64,000 nt of DNA, from the NCBI GenBank assembly GCA_002269645.1, contig NIVC01002162.1, positions 124,001 through 188,000 on the forward strand, given 5' to 3'. Origin of the DNA: Macrostomum lignano. Taxonomy: Eukaryota. Within the stretch, counting starts at the first letter, position 1. Every line of letters begins with the position of its first letter. The notes below the pieces were generated by a model. That model was given only the letters and a program-made list of their open reading frames with translations, was not told the DNA's origin and ran no database searches. The translations under genes were made by a program, and so were the position numbers. Below are positions 1 through 64,000 of the stretch, piece after piece.

Positions 1-838
1 GCTGCTCAGCAGGCAAACTGACAGCTATTTCGGCATCGTTAAGATCGACTGGAACCGGTAAATTTAACTGGGCCCTACGCGGCTGCTGCACATCAGCAGG
101 CGACTGGCCACTACGCGAAGATACAGCGGAGGAGGCGCCAGTGGATGACGGCGTGCTGCGCCTGCGGAGCCGTTCAGTTTTTAGCGCGATTCGAATCGCT
201 TCGGTGGACACGGATCTCTTTCTAGTTGCATCGTCAGACTCGGCAAGACTTTCAATATCAGCATCGTCTAGTTCGTTAGCTTCGCCTTTATCATTATCGT
301 CAAAGAGTATTGAATTGTGCTCTTCAATTACCTCTTCTTCTTCTTCTTCTCCGGCCATGGTTTCAATAAACTCTTCAGGATCTGGCTCCTCCGGTTGATC
401 AGCATTATCATTGCCATCCCCAAGGCTTGGCGGATCAATATAATCAACCGGCGGTTTAGCCTGAACAATGCGAATGAAATCGTTAGATACTGAACACTTG
501 CCAATTGGAGCTGGTACGCGTTCGATAATAGCCTGCTGCGAGTGGAAGATGTACTGCGAACTATCGGCAGAATCATCGCCCTCTGGCAGAGGCAGGGAGC
601 GCAATTCGTTAAGTAACCGTCTGGTTAATTCGCCAATAGACAGCAGGATGTGATTGTCTCTATAGGCCGACACGATATCGGCAAATATGTCCAGCTGAGG
701 CCGGCAATTCTTCTCTAGGCGATTGAGAAATGCAGCATTGCGCATAGTAGATTGTAATACTTTCTCCGATCGGTCTACTCCAAAGAGAAAGTCTAGGCAT
801 TCGCGCATTATGCGCATCGCGTCTTTTCTAGTTGCCAT
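1..838 (-). CDS. Unknown protein with acidic central region, running off the left edge of the window
   Basis: Manual translation from ATG at 838 (MATRKDAMRIMRECLDFLFG...EEEEEEVIEEH...SLPAEQ) is open to base 1. It is missing from the ORF track because no stop lies in the window. No family recognised. Confidence 0.65.
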   Translation of the reverse strand, partial: MATRKDAMRIMRECLDFLFGVDRSEKVLQSTMRNAAFLNRLEKNCRPQLDIFADIVSAYRDNHILLSIGELTRRLLNELRSLPLPEGDDSADSSQYIFHSQQAIIERVPAPIGKCSVSNDFIRIVQAKPPVDYIDPPSLGDGNDNADQPEEPDPEEFIETMAGEEEEEEVIEEHNSILFDDNDKGEANELDDADIESLAESDDATRKRSVSTEAIRIALKTERLRRRSTPSSTGASSAVSSRSGQSPADVQQPRRAQLNLPVPVDLNDAEIAVSLPAEQ

Positions 839-1239
839 GTCCGGTTTGGTTTGCTAGGCATCGGGTGAATTCGAAAATGAGCATGTTTTTCTACTATTAA
901 CACAGTAAATATAGCATACTAGTGTAAATTAGTTGAAATGCAATTAAAGCAGTGTATGACGATGGACAGTATAACACTGATTAAAAATCAAGTTAGACAT
1001 TGGGCAGTCGAATTGGACATCAGTGTCTAAACTCATGCATTTTGTGGCCTTCTACTTCCTTATCAAGTGTCTGTGTGTGTGCGGCATATCACAGAAAGGG
1101 CCATGGACAACCGGATTCGCCAGTACCCAAGGACTACCAGTGAAAAAAGAGAGCTGATCATCTTGGCTTGTCCTTTGAAGTTTCTTTTGCCTGTTAGCGA
1201 AATAAATGTTTCATCAACAGCAAGAAAATTGTCAGAATG

Positions 1240-1980
1240 GACTGTCATATGTCTAACTTGATTTTCAATCAGTGTAATTTTGTCTATGGCCCTACCTAAC
1301 TTGATTTCCAATCAGTGTAATCTTGTCTATGGCCATGCCTAACTTGATTTCTAACCAGTGTAATCTTGTCTATGGCCATGCCTAACTTGATTTCTAACCA
1401 GTGTAATCTTGTCTATGGCCATGCCTAACTTGATTTCTAACCAGTGTAATCTTGTCTATGGCCATGCCTAACTTGATTTCTAACCAGTGTAATCGTGTCT
1501 ATGGCCATGTCTAACTTGATTTCCAATCAGTGTAATTTTGTCTATGGCCATGCCTAACTTGATTTCCAATCAGTGTAATTTTGTTTATGGCCATGTCTAA
1601 CTTGATTTCCAATCAGTGTAATATTGTCTATGGCCATGCCTAACTTGATTTACAATCAGTGTAATTTTGTTATGGCCATGCCTAACTTACAATCAGTGTA
1701 ATTTTGTCTATGGCCATGTCTAACTTGATTTCCAATCAGTGTAATTTTGTCTATGGCCATGCCTACTTAATTTTCAATCAGTGTAATATTGTCTATGGCC
1801 ATAGTCTAATTTGATTTCTAATCTGTGTAATCTTGTCTATGGCCATGCCTAACTTGATTTACAATCAGTGTAATTTTGTCTATGGCCATGCCTACTTAAT
1901 TTTCAATCAGTGTAATCTTGTCTATGGCCATAGTCTAACTTGATTACTAACCAGTGTAATTTTGTCCATGGCCATGCCTA
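1240..1980. repeat. 43-44 bp minisatellite, ~17 copies
   Basis: Unit CCTAACTTGATTTCCAATCAGTGTAATTTTGTCTATGGCCATG; a diverged inverted copy lies at 961-1009. Confidence 0.95.
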
Positions 1981-2584
1981 GCATCCATCAGATTTCACGA
2001 GCAGTGCAACAACATACTTCTAAAAGTTACCCGTCATGGGTGCAAGTCTTATGACAAGCCCAAAGGTAGAACTTTTGTACATGTGACCCAAACTAATGTT
2101 ACTTAACATTCTACAATAATAAATAATAATAATAATAGAAAAGTTTAAAAACAACTCGGAGCAAGAAGGGCGAAATTGTATTGTGTATTTATAGGTTGAA
2201 AAAATAAAACGCATACAGTAACTTACAATAATCATAAATAGAACAAGTACAACTAAAAGTTTTTTTCTACGTATATAAAAAACGATAAAAGAAGAAAATG
2301 CGTAAAGCAAGTGAAAAAAGAATTTACTACTGGGTACGAAAAAAACTAAGGCTACGAAAGAGAAACTAGAAACGCAATACCAGTATCAATACGGGTAAGA
2401 ATGGAGGTGTTCGAATAAATTGAAGATTTCAAGTAGCTACTAACAAATTTATCTATAACGAGATTATCTCAATCAAACAGCGAACCAGGCTTTTTAAAGC
2501 GCAAATACATAAAAAGTACTCTTAGCAATAGTGATACATAAAAACTACAGTACACAGATTACTTATTAAATGGTGGTTTGACGC

Positions 2585-5500
2585 TAATGATCAGGGAGGC
2601 TGGTTGGCAGTAATAGTTGAGGATCAGGGAGGCTGGTTGGCAGTCATAGATGAGGATCAGGGAGGCTGGTTGGCAGTCATAGATGAGGATCAGGGAGGCT
2701 GGTTGGCAGCCATAGTTGAGGATCAGGGAGGCTGGTTGGCAGTAATAGTTGAGGATCAGGGAGGTTGGTTGGCAGTAATAGTTGAGGATCAGGGAGGCTG
2801 GTTGGCAGTCATAGATGAGGATCAGGGAGGCTGGTTGGCAGTAATAGTTGAGGATCAGGGAGGCTGGTTGGCAGTCATAGATGAGGATCAGGGAGGCTGG
2901 TTGGCAGCCATAGATGAGGATCAGGGAGGCTGGTTGGCAGTAATAGTTGAGGATCAGGGAGGCTGGTTGGCAGTAATAGTTGAGGATCAGGGAGGCTGGT
3001 TGGCAGTAATAGTTGAGGATCAGGGAGGCTGGTTGGCAGTAATAGTTGAGGATCAGGGAGGCTGGTTGGCAGTAATAGTTGAGGATCAGGGAGGCTGGTT
3101 GGCAGTAATAGTTGAGGATCAGGGAGGCTGGTTGGCAGCCATAGATGAGGATCAGGGAGGCTGGTTGGCAGTAATAGTTGAGGATCAGGGAGGCTGGTTG
3201 GCAGCCATAGATGAGGATCAGGGAGGCTGGTTGGCAGTCATAGGTGAGGGTCAGGGAGGCTGTTTGGTAGTCATAGGTGAGGGTCAGGAAGGCTGTTTGG
3301 TAGTCATAGGTGAGGGTCAGGGAGGCTGGTTGGCAGTCATAGATGAGGATCAGGGAGGCTGGTTGGCAGTCATAGATGAGGATCAGGGAGGTTGGTTGGC
3401 AGTCATAGATGAGGATCAGGGAGGCTGGTTGGCAGTCATAGGTGAGGGTCAGGGAGGCTGGTTGGCAGTCATAGTTGAGGATCAGGGAGGCTGGTTGGCA
3501 GTCATAGATGAGGATCAGGGAGGTTGGTTGGCAGTCATAGATGAGGATCAGGGAGGCTGGTTGGCAGTCATAGATGAGGATCAGGGAGGCTGGTTGGCAG
3601 TCATAGATGAGGATCAGGGAGGTTGGTTGGCAGTCATAGATGAGGATCAGGGAGGCTGGTTGGCAGCCATAGATGAGGATCAGGGAGGCTGGTTGGCAGT
3701 CATAGATGAGGATCAGGGAGGCTGGTTGGCAGCCATAGTTGAGGATCAGGGAGGCTGGTTGGCAGCCATAGATGAGGATCAGGGAGGCTGGTTGGCAGTC
3801 ATAGATGAGGATCAGGGAGGCTGGTTGGCAGTCATAGATGAGGATCAGGGAGGCTGGTTGGCAGTCATAGATGAGGATCAGGGAGGCTGGTTGGCAGTCA
3901 TAGGTGAGGGTCAGGGAGGCTGGTTGGCAGTCATAGTTGAGGATCAGGGAGGCTGGTTGTCAGTCATAGATGAGGATCAGGGAGGTTGGTTGGCAGTCAT
4001 AGATGAGGATCAGGGAGGCTGGTTGGCAGCCATAGATGAGGATCAGGGAGGCTGGTTGGCAGTCATAGATGAGGATCAGGGAGGCTGGTTGGCAGTCATA
4101 GATGAGGATCAGGGAGGTTGGTTGGCAGTCATAGATGAGGATCAGGGAGGCTGGTTGGCAGCCATAGATGAGGATCAGGGAGGCTGGTTGGCAGTAATAG
4201 TTGAGGATCAGGGAGGCTGGTTGGCAGCCATAGATGAGGATCAGGGAGGCTGGTTGGCAGTCATAGGTGAGGGTCAGGGAGGCTGTTTGGTAGTCATAGG
4301 TGAGGGTCAGGAAGGCTGTTTGGTAGTCATAGGTGAGGGTCAGGGAGGCTGGTTGGCAGTCATAGATGAGGATCAGGGAGGCTGGTTGGCAGTCATAGAT
4401 GAGGATCAGGGAGGTTGGTTGGCAGTCATAGATGAGGATCAGGGAGGCTGGTTGGCAGTCATAGGTGAGGGTCAGGGAGGCTGGTTGGCAGTCATAGTTG
4501 AGGATCAGGGAGGCTGGTTGGCAGTCATAGATGAGGATCAGGGAGGTTGGTTGGCAGTCATAGATGAGGATCAGGGAGGCTGGTTGGCAGTCATAGATGA
4601 GGATCAGGGAGGCTGGTTGGCAGTCATAGATGAGGATCAGGGAGGTTGGTTGGCAGTCATAGATGAGGATCAGGGAGGCTGGTTGGCAGCCATAGATGAG
4701 GATCAGGGAGGCTGGTTGGCAGTCATAGATGAGGATCAGGGAGGCTGGTTGGCAGCCATAGATGAGGATCAGGGAGGCTGGTTGGCAGCCATAGATGAGG
4801 ATCAGGGAGGCTGGTTGGCAGTCATAGATGAGGATCAGGGAGGTTGGTTGGCAGTCATAGATGAGGATCAGGGAGGCTGGTTGGCAGCCATAGATGAGGA
4901 TCAGGGAGGCTGGTTGGCAGTCATAGATGAGGATCAGGGAGGCTGGTTGGCAGTCATAGATGAGGATCAGGGAGGCTGGTTGGCAGTCATAGATGAGGAT
5001 CAGGGAGGTTGGTTGGCAGTCATAGATGAGGATCAGGGAGGCTGGTTGGCAGTCATAGATGAGGATCAGGGAGGCTGGTTGGCAGTCATAGGTGAGGGTC
5101 AGGGAGGCTGGTTGGCAGTCATAGTTGAGGATCAGGGAGGCTGGTTGGCAGTCATAGATGAGGATCAGGGAGGTTGGTTGGCAGTCATAGATGAGGATCA
5201 GGGAGGCTGGTTGGCAGTCATAGATGAGGATCAGGGAGGCTGGTTGGCAGTCATAGATGAGGATCAGGGAGGTTGGTTGGCAGTCATAGATGAGGATCAG
5301 GGAGGCTGGTTGGCAGCCATAGATGAGGATCAGGGAGGCTGGTTGGCAGTCATAGATGAGGATCAGGGAGGCTGGTTGGCAGCCATAGTTGAGGATCAGG
5401 GAGGCTGGTTGGCAGCCATAGATGAGGATCAGGGAGGCTGGTTGGCAGTCATAGATGAGGATCAGGGAGGCTGGTTGGCAGTCATAGATGAGGATCAGGG

Positions 5501-6015
5501 AGGCTGGTTGGCAGTCATAGATGAGGATCAGGGAGGCTGGTTGGCAGTCATAGGTGAGGGTCAGGGAGGCTGGTTGGCAGTCATAGTTGAGGATCAGGGA
5601 GGCTGGTTGTCAGTCATAGATGAGGATCAGGGAGGTTGGTTGGCAGTCATAGATGAGGATCAGGGAGGCTGGTTGGCAGCCATAGATGAGGATCAGGGAG
5701 GCTGGTTGGCAGTCATAGATGAGGATCAGGGAGGCTGGTTGGCAGTCATAGATGAGGATCAGGGAGGTTGGTTGGCAGTCATAGATGAGGATCAGGGAGG
5801 CTGGTTGGCAGCCATAGATGAGGATCAGGGAGGCTGGTTGGCAGCCATAGATGAGGATCAGGGAGGCTGGTTGGCAGCCATAGTTGAGGATCAGGGAGGC
5901 TGGTTGGCAGCCATAGATGAGGATCAGGGAGGCTGGTTGGCAGTCATAGATGAGGATCAGGGAGGCTGGTTGGCAGTCATAGATGAGGATCAGGGAGGGT
6001 GGCTAGTAGTCATAG
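2585..6015. repeat. 33-bp minisatellite, ~104 copies
   Basis: Unit GATGAGGATCAGGGAGGCTGGTTGGCAGTCATA; it produces the artefactual 1146-aa VIDEDQGGWLA ORF. Confidence 0.98.
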
Positions 6016-6064
6016 TTTTTCAGCGGAGGCAGAAGATGAAATGATCGGATTCCAGATGCCAATC

Positions 6065-6778
6065 TCACTCAAAGGTAATCGTGGAGTAATTAGTAAAGCA
6101 AGCAAACTCGTTGCTAAGCCGATTAGCGTGACCTGGCTTGAATTGCCTCCTGCTTGCGTTCAAATATTTGGCAGCCAGATCCTCTTGCACCGCACCAGTG
6201 CACAGGATTAATCTGCCGCTATTACTGCAAATCAACCGCTGTATAGAGAAAGCAGTGGAACGAAGACATTCTTCGGATAGAAACGGCGGATCGGCAATCA
6301 CTAAGCTACACTTGCCCAACAGATTAGCTGGCAATTTTTCCGGCTCTCGAAAATCGTAACGATGAAAATTAAATCTAGACTGATAGCTGTCATCCCAGCT
6401 AGCAAATCTAGTATCAAACTCGAGCAGGTGCAAATTATCAACCGACTGTTGCTTATTTAGTCGCAATTTTCGCACGTGCAAATACAACGTCGGGCAGGAG
6501 ACGAAAGCAACAATTACTTCGCTAGGAGAATTGCGATTTTGTTCCCGACAGCAAGCTTCTACTTCGGTTGCAAGAGTTTCGCAAGTGGCTTCATTGTACC
6601 AAAACTGGGATAGATTCCAATCTTCGGCAGGTTGAACGCTAGCAGACTTCTCTTGCTGGTGCTGGTCAGTGTAAAACTCTTCAAGTGCGGCCAGTGCGTG
6701 AGCCGATAACTGCGGCACATCGTCATCGCTGTCCTCAACAGTCTCATTAGCCAGCATCTCCAATGCTTTGCTAGACAT
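6065..6778 (-). CDS. EEF1AKMT1: EEF1A lysine methyltransferase 1 (N6AMT2/Efm5 family), intronless, 237 aa
   Basis: Motifs QLSAHALAAL, EDWNLSQFWY, SCPTLY, LLEFDTRF, ADPPFLSEEC, LILCTG, NEFACFTNY. Confidence 0.93.
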   Translation of the reverse strand: MSSKALEMLANETVEDSDDDVPQLSAHALAALEEFYTDQHQQEKSASVQPAEDWNLSQFWYNEATCETLATEVEACCREQNRNSPSEVIVAFVSCPTLYLHVRKLRLNKQQSVDNLHLLEFDTRFASWDDSYQSRFNFHRYDFREPEKLPANLLGKCSLVIADPPFLSEECLRSTAFSIQRLICSNSGRLILCTGAVQEDLAAKYLNASRRQFKPGHANRLSNEFACFTNYSTITFE

Positions 6779-6939
6779 TATTGATTATTTTCAAATTTTA
6801 TATGTCCTCTAAATATATTCTTCTACAGTTTTTAGTGCTGCAACTTAACAGACGAGTCGTCATGAATAAATAATAATAATAAAACCATATTAACATTGAA
6901 TCGAGGACTAGACGATTGTCAACATAAAAACCACTTGAC

Positions 6940-7675
6940 AAATGGAGGACTGGGCGATCACCAGATGGAGGACTGGGCGATCACCAGATGGAGGACTGGG
7001 CTATCATCAGATTGAGGACTGGGCGATCACCAAATGGAGGACTGGGCGATCACCAGATTGAGGACTGGGCGATCACCAAATGGAGGACTGGGCGATCACC
7101 AAATGGAGGACTGGGCGATCACCAAATGGAGGACTGGGCGATCACCAGATTGAGGACTGGGCGATCACCAAATGGAGGACTGGGCGATCACCAGATTGAG
7201 GACTGGGCGATCACCAGATTGAGGACTGGGCGATCACCAAATGGAGGACTGGGCGATCACCAGATTGAGGACTGGGCGATCACCAGATTGAGGACTGGGC
7301 GATCACCAAATGGAGGACTGGGCGATCACCAGATTGAGGACTGGGCGATCACCAGATTGAGGACTGGGCGATCATCAAATGGAGGACTGGGCGATCACCA
7401 GATTGAGGACTGGGCGATCACCAGATTGAGGACTGGGCGATCACCAGATGGAGGACTGGGCGATTACCAAATGGAGGACTGGGCGATCACCAAATGGAGG
7501 ACTGGGCGATCACCAAATGGAGGACTGGGCGATTACCAAATGGAGGACTGGGCGATCACCAAATGGAGGACTGGGCGATCACCAAATGGAGGACTGGGCG
7601 ATTACCAAATGGAGGACTGGGCGATCACCAAATGGAGGACTGGGCGATCACCAAATGGAGGACTGGGCGATCACT
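6940..7675. repeat. 23-bp minisatellite, ~32 copies
   Basis: Unit GAGGACTGGGCGATCACCAAATG, with CAGATT variants. Confidence 0.97.
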
Positions 7676-8044
7676 AGATAATTGTCTTTTTATGTTACTA
7701 ATGTTAATTAGCAATGTGAAGATCATGTGATTATTATCTGGAGCATTAGGTTATTACCAATTTTAAGAACCATAATAACCAACCACTAAAGTTTACTATC
7801 ACATACTAAATATCTAAGAGTCTAATACTAAAGCTATTAACTGTTCTGTTGATACATTTTTTATTCAATATGTTTTAAGAAATAAAATAAGTCGTTAAAT
7901 TAAATAAATTTTTACAACACTACACATTGGATCGAACATACTCGTATATTTACAAGCTAAAAAAAGTATAAAATGCACAATAGTTCCAGTAAATTTTTCA
8001 AGTTTATGAAAGAGATACTCTGCACTCAATAGGAAAAAAGGCAA

Positions 8045-8521
8045 TTACAACTTGGTCAAAGCCAGCTGTAACGCCTGTCTGGCAGATTCCACAGTCAGTC
8101 CAGCTGAAGCGGCCACCCTCAATAGTTTATCTTTTGACTTGGCGCCCGACTGCAAATCAACATCTGACCGACGGCAGCCGAGCATCTCGGCCAGATGTTC
8201 AACAACAGCCGCATTGGCCTGACCATCAACTGGCGGAGCGGTAATGCTTAATCCGATGCTATCACTGTCAAGTTCAGTCAGCTGACTGATTTTAGCCCCG
8301 GGTCGAACGTGCACAGAGATTAATAAATCGCTAGATTTCGGGCACAGACGAATTGCTGAGCCGCAATCTGCTGTTGTCTGCTGCTTTTGCTGTTGCTCAT
8401 TTTGTTGCTTCTTAGAAGTTGTTGATTTCTGCTTGGAGCTGCTAGTAATGGGCATTGGAGATTTGAATAAGCCGAGCCCTTTTAGATGAACACGAACAGG
8501 TGAGCTAAATAGTCGGTTCAT
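8045..8521 (-). CDS. DUF167/UPF0235 (YggU, C15orf40-like) protein, intronless
   Basis: ISVHVRPGAK...IGLSITAPPVDGQANAAVVEHLAEMLG...SDVDLQSGAKSKDK matches the DUF167 pattern. The start could be ATG 8521 or the downstream MPITSS. Confidence 0.88.
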   Translation of the reverse strand: MNRLFSSPVRVHLKGLGLFKSPMPITSSSKQKSTTSKKQQNEQQQKQQTTADCGSAIRLCPKSSDLLISVHVRPGAKISQLTELDSDSIGLSITAPPVDGQANAAVVEHLAEMLGCRRSDVDLQSGAKSKDKLLRVAASAGLTVESARQALQLALTKL

Positions 8522-8689
8522 GAACGAGTTTTTGTTGTTTAAAGTGCATGTAACCTACTGTAAGTAATATGCTTGATTATTATAAAACTTTTTTGGCTAC
8601 AAAAGGAATGAAGGCCGATTCATAATTTCTTTAAAGGGTAACTTAGCATTTGAAACGGGTTTGATTGGCCCGAAGAATAATTTTGAGGG

Positions 8690-9500
8690 TTTAAAGTGTG
8701 ATTTCGAAGATTTGAGGATTTGACGTGTCATGCTGAGGATTTGTAATGGGATTTTGAGGAATTTAAGTGTGATTTTGAGGAATTAAAGTGTGATTTTGAG
8801 GATTTGTCATGTGATTTTGAGGAATTAAATTGTGATTTCGAAGATTTGAGGATTTGACGTGTCATATTGAGGATTTGTAATGGGATTTTGAGAATTTGAA
8901 GTGTGATTTTGAGGATTTGAAGTGTGATTTTGAGGATTTGTAGTGTGATTTTGAGGATTTGAAGTGTGATTTTGAGGATTTGTAGTGTGATTTTGAGGAA
9001 TTAAATTGTGATTTTGAGGAATTAAATTGTGATTTCGAGGAATTAAATTGTGATTTTGAGGAATTAAATTGTGATTTCGAGGAATTAAATTGTGATTTTG
9101 AGGAATTAAATTGTGATTTCGAGGAATTAAATTGTGATTTCGAGGAATTAAATTGTGATTTTGAGGATTTGTAGTGTGATTTTGAGGAATTGAAGTGTGA
9201 TTTTGAGGAATTGAAGTGTGATTTTGAGGAATTGAAGTGTGATTTTGAGGAATTGAAGTGTGATTTTGAGGAATTGAAGTGTGATTTTGAGGAATTGAAG
9301 TGTGATTTTGAGGAATTGAAGTGTGATTTTGAGGAATTGAAGTGTGATTTTGAGGAATTGAAGTGTGATTTCGAGGAATTGAAGTGTGATTTTGAGGAAT
9401 TAAAGTGTGATTTCGAGGAATTGAAGTGTGATTTCGAGGATTTGTAGTGTGATTTTGAGGAATTGAAGTGTGATTTCGAGGATTTTTGGTGTGATTTTGC
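8690..9500. repeat. 21-bp minisatellite
   Basis: Unit GTGTGATTTTGAGGAATTGAA, with degenerate flanking units. Confidence 0.95.
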
Positions 9501-10483
9501 GAAGAAACGGAATGCAAATACGAGGCTAAACAACCCTAATTAAACAACAAAAAACCAGACATAAAAACCGATCAAATAAAGAATTGGAGTCAGACAGAAC
9601 AATACACAACAAAATACCAAATAAAGTTGACGCCCCACATTGAGCGTTGAAAAATTTATTGAATAGACGCCAATACACCGCAGTTAACCCATTTTACATT
9701 TAAGCCGTAAATTCCACGTAAGAGTGTTATTTTATATAACATTTTAATAATTTATATAGTTTATTTTATATACAAAAATAACCGACATATAGAGTAGTGT
9801 ATATGGTACAATTAAATAACCAGATTTCAAACATCTAAAGGCTTGCACCAGAGCGGCAATAAACTAAAATCTGTAGTTGTGATGGGCAAATTTCACTCGC
9901 TTGTCATGATTATATTCAGTTCCTAATCATATATACTACTATAGCATTCAACAGTAGTATAATATGGATTTGCTAAACTGATCTTGGTCAAGATAAAAGA
10001 ATCTGATAATTGTAACGAGACATTTTTTGTATTATGAGAAAAATTATTAATTACAGATTATGCCGTTAACAGGTTTTTTGCAACATAATTTAGAGGGAAA
10101 GAAGTTAGCAAAACATATAAATTAATCTTGGCAAACACCATTCAGACAGATGGAAGACAAGGTTAGTGTGGCCAAACTTTTATTCAACATTGCTTAACAT
10201 CATATAACTTGTGACACCAACCAAAAAGAACTATTGTGAATTGTCGAAATTTAAACTAATAAGCTTTACTTACTACTGACCAATAAAAACAACGGTTGTT
10301 ACACAAAAAGCGACAACAAGGGCAGAGAGGCAAACACAGTGCTAGTGAGGTGTTATTAAGGCACAATTATTTTTAATTGACTTAAAAAATACCGAGGAAA
10401 ATAAAGAATATAATTTGGAACTTTCTATAGACTTTTAAAGCAAAAATTCTACTTGGTCAATTAACTTTAAATTTAATGGAAAA

Positions 10484-10560
10484 AAATTCGGCCCCGTGCA
10501 CGATTCGAACCCGGTACCTTTCACGCAACAGACGGCAACGCTAAGCAACGGCCTAATTTT
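10484..10560 (-). mobile_element. tRNA-like SINE head or tRNA pseudogene
   Basis: Minus strand reads ...GGTACCGGGTTCGAATCGTGCACGGGGCCGAATTTTTT: a B-box followed by a T-run, without a convincing cloverleaf. Confidence 0.5.
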
Positions 10561-10984
10561 GCTTACAAGTCTAAAAATAGAATCCATATAATGAGTCACA
10601 GCCGGCTTCTATAAGCGTACGTTAGCTAACACAGCGGCAAGAACAGTCGAATCAATAAATAGATTTCCAAGAAACATATATAATGTTCGGGCAGCTCAAG
10701 ATATATCTGGAGAGCCCGGCAGCAGGGAAAAAGAAATTGTACAACAAAAACAAGCATTCAATTTAAATGAAGTACAAGATACTTAAAAATACATTACAGA
10801 AGAGACAGAAGTCTGGTTTAGAATATACCCGAAGCCAGAAATTTTGAGCTGCAAAATTACACCGCAAAAACCATTTACTACTACTGAGAGGCATAGAGAG
10901 AGAATCTTGCATTTGGTTGACTAAAATTATTAATAAGACAAAGTAGTAATCAAATATAATTTTTATCACTTCGGAACATTAGCG

Positions 10985-12930
10985 CTGCAAAATCTCACTG
11001 ATCTAATAGAGATTGGCGCCAAAAAATCTCACTGATCTAATAGAGATTGACACTACAAAATCTCATTGATCTAATAGAGATTGGCGCCACAAAATCTCAC
11101 TGATCTAATAGAGATTGGCACTACAAAATCTCATTGATCTAATAGAGATTGGCGCTACAAAATCTCACTGATCTAATAGAGATTGACACTACAAAATCTC
11201 ATTGATCTAATAGAGATTGACACTACAAAATCTCATTGATCTAATAGAGATTGGCGCTACAAAATCTCACTGATCTAATAGAGATTGGCGCCACAAAATC
11301 TCACTGATCTAATAGAGATTGGCGCCACAAAATCTCACTGATCTAATAGAGATTGACACTATAGAATCTCACTGATCTAATAGAGATTAACGCCACAAAA
11401 TCTCACTGATCTAATAGAGATTGACACTATAGAATCTCACTGATCTAATAGAGATTGGCGCCACAAAATCTCACTGATCTAATAGAGATTGGCGCCACAA
11501 AATCTCACTGATCTAATAGAGATTGGCGCTATAAAATCTCACGGATCTAAAAGAGATTGGCGCCACAAAATCTCACTGATCTAATAGAGATTGGCGCTAC
11601 AAAATCTCACGGATCTAATAGAGATTGGCGCTATAAAATCTCACTGATCTAATAGAGATTGGCGCTATAAAATCTCACTGATCTAATAGAGATTGGCGCT
11701 ATAAAATCTCACTGATCTAATAGAGATTGGCGCTACAAAATCTCACTGATCTAATAGAGATTGGCGCTATAAAATCTCATTGATCTAATAGAGATTGACA
11801 CTACAAAATCTCATTGATCTAATAGAGATTGGCGCTACAAAATCTCACTGATCTAATAGAGATTGGCGCTATAAAATCTCACTGATCTAATAGAGATTGG
11901 CGCTACAAAATCTCACTGATCTAATAGAGATTGGCGCCACAAAATCTCACTGATCTAATAGAGATTGGCGCTATAAAATCTCACTGATCTAATAGAGATT
12001 GGCGCCACAAAATCTCACTGATCTAATAGAGATTGGCGCTACAAAATCTCACGGATCTAATAGAGATTGGCGCTATAAAATCTCACTGATCTAATAGAGA
12101 TTGACACTACAAAATCTCATTGATCTAATAGAGATTGACACTACAAAATCTCATTGATCTAATAGAGATTGGCGCTACAAAATCTCACTGATCTAATAGA
12201 GATTGGCGCCACAAAATCTCACTGATCTAATAGAGATTGGCGCCACAAAATCTCACTGATCTAATAGAGATTGACACTATAGAATCTCATTGATCTAATA
12301 GAGATTGGCGCTATAAAATCTCACTGATCTAATAGAGATTGGCGCTATAAAATCTCACTGATCTAATAGAGATTGGCGCTATAAAATCTCACTGATCTAA
12401 TAGAGATTGGCGCTACAAAATCTCACTGATCTAATAGAGATTGGCGCCACAAAATCTCACTGATCTAATAGAGATTGGCGCTATAAAATCTCACTGATCT
12501 AATAGAGATTGGCGCCACAAAATCTCACTGATCTAATAGAGATTGGCGCCACAAAATCTCACTGATCTAATAGAGATTGGCGCTACAAAATCTCACGGAT
12601 CTAATAGAGATTGGCGCTATAAAATCTCACTGATCTAATAGAGATTGGCGCTACAAAATCTCACTGATCTAATAGAGATTGGCGCTATAAAATCTCACTG
12701 ATCTAATAGAGATTGGCGCCACAAAATCTCACTGATCTAATAGAGATTGACACTATAGAATCTCACTGATCTAATAGAGATTGGCGCCACAAAATCTCAC
12801 TGATCTAATAGAGATTGGCGCTATAAAATCTCACTGATCTAATAGAGATTGGCGCTATAAAATCTCACTGATCTAATAGAGATTGACACTATAAAATCTC
12901 ACTGATCTAATAGAAATTGGCGCCACAAAA
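10985..12930. repeat. 34-bp minisatellite with internal hairpin, ~57 copies
   Basis: Unit AAAATCTCACTGATCTAATAGAGATTGGCGCCAC; AATCTC and GAGATT form a stem around a 12-nt loop. Confidence 0.97.
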
Positions 12931-13000
12931 AACTAACTCAATATAGTTTAGTCGCAAGCATCTACAGAAAAAGTGCACATCTTACAATCTAGTCAGTTCG

Positions 13001-16000
13001 CTAGCCGAAAAAGTGTGGCTCAAAAATCTTAGCCAAAGTGACAAACAGTGACGTGATAGATGCCAAGCAGCCGAAGCCGCAGATAGTGGCATCTTTAATC
13101 AGCACTAAGCGCTGCTGGGTGCTAGCCGGCCGATGCCAAACAAGCCGCAGATGAGCGGCGCAGGGCAGCACAAAAGCCAAGAAGATTGACCCGACAGCGC
13201 CAATAAACGAGCTGACGTAAGCGTACAGTTTGCGCAATAGTATAGCCATGGCTAACTGGCACATTACAATGCCAAATCTGAGACAGTTTCTCATCCAAGT
13301 TGGGGCGCCGTCGGGAGTTGAAGTGGACAGCAGAGCGTGAGCATCATTGGCGGCATTGTTATTGGGTGAGTCGGAATCCAGCTGAACAGAAGCAGACGCG
13401 ATCAGGGCTTCTTGCTCTTCGGGAGAGACAGAGTCTGTAGAGTTGGGTTATTTGTGCGTTTGTTTGGCTTATTTTCCATACAAAAATTGTCTTCACTGTG
13501 CTACTTATCACAGGGTTTAAAAGTAGTGCAGTTAGGATTTTTTAAAATTACCGTTAATTTCCGTGTATTCTACTTGTTTATTAATATCATAACAAGTAGT
13601 GCAGTGAAGTCAGGAGTTTTTCAAATTTGTGAATAGCTCATTTTATGCTAAGGAAAATTGAAAAGAAACTCGACAAAGCTACTAATATCTGTCCTGAAAT
13701 GAGTAGTGCTTGTTAGATTTTGTCGGAATTTTCCCAGAAACAAGTGTTAACACACAAGTGTGACAGGGAAAAAATTGCTTTAGATTTTGGTGTTTGACAA
13801 TTTGTGTTTCTATTAATAAGCATGGTAGACAGAATGGAATTTACCTCTATAACCTGCCCCAGTGAGTAAAAATTCCATTGCTTACTGGAGATTATTAAGA
13901 ATTCGTTTGAATTGGCTCTATACACCTCTGCATAGCTGCACACATGCACACACAGACACGTACATTTGCACGACTCGAAAAATTTATTAAATAGATTGGA
14001 AAATATTTCAAGGCTACTACACGCCCACATATTGCCTAGGCCTGGGCCAGGTTGGAAAAATTAATTCTGTGCTACCTAATATTGCTGCTTCTATAGTGCA
14101 GATACAATCTGATGACACAGATATGTACTTAATAACGATGAACACTGCACAACATGTTATACATCCTTAAGTGACAACGCTAATAAATTTTTGTAAACAG
14201 TGTTGTATTGTAAACTCAACTTAATAAAAAACCTAGAAATGATTAATCGAATTCAAATTATATAAACTCCGCGCTTGACTTAAATTAACTGCTTCAATTT
14301 TGTTTAGCTAATTTTTAGCAATCTGCTTATTTGCATTGATCGCTTGCAACAATCAATACTAATATTGAGCAGGAAATTTATGATTCAAAGCGAAGGGTGT
14401 TTGCTTTTACGTGCCTTTGCCTAACTACTGACCTGTTTTAGACGTCTGTCTAGATCTACCTGTCTGTCCAGATCATCTAGCTGTCTAGATCTACCTGTCT
14501 GTCCAGATCATCTAGCTGTCTAGATCTACCTGTCTGTCCAGATCATCTAGCCGTCTAGATCTACCTGTCTGTCCAGATCATCTAGCTGTCTAGATCTACC
14601 TGTCTGTCCAGATCATCTAGCTGTCTAGATCTACCTGTCTGTCCAGATCATCTAGCTGTCTAGATCTACCTGTCTGTCCAGATCATCTAGCCGTCTGTCC
14701 AGATCATCTAGCCGTCTGTCCAGATCATCTAGCCGTCTGTCCAGATCATCTAGCCGTCTGTCCAGATCATCTAGCCGTCTGTCCAGATCATCTAGCTGTC
14801 TGTCTAGATCATCTAGCCGTCTGTCCAGATCATCTAGCTGTCTGTCCAGATCATCTAGCTGTCTGTCCAGATCATCTAGCTGTCTGTCTAGATCATCTAG
14901 CTGTCTGTCCAGATCATCTAGCTGTCTGTCTAGATCATCTACCTGTCTGTCCAGATCATCTAGCCGTCTTTCCAGATCATCTAGCCGTCTGTCCAGATCA
15001 TCTAGCTGTCTGTCTAGATCATCTAGCCGTCTGTCCAGATCATCTAGCTGTCTGTCCAGATCATCTAGCTGTCTGTCTTAGATCATCTAGCTGTCTGTCT
15101 AGGTCTGTGTCCTAGTGCCTGTCTCAATAATCCCGTCTGTGTGTCCTAGTGCCAGTCTGATTTTAAAGTGCACATGAAACAGGCTATGCCAGTCAGAAGC
15201 TGTTAAAACATCGCAGACATCAAAAAGATCAGCTGCAGATTTTAGTTTAGAGGTTAAAAAAGCATTTAATTAGCTAAACTTTCACACAATCACACAAAGA
15301 AAAAATATGTAAGAATTGAAGCAAAAATAGAGATGCAAAACTCTGTTCTGTTAGAAGGCCGATAGATCCGCTGATAATAACGATGTACTCCAGTTGTGTA
15401 GGTAAATAGTATTAGAGAGTTTCAATTAAAAAAGGATTAAAAACAGCCTACATTATTAACTATGCATTTGTTATAAAAAGGAAGCATTGACAACCCTTAA
15501 AAATTTCTAAAAAGCAACGCTTGGTTCTGCATTCGCATCACCTATTATTAGAAAACTGCGTACTGGAAGGAAGTTAATTTTTAAAATTATTAGCTACAGA
15601 AGACTGCATTAATAAAAAAAAAGATAAAAAATAGAAGATATATGCACACATATACCGGGCTCATCATAATTAACTGAGGAACCATTGACGCTTGCCGAAG
15701 TTCGATCTGGTGGGTGTGATATAATTATGCAGCGGCAGAGAATTAATATTCATAAATATATTCTGACGATAAAAAGGCTATATGAAAAACTACCAAATTA
15801 ACAGAAATACACCAAAATTTGGACTATTGGTAAAATCCATGACTAATAAAAATAATAGGCATTAACAAGAAGCCTTCGGCGACATTGTCCCGCAACCAGC
15901 GTTGAAGCAATTCAGCACATTCCTTCCTTGCTAATTTTTCTCCCATTTTTTGGTCATTTACTTCTACCATTGGTAGAAATAAACTGTTAGGTTGAATTAC

Positions 16001-19000
16001 ATCATCGCCCATTAAGACAGTCTTCTCAACACAAGTCTCCACCTGTAGCAACTCACGGCTTGAGCATCCTCTCCACCTGTAGCAACTCACTTCTCCCACG
16101 GCTTGAGCATCCTCTCCACCTGTAGCAACTCACTTCTTCCACTGCTTGAGCATCCCTCTGATTGAATTAACATGACATCAAAAGTCCACCGTATTTATAA
16201 TTTGAAAAAGCATCAACCATTTACCAAAAACAGTCAATAGTTGAACACAGAAATAAACTCACATCTAGCCAAGAAGAGTTTCTCAGTCATCTGAATAACC
16301 GGATAAATCTGCAGTGGGAAAGTGAAGATCACTCCCAGGATGAGTGTAGCATCCAGTATGACAACGAACAGAGATTGGGTAGGCAGATTTTGCACCACAA
16401 TCTGTCTGGTGTCCTGGCCATAACGCAGGTAACCAATAGTGCCAACACCGCCAAGTATAGCTGTCACAACCACTAGGGAGCCGCGTAGGAACGAGCGAAA
16501 ATTATGTCGGTTGTCTTCCATGCTGGATTCAATTGGGATTACCTGTTGGGATGTTGAAATTTGACATCTTTTAAGTTGGAATCATGGTGCAATTTGACAG
16601 GCCAATTGAGCGCCACAACTGAGACTTCAGTGTGATTTTAGCACCACAACTGAGACTTTAGTGCCAATTAAGCGCCACAACTGATATTTTAGCGCCAATA
16701 AGTGCCACAAAAAATGAGATTTTAGCGCCAATTAAGCGCCAGAACTGATATTTTAGCGCCAATAAGTGCCACAAAAAATGAGATTTTAGCGCCAATTTAG
16801 CGCCACAACTGAGACTTCAGTGTGATTTTAGCACCACAACTGAGACTTTAGCACCAATTAAGCGCCAGAACTGATATTTTAGCGCCAATAAGTGCCACAA
16901 AAATGAGACTTCAGCGCCAATTTAGCGCCACAACTGAGACTTCAGTGTGATTTTAGCACCACAACTGAGACTTTAGCACCAATTAAGCGCCAGAACTGAT
17001 ATTTTAGCGCCAATAAGTGCCACAAAAATGAGACTTCAGCGCCAATTTAGCGCCACAACTGAGACTTCAGTGTGATTTTAGCACCACAACTGAGACTTTA
17101 GCACCAATTAAGCGCCAGAACTGATATTTTAGCGCCAATAAGTGCCACAAAAAAAGAGATTTTAGCGCCAATTTAGCGCCACAACTGAGACTTTAACGCC
17201 AATTTAGCGCCACAACTGAGACTTCAGTGCCAATTTAGCGCCACAACTGAGACTTTAACGCCAATTTAGCGCCACAACTGAGACTTCAGTGCCAATTTAG
17301 CGCCATAACTGAGACTTCAGCGCCAATTAGCACCACAACAACGGAGAATTTAGCGCAAATTCAGCGCCACAACTGAGACATTAGCGCTAATTTAGTGTCA
17401 CAACGGATTTATGTTGTGATTCTTTAATATTTTCTGTTAAACCAAATGGTTTTCTATAGGTCACAGTACTCGTATTATGCAGTAAATATTTAATCACACA
17501 GCCACTGACTCCGTTAATAAACCTTAAGTAAAGGTCTCCAAGAACTAATTCTCCAGGGCCGTTCTGGCTCGTGAAACAGATAAAATAAAATTCGACCCCT
17601 GCTGAGAAAAGTAGGTTTCAAACTCTCTTACTTACACAAACTTTATAGATAAGATTTAAAGCAGATCTGACCTCTTTCGAATCTTTCCTCAACAAGCATT
17701 TGGTTCACAGACATGGCAAGCATTCACAGTTATAGTAGAACGCTGCACGCTAACACTATATATTCTACAACATTACTTTCTGGACTTTCGACTTTACAAA
17801 CCTCTGTATGTCAAAATGAGAAAAATACTTGAATTTCAACCTACAAGAATGGAAAATATTTTTTGCCAGGGAGCAGTGTCCTTCCATCACAATCACAATG
17901 CACTTCCTTTTTGCCGATGCATGCATGCTAAAAGTGCACATTGTTGATACTGGGGTTTCGATTTAAAGTACTAAAGCACTAAAGCACTAAAGTATTTAAG
18001 TACTAAAGTACTAATTCACTATAGTACAACTGAAGTACTTAAGTACTAAAGTACTAATTCACTATAGTACAACTGAAGTACTTAAGTACTAAAGTACTAA
18101 TTCACTATAGTACAACTGAAGTACTTAAGTACTAAAGTACTAATTCACTAAAGTACTAATGCACTAAAGTACTAATGCACTAAAGTACTAATGCACTAAA
18201 GTACTAATGCACTAAATGCACTAAAGTATTAATGCACTAAAGTACTAATGCACTAAAGTACTAATGCACTTAAGTACTAATGCACTAAAGTACTAATGCA
18301 CTAAAGTACTACAGTACTTAAGTACTAATGCACTAAAGTACAAGCTATAAAAGAGGATAGAGCTGTTGCTTACCGTTCCAATCCCTTCGTAGGACACGGC
18401 CACCATCCCAATATACACTGGCAGAGTGGCACCTGTAGCCTGTTGAACAGTGTCGCTAACAGAGAACTGATGCAGCATAACGGCTAGGACAGCTACAACT
18501 CCGGCACAGATGCTGATATTAGCTACAACACTAACGCTGCCCATACTGCGAATATTGCGAATCAAAGCGAAGCCAAGAAACAGAGGCAACGGCGCGCAAA
18601 CTAGAAGCCATAGAGGCGGCACAGACCAAGTTGGAGTCTCCGTAAATCCGTCCAAATCGCTGTTTTGCTGCTCCGCCTGAGTGTGATAATCGTAAGCCTG
18701 CGGGATTTGTTGGGAGATTGGGAATATCATTTTTGGGGGGTTAGAGTGCAACAGTAACTTATGCCTTATGCCTGAAGGGTTTTCGTACGAATCACAGGCA
18801 TGAGGGCCAAGCCTAAGGCACAGAGAGAGTACATGCCTGACGATAAGAAAGTCAAGGAGGGCCGCTGTACACATTCGGTATGTCAGGAGTCAGCAGAATG
18901 GGCAGAATTGCTTCATCGCCGCTTGTGGGACGGGACATAAATGCCCAACACCTGACCGACCCAGCTGATTCGGCCGGGTGGCGAGAGGTCTGGCCAAGGT

Positions 19001-20931
19001 AAGTCGCAAAAATGCTGACCCGAAAAGACTAGTACTAATTAGACGACGAGGCATTTAGCCTCAGAAATACAGTTATAGTTACTCCAGCCGTTAACCCAAA
19101 TTACGTTAATTTTGCTTTAGTTTCTTTAATGGGTAAATCGCATTTTTGGTCAAAAAGTAAGTCGCACGGCTGGGTGAACTTTCGAAGTTGGGCATGTATG
19201 TTATGGGACGAGGTCAGACGTAGCCCTCGCCTTTGCCCTCCTAGGAATAAATTTGATTATGATTAAAATACCCAGCTGCATTACACAACAAGGACGCCAA
19301 AAGACTCTCACCTGAAACGCGACCGTATCGGTGTCATTTCTACCCAAAGACAGCACCTGATGCAGAGTATTGCCAATAAATATAAAATAATTAATGCAGA
19401 AGCCGAATTGAGTAATAAACAGAGACGCATTGACTAGCCACAGGCCGGGCCGACCGTACGTGAACTTGGCAATATCCCCTAGCGTGACAATCCGATGCAG
19501 AGCGTCCGTCTGTCTGCGCTGATGACTAGCATCGTCTGCTGCTCCGTCTGAACCATTATTACTCGAATTATTATTATTGTTGTTATTACTATTACTATTA
19601 TTGGTGTTAGTAGTAGACGGAGAGGCCCCTGGTCCCAATGCATCAGGACAAAAGCCGTCGTTATAGTAATACGGACTAGAATTATTATTATTACTGCTAC
19701 TATTTTGGCCAATAGTGCCATTGCCATCCAGAGACGCCTCAGATCCGGAATCTTCATCATTAACTAACGATTCAACCATCAGCTGTTTGCAGGTAACTAT
19801 CAGGTAGCAGCAGTGATCAGTTAGTACGGCTATGATCATTAGTAGAGCGAAGCCGAGCTGTCAGAGTTAATAAAGAAGTTGACGGGTTTGTTTGTGTTGC
19901 TACTGACTGACAGAACTTTTATCAAGTTCATTGTGTCCTATGAGCCATTGTTACCCCTTGCTACCTACCCTGGTTCCTCTATGATGGGTCATTGTTACCT
20001 CACCTGGTTCCTCTATGATGGGCCATTGTTACCCTCACCTGGTTCCACTATGATGGGCCATTGTTACCTCACCTGGTTCCTCTATGATGGGTCATTGTTA
20101 CCTCACCTGGTTCCACTATGATGGGCCATTGTTACCTAACCTGGTTCCTCTATGATGGGCCATTGTTACCTCACCTGGTTCCTCTATGATGGGCCATTGT
20201 TACCCTCACCTGGTTCCTCTATGATGGGCCATTGTTACCTCACCTGGTTCCTCTATGATGGGCCATTGTTACCCTCACCTGGTTCCTCTATGATGGGCCA
20301 TTGTTACCTCACCTGGTTCCTCTATGATGGGCCATTGTTACCCTCACCTGGTTCCACTATGATGGGCCATTGTTACCTCACCTGGTTCCTCTATGATGGG
20401 TCATTGTTACCTCACCTGGTTCCTCTATGATGGGCCATTGTTACCTAACCTGGTTCCTCTATGATGGGCCATTGTTACCTCACCTGGTTCCTCTATGATG
20501 GGCCATTGTTACCTAACCTGGTTCCTCTATGATGGGCCATTGTTACCCTCACCTGGTTCCTCTATGATGGGCCATTGTTACCTAACCTGGTTCCTCTATG
20601 ATGGGCCATTGTTACCCTCACCTGGTTCCTCTATGATGGGCCATTGTTACCCTCACCTGGTTCCTCTATGATGGGCCATTGTTACCCTCACCTGGTTCCT
20701 CTATGATGGGCCATTGTTACCACCTGGGTCCTTTTATTCTATGAGCCATGGTTACTACATTTCAGTCCTTTTATTAACCATTAATACTAATAACAATAAC
20801 AAAAAAGTCTTAATAATACTTACAGCAAGACCAGACTGACTAAAGGCAAATGGCATCGACAAATAGTTGGAGCCAATAAATGCCTTGAATAAGTTGGCAA
20901 AGTCTGATACATGCTGCAGCGCTGAAACCAT
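13001..20931 (-). CDS. SLC36/Aa_trans (AAAP) amino acid transporter, 5 coding exons, ~563 aa
   Basis: Exons 20931-20824, 19857-19312, 18697-18374, 16542-16263 and 13434-13001 join in frame with GT-AG boundaries. Motifs NLFKAFIGSNYLSMPFAF, TQFGFCINYFIFIG, SYEGIGT, FTFPLQIYPVIQ, FIGAVGSIFLAFVLP. Confidence 0.9.
14435..15100. repeat. Intronic minisatellite switching from 35-bp to 21-bp units
   Basis: GTCTAGATCTACCT+GTCTGTCCAGATCATCTAGCT units, followed by the 21-bp subunit alone. Confidence 0.93.
16600..17400. repeat. Composite ~31-bp minisatellite in SLC36 intron 3
   Basis: Recurring AGCGCCAATTTAGCGCCACAACTGAGACTT units arranged in longer repeated blocks. Confidence 0.9.
17965..18340. repeat. 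AT-rich short-unit tandem repeat (ACTAAAGTACTAATGC-like)
   Basis: 16-bp units plus ~46-bp higher-order units, ending just beyond the exon 3 donor. Confidence 0.9.
18810..18935 (+). mobile_element. SINE family core fragment (copy 1)
   Basis: GAGAGTACATGCCTGACGATAAGAAAGTCAAGGAGGGCCGCTGTACAC...GGAGTCAGCAGAATGGGCAG is shared with the copies at 33.6, 47.2, 61.4 and 62.6 kb. Confidence 0.75.
18995..19180. repeat. Dispersed repeat, CpG-retaining copy; homologous copy at 25760-26180
   Basis: Shared blocks GGTAAGTCGCAAAAAT, CTAGTACTAATTAGA, GGCATTTAGCCT, ATGGGTAA.TC.CATTTTTGGTCAA. Confidence 0.75.
19940..20730. repeat. 34/35-bp alternating minisatellite (69-bp dimer) in SLC36 intron 1
   Basis: Unit TGATGGGCCATTGTTACC(C)TCACCTGGTTCCTCTA. 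Confidence 0.95.
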
Positions 20932-21722
20932 TGTATCACTGTTTTAGGCATGAAATTCCAACTGGCAGTTTTGTAGTCAAGCATGCAAGAGAATGAAATA
21001 TATACAAATTATAAAAACGAAGACAAAATAACATTTATCAATTAAGTTAGATAGTTTATACAATTATTTATTGTTTATTGTTTCAATTTATTATAGTAAA
21101 AGGGCCATTCCATATAATTATGGTCATAACATGACAGACTATTTTTACTTATAAAATGAAATCTAATAATAGAATATACTAAACCAATATTTTGAATGAA
21201 AGATTATTTTGTCAAGAATATGCTTATAAAGTTTCATATAGATATCATCATTAGTATAGATGCTATTAAACCTTGAATGGCACTTATGGTCGTAACAACA
21301 GGGTTTTTGACACATAGAAACTAAAAGGTTCTTAGATTGTATACATTGCCCAAAATTTCTCCTCATGGCAATGACCCATGGCAATGGCCGGCCATTGCCT
21401 AGAATTCCAATTCCAATGCAACCAATTAATTGAAGCCAGTTTTTATTCAGCATCTTGCAAAGCATATTTTGCATCAGTCAATTCAAAACGTTTATTTTAA
21501 GATGTAAATAATTAAACTGGCACAGGAATTGCAAAATCGACAGTACAAAAAGCACAGTGTCAGTATATCATGTAAATTTTTGTCGGTGATGAACATCATA
21601 CTGGTCGAGCAAAGTACTAAAAGTCATTAAATAAATAATATTAAACTAGACTGTCGTTCTTATTCTTTCAGTAATTCTACGAGTATAATTTGCTGATTCC
21701 TGTAGAAGTAAAGATTGCATGC

Positions 21723-23005
21723 CTAATTAAAGGAACATCCGTGAAAGGTGCAATTGTTGAAGGCAAACTTCGTACCAACAGAATAGGCAGCTTCAGTGCT
21801 AACACTGACCTCCGTTGATACTGCAGTCTCACCGACGATCTCAACAGCATCAGCATGTTCGGGTGGCCCAGCTTCTTGCTCTAGATCATGACGATTCAAC
21901 GCCACCTGAACAGACTCACTCGTCTTTTGAAGCGACCGGTCGCGACGCTTGGCTAGGTACCTCCTAGTCGTTCGCTCGCTCAGCTGTCCAGTAATGCTCA
22001 TTATATCGCTCATGCTGTGCCCTGCCGCCTCGAGATCGCATATTCGCGTGACCCTGTTTTAGAGTGCAAATTTATATAGTTGGATTCATGAGTAATTGGT
22101 AACATAACATGTATCATAACATAATTAAAGTTACTATCATTAATTTATCAGTCTTACCGAATGCAATGATTCGTGTAGGTCTTCGCAAGTCCCGCCTTCG
22201 TACTCAAGTTTCTCATGAAGCCACTCAGATAATTCTCTCCACGGTTCTGCTTCGAGGAGAAAACAGGGCCTCCATCGTTGCGGCTGGCCAAAGGACGAGG
22301 AAACAGATTGTTGTCCTTCGTTGTAACTGGAAGCAGCTTGAGGTATTTCTCCACCTTTTCCACGTCGTAAATTCTGGCCTGCTTGTTGTCCGGCTGCTTC
22401 TTGGCCTTCTCTGGATCTGCTGACTTATTTTTCGAGGGCAACGGAGGCAGACAGTAGTACGGCTTTCCATCAGAGTCGACGTGCAATTGAAGTGAGCTTC
22501 TATCCTTCAAGAACTTGAGGTGCTCCTGGCCTCGCTCGCCAAAGCTGTATATGATGTAGAATAAGAATTTGTCCTGCTCAACTTCAGCTGTGCTGCCTTG
22601 GAAGTAGATCATCAGCTTCCTCATGTCCCCCTCCTCGATTGGCTCAAACTGCTGCGTCCTCCCACCACTCTGGTGAAAGTCTCGAACCTTCACACGCAGC
22701 ATGCTATTTGCAGAAGAAAAGTCTTCTCCATTGATGATGTCAACGGTTAGCTTCTCGATCATCCGCAAATAGCGCTGCAGTCCAGCCCTGATGCACACCA
22801 GCGATGCGGGCGAGTAAGGTTCGCCGTCAATCTTCTTCAGTTTAAAGTAGAAGTAGCGAATGTATTGGTTGAGCACCGAATTCGGAATGGTTTGTAAATT
22901 GCGCTGAAGATTTTCCTCTGTGAGGAATGTCTTGAACCGCTGTCCATGGCTGATCATATGCTTCCTGCTGTCTGCTGGTAGGCTGTCAATCTCGGCGATG
23001 TCCAT
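21723..23005 (-). mobile_element. Crypton-type tyrosine recombinase (DUF3504-like) gene, 2 exons
   Basis: Exon 23005-22158, intron GTAAG...AAACAG, exon 22053-21723. Motifs KIDGEPYSPASL, FGERGQEH (catalytic R), SKNK, YTNHCIR (HxxR), SITGQ, RRY (catalytic Y) and C-terminal FNNCTF. Element ends not identified. Confidence 0.85.
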
Positions 23006-23468
23006 GGCGCTGATATCTACGCCGCCTCCCGCAGGAGCGGCAGATGCTCATCGGGCTCGGGCTCCTTTTGAATGAATTCGAGAAATCTAGCGAACTCGTC
23101 GTCCCTTCTGTCATTGTAAGAAGCCTCCGAAACAAAATTCAATTTGTCCTTAGTCACGTTGCCCAGCTCACTGCAGGGCAAATGCTTCCAATTAATGAGC
23201 GGTGCCTCCATCTCTGCAGCCGTCCGCTTTTCTCTATCTGAGATTTGACCTCTAGACACGCAAATATTTATATTTGTAATTAATTTAGGGGTGGGTGCAG
23301 AGTAAGGGGTGGCTGACTTCAGGTGCGCGACTTAAAGGTGAGACATAGGCGAGGTGGAGGTAACCTTATCTCAAACCCCCTTAGAAGCATCGACTGATAA
23401 GAATTCACGATAGTGTACATAAAGTGCGTAGATTATGTAAGAGTTTTGAAATTTTAAGCAATGATGCT

Positions 23469-23588
23469 CATCGGAAGTCAGAGTTTAAGGCGATGGCCTA
23501 ATTGACAGTCGCGGCTACCGCCTGGTTTGTAAATTGCGCTACCGCTGCTTGTGTCAAAGGCCATTGCCTTAAACTCTGACTTCCGATG
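23469..23588. repeat. 30-bp inverted repeat with 60-bp spacer
   Basis: CATCGGAAGTCAGAGTTTAAGGCGATGGCC (23469-23498) versus GGCCATTGCCTTAAACTCTGACTTCCGATG (23559-23588), 1 mismatch. Confidence 0.9.
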
Positions 23589-24169
23589 AACCCTCCATTA
23601 AATACAAAAAAAGATTTTGTAAAAAAATTGGCTGATAAGGCAATGACAAACAAAAAATTGACTTTTTTTTCTATTTTCAAAATATGTCCATCTTATATGG
23701 AATGGGCCAAAAGCATCTTTTAATCTAGACAAATGAGTTAAAAAAATGTAACAAAATTTAAATTTATATCTTGGAATTATGCTAAAAAATGTATACTGCA
23801 TGTTTTAAGGATATTTTCTATATAAACAATATTACAAATAAAACTAAACTACAATAAACAAAATAATTATAAATTGAATATTTTTAAATGGCTCCTATCA
23901 CTAAAATGAACACTTGTAGAATCTTTTATTTTTTAGTAAAGCCAAAGCAAAGTGTAGTACATTTATCATAAAAACAACTTGTCACTATAACAATATATAT
24001 GCTAGGCCCTATATTTGTGTGGCATGTCTTCTAGAGACCCCGTGACTTGGCCTTGTCAGCCTTGTAGACTAGAATATATTCAAGAATTCTCTGTGATTAT
24101 AGCAAAGACCATCTTCTTTACTATATAGGGTGCTAGGCCCTAATCAATTCAATGAAAAATAAATTTGAT

Positions 24170-24560
24170 TTGACAGATTTATAATAGACACAGGGCCTAT
24201 CAACTTAAGCTTATAGAGTGGAGCCTAAATAACATGTATACAAATAATTGTGTCATTCTTGGGATAATTACAATAACACTAAAAAGCAGCTTTTGGCAAA
24301 AAAGCAACAAATATTAGACTTAAGACAACAAGAAAGGGGATAATTAGCAATTATTATGTCAACTTAAGCTTATAAAGTAAAGTCCCTAATTATCTTTTTG
24401 TTTGTTCTCCTCTATCCCAAGTCCAATTTTTGTTGCTTTTTTGTCAAAGCCTGCTTCTTAGTGTCATTGTGAGCTGAATGATGTATCACTTGTATGCACA
24501 GGTTACTTGGGCTCCACTTGATGAGCCTAAGTTGATGGGTCCTTTATTGACAATCTAGTC
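24170..24560. mobile_element. Degenerate foldback (MITE-like) element 1
   Basis: Arms ~24170-24330 and ~24420-24560 are reverse complements that differ mostly by transitions. Confidence 0.7.
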
Positions 24561-24639
24561 AATTTTGTAACAATGAAAGAAGAAAAATGAAGGAAGAAAG
24601 GAAAGAAAGCTTGAAATTTATGCTTAAAAATTAACCTCT

Positions 24640-25050
24640 AGTATATGTGTGTAAGGGGGTTTTGGTGTTTTACAAGCTCTATCTGAAATTGATCACTATC
24701 TCAATATATGGCTAGCTTTGGTTCACAATCATTTACATGTATTTCTTCTATTTAAATGATTGTGTACCAAAGCTGAGGGGGTGTCAAAGACATATATAGT
24801 CACATATATTTATTTGTTTGACTGGGACTTGTTAGTGATTGAAATGTCATCTTGAGTTAACGTGTGCTCCCAAGTAACTTGATGCTTTATTATTCTCTGC
24901 ACGCTGCTACCCCCCTCAGTTTTGGTTTACAATCATTTAGATATAAGCAATATATGTAAATGATAATGAACCAAAGCTAGCCATGTATTAAGATAGTGAT
25001 TGATTTCAGATAGAGCTGGTAAAACACTAAAACACCATTACACACATAGG
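24640..25050. mobile_element. Degenerate foldback (MITE-like) element 2
   Basis: Arms ~24640-24755 and ~24945-25050 are reverse complements, e.g. GCTCTATCTGAAAT...GGCTAGCTTTGGTTCA. Confidence 0.75.
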
Positions 25051-27749
25051 CCCTACACTAGCTTCAGTTCAGGATCATTTATATATATATATAAACTGAA
25101 GTGGATATATAGGATTATCTTCTTGGATTCAATTTTAGAAATTGAATTCATGCACTAATGCCTTTACACACACGCTAGCTTTGGTTCATGATCATTTATA
25201 TGTATTGCTTCTGTTTAAATGATTGTAAACCAAAGTGGATATATAGGATCCTCGTCATCGCCATGCCATGAAAGAAACCATGCCATTTGTTGGCTATTCT
25301 ATTCAGTTTTTTCTAATGTAACAAATAGGGGGCCTAAGCTCAGTTTAACCATTTTTGTTTATTTCAAGCAAGCTATGATCATTTATATGAAAAATTACAT
25401 GGGGATTGTGATCCAAAATGTGGGTGGAAAAATGATAGTAAACTGAAGGAATGCCACCCTAGCCTAGTATTCTAAAAATTAAGGCTAGGCAGTAGGCCTA
25501 GGCCTATTTAGTACTTTCTTTTAGTTTATAAATTTATTTAATATTTTTTTTATTTTATAGGTCTATATAATTGGAATCCTAAGAAGCCATTATGACTATA
25601 TTACCAAAGCAGGCTAGGGTCTATATCTATATAAATATAACCCATTAAATATTAGGGCCTAGAAACTGGACCTTGCTATTTATATAATATAAATATATAC
25701 AATTGCTGGCTGACATGGCTAATCTAGCCACTATAAATTAGGCCTATGATAGGCCTAGACCAGGGGTAAGTCGCAAAAATCAAAATGCCCATCCAAAAGA
25801 ATATAGACATAGCCTACCTAGTACTAATTAGATAGGGCATTTAGCCTTGATAGGATATGCCTAGGGCTTAGTCATAGTTAGGCAGCTAAGCCTAACAAGA
25901 AGTCAAAGAGTAGGCCTAAGCCGCATTTTTTTAGTTTTTTGTTTTTTGGGGGTTGAAAAAAAAAACTTTTCTTTTTTAAAAATTATGTTTGTTTTTTTCA
26001 GGATTTGGGTTTTGTATTTTATGAGTAAATATAGATTGCGGCTTAGGCCTACTCCTTGACTTCTTGTTTAGGCCTAGTCAGGAGTTTTGCTTTTTAGGTT
26101 AGAATTTCTGCTTTAGGGACCTAAGGTTTCTTTCATGGGTAAGTCACATTTTTGGTCAATCAAAACATAAGTTGCATGGCCATTGTAAATCTGGGGGGGG
26201 GGGGGTTGCATATAGATGGTATAATAGCACTAATAGGTCAAAAAGCATGACTCAAATTTTCAGGCCAGGCCATGGCTGAGAGGGACCCTGGCCCCCTTTG
26301 GCCTCCCCAGATGCTAGGCCCTACTTCTTTAGGCCTTGCCTATAGGCCTAACGTTTCTCTAATTAACTTCAAACTTGTGCAGCCAAATACATTGCTAGAA
26401 AACACTAAAAATTAAATACCACTAGGCCTATATCATTTAACCTTGTAAAAAACCTTTACAGCTAAAAATAAAAATTGAACTAGACCTAGTGTGCTAAAAT
26501 CAGAAAATTCAAAAGGTGTTAAGAATAAGACTTGATGTACTTTAATTACTGTAAGCACACTTTAAATGTTCGATAGTTAAATTAAAATAAATAGGACCAA
26601 GGCCAAGGGCAAAGATTCAAGGCTACAGCGTACACGGTCATCATTATCGCTAATAAGCGCGTTCAAACGTGTCAAACAATTGTTTTAAATGAATTACATT
26701 GCCATTACACAAAGTCACAAAGACATCTATAGCCAAGGACTGATTCTATGAGTTGCATTCTTGAAATCAAAGTGGTAAACCGTGGAAATTAAAAAATCAC
26801 TAAGTTCATAAGCTAAGCCAAGTTCATATAATAAAAATAAGTACATTTTTTGAATGCGTGCTGCTCAATTTTTTTGTTTAGTATTTTTTATTAAAAGTAG
26901 AGCATGTTTCCATTTTTTATTTATTCGTTTGCTGGTACCTTGATTTTTGTTAAATACTTAAATAGGTTTTGTTTAAGTGTGCTTAAATTATAAATATTTA
27001 AATTGTGTTTTTCACTCCAACTGAGTGGAACGGACTTCATGTGCAATTTCACCGTGAGCAGTTTGGTCAGTAGTAATTTAGGAAATAAATCACGTGAACT
27101 ACGAGGAACATGATCCAGTCAACTAATCAATTGTTCAACTACCATGGAAGGCATGGAGCCGAATATGTATTGCCTGTTTAGTTGACATACATGTATGTAC
27201 ATGCAAGTACATAAAAACCCAGTTTTAGTTTTTTGATTGATGAAATATTTACCCAGTGGATATTTTTGAGTGCTCAGCTGTTCTGATAAACCTGACATGT
27301 ATGAACTTCAAAGCACAGACAAAAGAAAACATACATGTACGAGTAGCTACATATAGTAACTTTACGCTCAAACCGAATGATGTAGAAATAGTGCTTTTAG
27401 AACCTGGATAATACAGTACGAGTACATGTAAATTAAGATTTTTAATCTTATTTAAGATAGGCCCTTGAAACGAGCGTACACTGTAAGTCGTATTGAAGTA
27501 TGCATTACATTTTTTGATTTCGCAACCTGCCAATCAAGTGACACAATACTGGCAAGTAAGGAAGTTAACGTTAGTAAAAATGCTGATAATGTAAATGCCT
27601 AACCAGTGTATTTAGCTTCATCATTGAAACTTATAAATAACGTTATACATAGCTACCACACAGACGCATTACATGCACCTGATGTTTAACAACATTAAAA
27701 TAAATAAAAAGCAACAAACAAACCGCTAAGTTAAAATTAATAGCAACCA

Positions 27750-30700
27750 TCACTGCCCAGAGGTGAGAGTTACCAGTAGATCTTCAGCATCATCTGGCAG
27801 AGGCGGCAACAGAGGCTGCTGTTGCTGCTGCTGGGTTGGTATTAAATTCGAAGCCAATTCTTCATCATCAACATCTTCGTCGTCTTCCTCATCCAAATCG
27901 TCATCGTCGCCCTCTTCATCTAGTTCGGCATCGTCAATGGCGGTTTCGTTGGCTGTGGCTGCAGCGGCAGAATCAGCAGCGGTGGTGCCAGTCGAAGACG
28001 CGGAGGCGGCGCTGTCAGCGGAGGCGGCCAGGACCGCACGCGGCAGCAGGCGCCTCACGTGCTCTCTGAAAAGCGTCACGTTTAATGCCTTGCGTCAATC
28101 CGCTATAGCTATACTCAGTGCAAAATAGATGAGATTATGCTCAGATTATGCGGATCAGCTTGTGTGAATGTCAACTTAAGCTAAGGACCCGAGTGACTGC
28201 ACAATCGATAACTTTCTGGACCCAGTTGACTAGAAACGACGAGACCCGGTCCCTTTCCTTAGTAAGGCCTTAGTATCTAGTCGTTGCCTTGAAGGAGCTT
28301 CCATTCCATGAGTCCCAAGTTAAACATTGAATCCCTTCTTGAGTACTTTCCTTGGGTTCCTAAAGTATTTTGAACTTCATTCCAACGCTTAAATTGACAT
28401 CCGCTTTTACAGACTCGAAATTTTGCAAGTGACCTGTAAGACGTCTTTGATGACGTGCAATTCTGAGCGTCAGCAAGGGTATCAACTCGAGACTGGATTT
28501 GGCTTACTTTTCGGGATAATTAAATTGTTTCTAGTAATCTTCCTTTTCTGGATTCTTACATGGAACTCTGCAGGGTGGATTTTGACCCTAACATCAAACC
28601 AAATGTCTGGATTCTGACCCTGACATCAAACTTAATGTCTGGATTCTGACCCTGACATCAAACCGAATGTCTGGATTCTGACCCGGATACCAAACTTAAT
28701 GTCTGGATTCTGACCCGGACATCAAACCGAATGTCTGGATTCTGACCCGGACACCAAGCTTAATGTCTGGATTCTGACCCTGACATCAAACCGAATGTCT
28801 GGATTCTGACCCGGACACCAAGCTTAATGTCTGGATTCTGACCCGGACACCAAACTTAATGTCTGGATTCTGACCCTGACATCAAACCGAATGTCTGGAT
28901 TCTGACCCGGATACCAAACTTAATGTCTGGATTCTGACCCGGACATCACACCGAATGTCTGGATTCTGACCCTGACATCAAACCGAATGTCTGGATTCCT
29001 ACCCTGACATTTTATCTGCAAGGTACACGTAAAGACGCATAAAGACAATCCAACGAAGAATAATATATAAATAAATATGCTACACAACGTTATTTAAAGA
29101 CTGATAAGTTTACATCGTATTAACATCGTATTACCTGGTCAGCTGTCGAAATTCCGCCATATCTGACTCCGAGTACCAACCGAAGGTGTCGTGACAAACC
29201 GGTTGAATTGGTGCAGCTGCGACGCGTTCGGCAATGGACGGCACGTGAATGTGGCAGAGCTGCAGGCACAGCTGGCCAACCCGGGGCAGCCGGTCCGGCT
29301 CCAGTGAGAACTCCGAACCGGCCGACACCGAGCGGCCGTGACGACGAATTTGACGTACGCGGACGTCCAGGCACTGGTAGATCGCAGCACCTTAGGACGG
29401 GTGATGAGTTGAGACTTCAAGTTGAATTGAAACTGCTCAAAAGTTGACAGTAGAAATCTGTTCAGATCCTTCACTTACAGCAGGGGTCGGCAAACTTTTT
29501 ACCTCCAGGGCCGCATAGAGAACCCAGCGCATGACTGCAGGCCAGAGGGGGGAGAGGAGAAGGAACAGAAGAAGAGAACTAGGAGAAATCAGAGGTGAGG
29601 GAATAAAGGAAGAGAGTTGAGAGGAGAGGAGAGAGGAGAGGGGAGGAGAAAGAGAAGAGAAGGAGAAGAGAGAGGAGTAAAAAGGAGAGGAGAGGAGAGG
29701 AGAGGAGAGGAGAGGAAAGGAGAGGAGAGGAGAAGAGAAAGGTGAGAGAAGAAACAAACTTTGAGCGGGAGGGATTGTGAAGTTTTAAAGAACCCGAGGG
29801 CCGGATGTGGCCCGCGGGTCTGAGTTGCCGACCCATGACTTACAGGGGGGGGGGGGGCATCACAAACCCGAAAAATCACAACTCCGAAATTAATAGCAAC
29901 ACACATCATAAACCCGAAAAATCACAACTCCGAAATTGATAGCAACGCACATCATAAACCCGAAAAATCATAACTCCGAAATTGATAGCAACGCACATCA
30001 TAAACCCGAAAAATCACAACTCCGAAATTGATAGCAACGCACATCATAAACCCGAAAAATCATAACTCCGAAATTGATAGCAACGCACATCATAAACCCG
30101 AAAAATCACAACTCCGAAATTGATAGCAACGCACATCATAAACCCGAAATATCATAACTCCGAAATTGATAGCAACGCACATCATAAACCCGAAAAATCA
30201 CAACTCCGAAATTGATAGCAACGCACATCATAAACCCGAAAAATCATAACTCCGAAATTGATAGCAACGCACATCATAAACCCGAAATATCATAACTCCG
30301 AAATTGATAGCAACGCACATCATAAACCCGAAATATCATAACTCCGAAATTGATAGCAACGCACATCATAAACCCGAAATATCATAACTCCGAAATTGAT
30401 AGCAACGCACATCATAAACCCGAAATATCATAACTCCGAAATTGATAGCAACGCACATCATAAACCCGAAATATCATAACTCCGAAATTGATAGCAACGC
30501 ACATCATAAACCCGAAATATCATAACTCCGAAATTGATAGCAACGCACATCATAAACCCGAAATATCATAACTCCGAAATTGATAGCAACGCACATCATA
30601 AACCCGAAATATCACAAACCCGAAATATCATAACTCCGAAATTTCTAGCAATGTTCAACACTAGTTTGGTTTTCGGAGTTATGATATTTCGGGTTTGTGA

Positions 30701-33549
30701 TTTTTCGGGTTTATGATGGCGACCCTTTACAGGGTCCTTACTAGCTTTCTCAAATGCTTCAGGGGGTCCTCAATTAATCCTTTCAGATCGTTTCCCATCT
30801 TACTGTTAGAAGCTACTTCTCAAATCCTTTCAATGGTCCCCGCTACCATCAGGTCCTACCTGACCTGACCTCAGGGTCAGGTCCTATAATGGACGCTGTT
30901 TAGTCACCAGATCCCACCCCAAGAAAACAATGAGAAGCCCACCTGACTCAACAATGGGATTATACCCAAAGCGCAGCCACAGATGATGCCAAGGCCCTCT
31001 GTACATGTGATAGGCCTTAGCCTTGATCAGCAGTTTAGCCTGGCTCCTATTAGCAATATCGCGTAGGCAATGAGACACGTAGGCAATCGATATAATGGGA
31101 GTTTCAGCTAACAGCTGGTCTAAACGTTCCAGCACGCGCTGCGATCGAAGGTCTCTCAGCCTGGTCACTTGGGCTTCAATCTCAGGCGTGGGGCCGGTGG
31201 GTGCGCCAGACTTGCGCAGATCCGCCAGAGTGGTCGACACTGTCAGACCGCAGCGACTCTTTCTAGTGAACATGCGCGGTCCAGCGACGTCAGGATCGGC
31301 AACGGAGGCGGCGGCCGCTTGAGGTCCAGAATCCTCGGGATCGAAGCGCATCGGCTCCCAGAGTCGATAGTCGCTTTGCGCGTCCGGCCGCGATAACGGC
31401 ATAGTGACGAGGTGCAGCGGTACATCATCGCGACAGAACCAGTCTTCTACCTGGCGGTTTTTGGGGATAGGGGATTAAATTATTTTTGAGCTGATCGGCT
31501 CCACTACGGAAATCCAAATGTGCCATTTTGAAACACGATTGCGCCATTGTTAAATCCAAATGTGCCATTTTGAAACACGATTGCGCCATTGTTAAATCCA
31601 AATGTGCCATTTTGAAACACGATTGCGCCATTGTTAAATCCAAATGTGCCATTTTGAAACACGATTGCGCCATTGTTAAATCCAAATGTGCCATTTTGAA
31701 ACACGATTGCGCCATTGTTAAATCCAAATGTGCCATTTTAAAATTCAAATGTGCCATTTTTAATCCAAATGTGCTATTTTTCCGTCAGGGTGTGTCACTT
31801 TTATATCCAAATGTGCCATTTTTCTATCAGGTGTGCCCTTGTTAAATCCAAATGTGCCACTTTTCCATCAAGGTGTGCCCTTTTTAAATCCAAATGTGCC
31901 ATTTTTTCATCAGGGTGTGCCATATTTAAATCCAAATGTACCGTTTTGAAACACGATTGCGCCATTGTTAAATCCTAATGTGCCATTTTTATCCAAATGT
32001 ACCATTTTTATCCGAATGTGCTATTTTTCCATCAGAGTGTGCCATTGTTAAATCCACATGTACTATTTTGAAACACAATGTGCCATTTTTAAATCTTAAT
32101 GTGCCATTTTGAAACACGATGTGCCATTTTTAAATCAAAATGTGCTATTTTGAAACACGATTGCGCCATTTTTTAAAATAAATGCGCCATTTTGAAGTCC
32201 AAATGTGCCATTTTGAAACACGTTTGTGCCACTTTTAAATCCAAATGTGCCATTTTTAAACCGAAAGTGAAAACAACAATAAATCTTGTCACATGAGCAC
32301 ACAGCGCACCTGATCAAGCGGTCTCGAAGGTACCAAATCGTCGTACAGGTCGCGATACTGTTCGAGATTTGGCCCGGACCGAATAAATGTCAGATATTGC
32401 AAATCTGCCAGACCATTGAATTCGTAGGTGCAGCCGCTTTGACCAAGGCATTCGATTTGAAAGCGTTCATCGCCTGTGACTTTGTGCCGCTGTCTGCAGG
32501 GAACGGTTTATGCACTCTTTATCAAGGAGGGCTTACAAACCAATTTAAAAGTATAATAATTATGCTGAATATCAGAAGGGCTAAATAGCTCAGCGGTTAA
32601 GCCGTTTGTTTGACTGTTTCGCACGCAGAGTTCCCTGGGTTCTATTAAGCTTTGTGCAAGGATATATTCATGTATTTAGCCTGGCCACCAGTTGTGAGAC
32701 CAATTTCGCTTACTATAGTGTACAACATAGCTAAGAAAACGTTATAACAAAACGACTACATAAAACATGCGTCGGCAACTCGGGCCCGCGGCCCACATCC
32801 GGCCCGCAAAGCCTCTATATCCGCCCCTCGGGTTCTTTAAAACTTCACAATCTCTCCCGCTCAAAGCTTGTGTCTCTTCTTAGCTTTCTTCTCTCACCTT
32901 TCTCTTCTTCTCCTCTCTCTTCTCCTCTCCTCCACTCCTCTTCTCTCCTCTCCCTCTTCTCTTCTCTTTTCTTCGCTCCTCTTCACTCGTCTTCTCTTTA
33001 CTCCTCTCACTTCTCCTATTTCATCTCCCCTTTCCTCTCCTTTCGTCAACTCTCTTCCTTTATTCCCTCACCTCTCATTTTTCCTAGTTCTCTTCTCTGT
33101 CCCTTCTCCTCTGTCCCCTCCCCTATTTTTAGCACAATTTAATAAATCTGTTGCTAAAATATTAAAGCAGAAAAATGCAAAAAACTTTGAAAAATATCGA
33201 GATAAAGCATGCCATGCGCACCATTTAAAAAAGCACTCGAGCTACACATTAAAATATATATATAACCGCACCTGACTACTCTCAGTACAAAAGCAGCTCG
33301 GCTAGTTACGGGATCTGCGACAGCCACTCTAGGCAGAGCATCCTCTGGATTGAATTGCAGCTGCAGTCTCAGCTGGTGCTGCTGCTGCTGCTGAAGCCGC
33401 TGTGGCTGCTGCAATTGAGCAGCAAAAGACTCTGCGAGTTTGTCCAGCCCGCCAAGCATCCGGATCGCTCGATCTTCATTGCGAACTATGCCGGGAAATT
33501 CCACGGCTAATAGTTGCCGATTGGATAGGGGCACCTCCTGCTGCTGCGA
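27750..33549 (-). CDS. GTF3C5: General transcription factor IIIC subunit 5 (Tau95/TFIIIC63), 5 exons, ~513 aa, no in-exon ATG
   Basis: Exons 33549-33272, 32493-32310, 31450-30943, 29390-29135 and 28065-27750 join in frame. Motifs VEFPGIV...MLGG, YEFNGLADLQY, YRGPWHHLWLRFGYNP, AIYQCLDVRVR, and an acidic C-terminus. Confidence 0.9.
28600..29005. repeat. 32-bp minisatellite in GTF3C5 intron 4
   Basis: Unit GTCTGGATTCTGACCC(T/G)GACA(T/C)CAAAC(CG/TT)AAT. Confidence 0.93.
29481..29837. mobile_element. hAT (Charlie-like) MITE, 357 bp
   Basis: Termini CAGGGGTCGGCAAAC ... AGTTGCCGACCCATG; perfect 8-bp TSD ACTTACAG (29473-29480 and 29838-29845); internal GA-rich tract. Confidence 0.9.
29846..30729. 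mobile_element. Foldback element containing a 46-bp tandem array (~17 copies)
   Basis: Unit AAACCCGAAAAATCACAACTCCGAAATTGATAGCAACGCACATCAT; the right end (30670-30729) is the reverse complement of the unit motifs. Confidence 0.8.
31505..32270. repeat. 42-bp minisatellite with degenerate tail in GTF3C5 intron 2
   Basis: Unit AAATCCAAATGTGCCATTTTGAAACACGATTGCGCCATTGTT. Confidence 0.92.
32586..32650 (+). mobile_element. Degenerate tRNA-like head
   Basis: A-box-like TAGCTCAGCGGTTAAG and a decayed B-box GGGTTCTATT. Confidence 0.4.
32766..33125. mobile_element. Second, inverted copy of the hAT MITE family
   Basis: CATGCGTCGGCAACTCGGGCCCGCGGCCCACATCCGGCCC...CTCGGGTTCTTTAAAACTTCACAATC matches the reverse complement of 29740-29837; far end is degraded. 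Confidence 0.8.
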
Positions 33550-33639
33550 CTGCAATTACGCAATATATAAATAAAACTGCTTTGCAAAGTTTACTTTCGA
33601 TACATATCGGATCAATCCAAAATTCACGCTCACATAGGG

Positions 33640-33850
33640 TGTACAGCGGCACTTTGACTTTCCAGTCGTCAGGCATGTACACTCTCAGTGCATTGGGGGT
33701 TGTTTCTCGTGGATGTGCATCGCGCTATAACCCTCTTCGGCCAATTTTCGTGTACTAAAAACCCCAAATGAATGCGGCCGCGCACGGAATCGAACCAGGG
33801 GCCACGGGGCGAGAGTAAAAAATTGCGTCTACTGCTGAGCTGAGCTGAGC
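33640..33850 (-). mobile_element. tRNA-derived SINE (copy 2)
   Basis: TAGCTCAG A-box, GGTTCGATTCC B-box, then the core AACCCCCAATGCACTGAGAGTGTACATGCCTGACGACTGGAAAGTCAAAGTGCCGCTGTACAC. Confidence 0.8.
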
Positions 33851-34654
33851 TACAAACAAAACAAAAAAACGAATACGAAAAATAGCAAAATAAATTAGAA
33901 GTTTTACCCTCTATGCAGGTAAGCCTACCCTTACAACTAGTAGAATATTCTAAGAAACGCCTATTATAGCCCATCGCAAAAACAAAAAATAACAAAACTT
34001 CATTATAACATAATTGTGCTCAACCAAAAAAGAGAGAAAATTAGTTTGCACAAAACTCGAGTAAGAAATACTTGAATAATAAGTTTATTTTTATAATAAA
34101 TTCGTCCAAGTGCTTAAGGAGTCTAAAAGAGATTTGAGTAACACTATTACAATTTATTTTTTTAAAGTTATTAAAGTTAGACAAATCACAGATCAAAAAT
34201 GGTACACAGCGTAAACTTTAAGTAAAATTGTGGACAGAAAGGAAATCTAAATTTTAAGGTAATTATGTAATGTAATTAGAAGCTCCGCTTCGCTGTTTTC
34301 ATTACTCATAATCTTTAGTTGGTATCCGTATAGTTTAAATAACAAATTATTAGACAAAGCTATTAAATAATAACAGAACTCTTTAGATGCTAGTAAAGAA
34401 GATTTACTAGTCAATTATTAACAAGTATTTAGAGTTGTTTGAAAACATTACTGCAATCGTTTCCTTCAAACTTAATTCACTATCTTTTCCATTGCTAAAG
34501 AAGTATAACAAGTTCCTACTTTCAGTTTAGTAGCAGGGAAGCATACGTAAGCTATTTTGTAAAAATAAGGCTGTTAAAACGACTGCGGAGCTTGCAGACT
34601 TGATGTAAACAGTGCATTAGCCCAGCCTGGTACACTGGGGAAGGCAATAAAAAT

Positions 34655-35220
34655 TGGGTGGCGGGGCGGGGGTAGAGATTTTGTCTTGAACGGCGCAGTA
34701 GGGGGTTCAGTTGGGGAGGATGGTAAGAAAAAAACTGGGGTGGCGGGGCGGGGTAGAGATTTTGTCTTGAACGGCGCAGTAGGGGGTTCAGTTGGGGGAG
34801 GATGGTAAGAAAAAAACTGGGGGTGGCGGGGCGGGGTAGAGATTTTGTCTTGAACGGCGCAGTAGGGGGTTCAGTTGGGGGAGGATGGTAAGAAAAAAAC
34901 TGGGGTGGCGGGGCGGGGTAGAGATTTTGTCTTGAACGGCGCAGTAGGGGGTTCAGTTGGGGGAGGATGGTAAGAAAAAAACTGGGGGTGGCGGGGCGGG
35001 GGTAGAGATTTTGTCTTGAACGGCGCAGTAGGGGGTTCAGTTGGGGGAGGATGGTAAGAAAAAAACTGGGGGTGGCGGGGCGGGGTAGAGATTTTGTCTT
35101 GAACGGCGCAGTAGGGGTTCAGTTGGGGGAGGATGGTAAGAAAAAAAACTGGGGGTGGCGGGGAGGGGGTAGAGATTTTGTCTTGAACGGCGCAGTAGGG
35201 TTCAGTAGGGGGAGGGGAGG
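34655..35220. repeat. ~82-bp G-rich minisatellite, ~7 copies
   Basis: Unit GGGGTGGCGGGGCGGGGTAGAGATTTTGTCTTGAACGGCGCAGTAGGGGGTTCAGTTGGGGGAGGATGGTAAGAAAAAAACT. Confidence 0.93.
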
Positions 35221-35566
35221 TAAGAGGTCCAGGCTAATAAACGAGTTCTGTTATAAAATATAATAAAATGTTCATGCTTATTTAACTTTTTACTTCACTG
35301 AATTTAAGAGGAACAGCCCGATCGCGCGCCTTTCCCGCTGCGTCCCTCCCGAGACTGCCCTACAGCTAAAGAACTGAAAGTAGCTTGCTTGCACGCAAAT
35401 GCGCTGATTGCGCCTAATCTAGTTATTATACATGAACTATTATTGTCTGGGATCCCCTTCAATGCATGTACAATATACGCATATGATAGTTAAGTTGCAA
35501 AAGAAACCAGAGTAGCAAAAAAAGACAACAGTGGTTATATGTGTAGATAAAAGACACACGAGTCTG

Positions 35567-38008
35567 TTAATCCTGGTTGATCTTCTTAAACTCGGCCACC
35601 TGAGCCAGCACGTGAGCTAGTATAGCCTTGGCGTCTCGTTTATCTGCTGGCAGTTTGTTAGTAACGCCCAGAATCTCTCCGCACTGCCTAACATAGTATT
35701 CCAAGTCTTCGTCTGTGCACTTGTTAGTAATCTGAGCTAGGCGAACTTTCTCCGTGCTAAACTGTTCGTCTAGATCGAACAGTTCCAGTGCCGGGGCTGG
35801 CAACTCGCGAAAGCTGGGCGGAAACACGGCCGGTTGTAGAGGCGGTAGCGGTGTCTCAAATTGCGGCTGAATCAGCGACAATTGCTCGTGCTTGACGCGC
35901 AGCTTGTCGTAGGCAGCGATGGCCTTGGGCACCAGGCTGGTGTCCATCACGTATAGAGACGAGTCGTACAGGCTCAACACATCTTTTGGTACATCGTCGC
36001 TCTCTTGTAGGCAGGCCTTGAGCTCTTCGGACAGGGCTTCAATGTCCGGCGCGTGCTGATAGTCGGCCACTTCCGGCTCTTCAGCATCGATGGCGTTCAG
36101 TTGCAAACTATCCGAGGACAGGTACTGAAGTAGCACTTCCAGCAGCTGGGACAGGGGCGGGTTGGATGGAAGTTTAGTGTTCGAGTTTAGGGATTGGAGT
36201 TTAGTGTCCGAGTTTGGGTATTGGAGTTTAGTGTCCGAGTTTGGGTATTGGAGTTTAGTGTCCGAGTTTGGGTATTGGAGTTTAGTGTCCGAGTTTGGGT
36301 ATTGAAGTTTAGTGTCCGAGTTTGGGTATTGAAGTTTAGTGTCCGAGTTTGGGTATTGGAGTTTAGTGTCCGAGTTTAGGTATTGGAGTTTAGTGTCCGA
36401 GTTTGGGTATTGGAGTTTAGTGTCCGAGTTTGGGTATTGAAGTTTAGTGTCCGAGTTTGGGTATTGGATTTTTGTGTCCGAGTTTAGTATGTCCGAATTT
36501 TTGTGTACGAGTACGAGTTTAGTGCCCGAGTCTAGGTGCTGGATTTTTGTGTCCGAATTTGAACTGAGTTTCCAAGGTGTCCAACACCAAGGGTGTTTAA
36601 GTTTGGATGTCCAATGGATGTCAAATTTTAATATAGGAATTTATGCGTTAAAGATGTGTGTCTTAGACGGAGTCTACAAGATGTAGTGTGTCCAAGGTTT
36701 AGATCGAGTGTCCGAGATTGATACTAGTGCCCGAGATTAATATTAGTTTCCAAGATCAATTATTAGTGTCCGAGATTAATATTAGTGTCTGAGATCAATA
36801 TTAGTTTCCGAGATCAATATTAATATCTGAGATCAATATTAGTTTCTGAGATTATTATTAGTGTCTGAGATTAATATTAGTTTCTGAGATTATTATTAGT
36901 GTCCGACACTATTAAATAATAGTGTCCGAGATCAATATTAGTGTCCGAGATTGATATTAGTGTCCAAGATAAATATTTCTGTCCGAAAACAATATTAGTG
37001 ACCGAGATCAATATTAGTGTCCGAGATCAATATTAGTGTCCGAGATCAATATTAGTGTCCGAGATCAATATTAGTGTCCGAGATCAATATTAGTGTCCGA
37101 GATCAATATTAGTGTCCGAGATCAATATTAGTGTCCGAGATCAATACTAGAGTCCGATCACAAACTGTTAATTCACTTACCTTGAAATTGTCCTCCTTGT
37201 CGATATACTCGTCCGAGAAGGCGGCGGCAGCACCGAACACGGCCACTTTGCCGCCCCCGCCGCTGCCAGCAGCGCGGCTACTAGACGCGGGAGCAGCAGA
37301 AGCAGCAGCGGCAGCAGCATTGGCAAAGGCGCAGACAGGCCTATTAAGCGGAAACGCTACGCTCCCAGTGCTGAGAACAGCCACGGCCGGCTTAGCGACA
37401 TTAAGCGTGGCGCCGTACGGATAGACAAAGTGCAGCGAAGACTTGTGCACCGACGATGAGTCACCGCCGCCGCCGATACCGGCAATCATCGGCGGGAGAG
37501 CTTTGCCAGCGGCCTCGCTAATCGCCCTATTCAGCACACCGTTGGGCACGTAGCATTCCTTGGGGTGAAAGTACTTATAGTAGGCTGTGCGAACAACGCA
37601 ATCGCTATTTACTGAGATGCCCAACTCTTCTAGAAAGAAATTCACGTTAGTATCGAATCGCGACTCGCCGCCTTCGCCCATGAGCACCAGGATGCTGCCG
37701 CCCTTGGCCAAGTAGGCCTTCATCGCGTCGAACTCGGACACAGAGAACTTCTCATTAGGCAAAGCGACTAGAAATATTCTAGCCTCGGACAGTCGCGACT
37801 CGGTCACTTCGTCTTTTAGGCTGACAATTTTCCAGCTGGATTTCAATTTCCTAGTCAAAGTTTTGAAACCATAGTTGGGACCGAAAGCATCGTGTTTGGA
37901 GGCGTTAATTAGCAGGACATTGCTGCCAGCGATTCCAGCTGAAGCGTCTGGATGGTCGCGGCCTCCGTTCATCACCGCCGATGGCTCCGTGGGCGCCGGG
38001 GCTGGCAT
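35567..38008 (-). CDS. IFT52: Intraflagellar transport protein 52, 2 exons, ~468 aa
   Basis: Exons 38008-37181 and 36145-35567. Motifs GGSILVLMGEGGESRFDTNVNFFLEE, YYKYFHPKE, PQFETPLPPLQPAVFPPSFRELP, LELFDLDEQFS, NKCTDEDLEYYVR. Confidence 0.96.
36170..37150. repeat. Two adjacent minisatellites (27 bp and 19 bp) filling the IFT52 intron
   Basis: GAGTTTAGTGTCCGAGTTTGGGTATTG (36170-36480) and AGTGTCCGAGATCAATATT (36720-37150). Confidence 0.93.
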
Positions 38009-38074
38009 GGCTGCGACCAAATTGCTGCAACAGTGAATTGAAATTGACTTGTCTTGGACACCTTGGGTTTATAG

Positions 38075-38560
38075 GGGAGTGAAACTGCCTTCAGACTGGT
38101 CATTCGGGGAGTGAAACTGCCTTCAGACTGGTCATTCGGGGAGTGAAACTGCCTTCAGACTGGTCATTCGGGGAGTGAAACTGCCTTCAGACTGGTCATT
38201 CGGGGAGTGAAACTGCCTTCAGACTGGTCATTCGGGGAGTGAAACTGCCTTCAGACTGGTCATTCGGGGAGTCAAACTACCTTCAGACTGGTCATTCGGG
38301 GAGTCAAACTGCCTTCAGACTGGTCATTCGGGGAGTGAAACTACCTTCAGACTGGTCATTCAGGGAGTGAAACTGCCTTCAGACTGGTCATTCAGGGAAT
38401 GAAACTGCCTTCAGACTGGTCATTCAGGGAGTGAAACTACCTTCAGACTGGTCATTCAGGGAGTGAAACTACCTTCAGACTGGTCATTCAGGGAGTGAAA
38501 CTACCTTCAGACTGGTCATTCGGGAAGTGAAACTACCTTCAGACTGGTCATTCGGGGAGT
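38075..38560. repeat. 32-bp minisatellite, ~15 copies
   Basis: Unit GGGGAGTGAAACTGCCTTCAGACTGGTCATTC, starting ~50 bp upstream of the IFT52 acceptor. Confidence 0.95.
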
Positions 38561-39139
38561 TAAACTACCCTCTTCAGGTGTCTTTCAGAGTGGCCCTACC
38601 TTCAGGTGTCCTTCAGAGAGTGGAGCCCTACCTTCAGATGTACTTTAGAGAGTGGGGCCTTACCTTCAGGTATCCTTCAGAGAATGACCCTAAACTCAGG
38701 CTTCCTATAACGCATAAAATCAACAAAATACAAGCAAATCCAAACATAAAATAAAAGCTCAGTGCATGCTGAGAAAGTTTATACTTTTTTATGATCGGTT
38801 TAGATGAAAATTAAAATGCGAACAGTCAATATTTATAATTGACGGCATAATCTAGCACTCAAAATGATCATATCATAAATGATCCGTTTAGCAAAATGAG
38901 TCAAAGCAAATTTATTATCTTGATGGAGCACTGAAAAATGATTATACCCCAGAAAATGAACGAGAAGCATTTTTCGATGAAATCGAAATTCTCCGATAGA
39001 TATTTGGTAGCGATCTAAAATATCAAAGGGGGTCAGTTGACCTCCTTATGTCCTCACTCACCTGGCATTCTCTACCTGATATTAGATTTAAACCATCAAA
39101 GGGGGTCAGTTGACCTCCCTATGTCCTCACTCACCTGGC

Positions 39140-40499
39140 ATTCTCTACCTGATATACCCGTTGGCAGCAGGGCTTCCGTCATCTCCCTGGGTATCACCTG
39201 ATTTCATGTAAGGGGCAACAACAAACAAAATTGTAACAATTATACTATCGGTTGAACTGATTGAGCATTTTTATAGCATTTTAGCACTATCAACCTCTTC
39301 TACTAGTAAGCTTACAGTGTATGTTCCCTGTCTCTTCCCTCCTGCTTCCCATTCTCTTCCCTCCCGCTTCCCTGTCTCTTCCCTCCCGCTTCCCTGTCTC
39401 TTCCCTCCCGCTTCCCTGTCTCTTCCCTCCCGCTTCCCTGTCTCTTCCCTCCCGCTTCCCTGTCTCTTCCCTCCCGCTTCCCTGCCTCTTCCCTCCCGCT
39501 TCCCTGTCTCTTTCCTCGTGCTTCCCTGTCTCTTCCCTCCCGCTTCCCTGTCTCTTCCCTCCCCTTCCCTGTCTCTTCCCTCCCGCTTCCCTGCCTCTTC
39601 CCTCCCGCTTCCCTGTCTCTTTCCTCGTGCTTCCCTGTCTCTTCCCTCCCGCTTCCCTGTCTCTTCCCTCCCGCTTCCCTGTCTCTTCCCTCCCGCTTCC
39701 CTGTCTCTTCCCTCCCGCTTCCCTGTCTCTTCCCTCCCGCTTCCCTGTCTCTTCCTCGTGCTTCCCAGTCTTATTCTATTAATCTAGCGGTTCGCAACCA
39801 ACTCACCTTGTCAACCTCCCCGCTAACGACCATACAGGGCGTATCGACTCTTTTATCGTAATACTTATTGTGCCCGCTGCAGGGACTTTTGAATGGCGCG
39901 AACAGGATAGCAAATTTGGGCAGAAGCGACGGCTCCTCGTTCTCTAAGTGTCGCAGTACAATATAGGCCATAGCGGCGCCCTGGCTGAAGCCCATCAGGC
40001 CGTCGTAGGCGTGCTTCCTCAACTGGGCCACAACCAGCTTCAAAGACTCCTCCAATCCGTGCTCCCAGTCACTTTGCTCTGAGGCATTGAATCCGCCAGT
40101 AGGTTTGGAGAACCACCAGGCCCGCTCGGTGCCAGCGGAGCCGCCAGTCAGGCACAACAGGCCGCTATTGTTGCTGACGCCGCTCAAATCGACATCGGCA
40201 GCCGACGGCGAATCAACCAAATGCGGCGCGTCGATAAAATCGTAGCGAATAGTTCGAAAAGTATTCGTAGTCTTCTTAACTAGTTTGCGGAATGCGCCAG
40301 TCTTTTGGCGAAACGAACTGCCAGTCTGACGATAGCCGTGCAGGCACAGTATTCTCATGCTGTCGTCCTCTTCTTCTTCCTCTTTCTCTAATTCCGCTTG
40401 TTTGGTGTCTTTTGCTGCAACTTCTGCAACAAGCGTGTCGCCACCTGCTGCTGCTGGCACCGCTGCTACAGAATCCAATGCGGAGTTGATTGGGTCGGA
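39140..40499 (-). CDS. OVCA2: OVCA2/FSH1-family serine hydrolase (C-terminal exon with catalytic His not located)
   Basis: MRILCLHGYRQ, FIDAPH, RAWWFS, DGLMGFSQGAAM, SGEVDK then GTGAGT; next exon starts VIPREMTEALL at 39197. Confidence 0.85.
39320..39765. repeat. 22-bp pyrimidine-rich minisatellite in the OVCA2 intron
   Basis: Unit CTTCCCTGTCTCTTCCCTCCCG. Confidence 0.93.
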
Positions 40500-40609
40500 C
40501 TGGAAAAGGCAATGTTGGCGTGGAAATTGCGGTAACATGAGCAGGGCGGATAAGCAGTGGATAATCACTGGCTTAGCTGAAGGGAAGTTGCGAAGAGACG
40601 AGAGAAAAT

Positions 40610-41345
40610 GAACAGGTGAGATAGGGAGGAGGGACAGGTGAGATAGGGAGGAGAGACAGGTGAGAGGGAGAGGGACAGGTGAGATAGGGAGGAGGGACAG
40701 GTGAGATAGGGAGAAGAGACAGGTGAGAGGGAGAGGGACAGGTGAGAGGGAGAGGGACAGGTGAGAGTGAGAAGAGACAGGTGAGATAGGGAGGAGAGAC
40801 AGGTGAGAGGGAGAGGGACAGGTGAGATAGGGAGGAGGGACAGGTGAGATAGGGAGGAGAGACAGGTGAGATAGGGAGGAGAGACAGGTGAGAGGGAGAG
40901 GGACAGGTGAGAGGGAGGAGGGACAGGTGAGATAGGGAGAAGAGACAGGTGAGAGGGAGAGGGACAGGTGAGAGGGAGAGGGACAGGTGAGAGTGAGAAG
41001 AGACAGGTGAGATAGGGAGGAGAGACAGGTGAGAGGGAGAGGGACAGGTGAGATAGGGAGGAGGGACAGGTGATATAGGGAGGAGAGACAGGTGAGAGGG
41101 AGAGGGACAGGTGAGAGGGAGGAGGGACAGGTGAGATAGGGAGAAGAGACAGGTGAGAGGGAGAGGGACAGGTGAGAGGGAGAGGGACAGGTGAGAGGGA
41201 GAAGAGACAGGTGAGATAGGGAGGAGAGACAGGTGAGAGGGAAAGGGACAGGTGAGATAGGGAGGAGAGACAGGTGAGATAGGGAGGAGAGACAGGTGAG
41301 AGGGAGAGGGACAGGTGAGAGGGAGAGGGACAAGTGAGATAGGGA
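40610..41345. repeat. 22-bp purine-rich minisatellite
   Basis: Unit G(G/A)GACAGGTGAGATAGGGAGGA and variants. Confidence 0.93.
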
Positions 41346-41744
41346 GGAAGACAGAACGAATAGGAAATATGATAGTGAGATATAAGTAGGATAAGAAGAA
41401 AGCAGAAATCCTGATAAAAAAATCAAATTTTTTGAAAGCCAAGTCAGCGAATGAAACACAGATAATGATCTGAAAAATGAGTTTTTGCGAATATCGAAAA
41501 AATAAAAAATTGGCTTATTCAGTTTAGCTAGTGCAAAAACCAGAACGTCATTACCTAATCTTTATAAACACATTGTTGGAAACTAATGACCTAAGCTTAA
41601 TTTTAAGCAGTCGTCTAAAGCCTTTAGCTTACAAAAATAGACCAAAATGGGTGGAAAACTGTGTAACAGTTCGTAATTAAACCTGTTTTGCCTAACCTAC
41701 TGCTTGATTTTAAATTAACCGATAGCACACTTTGCTCACTGAAT

Positions 41745-43165
<1,421 letters not shown>

Positions 43166-44125
43166 TGTGTAGATGTAAGCAATAAATAAAAATAGCTCCG
43201 GAAAAATCCATTTATCCAAACATTATCCTGGAACCACTACGAGTAACTAATTGACAAGTCAATCGCAACTTTACTATATATCGATTATAGTGTTTAATAA
43301 TTTAGGCATTCGGATAATGGCTTTCATATTGACACGAGCAGTCAATCACTCTGGGAAGGAGAAACGCGGCAAATGCGCAAGATAAATGCGAGGAGCGGAA
43401 TTGGGAAGAATATCCTTTAGATTGACGAAGGAAGAAGTCATTGGGAGTATGGATATTTATGTCAACACCAGAAATGTAATGTAATAAGTTCTAAAAGTGT
43501 TCAAGTCGCTCACTACCCACCACATACTATAGCTAGTCTGTATTTCAGCAGTTCCCCCCTCCCATGAGCCTTGGTATCTCAGCACTTCCCCATCCCACAG
43601 CTGCGATGCAAATGACTCGACCGCAATTTATAAACACAAGCCTATATTTAGACTGAGTGCAATATAATTTGATTATTCAACTGGGCCATGCTTGTTAATT
43701 GAGCGCAGGCGCTTATCTACACATTAAAATTAAACACGTGGCTTGGTCAAAATGAATGATAGAAAAAATCGTTTCAGGAGTTTATGCGAGTGCACAACAG
43801 TGTCCCAACGTGCCTAAAGTGATTCAAACACTCCTTAATTTATTCACCTCTCATTAGCTACTCCGATGTACATATGCAATTGCACGTTCAAGTGATGCCT
43901 TAATTAATAGTAGAGCCAGCTATAAAGTGAAGTTGATTGACAAAAAGGCACGGTGCAAAGACTCATGTGCCTCTCTATATTGCTCAAATACTACCAACCA
44001 ATGAGAATACTTCTGAGCGAGTTGCCAATAGAAACGCCTCGATTCCACCAACATATACTTACTATGAGACAGTTATTATCGCATAAAACCAAACCAGGAA
44101 GCATCGCTCTGCACTTAGCTGCATA

Positions 44126-45719
44126 GTGAAATTAAGGTTTTTTTTAATACACGCCTTGTACAAACTGGATTCAATTACGATAGACAACGTTACTTATCAG
44201 TTTCCAGATAGACCTACCGAATTACTAGAACAATGCACTTCGCAGCATGGTAATAATGAATCTGCTGAACAACGCAACCTGCTATGCACCACGGCTACTC
44301 TGCTTGGCGCCTTGTACGCTTATCCGTTTCCAGCGGTGCTAGCTATCGGCGTCATTGGCAACATACTGACTATAGTTGTACTCGGCTTCAAAAGCATCCA
44401 AGTAAATAGGCACAGCGTCTACCTATGCGGTGTAGCATTTGCTGACACGCTTCACCTGCTATTCGTCGGATTAGGATGGCTATTCTTAGCTAAAGGCTTG
44501 CCGTGGGCAACGGGGGGCAGCAGCTACGTTTATTTGATGAACTTCGGAGTTTGGCCGTGTCGACTGTACAGATTCTTGGCCGGTCTGGCCAGCATACACG
44601 CCTATAATTCGTTTCTACTCGTGGCAGCCGATCGATGCCTAGCTGTGTACTTTCCATTCAAATTTATTAACGTTAGCAACAAGACGGCAATTAGACTGAG
44701 TCTGGCTACTCTGCTTGTTAGCCTGCTTAGCGCTCTACCGTTTGTTGTTATGATGGGATATGTCACCGTGCCGGAGCAGAAACTCGTCTTCTGCTGGCTC
44801 ACCGTCAATAGCGGCGCTTTTCAACTATACGACGCTCTCTATGTCAAAGGTTAGTTATTGAAAGTTTACACTTTTTCTGTTTTTTTACCTATTAAAAGTG
44901 GCTCTAGCTCAGTGGCTTTAGCTGAGATAGAGCCACAGTGGCTCTGGTGGTAGCCCAGCAACTGAGGATCCGGGAGACTGGCCCAGCAACTGGGGATCTG
45001 AGAGGCTGGCTCAGCAACTGAGAATCTGAGAGGCTGGCCCAGCAACTGAGGATCTGGGAGGCTGGCCCAGCAACTGAGGATCTGAGGATATTGGAAAACA
45101 AGCCTGAGGATCAGGGGGGAAGCAGCTCTAAGATTAGGGAAGGAAACGACTCAAAATTGGAGATTGGGGCAGGCGAAAACAAAGATGAAAGTAGAATTAA
45201 TTAGGAAAAAAGTTTTTTAAGCAGGGACATTTAGTTTAGAAGAAAAAGCAATGTCAGTTTATTATTTTTTCGCAAGAAATTGTTCTCAATCAAAAACATC
45301 CTCTAGGCATCGCCCAGATGCTGCTGATATTCCTCATCAACCTGGCTCTGCTAATCAAAATGGCGCAGGTAACCCGCCAGCACAATCGCCTAGTAAATGG
45401 CGGAGCTAATCAGAGCAACATCATGCCGAAACAACTGGAGACGGAAGAAATGAAAGCCACAATAATGATAGTACTGCTATCTGTGTTGGTTTTAATCTGT
45501 GCAGTACCAGCTGCCAGCCTGGGCCTAATCAACTACATCACTGTGTACATCAGCCACAATGCAAGCAATGGCCAGCTGCAGTTAATGTGGAACTGGCTAG
45601 ATATCAGCTTATTCCTTGTGTTTCTAGAGCAAAGCACCAAGTGGATTGTCTATCTGGCGCAGAGCAGGACATTCCGACGAAAGATGATGATTTACCTGCG
45701 GTACAGGAGGCGCAGTTAA
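44126..45719 (+). CDS. Class A (rhodopsin-like) orphan or peptide-type GPCR, at least 2 exons, start codon not found
   Basis: TM1 GVIGNILTIVVL, TM2 LCGVAFADTL, TM3 AADRCLAVYFP, donor AAG-GTTAGT near 44850, acceptor near 45306, TM6 LICAVP, TM7/H8 WIVYLAQSRTFRRKM. Confidence 0.85.
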
Positions 45720-47145
45720 GGCCTAAGCTGGATCCTCAGCAGTCTGCCTGCATCACATAACAGCTGCTTCTGTTTAAATTGTTATAAAAAATATTCAACT
45801 TTTATCTCAAACTTTGTAGAGTAAGCTTAAATATCCCTGGCAAAGTATGAGTCATTTTAGCATTGAAACAACTATACTCGTTCATATGTGCAAAAAAGCC
45901 TACTATCAGTAATAAAATCGAAAAGAATAAAAGTAGAAATGCAATAATAAAATAGCACCTATCAACTAAGCTGCAAAAAATGAAACTCGCTTTCTTTTGA
46001 ATGTATTACTTTTCATTATAAAACAAAAAACAATTCTAGTTTTTATATTTCCAGGTTCATTTAAGCTGTTATCAAATAAGCAATCAAATAAGTCACCAAA
46101 ATCCATTAAAAGTTTGCTATCAAGCATTTGCATGTTTACAATTAATACATTATCATAATATTTCAAAGCCTATTAGTCTAAGACACATTAGGATATATTT
46201 AGGAAATTATTCATAAAAAATAATTTATAGATAAAAATTTAATAGTAAGTAAATATATAAAAATTTATGCACAACTTTCTTATCTAATTATTGCTGAGAT
46301 ATCAAGGATGACTAGGGAAAATTGCTAAGATACCAAGGTGGAGAGGTCAAAAACTATACATTGTTTAATTAGAAAATTACTCCATTCTTTGAATGATTTT
46401 AATTAAATAATATGATTTATTTAACTGAAAAAGGAATGCTACTAAAGAAATATGCTTACATTTTAAAGGATTCTCAAATAATTTTTATTCATTGCTTTTG
46501 TATATCCCATAGGGCTAGTCTCTCTATCGCTAGTCTTTACCCTAAAACCAATGGTCATCAAGTGGCAGCCTTAATCCAAATCTAGCCATAACTCTTCACT
46601 CTACCCTTACCAATACCAACCTAAACTAAGGTCCTTATGTTACAAATTGCATCTCCTTTAGTTATGGTAAGAACTGTGGGGATGATAAGAATTAGACTGA
46701 TTTGGGGCTAAAATCTAAGAAAAGTTTATTATTGGCTTTGAGAAAGACATTTAAATATCTTTTATTAAATGTAAAAGTACACTACAAGCAAAATTTGATA
46801 CTAGGAACATGACTACACAGAATTATAGAAACATTATTTTTTAAGCAATAGAAATAGACTTTTATTCAATTTGAATCTAATGATTTCTCTAAATAGGATA
46901 TTAAATATGTTTAAGCATATAAGCATACTAATTGATTTAATTATCTATATTGGACACTATTCATTTCTATATCCCACATGTCTAAATTTAATGTCATATA
47001 AAAAACCAAGGTACTAGCTAGCATCAATCAAAAAATAGAAATCTAGATACTTATATAATAGGCTTCATTTTTAGTAGACTAACTCTCTTAGAAATATAAA
47101 AATTCAAAACTCCATTATTTTTATACTATACTATTTGCTTACTTA

Positions 47146-47463
47146 GGGGGGCCGTAGCCCAGCGGTCTAGCACAGGCTCTGGTGTGCCAGCGACCCAGAC
47201 TCGATTCCAAGTGCAGTCACATTAATTTGGGGCTGAATTGGAATCTTGGCTTGGCTCTGCTCGTGCAATTAATGGCCTTGAGAGCCAAACCCCCCAAGGC
47301 GCAGTGAAGTGTACATGCCTAACGATAAAATAAAGTTAGGGCCGCTGTACACTCCTGTATGAGTGTGTGCCTGCGTACGTATCTGCGCGCTTGTATGCCT
47401 GCTCAGGGGAGTCGGCGGAATGGGCAGTAATGCCTCTCGCCAGTTGTGTGCCTATGCCATGGT
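47146..47463 (+). mobile_element. tRNA-derived SINE (copy 3), 5' part; probable 3' part with A-tail at 53396-53457
   Basis: Head GGGGCCGTAGCCCAGCGGTCTAG...ACTCGATTCC, core AACCCCCCAAGGCGCAGTGAAGTGTACATGCCTAACGAT...GGGCCGCTGTACAC, tail GTGCCTGCGTAC. Confidence 0.75.
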
Positions 47464-50400
47464 CAGGAAGGTGCAGCGTGTGCGCCGGAATAACATCCAT
47501 CAAAATTTTTGTTGTGCGCCGCGTGCGCCGAGAAAAAAAATTACTTGTGCGCCATGCGCCGAGAAAAATAAACTTGAAAAAGCACAATCAAGTATTAAGT
47601 ATCTTCCATTCAAAAATTCACACCGGTCAAAGAGACCAAATTTTGTGTGATCATGTAATTTTTTTATTCAACTCATAGACCAACCTACTCTAGCTAGACT
47701 CGTCACTTTGCTCCTCAGCTTCCGCTTCCTCAGCCAACTGACGCCGCTGATGCTGATACCGGCCAATGAAGGGACAGCGAGGGATGGAGTTGCTGTGCCG
47801 GTCAACAACCTTGCTTACGCGATACTTTTTTGCTGCCCGCTGCTGAATGTCGTAGAAAAATGGGCCACGATGAGGCCGAAGACCGCGTTGCCTGTCTCCG
47901 ACAAAAAAGAGCCTAGCAGCTTCGTTCAAAAGCAGTCGGCACTCCCGCGTATTTACTTTGGGGGGCAGCATCCAGCTTAGTTTAGTTCGTAACGCTAGAG
48001 TGTCATTAGTTTGGCCCCCTTGCTGCTCCTGCGATCGCATTACTGAGTAATACGTTTCGACTATCGCCTCTGAAATTAAAGTATATGCTGCTTCTCCTGT
48101 CTATTGTCATATTTTATAATTGCTAACAGTACATGTAGCTCGTACTTTTTAAACCTATTTCTACATACAGAAACTTTACAAGCAGAAAGAAACTCGTATG
48201 GACACCAAAATACTTTAAGAATTACTAAAATACTTTACGAAAGGCATAAAAAAATTATTTTCACCTGTGCCTCCAAGATGAAGCGCAAAGTCTAGCAAGC
48301 GGCATGCCTCCTGGCCGGCTGCTTTGTAAAGCCTTGGATCGGAGTACAGCGACCTGTACACGGCAGCTTCGTTCAGCCGTACTGAGCTCTTGTATCCGGA
48401 CTCAGTAGTCACAACGAGCTGCAACTGAAGCGAAAGCACGTTTGGAGCACACGACTCTGGGCATACGACTCGTTTGATGGGCCCTTTCACGCTGGGTTCG
48501 AGCCAGGAATCGCGGCCAACACCAGACAAAAATGCCTGGTGAATGGCACCGGCATAGTCGGCCACGTACTTCCGAGCCAGCTGAGACCTCACACGCAGAC
48601 TCTGGTGCTTCTCAGCCTGCTCGACGAACTTCAGAACGGCGGCAGAGGTGGTGAACTCCTCAGTGCTAATTTCGGGGTTGGCGGAGGTGAGAAGCAGGAT
48701 AATATTAGCCGCATCCATGACCATCGCACTAGCAGCCACAGAGGAGTGCTTGTCAGCCTTCGCTATACGTGATGAGAGGCTCTCAAGCAGGGCAGCAGAC
48801 AGCCGGACCAAGTCCTGCTCCATGTCACGGAGGTCCCGAGCAGTCCAGTTGACACGCTGGTCTCTCTCGTCATCGTCCGTAAGCCAGCCGTCGAGCAGGG
48901 GCACACCGCGGAATGTACCACCTGTTGATAGAATTTGATTTATTGAAAATATGTTGCTTGGGCTAGCTTACAGGAATTTTTATAAATTAATAAAAATAAG
49001 ATTTAGCACCCAGTCTGAGTCTACCTGGATGAAGCGATCCGTAACAAGCTTTTAGCCTCGGATAATCCTCGACATTAAAGCCTCGAGCTCGGCATTCTAA
49101 GAAGCTAGCCACCTTCGGCCATAAAAGCACCAACTTCCAATGAGGCTGTTCCAGATCTTGAACAAGCTCCAATAGCTTTCGGACGGGATCCAGCAAGTCT
49201 AGTAGGCCAAGCAAATCGAACAGGAAGTCGTAGCCAAAGAGCCAATATTGGATTTTCTCGTTTGGGTTGCTCTCCGGACGCTCTTTCCGGAAGGCAGAGT
49301 ATAGTGCCTGTATTAGACATTTAAAAGAAAGGAATTGATTGTATTTACTTCAATATTACCAGTAATATTTCCCCCTTTTCAGTCTTTAATTTCTGTAAGC
49401 AGTAAAAAACTTACTTCGTATGATTCTTCAACGGCCTCCCACATCTTCATTGCAGAGCTCAGGAAGCGTTGTGCAGCAAAAACTGAGATGCACCTTGCCC
49501 TCGCACTTTCCTTCGCCTCCTGCTGAGCTTTGGCTGCTTTTTCGAGAGCAGCAAAGCCACGGCCGCGCCCAAACATTTTGGGGAAGACATTAGCTCGCTT
49601 TATAAATCGCTTAAAGAACTCCATTTCCTTGACGTCACGGACGTCCTGAACGCCGAGATTTAAAAAATGAGCTGCATCCCAGCAGACTGGTAAGCTGTTG
49701 TCATTTTTATGATAGCCGAGTTTCTCGCGTAGAGTTGCGACAAAAGGCCCGTTTTGATGATACTGACCATCTCCAACAAAGCCAACAACGCTTGGCAGCG
49801 GAAGGTTAAGCTTTTGAACACTTTCCAATAGAAGATTGGCTAAGGCTTCCCCTCCGGCATCCATGTCGTCATCATAAATAGGCGGTGCGCCAGCCGGAAT
49901 TGCCACCGCTCCACCTGATGAATCTCTAGCAAGAATTAGGGCGGCTTGATTAGTGGTCCGGCTTGGTGTGCTTTTGTCGCAGGTAAGGCAGACCAAGGGC
50001 GGATGGCCAGTGGATGGAAGCGCCTCGTGCAGAAACGTAGAGGCATCTCGGTCAACGCAATACTCGAGAAGATGCCAGAGTTCTTTGCAGAAAGCGCTGA
50101 ATAAGAAGCGTGGGAAATGCGAATTCCAATTTTAGTTTTGAAAAAAACTTACTAATAATAATTTTAATGTTAGCCTACAAACAAACCAAGAAACCAAGAA
50201 CTTACAAGCCGTGACCAATGTTGCCGATAGCTGCATCAGATGCGTCCAAATGGCACATAAGGTCCTCGTAGTGCGCATTAGCGGTTCCGATTTGTATGAT
50301 GAAGATAGCGCTGCGCAGTAGTGTTCTTACAACCTTCTCATTGCCTGATTGGCGCTTCTTATCGTCATGAAATTCTCTCACAGCGTTTGAGTGTTCCTTG

Positions 50401-53387
50401 CCGGCAACACCCGAAAAGTGATCTGCGACAGTTGCTCGAAAGTGGCAGAATTTCGAATGGTCGCTGTGGTACTGCTGCATGGTTGTTGATAAAACTAACA
50501 GACCAGTGCTGAGAGAACCTTTCTTCAAGGGGTTCCTGTATAATTATGAGGGTTAAATTATAGAGGATTTTATGTCAATGTATTGTAGCGTGTTAGTGTT
50601 ACTGTATTAGGTTCTACATCTCAGCATCTGCTTCGCCATGTTACCTGACTTACATTTTTAGAAAAGCTTCTTCTATAGAACATTCCGCTGGCAGGTGAAG
50701 ACTCGGAACTTTGCGACACCTAGCGAAGCAAGGTTCACAGAAAACGATGTGGTCGACGCCGCATGATGCCACACCAACGAATGGATGGTCCAGCAACTCG
50801 GCAATATTTTTGGCACTTTTAATCATAGTGTACTGCTCATCAACTGGAAGACTAGGAGCAGCAGCTGCACTATGGCTACCAGCCTTTACAGCAGCAGCAA
50901 GACTTTTTAGGGCTTCAGTCAGGTGCAAAATTTGCTGCGATTGATTATTTACTAGACCACATAGCGACTCAAATTGTTCAACACTGACAGCTCCGGGTGG
51001 AGCAGATGCACTAGTGGAACGCTGCGGCTCAAAAATAGCTGGCGTTGATTGAACAGCTGCTGCACCTGTTTAATAGACATTAGAGAAAATGAAAAGTAGG
51101 TGGTCGTATCTCTTTGATCAGTGAATCATGCCATAGCTACAGTAAGAATTACTTAACTTAATTCATTTTTTTAATAAAAGATTAATGTGCTGCTTCTATG
51201 ACTTACCTGATAATGATAAGTCTGAACGTGGCAGCTGAACAAACAGCTGGAGAGAGGAAGCATCAGTGACAGTAGCAACGGCTGCAGCATCAGCAGAATT
51301 GGCAGCAGCATCAGCAGATTTGGCAGCAGCATCAGCAGAATTGGCAGCAGCATCAGCAGAATTGGCTGCAGCATCAGAATTGGCTGCAGAATGAGATCGC
51401 TTCCGATCAATTCTTTTACTCTTCTCCTCCCTGGCCCTGAGAAGACTCTGGACGATTTCAAGGTCAGCGGTTCCAAAGCTCACATTGTGAGCATCAACAG
51501 TGTCATGATTGTTGCGAATATGTCGCTTTTTGGAGGATGGATTGCCTCGAACAAATTGGCATTTTTCGAGATCTTTTTTGTCATTCTGAAGGCAATTTAT
51601 GCAGTAAAAGATCTGAGGCTGTCTTGCTGACGGCTCTGTATCTGCAGCAGTTGCAGTGCTTGTTGATGCTGACCCTTTCCGTTTTGATGCTGCTGCTGCT
51701 GCAGAGCTTCTGTGAGAAGTACCAGTGCCAGGTGCTCCCACACCACCAGACTTAGTCAGGAAACTCCATTCCTTTTCCTGAATAGCTAAAAAATAAAATA
51801 ATGGCTTAAATTGTTTATACTAGTTTGAGCTTCTAGTTTTATTGACCCCCAAATCCAAATCCCCAATGGGCTATTATCATTGTTATGGGCATGTCCAAAT
51901 GGCCTTTAAGTAGTCTAGCCAGACTAGCCTTAGCACTAGTAGCCTAGAATTATATTTAGAATGGTGATTTGCTTTTGCTATTGAGAATTTTGTTGAAAAT
52001 TTGAAAAATTTCATTTTCTAATATATTTTTGGCTTCAGCCTTAGTTTTAGCCTAAGCTGAAGCCCGCTACACTTGACTCCACTCTTTAGTCTCTCTACTC
52101 TTATAGGTACACAAAATTATTTGAATTGTAACAAACCTTACAAAAATATACATCGCTACCGCTATTGCCTAGGTGCATTACCTGCGCGCCGCGCTGCGCA
52201 TTCGGCGCATAGCCAATAGCCATAGCCATAGCCTATGCCCTTTCAATTATTGAAAATATGGCCCATATGGCCATGGCCATGGGTATGTATGTATGGCCTA
52301 TGTGGCTCAGTGGCTGTGCAGCCTGTGTTGTGCCTCCCAGAAAAATTTCTTTGATTACCCCTAGCTAGGCTAAGCCCTAAGTATCAGAGTTACAAAGTAT
52401 GGGGCTATCAAGACAAGTCACAACCACAAGTGACTTCTATTGCTAATTTAAATTTAAAAATGCCCTTCAGTTTTATTTGTTATTAACTTATTAATTTTAA
52501 AATACTATTAATCTTACTCTTATAAAATCTTATATAATTTATAATTATATAAATTCTATCCAATTCTAAATTTCTATCCAATATTTAAGACAACTCAAGC
52601 AAGTGCAAGAGTAAGAGTTTTTAACAACTAAAGTCTAAACATAAAAGTGATAAAATAATAACTTTATAAGTAACTAATTTAATTACGAATAATAGACATT
52701 CACTTCACATAAGTCATAATAGTAAACACTAAAAGTAAAAATTAACAATAACAGTATCACTTAACAGTCAGTCAGACAGTAAGTAATTAAGTAACTTTGT
52801 AATTGTAAAAATGTAACATTGGTCATTGAAGTCATGAATATCATATCATATCATGATATATGATATTCGATTTTTGATAATTGATAGTCATCACTGGAAA
52901 TTCAAATTTGGAATTTGACTCCACTTGGATTTGGACGAACGACCCACCTTTGGCATTTTTACTGATGGTAGTAGCCGTGCCCGTAACTTCAACTTCAAAA
53001 TCTGCATCTGAAGATGCAACTGAAGATGCTCCATGAGATGAGTCCATTGCTGAATGCTGAGTTGCTCGTTGCATTAAATTGTTAAAAGCTACGATTAATG
53101 AAATTTGAATTTTGAAATAGAAACAACATTAGAAATAACGACTATCGTATCGACTATCGTTTATTATATTGATTGATTGACATTTAATATACATTTTTTT
53201 ATTATTCATTATTGTATTGTCACGTACACTGACGTACCTTGTGTGCCATGCGCCGAGCCATGCACCGATGCACCGAGCCATGCGCCGATGCGCCGAGCCC
53301 ATGCGCGCGGCGCAGTGAAGTGTGCGCCGTGCGCCGGCAAATTGCTGATTTGCGCCGGAAAATTCCGAGGATTCTACCGTCTTCCTG
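47464..53387 (-). mobile_element. Autonomous-looking hAT-superfamily DNA transposon, ~5.9 kb
   Basis: Short termini CAGGAAG...CTTCCTG; flanking 8-mers GCCATGGT and GCTGTGGT (both one transition from GCCGTGGT); clustered TGCGCC(G) subterminal motifs at both ends; encloses the transposase gene. Boundaries are inferred. Confidence 0.65.
47690..53074 (-). CDS. hAT-like transposase (KIAA1586/ZNF862-like group), 8 exons, 1149 aa
   Basis: Exons 53074-52948, 51785-51207, 51065-50654, 50535-50206, 50096-49415, 49307-49025, 48921-48265 and 48069-47690 all join in phase (3450 nt). BED-like finger CINC...RHIRNNH, catalytic-type CDKST and GDGQY, WDAAH (CxxH-equivalent), GGTEAIVETYYSVM (catalytic E region). 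Confidence 0.85.
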
Positions 53388-56082
53388 GCTGTGGTGCCTA
53401 TGTCGCTTAAAGTGCGCCAGGGTGCACACAACCCCCCTGCCTCTAATAAAAAAAAATTTGCTTACTTAAATTACTAATTAGATAATTAGGCATTTTTGTA
53501 ACTTCAAATTGTCATAGTTATTCTTACCATTTGCCTTACCTTTAATTTTTGCTTATATTTGGAAACACATTTAGATATTTAGATTATTTGGATTCAGCAT
53601 TTTTTGTACATTTGGATTTGGTTTTGGGAAACTCACAAAAATCCACATTTAGTCCATCACTAGCCAAAACTTAGCAGATTAAGTTAACTCAAAATGATAG
53701 GGCCTAATTACTTTCAATGAAATCTCAAGATATATGTCAAACAAATGTCCAACATACTATGCATTCTTACAATTTGCCCTTGATATAAATATATAATCCA
53801 TTGTTCTCATGATGGCATTGATGTTTTATGTATGCAAAGATTATTCTAAGGTTTAATTATAGGGTTGACAAAATATAAATAATAGTATGCTATTTAATAT
53901 TAATACTTACTCAGCTAGTTGTATAAAAGATGCAACCTATTGGTGGAATTGGTAAAGAAAGATAATTGATTTTAACAATGATAGAGGGCCTAAGCTAAGC
54001 CAGGGGATAGGTTTTGAGGGAGACACTAGGTGTAACCAATGGCAGTGCAGTATCTCTTGTTAGGGGGGGGGGGGCAATAGTTAGGTGGTCACATTTCCCC
54101 TTAGGTGGTCATCCCCCCTTTTAAGAAAGTAAAGAATTATGAACAAATTTTGATACACTTCTTTTAAAATGAATGTTCAACATAAAGTTTCCTATAAAAA
54201 TGCATTTTTAATCATTGATGCAAGTTGCATAACAAGGGGAGACCTTCTTAAGGTCTTTTTGAGGGCCATGGGGATAGTGGGATAGATACCCCCATGAGGC
54301 AGTGACCTGTGGTCACCCAAGGGCAGCTGCCCCTCCTTGCCATTCTTACGCTGCCACTTGGGATGACCACAGTAGGCCACCCTTTTCCAAAATATCTTGA
54401 TAGAACATATTGTTCCCCCAAAAACAAACCTAAGTTTGTGCCTTTAAGAGCCTTGATTTTTTGTCTTCTTTATATTTTTACACCTTTAAGCTTGATTTTT
54501 TGTTTCCTACATGAATTTTTAACATTTCCTAGCTTAAAAATTGGTGCCTCTCATATTTATATTGGTTCCCAAAACTTTGATCCCCCAAAATGAAAGTCTA
54601 GATCTGTTATAGGCTAAGGCTAAGCTTAACTAAGGATTAAAGAACTATTAACTAGAATAGTTAAAAGTTAAAAAAGTATTAGGCCCTAGCTAATTGAAAT
54701 AAAATTAAAAAGTTCAATATTTGTCAGTGTTGCATATATAGATAGGATTTTTAGATAGATCAAGGATAAATAACTTCATTTCCCCTGCCTTAGGGAATGG
54801 TTACTATGTATACCTAACAGCACTAATAGCCCAAAATGGTCAAATGAAAAATGCAATTGTAGACTTAAAGGACCAATTAAAAAGTACTTTTGAAAAATAT
54901 TATATATTTCTAGGCCTTTGTCATATCGTCTATTCTTCCCTTAGTACACAAAAATCAGAGATTTTTTTCCGAAAATGATAGGCCCTAGGGACGTACAGAG
55001 TGACACTGAAACTAACTATTAGCTAATATTAATAAGGTCTTGAGTCCTATTGATTGATATAATTACAATTCAAAAAATATTTTGATATACTAAAAAATAC
55101 ACTTTGTATAGCCAGGATTTCTTACTTCGAATTTAATTATATTTAGAAAAAGTACATTACAGCACATGCGCAGAGACTCTTTAGACAACCCTAGGGCCTA
55201 TGATTTCTCCCTCTACCTTAGAGAAGAAAACTTTTAGATTACACTCTTTCCTTGAAAAAATGCTGGAATGTACGGTTTGTGTTGATTGACAACAAGCAGT
55301 AAAACAACAATAAAGTTATTTTCAGAAGTTTAAACGCTCATTTTACAAAAAATGTTATTAAAAGTTAATTAAAAAATAATTTTTAGGTAAGCCAAAATTA
55401 TTTAACGCAAACACGTCACACCGGATAGAGGCTAAATTTTAACCATTAATTTATGTCCTGCCAGCTATAGCTATGAGGAGTGTTTATAATATTTTCGAAA
55501 ATATTCACTTCTAGTCATAAAAAAGGCTGGTTTTTCACGCGCATATTCTTTAACTGTATTAAATCTTCTTAGCATGATTTCCAGCTGTCACATTAGCTGT
55601 CACATTCTTCTTCTTCAGCGCTCCGAAACGCACGAGGGCCAGCGCCCCATGCTCCGTAGGAGCGAAAGAGCGAAGCCCGGCTCGGCGATGAGGTGCTCCA
55701 CTTCAGTGCCGACCAGGCGTATGCGGTGCGCGTCCCCCCTCGGGCAGTTGAAAATCGCGTGTAGGCTCGAATCCGGTGAGTAGTAGAGGATAACACAACT
55801 CTGCCGCAGGGAAAGCCACGGAAATTCCGTGGGCCCGGATCAGAAGGGCGCCTATGTGTTTGCATAGCTCAACTCTGCCGCAGGCAAAGCCATGGGAATT
55901 CCGTAGACTCCTAATGAGAGTACATAGGCACCTGTGTTCCATAGGGGTAGGCCCCCTAATGTGAATACATAGCTGCATGTGTTTACATAGGAGATATTTG
56001 TATATAAACCAGAAAATTTGTTTTCACAAATAATAAAATTTTTGAAATTCTTGCTCCGTTACATCGTAATAACTAATTAATA

Positions 56083-56826
56083 ATGGTCGATATTGGAGAA
56101 GGCTACAAACTTCAAGTACAAGAGTATGAAGGAGTACAGTTTATTGCGATTCGGAAATTTTATCGACATGGCAGCACAGCAAGTTTAAAACCCGGCGTTC
56201 CCGGATTTAACCTCAACATCCGACAATGGGAGAAGTTGAAAGAACCGAAGCGAACTCTCGTGAAGGCGGCCCTAGGCGGGCAACAGAGGATCATCAAACT
56301 CGGTTTTGATAAGTTTGTTGAGGTTAAGAACGGCATCATCTGGCTAAGACGGCTTCCAGAAGATTGCTGCGAAGAATTTTTGAAGCGAAACACTGTGGCC
56401 TTGGCACCAGCTCTGTGGCGAAAACTGTGGGAGCAGGCTGCATGGATCGACGAGCAGCTGTCTGCCCCACGCCAAATTTCTGATGTGTATGAGCTGGAGT
56501 CGGGATCTTCGAGCGAGAGAAACGGTGATGATGATGACAACAGCAACAAGGACGACACCATGCGGCTTGCGAAGACTGAGGATGAGGGCGTCCAATCAAG
56601 CACTCTACGCATCGACGATGAAGTGGTCACATCAACGCCTCTACCGGTGACAAGAGCTGCAGCTGGCTTTATCCCAAAGCAGGATTCGGATTTGCTGCAG
56701 GACCCAGTCTGGTATCGCTTCCGGGCTGAAGCAGCTGCGGTCGAGAACGTCAGGAAGCGCAAGCAACCATATCCGCTGCGCAGGCAGAACGCCATGAGAC
56801 TGCGCCTCAATGAGGATGAGGAGTGA
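56083..56826 (+). CDS. Tandem PC4/SUB1-like ssDNA-binding domain protein, 247 aa
   Basis: Domain 1 IGEGYKLQVQEYEGVQFIAIRKFY...KPGVPGFNLNIRQWEKL; domain 2 KLGFDKFVEVKNGIIWLRRL...VALAPALWRKL...IDEQL; acidic tail with RKRK; TATATAAA at 56001-56008. Confidence 0.8.
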   Translation: MVDIGEGYKLQVQEYEGVQFIAIRKFYRHGSTASLKPGVPGFNLNIRQWEKLKEPKRTLVKAALGGQQRIIKLGFDKFVEVKNGIIWLRRLPEDCCEEFLKRNTVALAPALWRKLWEQAAWIDEQLSAPRQISDVYELESGSSSERNGDDDDNSNKDDTMRLAKTEDEGVQSSTLRIDDEVVTSTPLPVTRAAAGFIPKQDSDLLQDPVWYRFRAEAAAVENVRKRKQPYPLRRQNAMRLRLNEDEE

Positions 56827-57272
56827 AGAAGAAGAATAAGAAGTGCTTTGAAGAACTTTGGTGACTGGTGACATACTTAAATTGGCTCATTTAACAATTT
56901 CTATAATTAACATTGCTCATTTATCCAGAAAACTTAATTAAGTCTCTCCATGTAAGAAAATCATGCAACTTATTGTTTCTTATCCGCTAAAAAATATAAA
57001 AGCTTCTTTTCATAAAAAAATTGTTTTCCTTTGTTCTTGTGCTTAAGAAAAAAATTAGACTGTTGACTTTTGTTTCTTGAGAAAATGGAAAAAAATTATT
57101 TGCTCCTGGCCAACCAGCTAGTTTTTCAATTTGCTCAAAGCTGCTGCATCAAGTTAGAGAAGAGGGTGGGCATAAAAATTGAAAGAGCATTGAACAGTGG
57201 CTCAATGAGCAAACCGCGAAAAGAACTTAAAAAAATTTCATTCTTTCTGGCAGGAATGAAACTGGCAGGCTT

Positions 57273-57503
57273 TCATTCAGCTTGATTTTGATAATGGAAA
57301 AGATCTACTACAACCCTGCTCAGCCTGCCAGTTTCAGGCTCAGGCTCGAGTGCCAGCTCAGTTGTCTGGCACTCGTGGCAAAGCAACCAGCGACTTATAA
57401 TGCAGCTGTCTTTTTTGTTATGGAGCTTTAACCCACCGAGCTCACATGAATTGCAGCTGATGCACACCTCGTGCACGTAGGATGGACACCGAGATTTATT
57501 CAT
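57273..57503 (-). CDS. Possible small Cys-rich accessory ORF inside the mini-Polinton
   Basis: ATG-initiated 76 aa with CPSYVHEVCISC and CHEC motifs; no recognised family. Confidence 0.3.
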   Translation of the reverse strand: MNKSRCPSYVHEVCISCNSCELGGLKLHNKKDSCIISRWLLCHECQTTELALEPEPETGRLSRVVVDLFHYQNQAE

Positions 57504-59699
57504 TATTTAAAAATCTATGAGAAATTTAGTTTAAAATAAAATTTAAATTTAAACTTCTCATATGCACATATTTAGCCTCTTATATACCCACTTCAACCAA
57601 ATCTGTGTTAATAAAAACATAGCCGCTATGTTTTCAGCTTTGCTATGTTTACAGTCAGCCACCCAATGTCCAATGATTTCATCAGCGCATCCAGGTATTG
57701 AGCCCTTGTTAAATTCCCGCACGCCCCGCTAAATTCTTTTGAATACGCCGCCAACTTTACCCCACCCAGTCGAGGGTGGCAATAAAACTACTGATAACTG
57801 AGCACTCTCTCCTTTCAGCAACAAAGCCGCCGCCGCCGCCAGCTCCCAGACAGCGGGAGAGAGAGAGGCTTGGCTACCACTATGTTTGTTTACAGAAGTT
57901 TGTTATTACCGATAAAATTATATAATAAAGTATTAGTATAATACTGAATACAATAAAATACCGCTGATATTTGCCAATCGTTCAACACAATTTCTAGAGA
58001 TTCCCCTAGCTCGCCTCTGTGCATACTTGCGGATTCCCCCATGAGGTGCCTATGAACTCTCATTAGGAGTCTACGGAATTCCCATGGCTTTGCCTGCGGC
58101 AGAGTTGAGCTATGCAAACACATAGGCGCCCTTCTGATCCGGGCCCACGGAATTTCCGTGGCTTTCCCTGCGGCAGAGTTGTGTTATCCTCTACTACTCC
58201 GGTGCCCCGCAATCCTGGCAGAGCAGGAGTCCGTCAGGCCGAAACGATGTCGGACCTCGGCGCCCAGCATGGAAGCACAGGCTCGGAGTTGGCAGGCAGC
58301 TGTGTGCTCGGCCCAACTTGGAACTTGTTCGCTCCCAGGCTCTGCGGCGCGCCATCTGACGCGCCCTGCTCTAACTGTGACTGTGCATGCGGGGTCGCAT
58401 ATACTTTGTTGTTTGTTGTTGTTGTTGGTGTGAAAAGTCGGCTAGGTAGGCCGGTGGCATGACGCTGTCATCAAGGCGAATAGCGGCCTTGGCGGTACTA
58501 CTGAGCGAAATGGCAGCCGAGGTTTGCGGCAGGCGGGCTGCGTGATTTGCGGTTCGGTCCGCGGCTTCATTAGCGGGTATGCCACAGTGGGCAGGGACCC
58601 AGGCGAGGTCGATGTCGTTGTAGTCGCAGGTGCCCAGGTTGATGAGGTTGTTGATGACGCCAGCAGATAGGCCGCTGTTCCTTGCTGTATACATCCAAAG
58701 GGATTTATCCTTGAATAAACTAGCTCGTATACATGTACTCGTAGCTTAATTTTGACAGCAATATCATCATCTCAATTAAGCGACCCCCTGCGAGAGCCTT
58801 TTCATCTCAGCAACTCCCCAATCATGCAGCCTTGACATCTCAGCCATACCCCATGAGCCTTAATAGCCGGACAGCTCAGCGATTCTACCTGTGAGACACA
58901 GCATTTCATAAATATCTTCCAGCTTTTCAGTCAGAGCAAAATGTTTTACCTTGAAGTACACCCGATCAAAAATACTTTCTTTCCTAGAGTTTTTTAATAT
59001 TTAATCCTATAAAAATGAAGCAATTTCTTAGTAAAATTACGTGTACCAGCGCGTTATCAATGCGCATAGAATATGCTGCAAAACCAAACGAAAATCGGTT
59101 CCCGCAGTGTCATGTTAAACCAAAGTTCTCAAGCACAGATGATACAACAATATATTGTATATTTAAAGCAGTGAACTTTGACAGCTTGGCTTTTGAAGAC
59201 TGCTTCTCGGAAAAGTTTGCCAAAATATACAGCAGTATACGTTCATGTAGGGTATTGAATACTGGCTGAAAAATCATTGGCTATATGCAGGGGTGGGGGA
59301 GGTGGGGGTGGCCGATGGCCTCCCTTGGGTACCTCTGTAGTAGCTGCGGCGGCCCGGTATTGGCGCCCTTCTGATGTTGGTGCCCTGGTGTTAAGCCCCT
59401 GGTGTTAAGCCCCTGGTACTAGCTAAAGCCCCTGGCACTAAAGCCCGGGTCCGGGGCCCCTGCACGATGACGCCCTTCCGAGGAATGGCACCTCAAGTTG
59501 ACCCCCTCGCGCTGGCGCCTTCAGAAGACGTGCTTTATCTAATAAAAAGTCCTGGCGACACCTGTGAATACATAAACTTTATTTTAATGTCTACATTTTA
59601 AGTGACAAAACGAAGTGATGCACTACTACAAGTAATACCTATTTAGCGTTTGCTTAAAGGCGAATCGCAATTGAAGTTGCAGTTACTAATGGCACATTA

Positions 59700-62600
59700 T
59701 TAGCTGTTGAAAGTGTCTTTCAGACTGGCAGTTTGCATTGGAATGCAGTCTTGCAGATTTTGTTTGAAGTCGTCAAGACTGCGCACTTCAATGCCCTGCA
59801 AAGGATATATACGAGTATGTACACGAGTACAATTAGGGCAATGGTTGAAATATTGATCAGCACTTACTGCTAGTTTATCCTGTTAAAGCTTTACGCTATT
59901 TTTACTTAGATGACGATACACTCAGATTTTTTAATTTGCCTGAGAGCCTAAAGGTACTGTATACCTGTATTTATTCATAACTACACGCCGAAGGCAACAT
60001 TTCCAGTTTAAAAAAACAGAAAAGCACATGTACACTCGTACAATGCTGCCGGCTCACCTGATAGGTAGCATAATAATCGTCCTGAGCATTAAAGGTGAAC
60101 TGCTGCCTATTGATTTTGTGAACACTCAGCACACGCCTGTCTTGCGAACCCTGTTTCAGCCATTTCTAAAATATATAGTTTACAGTGATTACATGTAATA
60201 CAGGTATGTACTGTGAGGGCTCATTGGCACGATGGGTTACAATGTAAGTGGGAAGTTTTTGATTGGACAAATCAAATAATCAAATCATCATTTATTTGTA
60301 CAAGCACTAGCTGATGAACAACTTTGACAGAAATTGTACATTGGGGCAGTAGTGGAAGGGCTGGGTAAATGTACATTGGGGCAGAAAGGAAAGGAGTCGA
60401 AGGACTGAGCAACAATATGTGCATTGGGGTAAGGAGTGGAAAGTCTTGGAATTAAGCACATGTACATCGGGGCAGGAGTGGAAGGGCTGGGTAAATGTAC
60501 ATTGGGGCAGAAAGGAAAGGAGTCGAAGGACTGAGCAACAATATGTGCATTGGGGTAAGGAGTGGAAAGTCTTGGAATTAAGCACATGTATATTGGGGCA
60601 GGAGTGGTAAGGGGCTGGGCACATCTACATTTGGGTAGAAGTGGAAGGACTGGGACATGTACAATAGCCACACAGTACGAGCTATAACGACGTTATAGTA
60701 TGTATATTGCTGGGAAAATTTGTGCCAATGCGTCAAAGTCTTGAAACTTTAAACGTTCACTTCGGATTATCGAACGCTTACTAGTGGGTAAACAACTAGA
60801 CAGCTCACCTTCCAATAATTGTAAAGATCCTTTTTGCTAATTCTATCCAGAATAGTTTTGACATTGGTGTCCAAACTATGGGTATCCCAGCTGAAATCGT
60901 AGTCGCCGCAGGTGATGTGTCGCCAGTACAGCTCATGCTGCCTGTTTAAATTTGGCGCAGTAAACAGACGTGTCGCAAGCTGTTGCACTCGACTCTTCAT
61001 ACCCGCCAGCTGCTCCTTGGTTATGGAATCCACTGTTTTACCGACGCATGCGATTACCAACTCGATTGTTGTTTCAATCTGCGTGCAGATGTTTAGCAAC
61101 AGGTCAATATTCATGCAGTAAAACAGCTTGCTACATGTCATTCTGAATGTAAATCCGCAAGAAAATACAGTAGCAAAATATTCTGTCAGCCAAGGTCTCA
61201 AGAAACTGGGGCACAGAGTCAAAGGGCGTGTCTCTGAATCGTCCACCGGCAGTTAAAGAAACGCCGACTGAGAATGCCGTGTCCTTGCTGTGAATGCATA
61301 TATCTACTGCATCTAATACCTAGAATAATTGCATGCAGAAGGCAGGTTGTGAGCGCGCAGGCACAACGCTTTCGACGACATGGTTCCACGGCCAATGCTC
61401 CGAGGCAATTCCGAGCGCGCCAATACTGTACGCAGGCACCCATGCACTCATTATACACACGCTCACACAGAGTGCACAGCTTGACCTTCTAATCGTCAGG
61501 CATGTGCACTCTCTGCGCCTTGGAAGTTGGTCCTCATGGCTGTGAATCGCACGACAGCTCTTCTAATGAGAAGTTCAAACCAAGAGACTTACCGCAACGG
61601 GATGCGACTCGGAGACTAGCTCAATGACGATGCAGTTGGCATTGCAGCCAATCACCGTGTCCCACCTTAAATCGCGCTTTGTACAGTCGGGCAGTTTGGT
61701 ACAGAGTGTCAGAGCTTCTTTCAGTAGCCACAAGCAGCAATTATGCCAGAACCGACGGAAGAAGAAGTCGTCGTATTTTGACGCTTGCTTTTTTAACCCT
61801 CCCGATATCGCAGTCGGCATCTGAAGCAGCAGGCCGCAAACCGACTTGGTCAACGCAGCGTCGCCTTTCTTCAACCTCGTAGTCCGGCTGGTAAGTTCGA
61901 TGCTTCTGTTAGTAGCGAAGTTCAACCGGATGAAATGGTGACTGCCTCTTGGTAGGAGTCGCTCAGAACAGCGCATAAAAAATGGATCCAATCGAAACGT
62001 GTCCGCTGGACGCCGCGAAAGTGGTGGAAGAACAGCTGTAATTGAGTCAACCAGTGAGATGACTTGCTCAGCAGTGAGATTGCCCAGCGCCAGAATCTCA
62101 GCATACAGTTCTGGCCGGCTGGGCCAGTTCTCGCGTTCCAGCGGAGTGGCATGAGCGGGATTGGAAAAGTGATGCGCTATGAAACTTGACGGATTGATTT
62201 CCACTTCTCGGTCTGGCTTTTGTGCTATGAGAGGAAAACATTGTGCAATTATGGTTGAGCTACAAGTCAGTGCGACAGTTTACAATCAATGGTACCTCAC
62301 TCACCCAGCGTTTGCGTATCCAAGGACTGATAGTCTCGCTGGATGTGTAAAAATCCAGCCAGATCCAAGCGATTTGCAATCTGGGATAAGTCTGAACAGG
62401 GCTGTAATGAAAACTTCTGCGCTCTAAGATTTCCAATGCGCTCCTGTGCAAAGGTGAACGAAATGTTCAAAATTAATTTGAATGCAATGAATGTAATTTT
62501 AAATTTAAAAAATAACTTTGATGGGCTGCATCTTAAATCCTGAGCCGCTGGACCCTAAGCACATACTGTACGCAGGCACGCAGTCATAACAACCGCTCAC

Positions 62601-63599
62601 ACAATGTTTACAGCGGCCCTGACTTTCTAATTGTCAGGCACGTACAGGGGCGTCGCTACCGGGAGGACAGGGGGGGGGGGAGGACATGCCAATGCCTTGT
62701 CCCCCCCACCCCATCTTCGTTGACCTGTAATGGAAATAAAAAAATCGCTTCAGAGCGACAAAACATAGCGCCTGCGGACAAAAATGGTGCCTGCGGCGCT
62801 AAAATGAGTGCCTGCGGCGCTAAAATGGGTGCCTGCGGTGCTATAATGAGTGCCTGTGAACCAAATTGAGTGCCTGCGGCGCTAAAATGAGTGCCTGCGG
62901 TGCTAAAATGAATGCCTGCGGTGCTAAAATGGTCGCTGACGACACCGATTCTGAAAAAATGTACATATAGTAATTTAGTCGTGTACATGTACATTTACAA
63001 TTCTTGGCTTTGTCCCCCACCATAAAATCCATGGCAACGCCCCTGGGCATATACACTCTCTTTGCCTTGGGGGTTGGCCCTCATGGCACCACACCTCCCG
63101 GTCAATCTTCCGACCTTCTACGGAATCGAACCAGGGGTCGTGTTGCGCGAGATTCAGACGCATTATAACTGAACTTCTCTGCCCACAGTGTTTTAAGGCA
63201 GTCTGCCAAAGGAAGACACACCTGGTTGAAGTAGTTTAAGGGAACTCGCAGCTCTGCAATGCGACCCAATGCGGCCAACAAAAGGGCCGGTAGAGGCTCG
63301 CTGTGACCGCTGCAGCACACCTGGATGCCGTTGCAGCTTCGAGAGACGCTCAGCTCAAGGTCGGCTTCAACCGCTTGCATTTTCAGATCGGCCAGCTCTT
63401 CAGAAAATAGATTGGCCAGAATGCTGATCTGCAGAGACGAGGCCAGGGCGAGCCTCACAACGTCAACTGGAGGCAGCAGGTCAACGGATATGTAGGCAAG
63501 TTCGGTTTGGAACCGGTCATCTTGTCGGAACCAGAGATTAGTGCTGGATGAGCTGCCGTCTAGTGTACTTTGGCGTTTGATTTTTCGAGGCCCGTTAGG
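59700..63599 (-). CDS. Insulinase/nardilysin-like (peptidase M16) gene, C-terminal half; 5' part not resolved in the window
   Basis: Approximate exons 63599-63222 (LWFRQDDRF, M16 middle domain), 62423-62305, 62224-~61590, ~61260-60820 (ELYWRHITCGDYDF...ISKKDLYNYW), ~60160-60060 and ~59795-59700 (SLDDFKQNL). One junction could not be put in phase. Confidence 0.7.
60330..60650. repeat. ~122-bp tandem duplication in an intron
   Basis: GGAAGGGCTGGGTAAATGTACATTGGGGCAGAAAGGAAAGGAGTCG...GGAATTAAGCACATGTA occurs twice. Confidence 0.85.
61405..61545 (-). mobile_element. SINE core and tail fragment (copy 4)
   Basis: Minus strand GCCATGAGGACCAACTTCCAAGGCGCAGAGAGTGCACATGCCTGACGATTAGAAGGTCAAG...GTGCCTGCGTACAGTAT. 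Confidence 0.75.
62560..63175 (-). mobile_element. tRNA-derived SINE (copy 5) interrupted by a MITE
   Basis: B-box GGTTCGATTCC near 63125; core AACCCCCAAGGCAAAGAGAGTGTATATGCC resumes after the insertion as TACGTGCCTGACAATTAGAAAGTCAGGGCCGCTGTAAAC. Confidence 0.8.
62645..63045. mobile_element. hAT-type MITE, 401 bp
   Basis: Termini CAGGGGCGTCGC...GCAACGCCCCTG; degenerate 8-bp TSD GGCACGTA/GGCATATA; internal ~22-23-bp GTGCCTGCGG(C/T)GCTAAAATG repeats. Confidence 0.8.
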
Positions 63600-64000
63600 C
63601 TGTGGGTTTTAATTATCGTTTTATACCGCAGATACTACATGATGAATACGGTGAACTCATTGCTCATAGCTCATTGGCCCATAGAGTAGAAAGCAGTTGA
63701 GTAGAAAGCTTCATTGGATAAGACTCGTTTATTGGTCCAGCTCGCTTTAACCGTAGCTTAAATTTTTTCTTGAACACGTCTTTTCACAAATAGTCTTTTT
63801 ACCTCCTCTCTAGACCTCTTCAGCCTAACGCTTTCATGCAATGCATATTCTCAATGACGCTGTTTAGTGCACATTACGTCTGCATCAATTAGCAAGCTGT
63901 AGACGTCTACAAGTCACTACAACTACGGTTCTTTACATAAAATAGCTATCACATTCTCGCTTGCTACTTCCTGACTGAAATTTAAGGAACTAAGCTGGCA

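What the first reader, a model, noticed from the sequence alone, without database searches (positions are those of the whole stretch)
33470..33560. GTF3C5 lacks its own start codon; a spliced-leader AUG would be exactly in frame
Seen: the first exon begins after TATATTGCGTAATTGCAG with TCG CAG CAG CAG GAG GTG, and there is no Met before the conserved VEFPG motif. The ORF-track start is a TTG inside the acceptor. Established: flatworm spliced leaders end in a conserved AUG that can initiate translation. Inference: the initiator Met of this essential Pol III factor is donated in trans, giving ~514 aa, about the usual size of this subunit.
Basis: partly seen in the sequence, partly recalled or inferred. 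Interest (0 to 1): 0.7.

Follow-up and report, generated by a model that had tools for sequence, protein, structure and literature searches.

The report
Spliced-leader-donated start codon for GTF3C5
In the flatworm Macrostomum lignano, the gene for RNA polymerase III factor TFIIIC subunit 5 has no start codon of its own ahead of its conserved N-terminus and most likely takes the AUG at the end of the trans-spliced leader; this mechanism is already known in flatworms, so it is a tidy new example rather than a new phenomenon.

Summary
The window is Macrostomum lignano and is identical to GenBank scaffold NIVC01002162.1. On the minus strand lies a five-exon GTF3C5/tau95 gene of 513 genomic codons.

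- **Exon 1:** it starts at 33549 (TCG CAG CAG CAG GAG GTG), directly after TTGCAG. That hexamer matches the published M. lignano trans-splice acceptor motif [T/C]TNCAG.
- **No upstream start:** an in-frame TAA lies three codons upstream of the exon.
- **First genomic ATG:** it is at 33459-33457, after the VEFPG motif, and sits inside a block conserved from human to flatworms.
- **Spliced leader (SL):** the published 35-nt leader has a single ATG, its last three bases. Joined at 33549 it is in frame and gives MSQQQEVPLSNRQLLAVEFPG..., 514 aa.

I found no credible cis-spliced ATG exon between this gene and the upstream IFT52 gene. GenBank marks the CDS as partial in all three homeologous copies, starting within 3 nt of this acceptor. 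UniProt models start at the internal Met and lose a confidently predicted beta-strand and helix.

No RNA read carrying SL joined to this exon could be reached with these tools, so trans-splicing at this site remains inferred. SL-AUG initiation is established in Schistosoma and Echinococcus and has been noted for Macrostomum.

The parts
33550..33555 (-). TTGCAG trans-splice acceptor, with the AG at 33551-33550. A T-rich tract (TTTTATTTATATATTG) lies just upstream.
   Evidence: Sequence. It matches the published M. lignano SL acceptor motif [T/C]TNCAG (PMC8629364). It is identical in three homeologous loci.
33556..33558 (-). In-frame TAA stop three codons upstream of exon 1. It closes the frame in the genome.
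33272..33549 (-). Exon 1 of GTF3C5/tau95. It starts TCG CAG CAG CAG GAG GTG and has no ATG before codon 31. The donor is CAG|gtgcgg.
   Evidence: Splice model reproduces GenBank protein P0002 exactly.
33490..33504 (-). VEFPG motif, the conserved VE[YF]PG start of the Tau95_N domain. It is residues 17-21 when counted from the SL Met.
33457..33459 (-). First genomic in-frame ATG (residue 32 from the SL Met). UniProt/WormBase-type models start here.
   Evidence: It lies inside the conserved block and at the end of predicted helix 1.
32310..32493 (-). Exon 2
30943..31450 (-). Exon 3
29135..29390 (-). Exon 4
27750..28065 (-). Exon 5, with stop TGA at 27752-27750 and an acidic C-terminal tail.
33550..33945 (-). 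Presumed outron and promoter-proximal block. It is nearly invariant among the three homeologous loci.
   Evidence: 0.5 differences per 100 nt, against 2.4-10 per 100 nt in introns and in the intergenic DNA beyond 33945 (L002 vs L003).
33629..33633 (-). GTGAG donor-like motif 84 nt upstream of the acceptor. It is part of the dispersed repeat and cannot supply an in-frame AUG.
   Evidence: Frame 0 upstream of it is closed by TGA at 33687-33685, with no ATG after that stop.
35567..36136 (-). Last exon of the upstream same-strand gene IFT52. It marks the upstream limit of the 2017-nt intergenic region that was searched.

Best explanation
The pre-mRNA of the M. lignano GTF3C5 (TFIIIC subunit 5, tau95) gene is SL trans-spliced at the TTGCAG acceptor at 33555-33550. 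It is not known whether that pre-mRNA comes from the gene's own promoter-proximal region or from read-through from IFT52.

The 35-nt leader ends in AUG. Joined to exon 1 at 33549 it gives ...UUGCAUG|UCG CAG CAG.... The leader's only AUG then becomes the first AUG of the mRNA and is in frame, so a scanning ribosome would start there and make a 514-aa protein, MSQQQEVPLSNRQLLAVEFPG....

Without trans-splicing the mRNA has no way to encode the conserved N-terminus.

- Shown here: the gene model, the missing genomic start, the frame, the acceptor motif and the conservation of the N-terminus.
- Inferred: that the SL is really joined at this site, and that ribosomes start on its AUG.
For: - **Organism and gene:** the best hit is 97% identical to M. 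lignano PAA79067.1, with Tau95_N and Tau95 Pfam domains. The hit to human GTF3C5 (8clk_E) has E=1e-22.
- **Gene model:** five exons reproduce PAA60348.1 exactly, plus one Ser codon.
- **Leader:** the SL sequence comes from PMC8629364. It has one ATG, at nt 33-35, which is in frame with exon 1. Four further AG acceptors (exon starts 33543, 33540, 33537, 33534) also keep the frame.
- **Acceptor:** TTGCAG equals the published trans-splice acceptor motif.
- **Closed frame:** an in-frame TAA lies 9 nt upstream of the exon.
- **Conservation:** the alignment to human GTF3C5 starts at residue 11. In 21 orthologs VE[YF]PG starts at residue 11-36, median 18; here it would start at 17.
- **Structure:** AlphaFold places a beta-strand (QLLAVE) and a helix, with block-mean pLDDT 84-91, ahead of the first genomic Met.
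- **Annotation:** GenBank CDSs of all three homeologs are 'partial' and start 3 nt into this exon. That annotation cut transcripts at SL-read peaks.
- **No cis exon:** there are 13 phase-0 ATG..GT candidates against 27+-10 in shuffles. None has a GT[AG]AG donor. The longest is frameshifted in L002.
- **Precedent:** PMC9851317, PMC12582326, PMC3510090 and PMC10468722.
Against: - No SL-bearing read, cDNA or peptide for this gene could be retrieved.
- The frame match alone has a 1-in-3 chance.
- The deposited CDS begins at the CAG after TCG, not at TCG. The annotated 5' end is therefore 1-3 nt off the predicted junction. The neighbouring IFT52 models show similar 5' jitter.
- A canonical GTGAG donor motif lies 84 nt upstream and could compete in cis.
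- Two short exons starting at ATG 33676, with weak donors AAA|GTCAAA and AAA|GTGCCG, are conserved in all three loci. Sequence alone cannot exclude them.
Confidence: 0.85

Rival explanations
1. A cis-spliced upstream exon carrying an ATG joins the acceptor at 33550 and supplies the start codon. The SL plays no part.
For: Thirteen phase-0 ATG..GT combinations exist between 33553 and 35566. Four start at ATG 33676 and are identical in all three homeologs; two of these (donors GTCAAA, GTGCCG) leave usable introns of 109 and 103 nt. The ~395 nt upstream of the acceptor are as conserved as exons.
Against: - Thirteen candidates is below the shuffle expectation of 27+-10.
- None has the M. lignano donor motif GT[AG]AG.
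For 33633, a TGA at 33687-33685 blocks frame 0.
- The 63-codon candidate from ATG 33974 is frameshifted in L002.
- The RNA-seq-guided GenBank models do not extend upstream and are flagged partial in all three copies.
Confidence: 0.07
2. Translation starts at the first genomic ATG (33459-33457), giving a 483-aa protein that begins MLGGLDK..., as in the UniProt models.
For: UniProt entries A0A1I8JA11, A0A1I8HKK0 and A0A1I8HEW3 begin there. It is the first AUG encoded in the genome in this frame.
Against: - This start would delete about 21 residues that align with human GTF3C5 and 21 other orthologs, including VE[YF]PG.
- It would also delete a confidently predicted first beta-strand and helix.
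- The reading frame stays open and conserved for 30 codons upstream, right up to the acceptor.
- On a trans-spliced mRNA the in-frame SL AUG comes first.
Confidence: 0.04
3. A non-AUG codon initiates translation. Candidates are the TTG inside the acceptor on un-trans-spliced RNA, or GTG at codon 6 of the exon.
For: TTG at 33555-33553 is in frame and follows the TAA. Near-cognate initiation exists in eukaryotes (general knowledge, and discussed in PMC9851317).
Against: - The TTG is part of the splice acceptor and is removed by any splicing at this site.
- Unspliced RNA carries three upstream ATGs (33720, 33693, 33676) that open short or out-of-frame ORFs.
- No evidence calls for this mechanism when a leader ending in AUG is available.
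Confidence: 0.03

Closest known systems
Schistosoma mansoni / S. japonicum mRNAs that use the SL 3'-terminal AUG as initiator (Cheng, Cohen, Ndegwa & Davis 2006, J Biol Chem 281:733; read here only through PMC9851317 and PMC12582326)
   Same: The leader ends in AUG. The AUG is in frame with the main ORF. The conserved N-terminus has no genomic AUG, so the leader's AUG is required.
   Different: The species is a free-living macrostomorph rather than a neodermatan parasite, and the gene differs. In Schistosoma, use of the SL AUG was shown experimentally; here it is inferred from sequence and annotation.
Echinococcus granulosus SL-bearing cDNAs needing the SL AUG (PMC3510090)
   Same: The argument is the same: the N-terminus matches orthologs only if the SL AUG is the start.
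   Different: Those cases rest on cDNA clones carrying the SL. No SL-bearing cDNA or read was available for this gene.
Macrostomum SL trans-splicing as annotated (PMC5730564, PMC8629364, PMC10468722)
   Same: The SL is the same. The acceptor motif is [T/C]TNCAG. Trans-spliced genes are enriched for conserved genes. [quoted passage not shown]
   Different: None of these papers names this gene or counts how many M. lignano genes depend on the SL AUG. GenBank leaves the CDS 'partial'.
slORFs in nematodes, Oikopleura and trypanosomes (PMC9851317)
   Same: [quoted passage not shown]
   Different: Those mostly use near-cognate NUG codons or create alternative ORFs. Here a true AUG starts the main, conserved ORF.

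Membership tests
GTF3C5 / TFIIIC tau95 (Sfc1) family | Tau95_N (PF17682) and Tau95 (PF09734) domains | tested here: met
   Precomputed Pfam hits on P0001 and on the called genes.
GTF3C5 / TFIIIC tau95 (Sfc1) family | Sequence similarity to experimentally solved GTF3C5 / Sfc1 | tested here: met
   Human GTF3C5 8clk_E at E=1.1e-22 over residues 11-346, and S. pombe Sfc1 4bji_A at E=4.6e-9. 136 library hits at E<=1e-10.
GTF3C5 / TFIIIC tau95 (Sfc1) family | Function as a TFIIIC subunit (A-box side, dimer with the tau55/GTF3C6-like partner) | not testable with these tools
   Inferred from homology only.
SL trans-spliced gene of M. lignano | [quoted passage not shown] | tested here: met
   TTGCAG at 33555-33550.
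SL trans-spliced gene of M. lignano | RNA reads or cDNA carrying the SL joined at this site | not testable with these tools
   No read data were reachable. Searches for SL-initiated proteins and supplementary gene tables were empty. Indirect support: the GenBank 5'-partial CDS begins within 3 nt of the AG in three loci, from an annotation that cut transcripts at SL-read peaks.
SL trans-spliced gene of M. lignano | No competing cis donor upstream in the outron | tested here: inconclusive
   A GTGAG motif lies 84 nt upstream at 33633. Whether it is transcribed or used is unknown.
SL-AUG-dependent ORF (criteria used by Cheng 2006 and by PMC3510090) | SL terminal AUG in frame with the main ORF, with no intervening stop | tested here: met
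SL-AUG-dependent ORF (criteria used by Cheng 2006 and by PMC3510090) | No genomic AUG upstream of the phylogenetically conserved N-terminus | tested here: met
   In-frame TAA at 33558-33556. The first ATG is at codon 31, inside the conserved block.
SL-AUG-dependent ORF (criteria used by Cheng 2006 and by PMC3510090) | Demonstrated initiation at the SL AUG | not testable with these tools
   Needs ribosome profiling, a reporter assay or N-terminal proteomics.

The most novel reading that the evidence does not exclude
Production of this essential Pol III factor is strictly gated by trans-splicing, because no other route gives a functional start. In addition, the unusually conserved ~395-nt block just upstream holds a tRNA-derived repeat with a perfect B-box (GGTTCGATTCC, 33796-33786). 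That B-box could act as an extra-TFIIIC site through which TFIIIC feeds back on its own subunit gene, as the ETC6 site does at yeast TFC6 (recalled from memory, not tested).
Probability: 0.07. Interest if true: 0.6.

Novelty: new member of a known kind. Interest (0 to 1): 0.25.

Why it matters
The main value is for annotation. Standard gene finders either truncate this protein by 31 residues (UniProt models start at MLGG...) or leave it 'partial' (GenBank). Knowing that the Met comes from the leader gives the correct 514-aa protein. It also points to a class of M. lignano genes whose start codons are not in the genome next to the gene.

Biologically, translation of a core Pol III transcription factor would depend fully on SL trans-splicing. 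This fits the reported enrichment of trans-splicing among conserved and stem-cell genes in this regeneration model. It does not change what is known about the mechanism.

Tried and rejected
**Looking for direct transcript evidence**
- A word-index protein search with the 47-aa SL-initiated N-terminus found no candidate.
- Exact look-up of the three MS-initiated full-length proteins found them absent from the collection.
- Searches of supplementary tables of PMC5816591, PMC5730564 and the eLife 2016 paper for the gene ids or GTF3C5 returned nothing. Paper full text likewise held neither M. lignano gene id; the only hits were unrelated GTF3C5 papers.

**Testing for a polycistronic unit**
- An IFT52 search, meant to recover the GenBank locus names of the neighbour, did not return the M. 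lignano entry.
- The '.gN' suffixes cannot be read simply as 'Nth gene of one unit', because prefixes are shared by 95%-identity clusters. I dropped that argument.

**Other checks that led nowhere**
- The primary paper, Cheng 2006, is not held and is cited through later papers.
- ARAGORN and Rfam found no tRNA, SL RNA or other RNA family in the window or near the site. No SL RNA gene is in the window.
- I first read the B-box upstream as a possible unique tRNA relic. A second, diverged copy in an intron-like stretch at about 63 kb shows it is a dispersed repeat.
- A Logan RNA contig for a related IFT52 (SRR7235720) carries adapter sequence, not SL, at its 5' end and was not pursued.

Full report
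**What is in the window**

The finding lies on the minus strand. A protein search with the concatenated ORF pieces found a single cluster at 97% identity. It is Macrostomum lignano PAA79067.1 (BOX15_Mlig014743g3, 'partial'), with Tau95_N and Tau95 Pfam domains. The cluster holds three GenBank proteins from three scaffolds of assembly GCA_002269645.1 and three UniProt entries. The window's upstream 6 kb is 100% identical to locus L003, scaffold NIVC01002162.1, gene Mlig001340g5.

**Gene model**

I searched GT/AG junctions for the combination that reproduces GenBank protein P0002. This gave one exact solution:

| Exon | Coordinates (minus strand) |
|---|---|
| 1 | 33549-33272 |
| 2 | 32493-32310 |
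| 3 | 31450-30943 |
| 4 | 29390-29135 |
| 5 | 28065-27750 (stop TGA at 27752-27750) |

- The model has 513 codons, which are one Ser codon plus the 512 residues of P0002.
- The introns are 778-1552 nt and are full of tandem repeats.
- The protein matches human GTF3C5 (8clk_E, E=1.1e-22) and S. pombe Sfc1. It has 136 library relatives at E<=1e-10.

**Checking the observation**

- Exon 1 begins TCG CAG CAG CAG GAG GTG, right after ...TATATTGCGTAATTGCAG.
- The mechanical ORF start is the TTG at 33555-33553, inside that TTGCAG.
- An in-frame TAA at 33558-33556 closes the frame upstream.
- VEFPG is at 33504-33490.
- The first in-frame genomic ATG is at 33459-33457, the 31st codon of the exon.

**Why the missing start codon matters**

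- The HMMER alignment to human GTF3C5 begins at residue 11, counting a donated Met as residue 1.
- In an alignment with 21 orthologs, the block RQLLAVEFPGIVRNEDRAIRMLGG is conserved throughout. The first genomic Met sits inside it, at a position where other species have S, T or M.
- In the orthologs the VE[YF]PG motif starts at residue 11-36, with a median of 18. With a donated Met it would start here at residue 17.
- An AlphaFold model built on a 29-sequence alignment places a beta-strand (QLLAVE) and a helix ahead of that Met. Block-mean pLDDT there is 84-91.
- The UniProt models start at MLGGLDK and therefore lack this part of the domain.

**The spliced leader**

PMC8629364 gives the M. lignano SL as CGGTCTCTTACTGCGAAGACTCAATTTATTGCATG. 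It also reports [T/C]TNCAG as the top motif at trans-splice acceptors and GT[G/A]AG at cis donors.

- The acceptor here is TTGCAG, which fits that motif.
- The SL has exactly one ATG, its last three bases.
- Joined at 33549, it is the first AUG of the mRNA and reads MSQQQEVPLSNRQLLAVEFPG... in frame.
- The next four AGs in the exon (TCGCAG CAG CAG GAG) are all in the same phase. Slippage of the acceptor would therefore still keep the SL AUG in frame.
- The frame match on its own has a 1-in-3 chance. The argument rests on combining it with the closed upstream frame and the conserved N-terminus.

I enumerated every ATG in the 2017-nt interval between the IFT52 stop (35567) and the acceptor that runs without a stop codon to a GT in phase 0.

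- There are 13 such pairs, against 27+-10 in shuffled sequence. None has a GT[AG]AG donor.
- Only two GT[AG]AG motifs exist on this strand, at 33934 and 33633.
- The one at 33633 lies 84 nt upstream of the acceptor. In the GTF3C5 frame the putative exon ahead of it contains TGA at 33687-33685 and no ATG afterwards. The ATG at 33676 is out of phase.
- The longest candidate runs from ATG 33974 to donor GTGCGC at 33785 and would encode 63 codons. It is frameshifted by a 1-nt insertion in homeolog L002.
- Four candidates are identical in all three loci, all from ATG 33676. Two would leave introns of only 28 and 10 nt, too short to splice. The other two are an 18-nt and a 24-nt exon with weak donors AAA|GTCAAA and AAA|GTGCCG. 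Sequence alone cannot exclude these, but nothing supports them.

**Indirect transcript evidence**

The GenBank annotation came from an RNA-seq-guided pipeline. That pipeline cut transcriptional units at peaks of SL-containing reads and then called ORFs with TransDecoder (PMC5730564).

- In all three homeologs the CDS is flagged partial and starts at the CAG that follows TCG, which is 3 nt into the exon.
- A 5'-partial call means the ORF ran to the 5' end of the transcript model. Given the TAA nine bases upstream of the exon, the model's 5' end must lie within a few bases of this acceptor.
- The 1-3 nt offset is unexplained. The IFT52 models next door show similar jitter. I therefore treat this as supportive, not decisive.

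**What could not be obtained**

No read, cDNA or peptide showing the SL on this mRNA was reachable. Trans-splicing at this site and initiation at the SL AUG therefore remain inferences, though strong ones.

**Source of the pre-mRNA**

- FSH1-like, IFT52, GTF3C5 and an amino-acid transporter gene lie on the same strand.
- The IFT52-GTF3C5 gap is 2017 nt, of which 560 nt is an 83-bp tandem array. After subtracting repeats, the gap is still above the 1-kb operon threshold used in PMC8629364.
- The ~395 nt just upstream of the acceptor (33550-33945) differ between homeologs L002 and L003 at only 0.5 sites per 100. Exons show 0.35-1.4 and introns or more distant intergenic DNA show 2.4-10. This would fit a promoter and outron of the gene's own.
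- I cannot decide between a promoter of its own and read-through from IFT52. The main conclusion does not depend on it.

**Comparison with what is known**

- The 3'-terminal AUG is a conserved feature of flatworm leaders and can start translation (Cheng et al. 2006, as summarised in PMC9851317 and PMC12582326).
- As PMC9851317 summarises Cheng et al. (2006), in S. mansoni the AUG is in frame in 28% of trans-spliced transcripts, and more than 40 cDNAs need it.
- Echinococcus cDNAs show the same pattern, and use of the SL AUG is conserved between orthologs (PMC3510090).
- I found no paper naming this gene or counting SL-AUG-dependent genes in M. lignano.

This case is therefore a new member of a known kind.

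**Verdict**

Novelty and interest are low to moderate. The practical consequence is a corrected 514-aa protein in place of a 'partial' or truncated model.

Noticed in passing
window 33627-33853 (minus strand); second diverged copy about 63150-63046 and 62650-62597 (minus strand): This is a tRNA-derived, SINE-like dispersed repeat. It has an A-box-like GTAGCTCAGC with a (TCAGC)n expansion and a perfect B-box GGTTCGATTCC (33796-33786 and 63132-63122). A T5 run lies 21 nt after the B-box, just past the tRNA-like 3' end. The element has no 5' acceptor arm. ARAGORN and Rfam do not call it. One copy lies 80-300 nt upstream of the acceptor of a TFIIIC subunit gene; the other lies in an intron-like stretch between ORFs that appear to belong to one gene.
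   Followed up: partly
window 33550-33945: The ~395 nt upstream of the acceptor are as conserved between homeologs as coding exons (2 differences, against about 12 expected at the rate of the intergenic DNA upstream of the block). This holds even though much of the block is the repeat described above. It could be a promoter and outron under constraint, or a local gene-conversion tract. The cause is unresolved.
   Followed up: partly
window 37990-38030 (minus strand); L001 1774, L002 1722, L003 1548: The upstream gene IFT52 is also deposited as 5'-partial, with different start points in different homeologs (GCC ATG CCA... or CCG GCG...). Candidate acceptors are TTGCAG|CAATTT and TCGCAG|CCATG. 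There the SL AUG would be out of frame with the genomic ATG at 38008-38006, giving a short overlapping upstream ORF.
   Followed up: partly
window 33534-33549: Five consecutive AG dinucleotides lie at the acceptor and exon start (gcAG TCGCAG CAG CAG GAG). All are in one phase, so alternative acceptor choice changes only the number of N-terminal residues and never the frame with the SL AUG.
   Followed up: yes
window 33546-33549; L001-L003 position 6001: The GenBank CDS omits the first exon codon (TCG, Ser) and starts at CAG. The annotated 5' boundary is therefore 1-3 nt off the AG. UniProt models of the same gene start 31 residues further in, at MLGG.
   Followed up: partly
window 28576-29010, 29858-30626, 31510-32260, 34656-35215; also 29619-29738 and 32887-33014: The introns and the intergenic spacer are packed with tandem arrays:
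- 32 bp x 13.6 copies
- 46 bp x 16.7 copies, 97% matches
- 21/42 bp x 36/16.5 copies
- 83 bp x 6.8 copies
- (GAGAG)n / (TCTCC)n tracts

Array copy number is where the three homeologs differ most.
   Followed up: no
window 61575-63458 (minus strand): ORFs of a gene whose translated sequence recalls an M16 (insulinase/nardilysin-like) peptidase, a reading by eye that I did not test, flank the second repeat copy. A 21-bp-type tandem array (about 62770-62950) is inserted into that copy.
   Followed up: no
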